From assembly GCA_030526225.1 (NCBI GenBank), contig JAUNDF010000033.1, positions 1-6,890 on the forward strand: 6,890 bases of DNA, in the 5' to 3' direction. The stretch is from Clostridia bacterium. Lineage in GTDB: Bacteria > Bacillota > Clostridia > Christensenellales > Aristaeellaceae. A program made the position numbers and the translations under genes. Under the pieces are notes generated by a model. The model was not told the DNA's origin. It did no database searches and saw only the letters and a list, made by a program, of their open reading frames with translations. Of the stretch, positions 1 through 6,890 are shown piece by piece; within the stretch, counting starts at the first letter, position 1, and each line of letters starts with the position of its first letter.

Positions 1-35
1 AAGCAAGAGAGAACAAAGAAAAAAGGTTAAGGAAG

Positions 36-71
36 CTTGTTGTCGTTGTTGTCGCTGTTGTCGTTGTTGTC
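36..71. repeat. Four tandem copies of a 9-bp unit (cTTGTTGTC / GTTGTTGTC / GcTGTTGTC / GTTGTTGTC)
   Basis: Read directly: 36-44, 45-53, 54-62 and 63-71, with one substitution in copies 1 and 3. It lies about 95-130 nt upstream of the predicted operon promoter. On the minus strand it reads as a Thr run directly after an ATG (73..71). Confidence 0.85.
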
Positions 72-164
72 ATTCAAGCCTTCCGGCAGGATTCGTTATA
101 CGGGAGACAAATGCACATTCCTGTTCGGACGGATTCTCAACCGGTTGTCTGCATCATCCTCTCT

Positions 165-192
165 TTGCGTCACAGAATTGATGTGCTATAAT
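165..192 (+). promoter_or_regulatory. SigA/sigma-70-type promoter with extended -10 for the four-gene operon
   Basis: -35 TTGCGT (165-170), 16-nt spacer, then TGcTATAAT. The TG is at 184-185 and the consensus -10 TATAAT at 187-192. The predicted TSS near 199 leaves a leader of about 90-100 nt before the first CDS. Confidence 0.55.
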
Positions 193-286
193 ATACCTTG
201 TCGAAGCAGATACAGCGGTTGAACTGATAGAGAACGTGGGATGGCGTTTTATTTTCCTGATGACTGATACAAGGAAATCGTGAAGG

Positions 287-913
287 GTGAATGATGTGGG
301 AATTTTCGGAAGAGAGATTGATTTAAGCAGCAGTGCAGTCATCGGCTCCGGGCAGTGCAGCCAGGTCTATGCTTATGGTGATGACTTTGCCGTGAAGCTT
401 TTTTTTGATACAATTCCGGAAGAAGAAATCCGGAAGGAATATCACAATACCCTTGTCTTATGTCAAAACGGACTTGCGGCCGTCAAGGTGTACGAATATG
501 TCAATCATCATGGCCGTATCGGAATTCTGATGCAGCGACTGAAGGGAATGTCGGTTGAACGGGCAATCCTTCAGCAGCCGGACAAGCTGGGCTTTTTCGC
601 CGTAAAAATGGCTCGCAATCTGGCGGCCATTCATCAAAAGGATGTTCGGGATGCCGGTCTTTCTGCCTCTTCCGATTTCTATCTGGCCTGCATCGACAAT
701 TGCCTGAAGGACAGGTGGATTTCCGAAGCTGAAAGCCGGAAGCTGAGGGAAATGGTGCGTGCTGTCCCCAATAAAGATAACCTGATTCACGGCGATTATC
801 ACATTTTGAACATGATGATTGAGCAGGATGAAATCAGAATGATTGACCTTGCCGATGTCCGGACAGGCCATCCAATCTATCCAGCCCCAGAAATCACGGA
901 CTGCAGTTTGTGA
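287..913 (+). CDS. Phosphotransferase enzyme family protein (APH / choline-kinase-like fold), apparently C-terminally truncated
   Basis: 208-aa ORF starting at GTG 287. An alternative in-frame GTG at 296 lies 8 nt after GAAGGG (282-287). Kinase-like landmarks occur in order: G-rich loop IGSGQCSQVY, AVK lysine, LIHGDYHILN (HGD at 788-796), IDLAD (842-856) and GHP (866-874). It is colinear with the paralog at 3202..4179. Only 12 residues follow GHP here, against 137 in the paralog. Confidence 0.75.
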   Translation: MNDVGIFGREIDLSSSAVIGSGQCSQVYAYGDDFAVKLFFDTIPEEEIRKEYHNTLVLCQNGLAAVKVYEYVNHHGRIGILMQRLKGMSVERAILQQPDKLGFFAVKMARNLAAIHQKDVRDAGLSASSDFYLACIDNCLKDRWISEAESRKLREMVRAVPNKDNLIHGDYHILNMMIEQDEIRMIDLADVRTGHPIYPAPEITDCSL

Positions 914-3189
914 CAACGCCTTATATCATGTTTCTGGATTCAGACGATACCTATTACCCCGATACCGTCGCCATGTGTCTTCAAAAAATGGCAGAGCATC
1001 ATCCGGATATTGTGGTTTTCCGGATGGCATTCCTCAAGCAGAACGATTCCGTTCAGGAAATTCTGACCGACAGATCCCTTTGGAATCCCATGCAGGAAGA
1101 GGTGGTGCTGACAGGCCGTGAAAAGTACTGTGACGGGCTGTATTCTACCATTCAGTTTTCGGGCAGCAACAAGATGTTCAGGCGGGAACTGATTCAGGCA
1201 AACAACATTGCCTTTGACGAAAAAATCAACATGGCTGAAGACGCGTATTTTGTCATGCTGTGTTTTGAAAAAGCCGGCAAAATTGTTGTTCTGCCTCAGT
1301 TTATCGGCCATTGCTACTTTCTCAACAGCAGCTCCTCTGTGCAGAGCGCGGACAAACCGAGAACAGAAGTTTTGCAGTTCGCCTATGGTTTTCAGCGGAT
1401 GTTTGACCTTTTGATTGAGCATGCTGCGCCAAGCAATCACTTTATTCTTTCCATGCTCCATGCATATATCATGATGGCTTACGGTTCCTCTCAGCTTACA
1501 CTGGAGGACTGGAAGGTGATTCAGGCGAAAATGCGTCCCTATGCGGAAAGATTGACCCCTCCTCCGGAAAACAAGTTCTTCACGAAGGAAGAGGGACTGC
1601 TGGTGTATGAATTCGTCCGGAAGAATATCCTGGAGGAGAAAACGGCTGAAAACTTCAAGCACCATGATTATTTCGACGGTACAGAAAATCTCCTTCGGAT
1701 TCTATGCGAGAACAGGGAAAGCGATTTCGGAAAATTCTATCATTTTTCGGATATCACTTCGATTCATGCATATCAGCGCACCGTTCCTCTGTACAGCCAT
1801 GAATCCTATGACAAGCTGGTTCATATTCAGACCGATGTCGGAGAGAAAAATGTTCTGACTACCAACAGCATCCGGGTTTACGCTTATGATTTTGACGAAA
1901 GCGATGCCATCAAAACCATTCCGGTATCGGAGCAGGAGTGCATCGAGCTTGGCAGCTGCCTGACCAATGTGATTGCAAATCAAGTGACCTTTTTGATGAT
2001 GGAATCTCTGCCCAGGGCGCAGCTTTTGAACGACCGGACCTACAACGATTCCATCAGCGGCATTATGATCTGCAGTGCTTTGGGCAAGTATGCCATGGTG
2101 GCTGCCAATGTTCCCGGCGAATTCACCTCGCCGTTTTCGGTGATTTTCCCCAAAAAGGGAATCGATACCGGCTATCTGAACCTGCTCTTTGCCCTCAGAA
2201 ATCCGGACATTACCCAAATTGTTGCCGCAAACAGCTGGGTTGTGCTCAATTGCTTTGAGCGGATGTTTGCCCAGCTTGAGGAATTCTGCGGCTGTATTGA
2301 AAGCGGAAGGATTGATGCGGCGGACGAGGCGACGCTGAACCTCGCCAGACAGCTGACCGGCCTATGGGTTCCCGACAAAGAACGCGCGGATTTCATCCGC
2401 TGGGCCATGAAAACGCTGCCCAAAGAGCAGGCAATCCGGGTCATTTGGCCCAAGCTGAAGCGGATTGTCGCAAGAGGCGGGGGACGATATGCCCTGTATT
2501 CCGATCAGCTGAAGCCCTGCATTGGAGATATCCCCGTCGTCTCCGGAAATCTGATTACTCCTTTTGGCCTTTTGGCGGAGGAGACCGGGGAACAGCATGT
2601 ATATAAGCTGCGCCTTGACAAAGCCTTTTATGAGTTCATTCCGATGAGTCTTGGCGATGCGGCCGCGCCGGTGCTCTTTTCCGACCTGAAGTGCGGTCAG
2701 ATTTATGAGCTGGTCATTACGAATCATGCCGGTGCCTACCGTATGCGCAGCAATCTCTATATCCAGCCTGTCCGGAAGGAACCGGAGGAGCTATGGTTTG
2801 TCGAGTGTGCAAAGCCGGTATGTGACGGTGCCGGATTGCTTTGTACCGACGCGGAAATCTATCATGTGCTCAAAGAAATCATCGGCTGTGCGCTGTATGA
2901 TTACAGCTATCACTATCAGGCTGAAGATAAAAAACTGACCATCTATGCCGAAACCGATATGGATGAGGCACAGGGTCAGGCGTGTTGTGACCGGATTGCC
3001 GGGCACTTTACAAGCATCGATGGCATTGATAAGTGTCAGCTGTACTTTGTGGAAAAAGAGACCCGGCGCAGGCTTCGGGATCTCCGGCGTTCCCGCTATG
3101 CAATTTCAGGCGATTGCATAGAGCCGGTCAGAAACCTGAACGATCAAGCCATCATCAACAGCATGAACGCCTGGAATCAGATGCGATAA
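910..3189 (+). CDS. Fusion protein: N-terminally incomplete glycosyltransferase family 2 (GT-A) domain plus GH3-family (acyl-acid amido synthetase-like) domain with divergent active-site motifs
   Basis: 759-aa ORF. GTG 910 overlaps the upstream stop (GTGA), and the first ATG is at 928.
Residues 1 to about 145 carry GT2 signatures: YIMFLDSDD (DXD at 937-948), NKMFRRELI and NMAEDAYF.
Residues from about 258 to 759 carry GH3 signatures: YQRTVPLYSHESYDKL, KTIPVSEQ, IWPKLKRIV..GG.YALY, FYEFIP and YELVITNHAGAYRMR.
The start codon is uncertain because I found no clear RBS. Confidence 0.85.
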   Translation: MTTPYIMFLDSDDTYYPDTVAMCLQKMAEHHPDIVVFRMAFLKQNDSVQEILTDRSLWNPMQEEVVLTGREKYCDGLYSTIQFSGSNKMFRRELIQANNIAFDEKINMAEDAYFVMLCFEKAGKIVVLPQFIGHCYFLNSSSSVQSADKPRTEVLQFAYGFQRMFDLLIEHAAPSNHFILSMLHAYIMMAYGSSQLTLEDWKVIQAKMRPYAERLTPPPENKFFTKEEGLLVYEFVRKNILEEKTAENFKHHDYFDGTENLLRILCENRESDFGKFYHFSDITSIHAYQRTVPLYSHESYDKLVHIQTDVGEKNVLTTNSIRVYAYDFDESDAIKTIPVSEQECIELGSCLTNVIANQVTFLMMESLPRAQLLNDRTYNDSISGIMICSALGKYAMVAANVPGEFTSPFSVIFPKKGIDTGYLNLLFALRNPDITQIVAANSWVVLNCFERMFAQLEEFCGCIESGRIDAADEATLNLARQLTGLWVPDKERADFIRWAMKTLPKEQAIRVIWPKLKRIVARGGGRYALYSDQLKPCIGDIPVVSGNLITPFGLLAEETGEQHVYKLRLDKAFYEFIPMSLGDAAAPVLFSDLKCGQIYELVITNHAGAYRMRSNLYIQPVRKEPEELWFVECAKPVCDGAGLLCTDAEIYHVLKEIIGCALYDYSYHYQAEDKKLTIYAETDMDEAQGQACCDRIAGHFTSIDGIDKCQLYFVEKETRRRLRDLRRSRYAISGDCIEPVRNLNDQAIINSMNAWNQMR

Positions 3190-3201
3190 GGGTTGGTTTA
3201 C

Positions 3202-4179
3202 ATGGAAGACATCATCGATTTTTCCCGCCTTCCGGTGATGGGTGAGGGCGTAACGGCGGTCACCTATCTGCTCAGTGAAACAAGGGTAATAAAAGCCTAT
3301 AAAAAAGGCGTTCCCCTTGAGATGATTGAGTCGGAACGAAAAATCTCGGAGACTCTCTGCCGGTATGGCATCCGCACGCCGGTATGCTATGAAACAGTCA
3401 GGACGGCAGAAGGGTATGGCAATGTCTATCAGGCCATGCGCGGCGGTACCCTGACAAAACGGATGCTGCAGGCAGACGAAGAGGGCCTGCGGGCGTGGAT
3501 GCAGCAATACGCCGGTTTGGCAAAGGAATTGCACGGCGTACGGGCTGAACATGATATTAACGATTGCCTTGAAATCTACCGGTTTCACCTGAAACTCACA
3601 AGGGACTTGCTGACAGATGAGGTCATTTCACTGGCAGAGAGAACCTTGAGCGGCATTCCCGGCGCAAGCAATCTGCTTCATGGGGATATGTCCCCGGGAA
3701 ATATCATGCTGGATGAGGGACAGCTTTACTTTATTGATTTGGCAACCGTCACCAAGGGACACCCTGCTTTGGACCTGACCGTGCCCTATATGGTGACCCT
3801 CATGTGGCCAAGGTTTGCCGCTATGGCAAAGGCCATGACGGAGGACGAGCGCGCTGCGCAGCCTGCCTGGTTTGGGTACCTGAACCGATATACGGAAAAA
3901 GCCCTGAGCGAGGAAGCGGGCCGCATGGCCTGGGTCAGCTTTTTGAAGGAATACTTCTGCCTTGCATCAAACGAAGAGGCACTTGTTTGGGAGATCACGA
4001 AGCTGATTCGCTATATTGCGATGGTAAAATACTGCTTGTGCGGCTCCTTTCAGGCAATCTACCCTGATGAGCTGGTTCATAAAATGGCTGAATTTTATAG
4101 CGGTCAGCTGCTTTCCTGTGAGGAGCCTGACCTGGAGTTGTTGAAAGATGATCGATGGAATCTTCAAAAAGCTGAGTAA
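3202..4179 (+). CDS. Phosphotransferase enzyme family protein (APH / choline-kinase-like), full length
   Basis: ATG 3202 lies 9 nt after AAGGG (3188-3192) and 12 nt after the upstream stop. The track's TTG 3193 has no spacer to that RBS. Motifs: MGEGVTAVTY, VIKAYKK, LLHGDMSPGN (HGD at 3679-3687), FIDLATVTKGHPALDL, followed by a C-terminal region of about 135 aa. Confidence 0.9.
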   Translation: MEDIIDFSRLPVMGEGVTAVTYLLSETRVIKAYKKGVPLEMIESERKISETLCRYGIRTPVCYETVRTAEGYGNVYQAMRGGTLTKRMLQADEEGLRAWMQQYAGLAKELHGVRAEHDINDCLEIYRFHLKLTRDLLTDEVISLAERTLSGIPGASNLLHGDMSPGNIMLDEGQLYFIDLATVTKGHPALDLTVPYMVTLMWPRFAAMAKAMTEDERAAQPAWFGYLNRYTEKALSEEAGRMAWVSFLKEYFCLASNEEALVWEITKLIRYIAMVKYCLCGSFQAIYPDELVHKMAEFYSGQLLSCEEPDLELLKDDRWNLQKAE

Positions 4180-5851
4180 CATCCAGATAGTGGTCAGCAT
4201 TACCGCTTCTATTTCCATGATTGTGGATGGCGCGTTTATCGGCAGAAGTCTGGGCATGGACGGTGTGGCGGCAGCGGGGTTGATTACCCCTGTTTTAATG
4301 ATCATTCTGGCCTTCAGCGGCGTTCTGAGTGCCGGCGGTCAGCTGATTGTCGGCCGGAAAATGGGCAGCGGAGACAGGGATGCTGCTATCGGTGCCATGT
4401 CCGTATGCTTTTTCATGGCGGTATTCAGCGGGCTGTTCCTTACGGGGCTTGTTTTTGCCTTTACCAACCCGATCTGCATGCTTTTGGGTGCCCGGCCGGG
4501 GTCAAAGCTGCTGGCAATGTCCGGGCAGTATCTGCGGGGCTATGTGCTTGGCAATGCAGGCATCATCGGTGTGCTGAGCATGGTTCCCCTTTTGAATCTT
4601 GACGGAGATAAAAAAAGAAGCTTTGCCGCCGCGTGGATAATCACGATGACGGATATTGTTTTGGACATTGCGGCGGTGCTTGTCTTTCCGGGGCAGATAT
4701 TCGCCATCGCGCTGGCAACATCCATCAGCTATCTGGTTGGCTTTATGGTGATGTGCGGCCATTTTGCGAAGAATGACCGGCATTTTATGCTGAAAATCCG
4801 CCTGAAAAACCTCCCGTGGCGGGACGGCATACAGATGCTTGTGCTGGGACTCCCCGCGGCGCTGCAAAAGGCTTTGAGAACCTTGCTCAGCTTTACGGTG
4901 AATCATATCCTTTTGGCGGTAGGCGGTCCTGTTGCCCTGGCAGGGTTTTCCATTGTGAGTCAGATTGGGAACCTGCTGAATTCAGTCGGTCAGGGGCTCA
5001 GCGCCGCAACGCTGACCATCGCCGGTGTGATGCATGGGGAAAAGATCAAAAAGAATCTGCGGGATCTCTATAGAGCCTTTATCAAGTACTCGGTTTGGTG
5101 GAATCTGGTGGTGGCGGCCATTGGCATCATCGGGGCTGATGTGCTCGTAAGCATCTTCATGTCTGCCAAAAAGGTAGATGTTTCGGCGGTTGTGATGGGC
5201 GTGAGGATTTTCTCCCTTGATTTTGTATTCTACTCGCTCTGCCTTTGTGCCAAAAGCTACTATCAGGGGATTAAGCGAATGTCTGTGAATTACCTGATTA
5301 CGATTGTGGAAGGCTATGGATGCATCGCATTCTTCACATTCGTCCTCGGTCACTTCTTCGGGTTCTACGGCGTATGTCTGGGCTATGGCCTGGGAGATGC
5401 CGTCAGTCTTTTGAGCATTGCGGCGGGCGTATGGATGACGAAGAAAAGATTTCCCAAGCGTCTGGATGACTATCTGCTTTTGCAGGAAGATGAGATGATA
5501 CCCGAAGACCGGGTCTACCACGTCGATGTAACGGGGCCGGAGGACATCGGCCGCATCAGCAGAGAATCCGCTGCCTTTATGCAACAACACTTGCGCACCC
5601 GGGAAAGCATAGCGGATATGGAAACCCTGCTGATGCCCCTGATGCTGCAGGGCTTTCCGAATACGAAAAAACCGGCGGCAGAAATCAGCCTGATTTGTCA
5701 GGATACTGCTGCTGTGCTTCTGGTCAGCGATAACTGTACCGGATTCTCGCTGGTTGATGCCATCAGCAAAGAAAAAATCCCCTCCGCGGTACAGGAGATG
5801 GAACATTATCAGGTGCTGGGCATCAACAAAACCAAAATCCGACTTCACTGA
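4148..5851 (+). CDS. MATE (MOP superfamily) efflux transporter with an appended C-terminal cytoplasmic domain of about 135 aa
   Basis: 567-aa ORF. ATG 4148 lies 10 nt after GGAG (4134-4137) and overlaps the kinase gene by 32 nt. The N-terminus, SMIVDGAFIGRSLGMDGVAAAGLITPV, is the typical MATE TM1 signature. Hydrophobic segments continue to about residue 430. Residues from about 431 to 567 (nt 5438-5848) are hydrophilic. Confidence 0.9.
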   Translation: MIDGIFKKLSNIQIVVSITASISMIVDGAFIGRSLGMDGVAAAGLITPVLMIILAFSGVLSAGGQLIVGRKMGSGDRDAAIGAMSVCFFMAVFSGLFLTGLVFAFTNPICMLLGARPGSKLLAMSGQYLRGYVLGNAGIIGVLSMVPLLNLDGDKKRSFAAAWIITMTDIVLDIAAVLVFPGQIFAIALATSISYLVGFMVMCGHFAKNDRHFMLKIRLKNLPWRDGIQMLVLGLPAALQKALRTLLSFTVNHILLAVGGPVALAGFSIVSQIGNLLNSVGQGLSAATLTIAGVMHGEKIKKNLRDLYRAFIKYSVWWNLVVAAIGIIGADVLVSIFMSAKKVDVSAVVMGVRIFSLDFVFYSLCLCAKSYYQGIKRMSVNYLITIVEGYGCIAFFTFVLGHFFGFYGVCLGYGLGDAVSLLSIAAGVWMTKKRFPKRLDDYLLLQEDEMIPEDRVYHVDVTGPEDIGRISRESAAFMQQHLRTRESIADMETLLMPLMLQGFPNTKKPAAEISLICQDTAAVLLVSDNCTGFSLVDAISKEKIPSAVQEMEHYQVLGINKTKIRLH

Positions 5852-5879
5852 AGCTTGTTCCTTTGCCCTTACCCGAATC

Positions 5880-5925
5880 ATAAAGCCCGCTCTGACATCA
5901 TCGCCGGAGCGGGCTTTATCTTGTC
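5880..5925 (+). terminator. Rho-independent-type terminator of the operon
   Basis: Perfect 13-bp stem: ATAAAGCCCGCTC (5880-5892) pairs with GAGCGGGCTTTAT (5907-5919). The loop is 14 nt and the tail is moderately T-rich (CTTGTC). It starts 29 nt after the MATE stop codon. Confidence 0.6.
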
Positions 5926-5960
5926 AACATCTTGTCACGCGATGACAAGATGATAAGATG
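5918..5960. repeat. Composite direct/inverted repeat of ATCTTGTCA
   Basis: ATCTTGTCA occurs at 5918-5926 and 5929-5937. Its inverted copy TGACAAGAT is at 5943-5951, followed by a degenerate copy ATAAGATG. Positions 5928-5937 and 5943-5952 form a perfect 10-bp stem around the 5-nt loop CGCGA. Confidence 0.7.
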
Positions 5961-5996
5961 CTGAATCAATACACCTTTGCCTGACTGAAAACAAAC

Positions 5997-6024
5997 GGTT
6001 ACATGCAGCTTGAAAAATGTAACC
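5997..6024. other. 8-bp perfect hairpin (GGTTACAT / ATGTAACC) with a 12-nt loop
   Basis: Read directly. On the minus strand the stem is followed by GTTTGTTTTC (complement of 5987-5996), which resembles a terminator tail. No T-run follows on the plus strand. Confidence 0.4.
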
Positions 6025-6159
6025 ACCACTTGCAAAACACAATCCCCATCCGCAGCGTAATTTTTACAAGCAGGCAACGACAAAATAATGGTAAAAATTT
6101 CAATTATTTCACTAAATATGTCAATATTGGTCTTGTTTTGTTGGAGTAAATAGCATATA

Positions 6160-6187
6160 TTGTAAGTGTATAAATATATCCTAAAAT
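6160..6187 (+). promoter_or_regulatory. Candidate sigma-70-type promoter for the downstream secreted-protein gene
   Basis: TTGTAA (6160-6165), 16-nt spacer, TAAAAT (6182-6187), about 28 nt upstream of ATG 6215. The region is AT-rich. An alternative is TTGTTT (6134-6139), 17 nt, then TATATT (6157-6162). Confidence 0.35.
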
Positions 6188-6214
6188 GGTTACAGGCAAA
6201 CCAGGGAGGAACAC

Positions 6215-6890
6215 ATGATGGCCAAGGAAAAGACCAAGCGACTTGTGGCGCTGGTAATGGCGACGATGATGCTCATGTCGTCTGCCGGCATCGGCACACT
6301 GGCTGAAGAACTGTCCGGCGGCGATGCTGCACAGGCTGTTGTCACCGAAGCAACGGAAGCGCCTGCCGAGACCGAGGCTCCTGCCCAGACGGCAGCCCCC
6401 GAAGCAACGGAAGCCCCCGAAGAGACCGAGGCTCCTGCAGACACCGAAGCCCCCGCCGAAGATACCCGTTCTGCCCTGCAGAAGCTGGTGGAGGACATGG
6501 GCGGTGCCTATGTGTTTACCCTGCGCGGAAATACCACGGTGTATGCAACCGAGTGGTGCAGCGAGCAGAAGGTTCTGGGCACCATTGCCGATGCGGATGC
6601 CATGCTGTACGCCACCGAGTACAAAACCGCCAATGAAGCGCATCCCAGTGTTCGTGTGCTGTTTGTAAGCGGCGACAAGACCGTGGATGGCTTTGTGCGC
6701 GTTGAGGATCTGTCAGACACCGTTATGGATGCTGCCGCCATGGCCGCTTCCGGCAAAACGCTGGATGCTGTGCTGGCCGGTGTGAATGTGAAGATTGCAC
6801 CTGTGGCCTTTACGGCAGCTGTCGAGGCGGAAGCGCCTGCAGATACGCCTGCGCCCGAAACCACCGAGATGCCCGAAACCACCGAGGCTC
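6215..6890 (+). CDS. Secreted or cell-surface protein (partial, continues past the window end) with a signal peptide, Thr/Glu/Ala/Pro-rich tandem linkers and a globular module of about 115 aa
   Basis: Absent from the ORF track because it has no stop in the window. The RBS AGGGAGG (6203-6209) lies 5 nt before ATG 6215. Hand translation gives MMAKEKTKRLVALVMATMMLMSSAGIGTLA/EELSGG..., with a K-rich n-region, a hydrophobic core and an A-x-A-like cleavage site. TEAP-type repeats follow, then TRSALQKLVEDMGGAYVFTLRGNTTVYATEW...VRVLFVSGDKTVDGFVRVEDLS, then a second PETTE linker. The frame stays open for 225 codons to the window end. Confidence 0.8.
   Translation, partial: MMAKEKTKRLVALVMATMMLMSSAGIGTLAEELSGGDAAQAVVTEATEAPAETEAPAQTAAPEATEAPEETEAPADTEAPAEDTRSALQKLVEDMGGAYVFTLRGNTTVYATEWCSEQKVLGTIADADAMLYATEYKTANEAHPSVRVLFVSGDKTVDGFVRVEDLSDTVMDAAAMAASGKTLDAVLAGVNVKIAPVAFTAAVEAEAPADTPAPETTEMPETTEA
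6347..6454 (+). repeat. Two tandem copies of a 54-nt (18-codon) unit inside the secreted-protein CDS
   Basis: 6347-6400 encodes EATEAPAETEAPAQTAAP and 6401-6454 encodes EATEAPEETEAPADTEAP. My hand alignment gives 45 of 54 identical positions. A separate 18-nt-period repeat of CCCGAAACCACCGAG occurs at 6854-6868 and 6872-6886. Confidence 0.85.

Follow-up and report, generated by a model that had tools for sequence, protein, structure and literature searches.

A 5'-truncated GT2::GH3 gene in a Clostridia bacterium: a probable recent pseudogene from a catalogued family of fusions

The gene cassette and the junction at nucleotide 880

The window, meaning the whole 6,890-nt stretch of DNA analysed, carries on its + strand a conserved cassette with the gene order APH-fold kinase, GT2::GH3, APH-fold kinase and long MATE-family transporter. 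The first kinase gene (287..913, 208 aa; Pfam APH E=1.6e-17, profile positions 5-204 of 239) is truncated at its 3' end, and the ORF in question follows at 910..3189 (759 aa, GTG start) as a 5'-truncated GT2::GH3 gene. The second kinase gene (3193..4179, 328 aa; Pfam APH E=5.7e-14) is intact, and its product is 56% identical to APH2 of the related locus L001. It is overlapped by 32 nt by the MATE gene (4148..5851, 567 aa; MatE E=6.5e-24, TIGR00797 E=5e-31), whose counterparts in the family encode proteins of ~570-590 aa. The MATE protein has a C-terminal extension of ~130 aa, which resembles an anti-sigma-factor kinase domain.

The identical four-gene order was found in L001, L003, L005, L010 and L014, and the cassette genes occur in shuffled order in L006-L008, L013 and L015. 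The window matches this neighbourhood, with the first kinase (APH1) truncated. The family loci come from Oribacterium sp. C9 and from MAGs of Lachnospiraceae, Eubacteriales, Clostridia and Synergistaceae. The cassettes of the closest relatives are flanked by unrelated housekeeping genes. Elsewhere in the wider family, the fusion genes are part of NRPS-like or glycosyltransferase clusters; their neighbours there encode an NRPS C-A-PCP-C module, AMP-binding enzymes, an HxxxD protein, additional GT2s and a long MatE.

In blastx, the upstream kinase was 59% identical to the L001 kinase over aa 9-198 of 310, with homology stopping at nt 880; intact orthologues are ~303-321 aa long. The codons of the kinase ORF at 881-910 are GT2 sequence read out of frame, followed by the stop TGA at 911-913. 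GT2 homology also starts at nt 880, in frame 1 and not in the frame 2 of the kinase, and it begins at residue 78 of the 853 in the family protein, leaving the N-terminal 77 GT2 residues missing. Ahead of 910, frame 1 translates to SSPRNHGLQFVTTPYIMFLDSDD, matching the family consensus, and the DNA ahead of the GT2 homology is kinase gene sequence. At the junction (878..882) the two homologies overlap by at most 1 nt, and 735 nt of L001 has no counterpart in the window. As judged from this alignment, a single deletion of ~0.73 kb took out the 3' third of the kinase gene (its last ~112 codons) and the first 77 codons of GT2, together with the intergenic region between them. The GT2 remnant and the truncated kinase are therefore explained by one event and do not represent a designed architecture.

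The ORF at 910..3189 is a single unbroken frame across all 759 codons, and intact relatives of its product are 836-874 aa long. Its GTG at 910 overlaps the stop codon of the upstream kinase (GTGA, 910-913), which could permit translational coupling. A Shine-Dalgarno-like sequence was sought upstream of GTG 910 and ATG 928, and none was found at either. By inspection, GGAGG at 1503-1507 precedes an in-frame GTG at 1516 (1503..1518), the start picked by the source's gene caller. The resulting 557-aa product (P0001, 100% identity) retains the GH3 part, without the GT2 remnant and with little of the helical region. The GGAGG may be incidental as a start signal since it lies within conserved LEDW codons.

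The GT2 module and the fusion family

Pfam placed PF00535 (Glycos_transf_2) at aa 2-95 (E=1e-6, 29.2 bits vs a gathering score of 23.3), PF13632 at aa 5-136, the GH3 N-terminal domain PF03321 at aa 259-543 (E=3.3e-33, 115.7 bits vs 23.6) and GH3_M, PF23571, at aa 569-613 (E=3.6e-9, 37 bits vs 23.6). Together with the AF2 model and Foldseek, these matches bear out a preliminary description of the locus as a continuous ORF joining a GT2 fragment, a helical region and GH3. The PF00535 match covers only profile positions 78-164 of 168; therefore, the GT2 N-terminus is missing, and the GT2 part had rightly been called a remnant.

What is left of the GT2 (GT-A) domain is its C-terminal two thirds (913..1359; PF00535, PF13632, alignment A1 and the GT2 motif table). 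It contains DSDD (aa 10-13, nt 937-948) and NMAEDAYF (aa 107-114, nt 1228-1251), both at the positions first quoted for them, and FRMAF. D10-S-D-D13 (DXD) and E110-D111 (ED) are invariant throughout alignment A1, and LD(S/A/G)DD and (A/G)ED are conserved across the GT2::GH3 family. The family GT2 also carries PSSPRN ahead of the DXD and has HN(C/S) where P0153, the sole canonical GT2 compared, has NDGS/DDGS. In GT-A enzymes the N-terminal part, the first ~80-90 residues, is Rossmann-like and forms the nucleotide-binding half.

The helical region spans aa 151-257 (1360..1680), with AF2 helices at 151-170, 176-192, 198-212, 226-241 and 246-250. The helices agree with the earlier proposal of a helical linker of ~100 aa, but the linker itself does not stand. 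Because standalone relatives of 330-360 aa cover both the GT2 domain and the helical region (profile 1 to ~330), sequence comparison assigns the region to the GT2 module.

The GT2::GH3 architecture is not new. It is already catalogued as uncharacterised proteins of ~850 aa in hundreds of bacteria from gut and rumen, with Lachnospiraceae, Selenomonadaceae, Ruminococcus, Butyrivibrio, Oribacterium and Synergistaceae among the hosts. A search with one full-length member, P0021, returned 379 clusters at E<=1e-20. Such PF00535+PF03321 proteins are common and annotated generically, which largely overturns the view of an unrecognised architecture: NCBI names them 'GH3 auxin-responsive promoter family protein' and 'GH3 family domain-containing protein [Butyrivibrio sp. 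YAB3001]', and JGI uses 'glycosyltransferase involved in cell wall biosynthesis'. In a library-wide profile search, the best 150 matches listed included at least 72 fusion representatives (50% identity), and among the representatives listed 46 were full-length and 26 were without the GH3 C-domain.

A survey of homologues for full-length versions, as had been proposed, yielded 11 proteins of 836-874 aa with PF00535+PF03321+PF23571, at 41-61% identity and one at 29%. P0002-P0004 are 59-61% identical to the window protein with 99-100% of the query covered, and the window protein covers positions 88-852 of 853 in the family profile. Relatives of the fused GH3 also occur as standalone GH3-type proteins. 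No paper on GT2-GH3 coupling was found in a literature search, in keeping with the preliminary description, which knew of no described function for such a pairing.

The GH3 fold and its nucleotide-binding motifs

The GH3-fold region (1684..3186) comprises the N domain (aa 259-543), GH3_M (aa 569-613) and a C-terminal domain (~aa 640-759). The AF2 model has a mean pLDDT of 74; it was built on an alignment of 13 sequences and falls below 50 at aa 292-339 and 369-400, around motif M1. Foldseek against the PDB gave GH3.12, GH3.5, JAR1 and GH3.6 as first matches (E ~1e-21). Plant GH3 structures filled the whole top 30 (E 7e-22 to 4e-12), with PaaK-type ANL ligases next, and the model has a GH3/ANL-type fold. 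The structural comparison that had been suggested for the two halves thus led to plant GH3 proteins first and, for the GT2 part, to S. aureus TarS.

The GH3 motifs M1-M3 are those defined for OlsH, a bacterial GH3 protein (PMC12493201), and their mapping rests on profile alignments at ~17% identity. M1, (S/T)SGT(S/T)xGxxK, aligns with D327-F-D-E-S-D-A-I-K335. Here DFDE (aa 327-330, nt 1888-1899) stands opposite the canonical TSGT, and the terminal K/R alone is retained, likewise throughout the window's subclade. For M2, Y(G/A)SSE, two independent alignments put the S-E opposite L-I or P551-F552 (nt 2560-2565), and in neither is there an S/T-E pair. M3, YRxGD, corresponds to G608-A-Y-R-M-R-S-N-L616, in which Y-R is kept and the Asp is replaced by L616 (nt 2755-2757; I/M/S in relatives). 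In a profile alignment to PBS3, SSGTSGGxxK faces YDFNES..R and YRMRVGD faces YRMRTN. The window protein and 13 of 13 subclade relatives have D-F/I/V-N/D-E/D for M1, P-F/Y for M2 and L/I/M/S for the M3 Asp.

A further feature is the Lys of Q-x-K-P-(V/I)-(R/H) in the C-terminal domain, which is kept in 46 of 52 standalone relatives. By analogy with ANL enzymes, we infer that this is the adenylation lysine. The aligned residue is E738 in the window protein (nt 3121-3123) and differs among the subclade members (E, Q, P, V or L, with K in 2 of 14).

M1, M2, M3 and the C-terminal Lys were audited by hmmalign. All four features were found in 38 of 52 standalone relatives, in 6 of the 36 full-length fusions outside the window's subclade (P0021, P0022, P0043, P0055, P0061 and P0068) and in none of the 14 subclade members. 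None of the four was found in 12 of the 14 subclade members, 18 of the 36 other full-length fusions and 24 of the 26 forms without the C-domain. In an NJ tree of the GH3 part, the canonical members are basal and the window's subclade is a long derived branch. Its GH3-fold half is strongly conserved in alignment A1 with motifs of its own (YAYDFNES, TFLMMES, ITPFG and YRMRTN). By these alignments, the subclade has kept the GH3 fold with all three nucleotide-binding motifs replaced.

Interpretation and comparison with known systems

We consider it probable that the window ORF is a freshly disabled glycosyltransferase copy whose GH3-fold half no longer adenylates, with function read here from sequence. 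In the intact subclade proteins, the GT2 half is taken to be catalytic because the DXD and ED are conserved, and it would use a nucleotide sugar as the donor for sugar transfer. The GH3-fold half would have lost carboxylate adenylation and would more likely act as an acceptor-binding or scaffolding domain. The cassette kinases may phosphorylate the acceptor or the product, and the MATE protein may export the product. In the ancestral or canonical members, the GH3 half is probably a true ATP-dependent amide ligase beside the glycosyltransferase; their gene neighbours encode NRPS modules, AMP-binding enzymes, an HxxxD protein and further GT2s.

The window copy is most likely a very recent pseudogene, with the GT2 nucleotide-binding half and its own translation start gone. 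It would at best give a GH3-fold-only product, from GTG 1516 or via coupling at the GTGA overlap. At positions invariant among relatives, 1 of 48 is changed in the GT2 remnant and 7 of 93 elsewhere, within the range of intact members; therefore, the lesion is evident and decay is not demonstrated. The closest relative (L002/L003) has an in-frame TAG for the Q of LQFV, nine codons from the window lesion, followed by an intact 760-codon frame. This lesion is independent of the window's and could mean that the N-terminal GT2 part is dispensable.

A wider reading is that the GH3 adenylation site was lost repeatedly across the fusions and that the subclade's acidic motif set (YAYDFNES, ITPFG, YRMRTN) marks a repurposed, non-adenylating ligand-binding or regulatory module working with the two APH-fold kinases and the MATE protein. 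We hold this to be tentative and rather doubtful. If it were true, the two GT2 N-terminal lesions would suggest that the GH3-fold function survives without glycosyl transfer.

It is unlikely that the truncated ORF is itself functional, with the GH3-fold part, alone or together with the GT2 remnant, having a role independent of glycosyl transfer and the loss of the GT2 N-terminus being tolerated or selected. Translation would then occur by coupling at GTGA (910-913) or from GTG 1516. The intact frame without excess substitutions at family-invariant sites would fit such a role, as would the long open frame behind the TAG in L002/L003, the conserved GH3-fold half of the subclade, the related standalone GH3-type proteins and the GGAGG-GTG pair at 1503-1518. 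However, two lesions in two lineages also fit recent independent pseudogenisation. No Shine-Dalgarno sequence precedes 910 or 928, and the GGAGG lies within conserved codons, so intact genes have it too. The neighbouring kinase gene was destroyed by the same deletion, which points to damage rather than design, and all the other 46 full-length representatives listed keep the GT2 N-terminus.

The amide chemistry implied in the preliminary description is very unlikely for this protein. On that reading, the fusion would couple a glycosyltransferase to a working acyl-acid amido synthetase, which adenylates a carboxylic acid and conjugates an amine. The Pfam GH3 match far over threshold, the fold like that of plant GH3 enzymes, the retained K335 and the six members with all four catalytic features next to NRPS or AMP-binding genes are consistent with it. 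Against this, the window protein and each of its 13 subclade relatives have M1, M2 and M3 replaced, the residue at the C-terminal Lys position varies, and the partner GT2 domain is truncated in the window. Moreover, OlsH activity was abolished by a serine-to-alanine change in M1 or M2 (PMC12493201).

An assembly artefact, in which a mis-join or collapse at nt 880 hides intact kinase and GT2::GH3 genes, is highly improbable. In its favour, the relatives derive from MAGs and metagenome assemblies, the coding sequence looks pristine on both sides and a search for a near-identical, independent contig with the same junction found none. Against it, the two sides are adjacent genes of one cassette in correct order and orientation, the breakpoint flanks in L001 (the sole locus with both located) share at most 1 nt and offer no collapse-prone repeat, and assemblers seldom make clean 0.7-kb internal deletions.

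As a damaged copy of a catalogued gene, the window itself matters little. Bacterial GH3 proteins are almost unstudied, and in hundreds of Firmicutes from gut and rumen a GH3 is joined to a distinct GT-A module, the genes lying in clusters that also encode NRPS-like enzymes, further glycosyltransferases and MATE exporters. The canonical members make good candidates for a dual enzyme that performs both glycosylation and amidation of a metabolite or a surface glycoconjugate, and the many motif-less members may form a natural series from adenylating fold to pseudoenzyme. The cultured hosts Butyrivibrio sp. YAB3001 and Oribacterium sp. C9 make the family testable.

Among known systems, the nearest is the uncharacterised GT2::GH3 family itself. 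The window protein is colinear with P0002-P0012 over its whole 759 aa at 41-61% identity, with the same Pfam set and the same partners (APH-fold kinases and a long MatE); it differs in lacking the first ~77-90 residues and in having an upstream gene cut by the same deletion. Plant GH3 proteins (AtGH3.12/PBS3, 4EPM; AtGH3.11/JAR1, 4EPL; GH3.5; GH3.6) have the fold and domain order in common with it, with a profile search against PDB sequences reaching E=3e-31 and target-normalised Foldseek TM-scores of ~0.5-0.6. However, identity is 15-18%, and the window protein lacks SSGTSxGxxK, YGSSE, YRxGD and the aligned C-terminal lysine and is additionally fused to a GT2 module. The best solved-structure matches to the family GT2 are the wall-teichoic-acid GT-A enzymes of S. 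aureus, TarS (5TZE/5TZ8; family profile E=2e-17) and TarP (6H1J; E=1e-14), whereas the window copy is without the whole N-terminal part bearing the family HN(C/S).

OlsH (2025), the lyso-ornithine lipid synthetase of Singulisphaera acidiphila, was the sole characterised bacterial GH3 found, and the earlier remark that these homologues are barely characterised holds. It is a single-module protein with TSGTTQGATK, TYPCSE and IGD as M1-M3, and its operon contains the O-acyltransferase OlsI, an alpha/beta-hydrolase (PMC12493201). The window protein matches the OlsH model NF052613 (NCBIfam) weakly (E=7.6e-8), at 31.3 bits against an equivalog cut-off of 620, and neither the window nor the close relatives' cassette contains an OlsI-type gene.

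Campylobacter jejuni Cj1438 combines a GT2 domain (residues 1-325) with an ATP-dependent amidoligase (453-776), which uses serinol-P or ethanolamine-P to amidate the glucuronate of the capsule (PMC11800397). Its amidoligase is not annotated as GH3, while the GH3 half in the window lacks the ATP motifs, and Cj1438 belongs to an ABC-transporter-dependent capsule locus in contrast to the kinase/MATE cassette. The Cj1438 amidoligase is probably an ATP-grasp-type domain. The logic of the canonical GT2::GH3 members would resemble that of Cj1438, as they too probably combine in one polypeptide a GT-A glycosyltransferase with a domain that forms amides at the expense of ATP.

Domain content and the wider GT2::GH3 family

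An ORF scan of the window found a single unbroken plus-strand ORF at 910..3189, with a GTG start and a product of 759 aa. Pfam searches placed the GH3 N-terminal domain at aa 259-543 (E=3.3e-33), GH3_M at aa 569-613 (E=3.6e-9) and Glycos_transf_2 at aa 2-95 (E=1e-6), the last above the gathering score and covering only profile positions 78-164 of 168. The GT2 motifs DSDD (nt 937-948) and NMAEDAYF (nt 1228-1251) lie where the preliminary description had put them. An AF2 model of the protein (mean pLDDT 74, from a 13-sequence alignment) was compared with the PDB by Foldseek. All of the best 30 matches were plant structures, of GH3.12, GH3.5, JAR1, GH3.6 and GH3.15 (E down to 7e-22); PaaK-type ANL ligases ranked after them, and TarS aligned with the GT2 part. 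The ORF scan, Pfam and Foldseek thus bear out the earlier observation that one ORF joins a GT2 piece, a helical stretch and a GH3 domain. The stretch is helical in the model (aa 151-250), but it is not a free linker. Standalone relatives of ~330-360 aa include it and, therefore, it is part of the GT2 module.

The architecture, described at first as unrecognised, is already catalogued. Eleven full-length relatives (836-874 aa) combining PF00535, PF03321 and PF23571 came out of the first homology search; NCBI names two of them "GH3 auxin-responsive promoter family protein". A profile was searched against 1.84 billion representatives, with 500 matches at E<=1e-30. Classes were counted mostly among the best 150 of these 500 and comprised 46 full-length fusions (about 830-890 aa), 26 fusions without the GH3 C-terminal domain (most about 670-750 aa), 23 standalone proteins with GT2 and the helical region (mostly about 330-360 aa) and 54 standalone GH3 proteins (mostly about 500-610 aa). 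With P0021, a fusion with canonical motifs, as query, 379 clusters were found at E<=1e-20. Nearly all of the top 120 are ~860-aa fusions, from Lachnospiraceae, Selenomonadaceae, Ruminococcus, Synergistaceae and the cultured Butyrivibrio sp. YAB3001; Oribacterium sp. C9 is a further host among species-representative genomes. Taken together, these searches indicate that the fusion occurs commonly among gut and rumen anaerobes and has been catalogued under generic names only. Our literature search found no paper on a GT2-GH3 fusion, and the only characterised bacterial GH3 that it found was OlsH of a planctomycete (PMC12493201).

Two variations within the family were seen. The 26 representatives without the C-domain (P0035, P0044, P0049 and P0050 among them) end at family-profile position ~717, have no GH3 C-terminal domain at all and often lack the motif-1 loop as well. 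Their lengths are consistent, which points to a real variant and not to truncated gene calls. The GT2 modules have "HN(C/S)" throughout, opposite the expected NDGS/DDGS of P0153, the sole canonical GT2 compared, and a conserved "PSSPRN" precedes the DXD (for example, P0003 aa 40-49 and 75-84). These features point to a GT-A subfamily of its own, whose donor may be unusual.

A deletion in the window copy

The APH-fold kinase ORF upstream (287..913) aligns with its 310-aa orthologue in the related locus L001 only to aa 198, ending at nt 880. Homology to the L001 GT2::GH3 protein begins at its aa 78, also from nt 880 and in a different frame, so that the two homologies abut with an overlap of at most 1 nt. 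Compared to L001, the window lacks the equivalent of 735 nt, which hold the C-terminal part of the kinase, the intergenic region and GT2 codons 1-77. The GT2 remnant that had been proposed is, therefore, real. The kinase frame reads 11 codons into GT2 sequence to a TGA at 911-913, overlapping GTG 910. Read upstream of this GTG, the ORF frame gives ...SSPRNHGLQFVTTPYIMFLDSDD, matching the family consensus, with stop codons farther upstream. A programmed frameshift from kinase to GT2 across 880-913 is not supported, as no slippery heptamer was seen in the sequence. No Shine-Dalgarno sequence precedes 910 or 928 in the window. The source gene caller's product is a 557-aa protein from GTG 1516 with GGAGG in front, and this GGAGG sits within conserved LEDW codons.

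In the GT-A fold, the absent GT2 N-terminal residues form the nucleotide-binding half (cf. SpsA, TarS and TarP). Glycosyl transfer by the window copy is therefore not expected. The deletion looks young. Of the positions that are otherwise invariant, the window protein deviates at one of 48 within the GT2 remnant and at 7 of 93 outside it, within the range of intact relatives. In JGI metagenome contigs, no near-identical contig, intact parental allele or contig with the same junction was found.

Without the GT2 nucleotide-binding half and a start region of its own, the window copy is most probably a pseudogene of recent origin. As the main alternative, its GH3-fold part may keep a role independent of the glycosyltransferase. 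This alternative is supported by the window gene's closest relative, in which this region carries another, independent lesion. There, an in-frame TAG (L003:4111-4113, equal to L002:350-352; Eubacteriales MAG S22M_St_60, Logan SRR24915835) takes the place of Q in a conserved "LQFV" and lies nine codons 3' of the position matching the window's breakpoint. An 87-aa GT2 N-terminus is split off in this way, and the 760-codon frame after it is intact; since the lesion is an in-frame TAG, a frameshift was ruled out.

The GH3 active site

The GH3 nucleotide-binding motifs are SSGTSxGxxK, YGSSE and YRxGD (PMC12493201). They were mapped by profile alignment to PBS3 and by an hmmalign audit of 137 relatives, which agree on the window protein, with the caveats that identity to plant GH3 is ~17% and AF2 confidence is poor around motif 1. 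In the window protein, T-S-G-T of motif 1 is D327-F-D-E, S-E of motif 2 is P551-F552 (L-I in the other alignment), the motif 3 Asp is L616 and the lysine of the C-terminal Q-x-K-P is E738. In the audit, all four features were present in 38 of 52 standalone GH3 relatives and none in 4. The counts were 6 and 18 for the 36 full-length fusions outside the window's subclade, 0 and 24 for the 26 fusions without the C-domain, and 0 and 12 for the 14 members of the subclade.

The subclade's replacement residues are themselves conserved (YAYDFNES, ITPFG and YRMRTN), suggesting that the GH3 domain is still under constraint there. In an NJ tree of the GH3 part (midpoint-rooted, without support values), canonical members are basal in the fusion-containing clade and a long derived branch leads to the window's subclade. 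The likely direction is from an active ancestor to repeated loss of the adenylation site. Judged by these residues, the window's GH3 half falls outside the canonical GH3 enzymes. The window gene belongs to a catalogued, uncharacterised fusion family, is truncated and has a GH3 active site that is degenerate; the preliminary description was right in its observation and only partly so in its interpretation.

The cassette and its proposed role

The window's order of APH-fold kinase, GT2::GH3, APH-fold kinase and long MatE is that of its closest relatives (L001, L003, L005, L010 and L014), and in more distant loci (L006-L008, L011, L013 and L015) most or all of the four are present, reordered. The flanks of the close relatives are unrelated housekeeping genes and, thus, the four genes form a self-contained unit. 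The cassette kinases match TIGR02172 and APH below the family cut-offs, and no informative PDB sequence match was found for them. Near the canonical-motif fusions are an NRPS C-A-PCP-C module, AMP-binding enzymes, carrier proteins, extra GT2s, an acyltransferase, ABC exporters, the same long MatE and an HxxxD protein.

This last protein belongs to a soluble family of ~430-445 aa, without a Pfam or NCBIfam match, that co-occurs with GT2::GH3 across the wider family (L006:7372-8709, L007:12371-13684, L008:12308-13615, L011:12575-13906, L015:8171-9505, L017:4033-5337 and L019:936-2231); in several more distant loci a ~440-aa member comes after GT2::GH3. Its invariant H119-G-x-x-D123 ("YHGLSDxKG") looks like the HxxxD of condensation/CAT-type acyltransferases, and a profile search against PDB sequences gave only a marginal match, to WSD O-acyltransferase (E=0.13). 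L017:7368-12595 holds two GT2::GH3 genes in tandem, for proteins of 873 and 864 aa with only ~26% identity to the reference of the window family, with carboxylesterase, HxxxD and AMP-binding genes upstream and LigB/AMMECR1, radical SAM and HD genes downstream.

The long MatE has a conserved cytoplasmic C-terminal extension of ~130 aa (window 5450-5848, MatE aa ~435-567). No Pfam match was found in the window's extension; weak precomputed HATPase_c_2 matches, of the anti-sigma-factor kinase type, occur in those of L013:878-2623 and L014:4704-6467. Genes for STAS, SpoIIE-type phosphatase and STAS-APH fusion proteins recur near GT2::GH3 loci, including L010, L013 and L018. Together with the extension, they hint at partner-switching control of the transporter. 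Directly after the MatE stop, a perfect 11-bp inverted repeat (AAAGCCCGCTC ... GAGCGGGCTTT, 5884-5920) is likely a terminator closing the cassette; it is absent from the consensus terminator scan because its T-run is weak. A new plus-strand gene at 6215-6890, preceded by GGGAGG (6204-6209), runs past the window end. Its signal-peptide-like N-terminus and Thr/Glu/Ala/Pro-rich repeats (TEAPAETEAP...) around a globular segment indicate a product that is probably secreted or on the surface and unrelated to the cassette.

Several other identities were considered. In L001, from a Lachnospiraceae MAG, YcaO and B12-binding radical SAM genes bracket the cassette as two paralogous pairs (L001:3516-8035 and L001:17654-22113; 58-65% identical), along with a 91-aa ORF and a LanM-like gene. 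By gene content this is a RiPP-type cluster, and in L011 an rSAM-SPASM gene flanks the cassette. A RiPP tailoring role was rejected, since WhiA, GGDEF, CheR and histidine-kinase genes, and no such cluster, surround the cassette in the other close relatives; the RiPP neighbors therefore seem coincidental for the subclade. OlsH-type aminolipid synthesis failed on score (31 bits; cut-off, 620) and on the lack of OlsI, the operon partner of OlsH. A plasmid-borne element is not supported, as tblastn against PLSDB returned only GT2-domain matches, in Listeria records, and PADLOC matched none of the cassette proteins as anti-phage defence.

The analyses above establish the homology, the deletion, the cassette and the motif loss; the roles that follow are inferred. 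In the subclade, where DXD and ED are conserved, the GT2 half would remain the catalyst and the GH3-fold half may now be a non-adenylating binding or scaffold domain, with the two kinases and the MATE protein modifying and exporting the substrate or product. The family offers a tractable way to study what bacterial GH3 proteins do and how a pseudoenzyme arises from an adenylating domain. Canonical members would combine a GT-A glycosyltransferase and an ATP-dependent amide ligase on one polypeptide and may act within small NRPS-like or glycoconjugate pathways ending in export. This design is comparable to that of Cj1438 of C. jejuni, in which a GT2 is combined with an ATP-dependent amidoligase that acts on capsular glucuronate (PMC11800397).

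Follow-up and report, generated by a model that had tools for sequence, protein, structure and literature searches.

The window analysed here, a stretch of 6,890 nucleotides from a Clostridia bacterium, carries an open reading frame (ORF 910-3189) that appears to be a 5'-truncated copy of a two-enzyme fusion, with an N-terminal GT2 glycosyltransferase (GT-A) and a C-terminal domain of the GH3/ANL fold. The GH3 domain probably serves the attached glycosyltransferase by ligand binding or as a scaffold and would not adenylate, the local copy of the fusion being damaged. Its ATP-site elements are replaced, its fold is kept and the replacing residues are conserved among homologues, a signature expected of a domain that is maintained but would not adenylate. 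Loss of the ATP site is not peculiar to the window gene: GT2-fused GH3 domains have lost it repeatedly and throughout the family. The features on which this reading is based are listed in Table 1.

Table 1. Position of the features discussed in the text (nucleotide numbering of the window)
Feature	Position	Strand	Description
First APH-type kinase, remnant	287..913	+	Pfam APH, E 1.6e-17, profile positions 5-204/239
Deletion junction	879..881	+	Kinase codon about 198 joined to GT2-GH3 codon about 78 in a different frame
GT2 (GT-A) domain, truncated, and helical linker	880..1632	+	Partial Pfam match; alignment with homologues of about 850 aa
ORF	910..3189	+	Longest remaining frame, 759 aa; GTG start overlaps the TGA of the kinase remnant
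GH3-like domain	1633..3186	+	N-terminal large domain, middle region and small C-terminal domain
Motif 1 (P-loop) position	1888..1902	+	D-F-D-E-S replaces (S/T)-S-G-(T/S)-x
Motif 2 position	2551..2565	+	L-I-T-P-F (L548-F552) replaces Y-(A/G)-(A/S)-S-E
Motif 3 position	2737..2757	+	Y-R-M-R-S-N-L replaces Y-R-Y-x-x-G-D
C-terminal Lys column	3121..3123	+	E738 in G-D-C-I-E-P-V-R; canonical D-Q-x-K-P-x-R
Second APH-type kinase	3193..4179	+	Intact; HGDxxxxN and IDL motifs; Pfam APH, E 5.7e-14
MATE-family exporter	4148..5851	+	Pfam MatE, E 6.5e-24; NCBIfam matE, E 5e-31

The ORF product was assigned to the GH3 families PF03321/PF23571, which comprise acyl acid amido synthetases within the ANL superfamily, by its matches to Pfam GH3 (E 3.3e-33; 115.7 bits for a cut-off of 23.6; residues 259-543 covering profile positions 18-304 of 304) and GH3_M (E 3.6e-9; 37 bits for a cut-off of 23.6; residues 569-613). 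The small C-terminal domain (residues about 620-759) gave no GH3_C match in the Pfam profile search. A profile of the family retrieves GH3 crystal structures, including PBS3 and JAR1, with E values from 1e-30 to 1e-19 (1.5e-30 for GH3.12/PBS3). The two-domain GH3/ANL fold is also predicted by AF2 (pLDDT 82.3, pTM 0.83). The best 30 matches of the model in a Foldseek search of the PDB are all plant GH3s (E down to 3.5e-29, TM 0.6-0.78), followed by ANL ligases of the PaaK type. The sequence-only reading had stated that the fold-defining blocks are preserved, which agrees with these searches and with the 41 fold-defining columns that keep the canonical residue when aligned by hmmalign to canonical GH3s.

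That reading had also placed the peptides DFDES, LITPFG and YRMRSN by a hand alignment and proposed that they substitute all three nucleotide-binding motifs. The peptides lie where they were reported, and the hand alignment is correct: in two profile alignments, one of the family profile to PBS3 and one made by hmmalign with 69 GH3s from bacteria and animals, all fully canonical, DFDES, LITPF and YRMRSNL fall at the motifs, the two differing in register at motif 2. At motif 1, (S/T)SGT(S/T)xG in canonical proteins, the columns read D-F-D-E-S-D. The peptide, D327-S331 of the 759-aa ORF, is found in the context YAYDFDESDAIKTIPVSE. Canonical GH3s have Ser in the second column (94%), Gly in the third (100%) and a second Gly (87%). 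In the PBS3 alignment Y-A-Y-D-F-N-E-S stands opposite F-L-L-S-S-G-T-S. DFDES forms an acidic loop flanked in the model by two beta strands (80-86 and 94-99), and no [ST][ST]G[ST] was found near this beta-hairpin loop. At motif 2, Y(G/A)SSE, hmmalign pairs L-I-T-P-F with Y-A-[A/S]-S-E without any indel at columns that are Ser in 94% and Glu in 100% of canonical GH3s. The PBS3 alignment uses another register, with a gap of 3 residues and G-N-L-I opposite G-S-S-E. One homologue, P0013, has the intermediate M-A-T-S-E. At motif 3 the Y-R pair is kept while G-D is changed to N-L: YRMRSN (2737-2754) is followed by L616 (2755-2757), which occupies the Asp column, and the PBS3 alignment sets YRMRtn against YRMRVGD. 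The third-position Tyr and the Asp are present in 100% of the 69 canonical sequences. A fourth ATP-site element, absent from the list of the sequence-only reading, is lost too: the Lys column of the C-terminal Q-x-K, occupied by Lys in 69/69 canonical sequences, has Glu738 in the window. The Lys of Q-x-K-x-x-R is presumably the counterpart of the ANL catalytic Lys.

All the sequence determinants of acyl-adenylate formation that were checked are absent, namely the P-loop hydroxyls and glycine, the Ser-Glu of motif 2, the Asp of motif 3 and the C-terminal Lys. The earlier argument that an acidic loop speaks against canonical adenylation is consistent with this lack of P-loop hydroxyls and glycine. 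Sixteen columns with a conservation of 85% or more among canonical GH3s are changed in the clade of the window protein. Nine of them lie in nucleotide-binding elements, the 41 fold columns are retained, and the loss of the motifs is not attributable to chance. A shifted hand alignment, with SSGT, SSE and GD lying nearby in what would be a regular GH3 acyl acid amido synthetase, is extremely improbable. Nothing was found in its favour: the registers differ, by 2-3 residues, for motif 2 only, Ser-Ser-Glu is missing from both, Leu and Glu fill the Asp and Lys columns, and the anchors K-x-I-P, F-Y-E-F and Y-E-L-V-x-T-N-x-x-G-x-Y-R align unambiguously. Misalignment of the motifs was rejected on these grounds.

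The replacing residues were compared in twelve homologues with 41-61% identity, plus P0017. D327, S331, T550 and P551 are invariant in this clade and F552 is present in 92% of it. The RSN peptide is mostly Thr at its Ser position (T614, 92%, the window having Ser); M612 is conserved at 92% and the Asp column of motif 3 is occupied by Ile or Leu. The C-terminal Lys column varies (P/E/K/L/Q/V) and the neighbouring Gln is changed to a conserved Cys. The mean frequency of the top residue across the domain is 0.58, a level that the replacing residues exceed. The substitutions are not a product of decay because the twelve homologues hold the same replacements and 41 fold positions remain canonical. 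The candidate explanation that the motifs were lost as a by-product of local pseudogenisation was rejected, the same substitutions being carried by intact homologues.

Intact homologues are GT2 glycosyltransferase–GH3 fusions of about 850 aa (61-41% identity of P0002-P0012 over residues 1-759). The 328-aa N-module, composed of GT2 and linker, is homologous in all fused relatives, its HMM matching all of them (at least 60) with E values of 1e-60 to 1e-190. All four ATP-site elements are present in only 7 of the 64 GT2-fused representatives and 39 of the 64 have none of motifs 1-3; stand-alone GH3s are fully canonical in 62 of 81 cases. In a second sample (n=103), 16 proteins are fully canonical, 39 lack all four elements and 48 are intermediate. 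A distance (NJ) tree places the window clade inside an all-degenerate subtree, outside of which the canonical fusions are found. Several fused lineages have separately replaced the P-loop by an acidic sequence (DF[ND]ES, SEDEK, EE.A[ED], DHDED, DMDSD): 31% of the degenerate fused P-loops have at least two Asp/Glu, versus 0% of the canonical ones. The fusions occur in Lachnospiraceae, Selenomonadaceae, Ruminococcus, Butyrivibrio, Oribacterium and Synergistaceae, and those of gut and rumen Firmicutes form a large uncharacterised family, defined in this analysis.

The long open frame described in the sequence-only reading is preserved for the GH3 part; the GT2 part is truncated at its 5' end by a deletion. 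Comparison with the related loci L001, L002, L004 and L006 shows that about 0.7 kb are gone at nt 880, namely the C-terminal lobe of the first kinase, the initial 77 codons of GT2 and the sequence between the two genes. In tblastn searches, residues 78-853 of the GT2-GH3 protein map to nt 880-3186 and residues 6-198 of the kinase (APH1) to nt 302-880. Homology of the kinase remnant to full-length orthologues of 310-321 aa stops at nt 880 (…GHPIY), its final 11 codons being an out-of-frame reading of GT2 sequence. The frame-1 translation at the junction reads …SSPRNHGLQFVTTPYIMFLDSDD, with three stops immediately upstream. The match to Pfam Glycos_transf_2 (PF00535; 29.2 bits for a cut-off of 23.3) covers profile positions 78-164 of 168 alone, and the 77 residues missing relative to the homologues correspond to the N-terminal nucleotide-sugar-binding half of the GT2 domain. 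The remaining portion keeps the DxD motif (DSDD, nt 937-948, residues 10-13), invariant in homologues, and the conserved ED (E110-D111). With the nucleotide-sugar-binding half gone, glycosyltransferase activity of the local copy is improbable; it would at best be a stand-alone GH3-like protein. Note that two of the closest lineages combine a damaged GT2 half with a GH3-like half that is still open, the window by its deletion and L003/L004 by an in-frame TAG. A GH3-like half that is useful to the GT2 only would be expected to decay alongside a damaged GT2.

There is a substantial chance, somewhat short of even, that the whole local locus is a decaying pseudogene and that nothing functional is made from 910-3189; the deletion would have inactivated kinase and fusion gene alike, and degradation would not yet have reached the 759-codon frame. 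This is supported by the junction with its upstream stops in the GT2 frame, by the lack of a Shine-Dalgarno-like site before GTG 910 or ATG 928, by the NCBI annotation, which covers merely a 557-aa product (P0001, 100% identity) beginning at GTG 1516, and by the nearest relative, also damaged in the same GT2 segment by an in-frame TAG. However, the 2.3 kb are free of any further stop or frameshift, the kinase and MATE genes that follow are intact, a GGAGG-like site precedes GTG 1516 and the GTGA overlap of GTG 910 with the TGA of the kinase remnant would permit translational coupling. Moreover, decay would be limited to the local copy and leaves the motif substitutions, common to intact homologues, unexplained. 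That the deletion is an artefact of assembly and the real gene a full-length 850-aa fusion is quite improbable. The sequence does derive from a metagenome-assembled genome, microhomology at the junction is at most 1 bp and no independent assembly with identical sequence was found, but assemblers rarely make clean internal deletions in unique sequence, the junction has no flanking repeat in relatives and the 5' end of the deposited P0001 is consistent with the truncated form.

The fusion gene is part of a conserved cassette. The order kinase–fusion–kinase–MATE is found in L001, L002, L004, L006, L008 and L009. In L007 (Oribacterium sp. C9) only one kinase accompanies the fusion and the MATE gene, and the gene order is rearranged in more distant loci. 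The second APH-type kinase has 56% identity over 320 aa to its L001 orthologue. It has no PDB match by phmmer and its NCBIfam matches (TIGR02172, CotS, Bud32) are all below threshold. The MATE exporter, with orthologues in L001, L002, L004, L006, L008, L009 and L013, has at its C-terminus a conserved extension of about 130 aa, for which Pfam gave no match at E up to 5. The more distant members of the window clade are accompanied by an HxxxD protein of about 435 aa for which no PDB sequence match and no Pfam family were found except a weak match to PapA_C (E 0.006). Synthesis and export of a modified small molecule or a glycoconjugate is the probable function of the cassette. An Rfam search of the window found nothing, promoter-like sites are not in excess (7 versus 6.7 in shuffled sequences) and the 13 terminator-like sites (6.6 ± 3.0 in shuffles) all lie within coding sequence.

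In the proposed mechanism four changes together would have abolished acyl-adenylate formation in the clade. The phosphate-binding loop is now acidic and bulky (D-F-D/N-E-S), the Ser-Glu of motif 2, holder of Mg-ATP, is changed to Pro-Phe, the ribose-binding Asp of motif 3 is changed to Leu/Ile, and the catalytic Lys at the C-terminus has lost its conservation. The GH3-like domain would bind an acceptor, aglycone or other ligand for the attached glycosyltransferase or, alternatively, hold the fusion protein in one conformation for that enzyme, and the fusion would work inside the cassette together with the two APH-type kinases and the MATE exporter. From the alignments and the structural model we infer that the GH3 domain of the clade does not adenylate, and a ligand-binding or scaffold role would fit it. 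The fold and both sub-domains are kept and the replacements are conserved, so that the domain most likely survives as a non-catalytic module. This is in line with the pseudoenzyme or repurposed active site that had been suggested earlier. Non-canonical ATP binding may still take place, being compatible with the sequence. The GT2 lesions combined with an open GH3-like half, in the window and in L003/L004, count against a GH3-like half that serves the GT2 alone.

The replacing residues are strongly conserved, which a new catalytic site would account for no less well than a binding site. A GH3-like domain that is still an enzyme, with different chemistry at a repurposed site, is nevertheless unlikely. 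Its substrate could be pre-activated by the APH-type kinases, as an acyl- or sugar-phosphate and not as acyl-AMP, or the acidic loop could be the binding site for a metal or for a cationic substrate. The invariance of D327, S331, T550 and P551, above the domain average, the two kinases that adjoin the fusion (a single one in L007) and the rise of acidic P-loops in separate fused lineages speak for such a site. Against it, the catalytic Lys column is unconstrained in the clade, and other degenerate fused clades differ widely at the same positions, so that no common new catalytic signature is discernible. We know of no precedent for a GH3/ANL domain acting without adenylation. The non-catalytic module remains the reading that we prefer. 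A broader proposal, possible yet doubtful, is that the adenylation pocket was dismantled repeatedly and, independently in several lineages, refilled by an acidic loop that may act as phosphate mimic to give a ligand-sensing or conformation-locking module, within a new type of gene cluster for biosynthesis and export with APH/STAS-APH kinases, a special MATE exporter and an HxxxD acyltransferase-like protein, whose product would be a phosphorylated or glycosylated small molecule. In a bolder sub-case the GH3-like domain may still ligate, using phospho-intermediates made by the kinases rather than acyl-AMP.

GH3 enzymes are textbook adenylating ligases, for example in plant hormone conjugation, and their bacterial homologues are numerous and, to our knowledge, almost wholly uncharacterised. 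Most members of the widespread GT2-GH3 architecture have lost the ATP site, and the fold appears to have been kept under selection. The automatic label "GH3 auxin-responsive promoter family protein", and the amido-synthetase function deduced from it, is misleading for these proteins as the majority of fusions lack the ATP site. The family offers a natural active-to-dead series to study how the ANL fold is repurposed. The fusions also mark a recurrent, unexplored type of gene cluster with kinases, exporters, the HxxxD protein and sometimes NRPS, which may produce bioactive glycoconjugates in gut and rumen communities. The significance of the window alone is smaller because its copy is damaged by the deletion. 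Searches of the literature on GT2-GH3 fusions, ANL pseudoenzymes and bacterial GH3 returned a single relevant paper, on OlsH, which concerns the recently recognised part of GH3 in bacterial ornithine-lipid synthesis (PMC12493201).

Among known systems, the best solved relatives of the N-module are GT-A GT2s decorating wall polymers (PDB 5tz8/5tze, 6h1j, 8bz4; E 4e-15 to 3e-9 with a full-length homologue). We take 5tz8/5tze to be TarS and 6h1j to be TarP. Like the fusions they have a DxD motif and a catalytic GT-A domain followed by a large non-catalytic C-terminal part; that part is unrelated to GH3 and, unlike them, the window lacks the first 77 GT-A residues. The homologue search also retrieved P0014 and P0016 (E about 1e-8 to 1e-10), animal homologues of GHDC (GH3 domain-containing protein) and distant members of the GH3 family. 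Both keep TSGTT and GD, and P0014 also YGSSE. They match GH3_C and have no GT2 fusion, the window domain being the opposite on both counts.

The plant GH3s (AtGH3.12/PBS3, AtGH3.11/JAR1, GH3.5, GH3.6, GH3.15, VvGH3-1, OsGH3-8) belong to the same Pfam families, have the two-domain ANL-type fold and share the blocks K-x-I-P, S-P, Y-x-x-L-L, I-x-x-G, W-P, F-x-E-F-x-P, Y-E-x-x-x-T and G-x-Y-R with the window domain. Identity is about 15-18%, with the three motifs and the C-terminal Lys replaced in the window domain which, in contrast to plant GH3s, has no GH3_C match, is fused behind a GT2 and is found in Clostridia within a kinase/MATE cassette. Singulisphaera acidiphila has a GH3-like lyso-ornithine-lipid synthetase, OlsH, the sole bacterial GH3 homologue with demonstrated activity that was found in the literature searches. 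OlsH requires ATP and Mg2+; the study on it defines the three motifs and shows that activity is lost when the Ser of motif 1 is changed to Ala (PMC12493201). It belongs to the same fold family (the match of NCBIfam NF052613 to homologue P0003 is weak and partial, E 1.8e-7). OlsH stands alone and retains TSGTTQG, YPCSE and …LIGD, whereas the window domain has none of these residues.

A further comparison is with the canonical GT2-GH3 fusions (e.g. P0022, P0035, P0030, P0052, P0061, P0074, P0165-P0168), uncharacterised proteins of about 860 aa with a homologous N-module and a homologous GH3 domain. Their partner genes overlap with those of the window clade: the MATE exporter carries the C-terminal extension here too and, in common with more distant members of the clade, the HxxxD protein of about 435 aa is present. 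They adjoin NRPS (C-A-T-C) or stand-alone AMP-binding genes and not two APH kinases. Unlike the window clade they retain TSGT(M/S), Y-A-(A/S)-S-E, (L/I)-G-D and the Lys and, since all ATP-site elements are kept, they are presumably true adenylating enzymes.

The genes of the window are co-directional on the + strand (see table). The 759-aa product of the second ORF matches the Pfam GH3 profile (E 3.3e-33, residues 259–543, profile positions 18–304 of 304) and GH3_M (E 3.6e-9, residues 569–613), with no match to the Pfam GH3_C profile; at its extreme amino terminus lies a match to the second half only of Glycos_transf_2 (profile positions 78–164 of 168). The AF2 model of the GH3-like domain is confident (pLDDT 82.3, pTM 0.83). 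Among its PDB matches, GH3 crystal structures take all of the first 30 places (E to 3.5e-29, TM up to 0.78) and PaaK-type ligases come next. On sequence and predicted fold, the domain belongs to the GH3 family. At the window borders, the non-coding leader that precedes the first kinase gene carries an imperfect short tandem repeat of TTGTTGTCG-type units (37–75), and the ORF starting at 6215 combines a signal-peptide-like amino terminus (MMAKEKTKRLVALVMATMMLMSSAG) with repeats rich in Thr, Glu, Ala and Pro. On the minus strand, the long ORFs 6104–6643, 6190–6498 and 6508–6882 are shadows of this ORF.

The sequence-only reading had proposed, from a hand alignment, that all three nucleotide-binding motifs of this domain are substituted. 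A family profile built from 13 sequences matches GH3.12/PBS3 and JAR1 (E 1e-30 and 1e-29, respectively), and its alignment with PBS3 sets Y-A-Y-D-F-N-E-S on F-L-L-S-S-G-T-S and YRMRtn on YRMRVGD. Alignment of 164 relatives to the family HMM used as reference the 69 fully canonical sequences among them, which keep all four ATP-site elements. The reference is conserved at motif 1 (S 94%, G 100%), motif 2 (S 94%, E 100%) and the Asp of motif 3 (100%). The register of motif 2 is fixed by a distant relative, P0013, that has the intermediate M-A-T-S-E. In the AF2 model DFDES occupies a beta-hairpin loop between strands 80–86 and 94–99 of the domain, which is where the P-loop of an ANL enzyme is expected. 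The profile alignments, this loop placement and the matches to GH3 structures thus confirm the substitutions: the three strings lie exactly where they had been placed and the hand alignment was in register. A fourth loss was missing from that list, namely the carboxyl-terminal Lys present in 69/69 canonical sequences.

Features of the window and of the compared loci from other genomes (L-numbers) that carry GT2–GH3 fusion genes
Feature	Locus	Position (nt)	Strand	Remark
APH-type kinase ORF	window	287-913	+	208 aa
GH3-like ORF with substituted motifs	window	910-3189	+	759 aa
Motif 1, D327-F-D-E-S331 in place of [T/S]-S-G-[T/S]-x	window	1888-1902	+	HMM alignment
Motif 2, L548-I-T-P-F552 in place of Y-A-[A/S]-S-E	window	2551-2565	+	HMM alignment
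Motif 3, Y610-R-M-R-S-N-L616 in place of Y-R-Y-x-x-G-D	window	2737-2757	+	HMM alignment
Fourth element, Lys of carboxyl-terminal D-Q-x-K-P-x-R replaced by E738	window	3121-3123	+	HMM alignment
APH-type kinase ORF	window	3193-4179	+	328 aa
MATE transporter ORF	window	4148-5851	+	567 aa
ORF running off the window end	window	6215-6890	+	strong ribosome-binding site GGGAGG
~435-aa HxxxD protein	L007	7372-8709		
~435-aa HxxxD protein	L008	10371-11684		
~435-aa HxxxD protein	L009	10308-11615		
~435-aa HxxxD protein	L011	2033-3337		
~435-aa HxxxD protein	L013	936-2231		
~435-aa HxxxD protein	L016	4613-5917		
~435-aa HxxxD protein	L017	10223-11506 and 14809-16116		
STAS-APH fusion kinase	L002	6842-7975		beside fusion
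STAS-APH fusion kinase	L015	10605-11819		beside fusion
STAS-APH fusion kinases	L017	12619-13866, 16119-17393 and 17417-18202		beside fusions
STAS domain alone	L014	7656-7961		beside fusion

Published work on the bacterial GH3 enzyme OlsH defines the motifs identically, and one Ser-to-Ala change in motif 1 of OlsH abolishes activity (PMC12493201). Adenylation by a domain with Asp-Phe in motif 1 and devoid of the motif 2 Glu, the motif 3 Asp and the Lys is, from sequence and model, very unlikely. The domain fails every tested catalytic-site criterion of the GH3 family and should therefore not be classed with the acyl acid amido synthetases.

The same replacements are common to 12 homologues at 41–61% identity (P0002–P0012 and P0017). 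D327, S331, T550 and P551 are invariant in this window clade, while F552, M612 and T614 reach 92%. The fold-defining blocks are preserved, as had been proposed, with 41 canonical GH3 positions unchanged. Change is concentrated on the nucleotide site: 16 columns with a conservation of at least 85% in canonical GH3s differ in the clade, and nine of them belong to the four ATP-site elements. The column of the carboxyl-terminal Lys varies freely (P/E/K/L/Q/V), as expected if adenylation catalysis is no longer needed. By this pattern of conservation, the substitutions are selected rather than the product of decay.

All close homologues are proteins of ~850 aa whose GT2 (GT-A) domain is complete, its DSDD and ED motifs being invariant, and is followed by a helical linker and the GH3-like domain. 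The structures related to the GT2 module, 5tz8, 6h1j and 8bz4, are those of GT2 enzymes acting on wall polymers. An exhaustive profile search yielded 4,022 GH3 relatives, and for 370 of these E is below 1e-30. In a first sample, made of the best 150 of the 4,022 and earlier matches, 64 proteins have an amino-terminal extension, which in all 64 is a homologous 328-aa GT2 module. All four ATP-site elements are retained in only seven of these 64 proteins, and 39 have none of motifs 1–3; among full-length stand-alone GH3s, 62 of 81 are fully canonical. A second sample of 103 fused proteins, biased towards canonical members because a canonical fusion was the query, comprises 16 that are fully canonical, 39 devoid of all four elements and 48 intermediates. 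In a neighbour-joining distance tree the window clade falls deep within an all-degenerate subtree to which the canonical fusions P0022, P0035, P0030, P0052, P0061 and P0074 do not belong, so that the loss looks derived and graded, as judged on this tree. At the columns equivalent to 1888–1905, distinct fused lineages have the acidic replacements DF[ND]ES, SEDEK, EE.A[ED], DHDED and DMDSD. At least two Asp/Glu residues are found across six columns in 31% of degenerate fused P-loops versus 0% of canonical ones. The different acidic strings of separate lineages suggest that negative charge has come to fill the phosphate site convergently.

Together with genes for two APH-type kinases and a MATE exporter, the fusion gene forms a conserved cassette. 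L001 (a Lachnospiraceae MAG), L002, L004 and L006 share one gene order, which is rearranged in L008 and L009; in L007, from the cultured Oribacterium sp. C9, a single kinase accompanies the fusion and the MATE gene. The last 132 aa of the window MATE (5453–5848) form a conserved carboxyl-terminal extension of ~130 aa without Pfam match, kept in the fusion-linked MATEs of L001, L002, L006 and even the distant L013. The L001 cassette is flanked on both sides (3516–8035, 17654–22562) by YcaO and B12-radical-SAM gene pairs and a LanM-like gene, all of them typical of peptide natural products; in L002 this arrangement is not conserved. Further afield, the canonical fusion of L013 adjoins an NRPS (C-A-T-C), additional GT2 genes and a MATE of the same kind, and that of L011 lies beside genes for a carboxylesterase, an AMP-binding protein of 662 aa and another fusion paralogue. 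The neighbours of degenerate fusions (L014–L017) include kinases of the STAS-APH fusion type and of the APH type, exporters of the MATE or ABC class, additional GT2 genes and a sugar nucleotidyltransferase. The ~435-aa protein recurring beside fusions in seven loci has an H-G-x-S-D-x-x-G motif (HxxxD, condensation/PapA5-like) and no Pfam family apart from one weak PapA_C match; it is absent next to the window and next to the four relatives closest to it. The recurrence of STAS-APH proteins may point to a regulatory or carrier role, of a partner-switching-like kind, tied to the fusion clusters. By gene content, the latter look like clusters for biosynthesis and export of small molecules or glycoconjugates.

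The ancestral fusion probably joined acyl-acid/amine ligation (GH3) to glycosyl transfer (GT2), and the ligase chemistry would have been lost in the lineage leading to the window gene. The acidic, bulky loop at the P-loop position would repel the triphosphate, and the Mg-binding Glu, ribose-binding Asp and catalytic Lys are all gone. The domain would have been kept with its old pocket remodelled by hydrophobic (F, P, F, M, L/I) and acidic (D, E) residues under selection. The simplest reading of sequence and model is a non-catalytic module for GT2 that binds an acceptor, an aglycone or another ligand, or fixes conformation; the product would then pass to the pair of kinases and to the MATE exporter. 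The main competing view is that the site has been repurposed for other catalysis, possibly on phospho-intermediates made by the kinases, but the window clade has no conserved Lys and shares no signature with the other degenerate clades, and we consider this view unlikely.

The local copy is itself damaged. A tblastn search with L001 proteins aligns kinase residues 6–198 with nt 302–880 and fusion residues 78–853 with nt 880–3186. The junction reads …GGC CAT CCA ATC TAT (kinase GHPIY) followed by (T)CC AGC CCC AGA AAT CAC GGA (GT2 SSPRNHG), the two parts being in different frames with three stops directly upstream in the GT2 frame. About 0.7 kb is absent (~112 kinase codons, a spacer and 77 GT2 codons), including the nucleotide-sugar-binding half of the GT-A fold; the glycosyltransferase half of this copy is therefore, as read from the DNA, almost certainly dead. 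Possible starts are GTG 910, which overlaps the TGA of the kinase remnant and has no obvious ribosome-binding site, and GTG 1516, the first codon of the 557-aa NCBI product, which is preceded by a GGAGG-like site. In the nearest relative (Eubacteriales MAG S22M_St_60; L003 341–349 and the same site in L004), an in-frame TAG replaces CAG (GL*FV versus GLQFV in all other homologues) in the GT2 segment bordering the window's deletion, and the 760 codons downstream stay open. These lesions may be recent inactivations, which would make the window locus a recent pseudogene, or tolerated losses of the GT2 half; the window deletion may also be an assembly artefact.

The literature search found no paper on GT2–GH3 fusions or on ANL/GH3 pseudoenzymes, and public annotation names the fusion proteins “GH3 auxin-responsive promoter family protein”. 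That enzyme families commonly contain catalytically dead domains, together with the damage to the window copy, lowers the weight of this case. New to specialists would be the systematic erosion of the ATP site within one fusion architecture, the recurrent acidification of the P-loop in fused GH3 domains and the unexplored gene clusters around them, all directly testable in cultured Oribacterium or Butyrivibrio strains.
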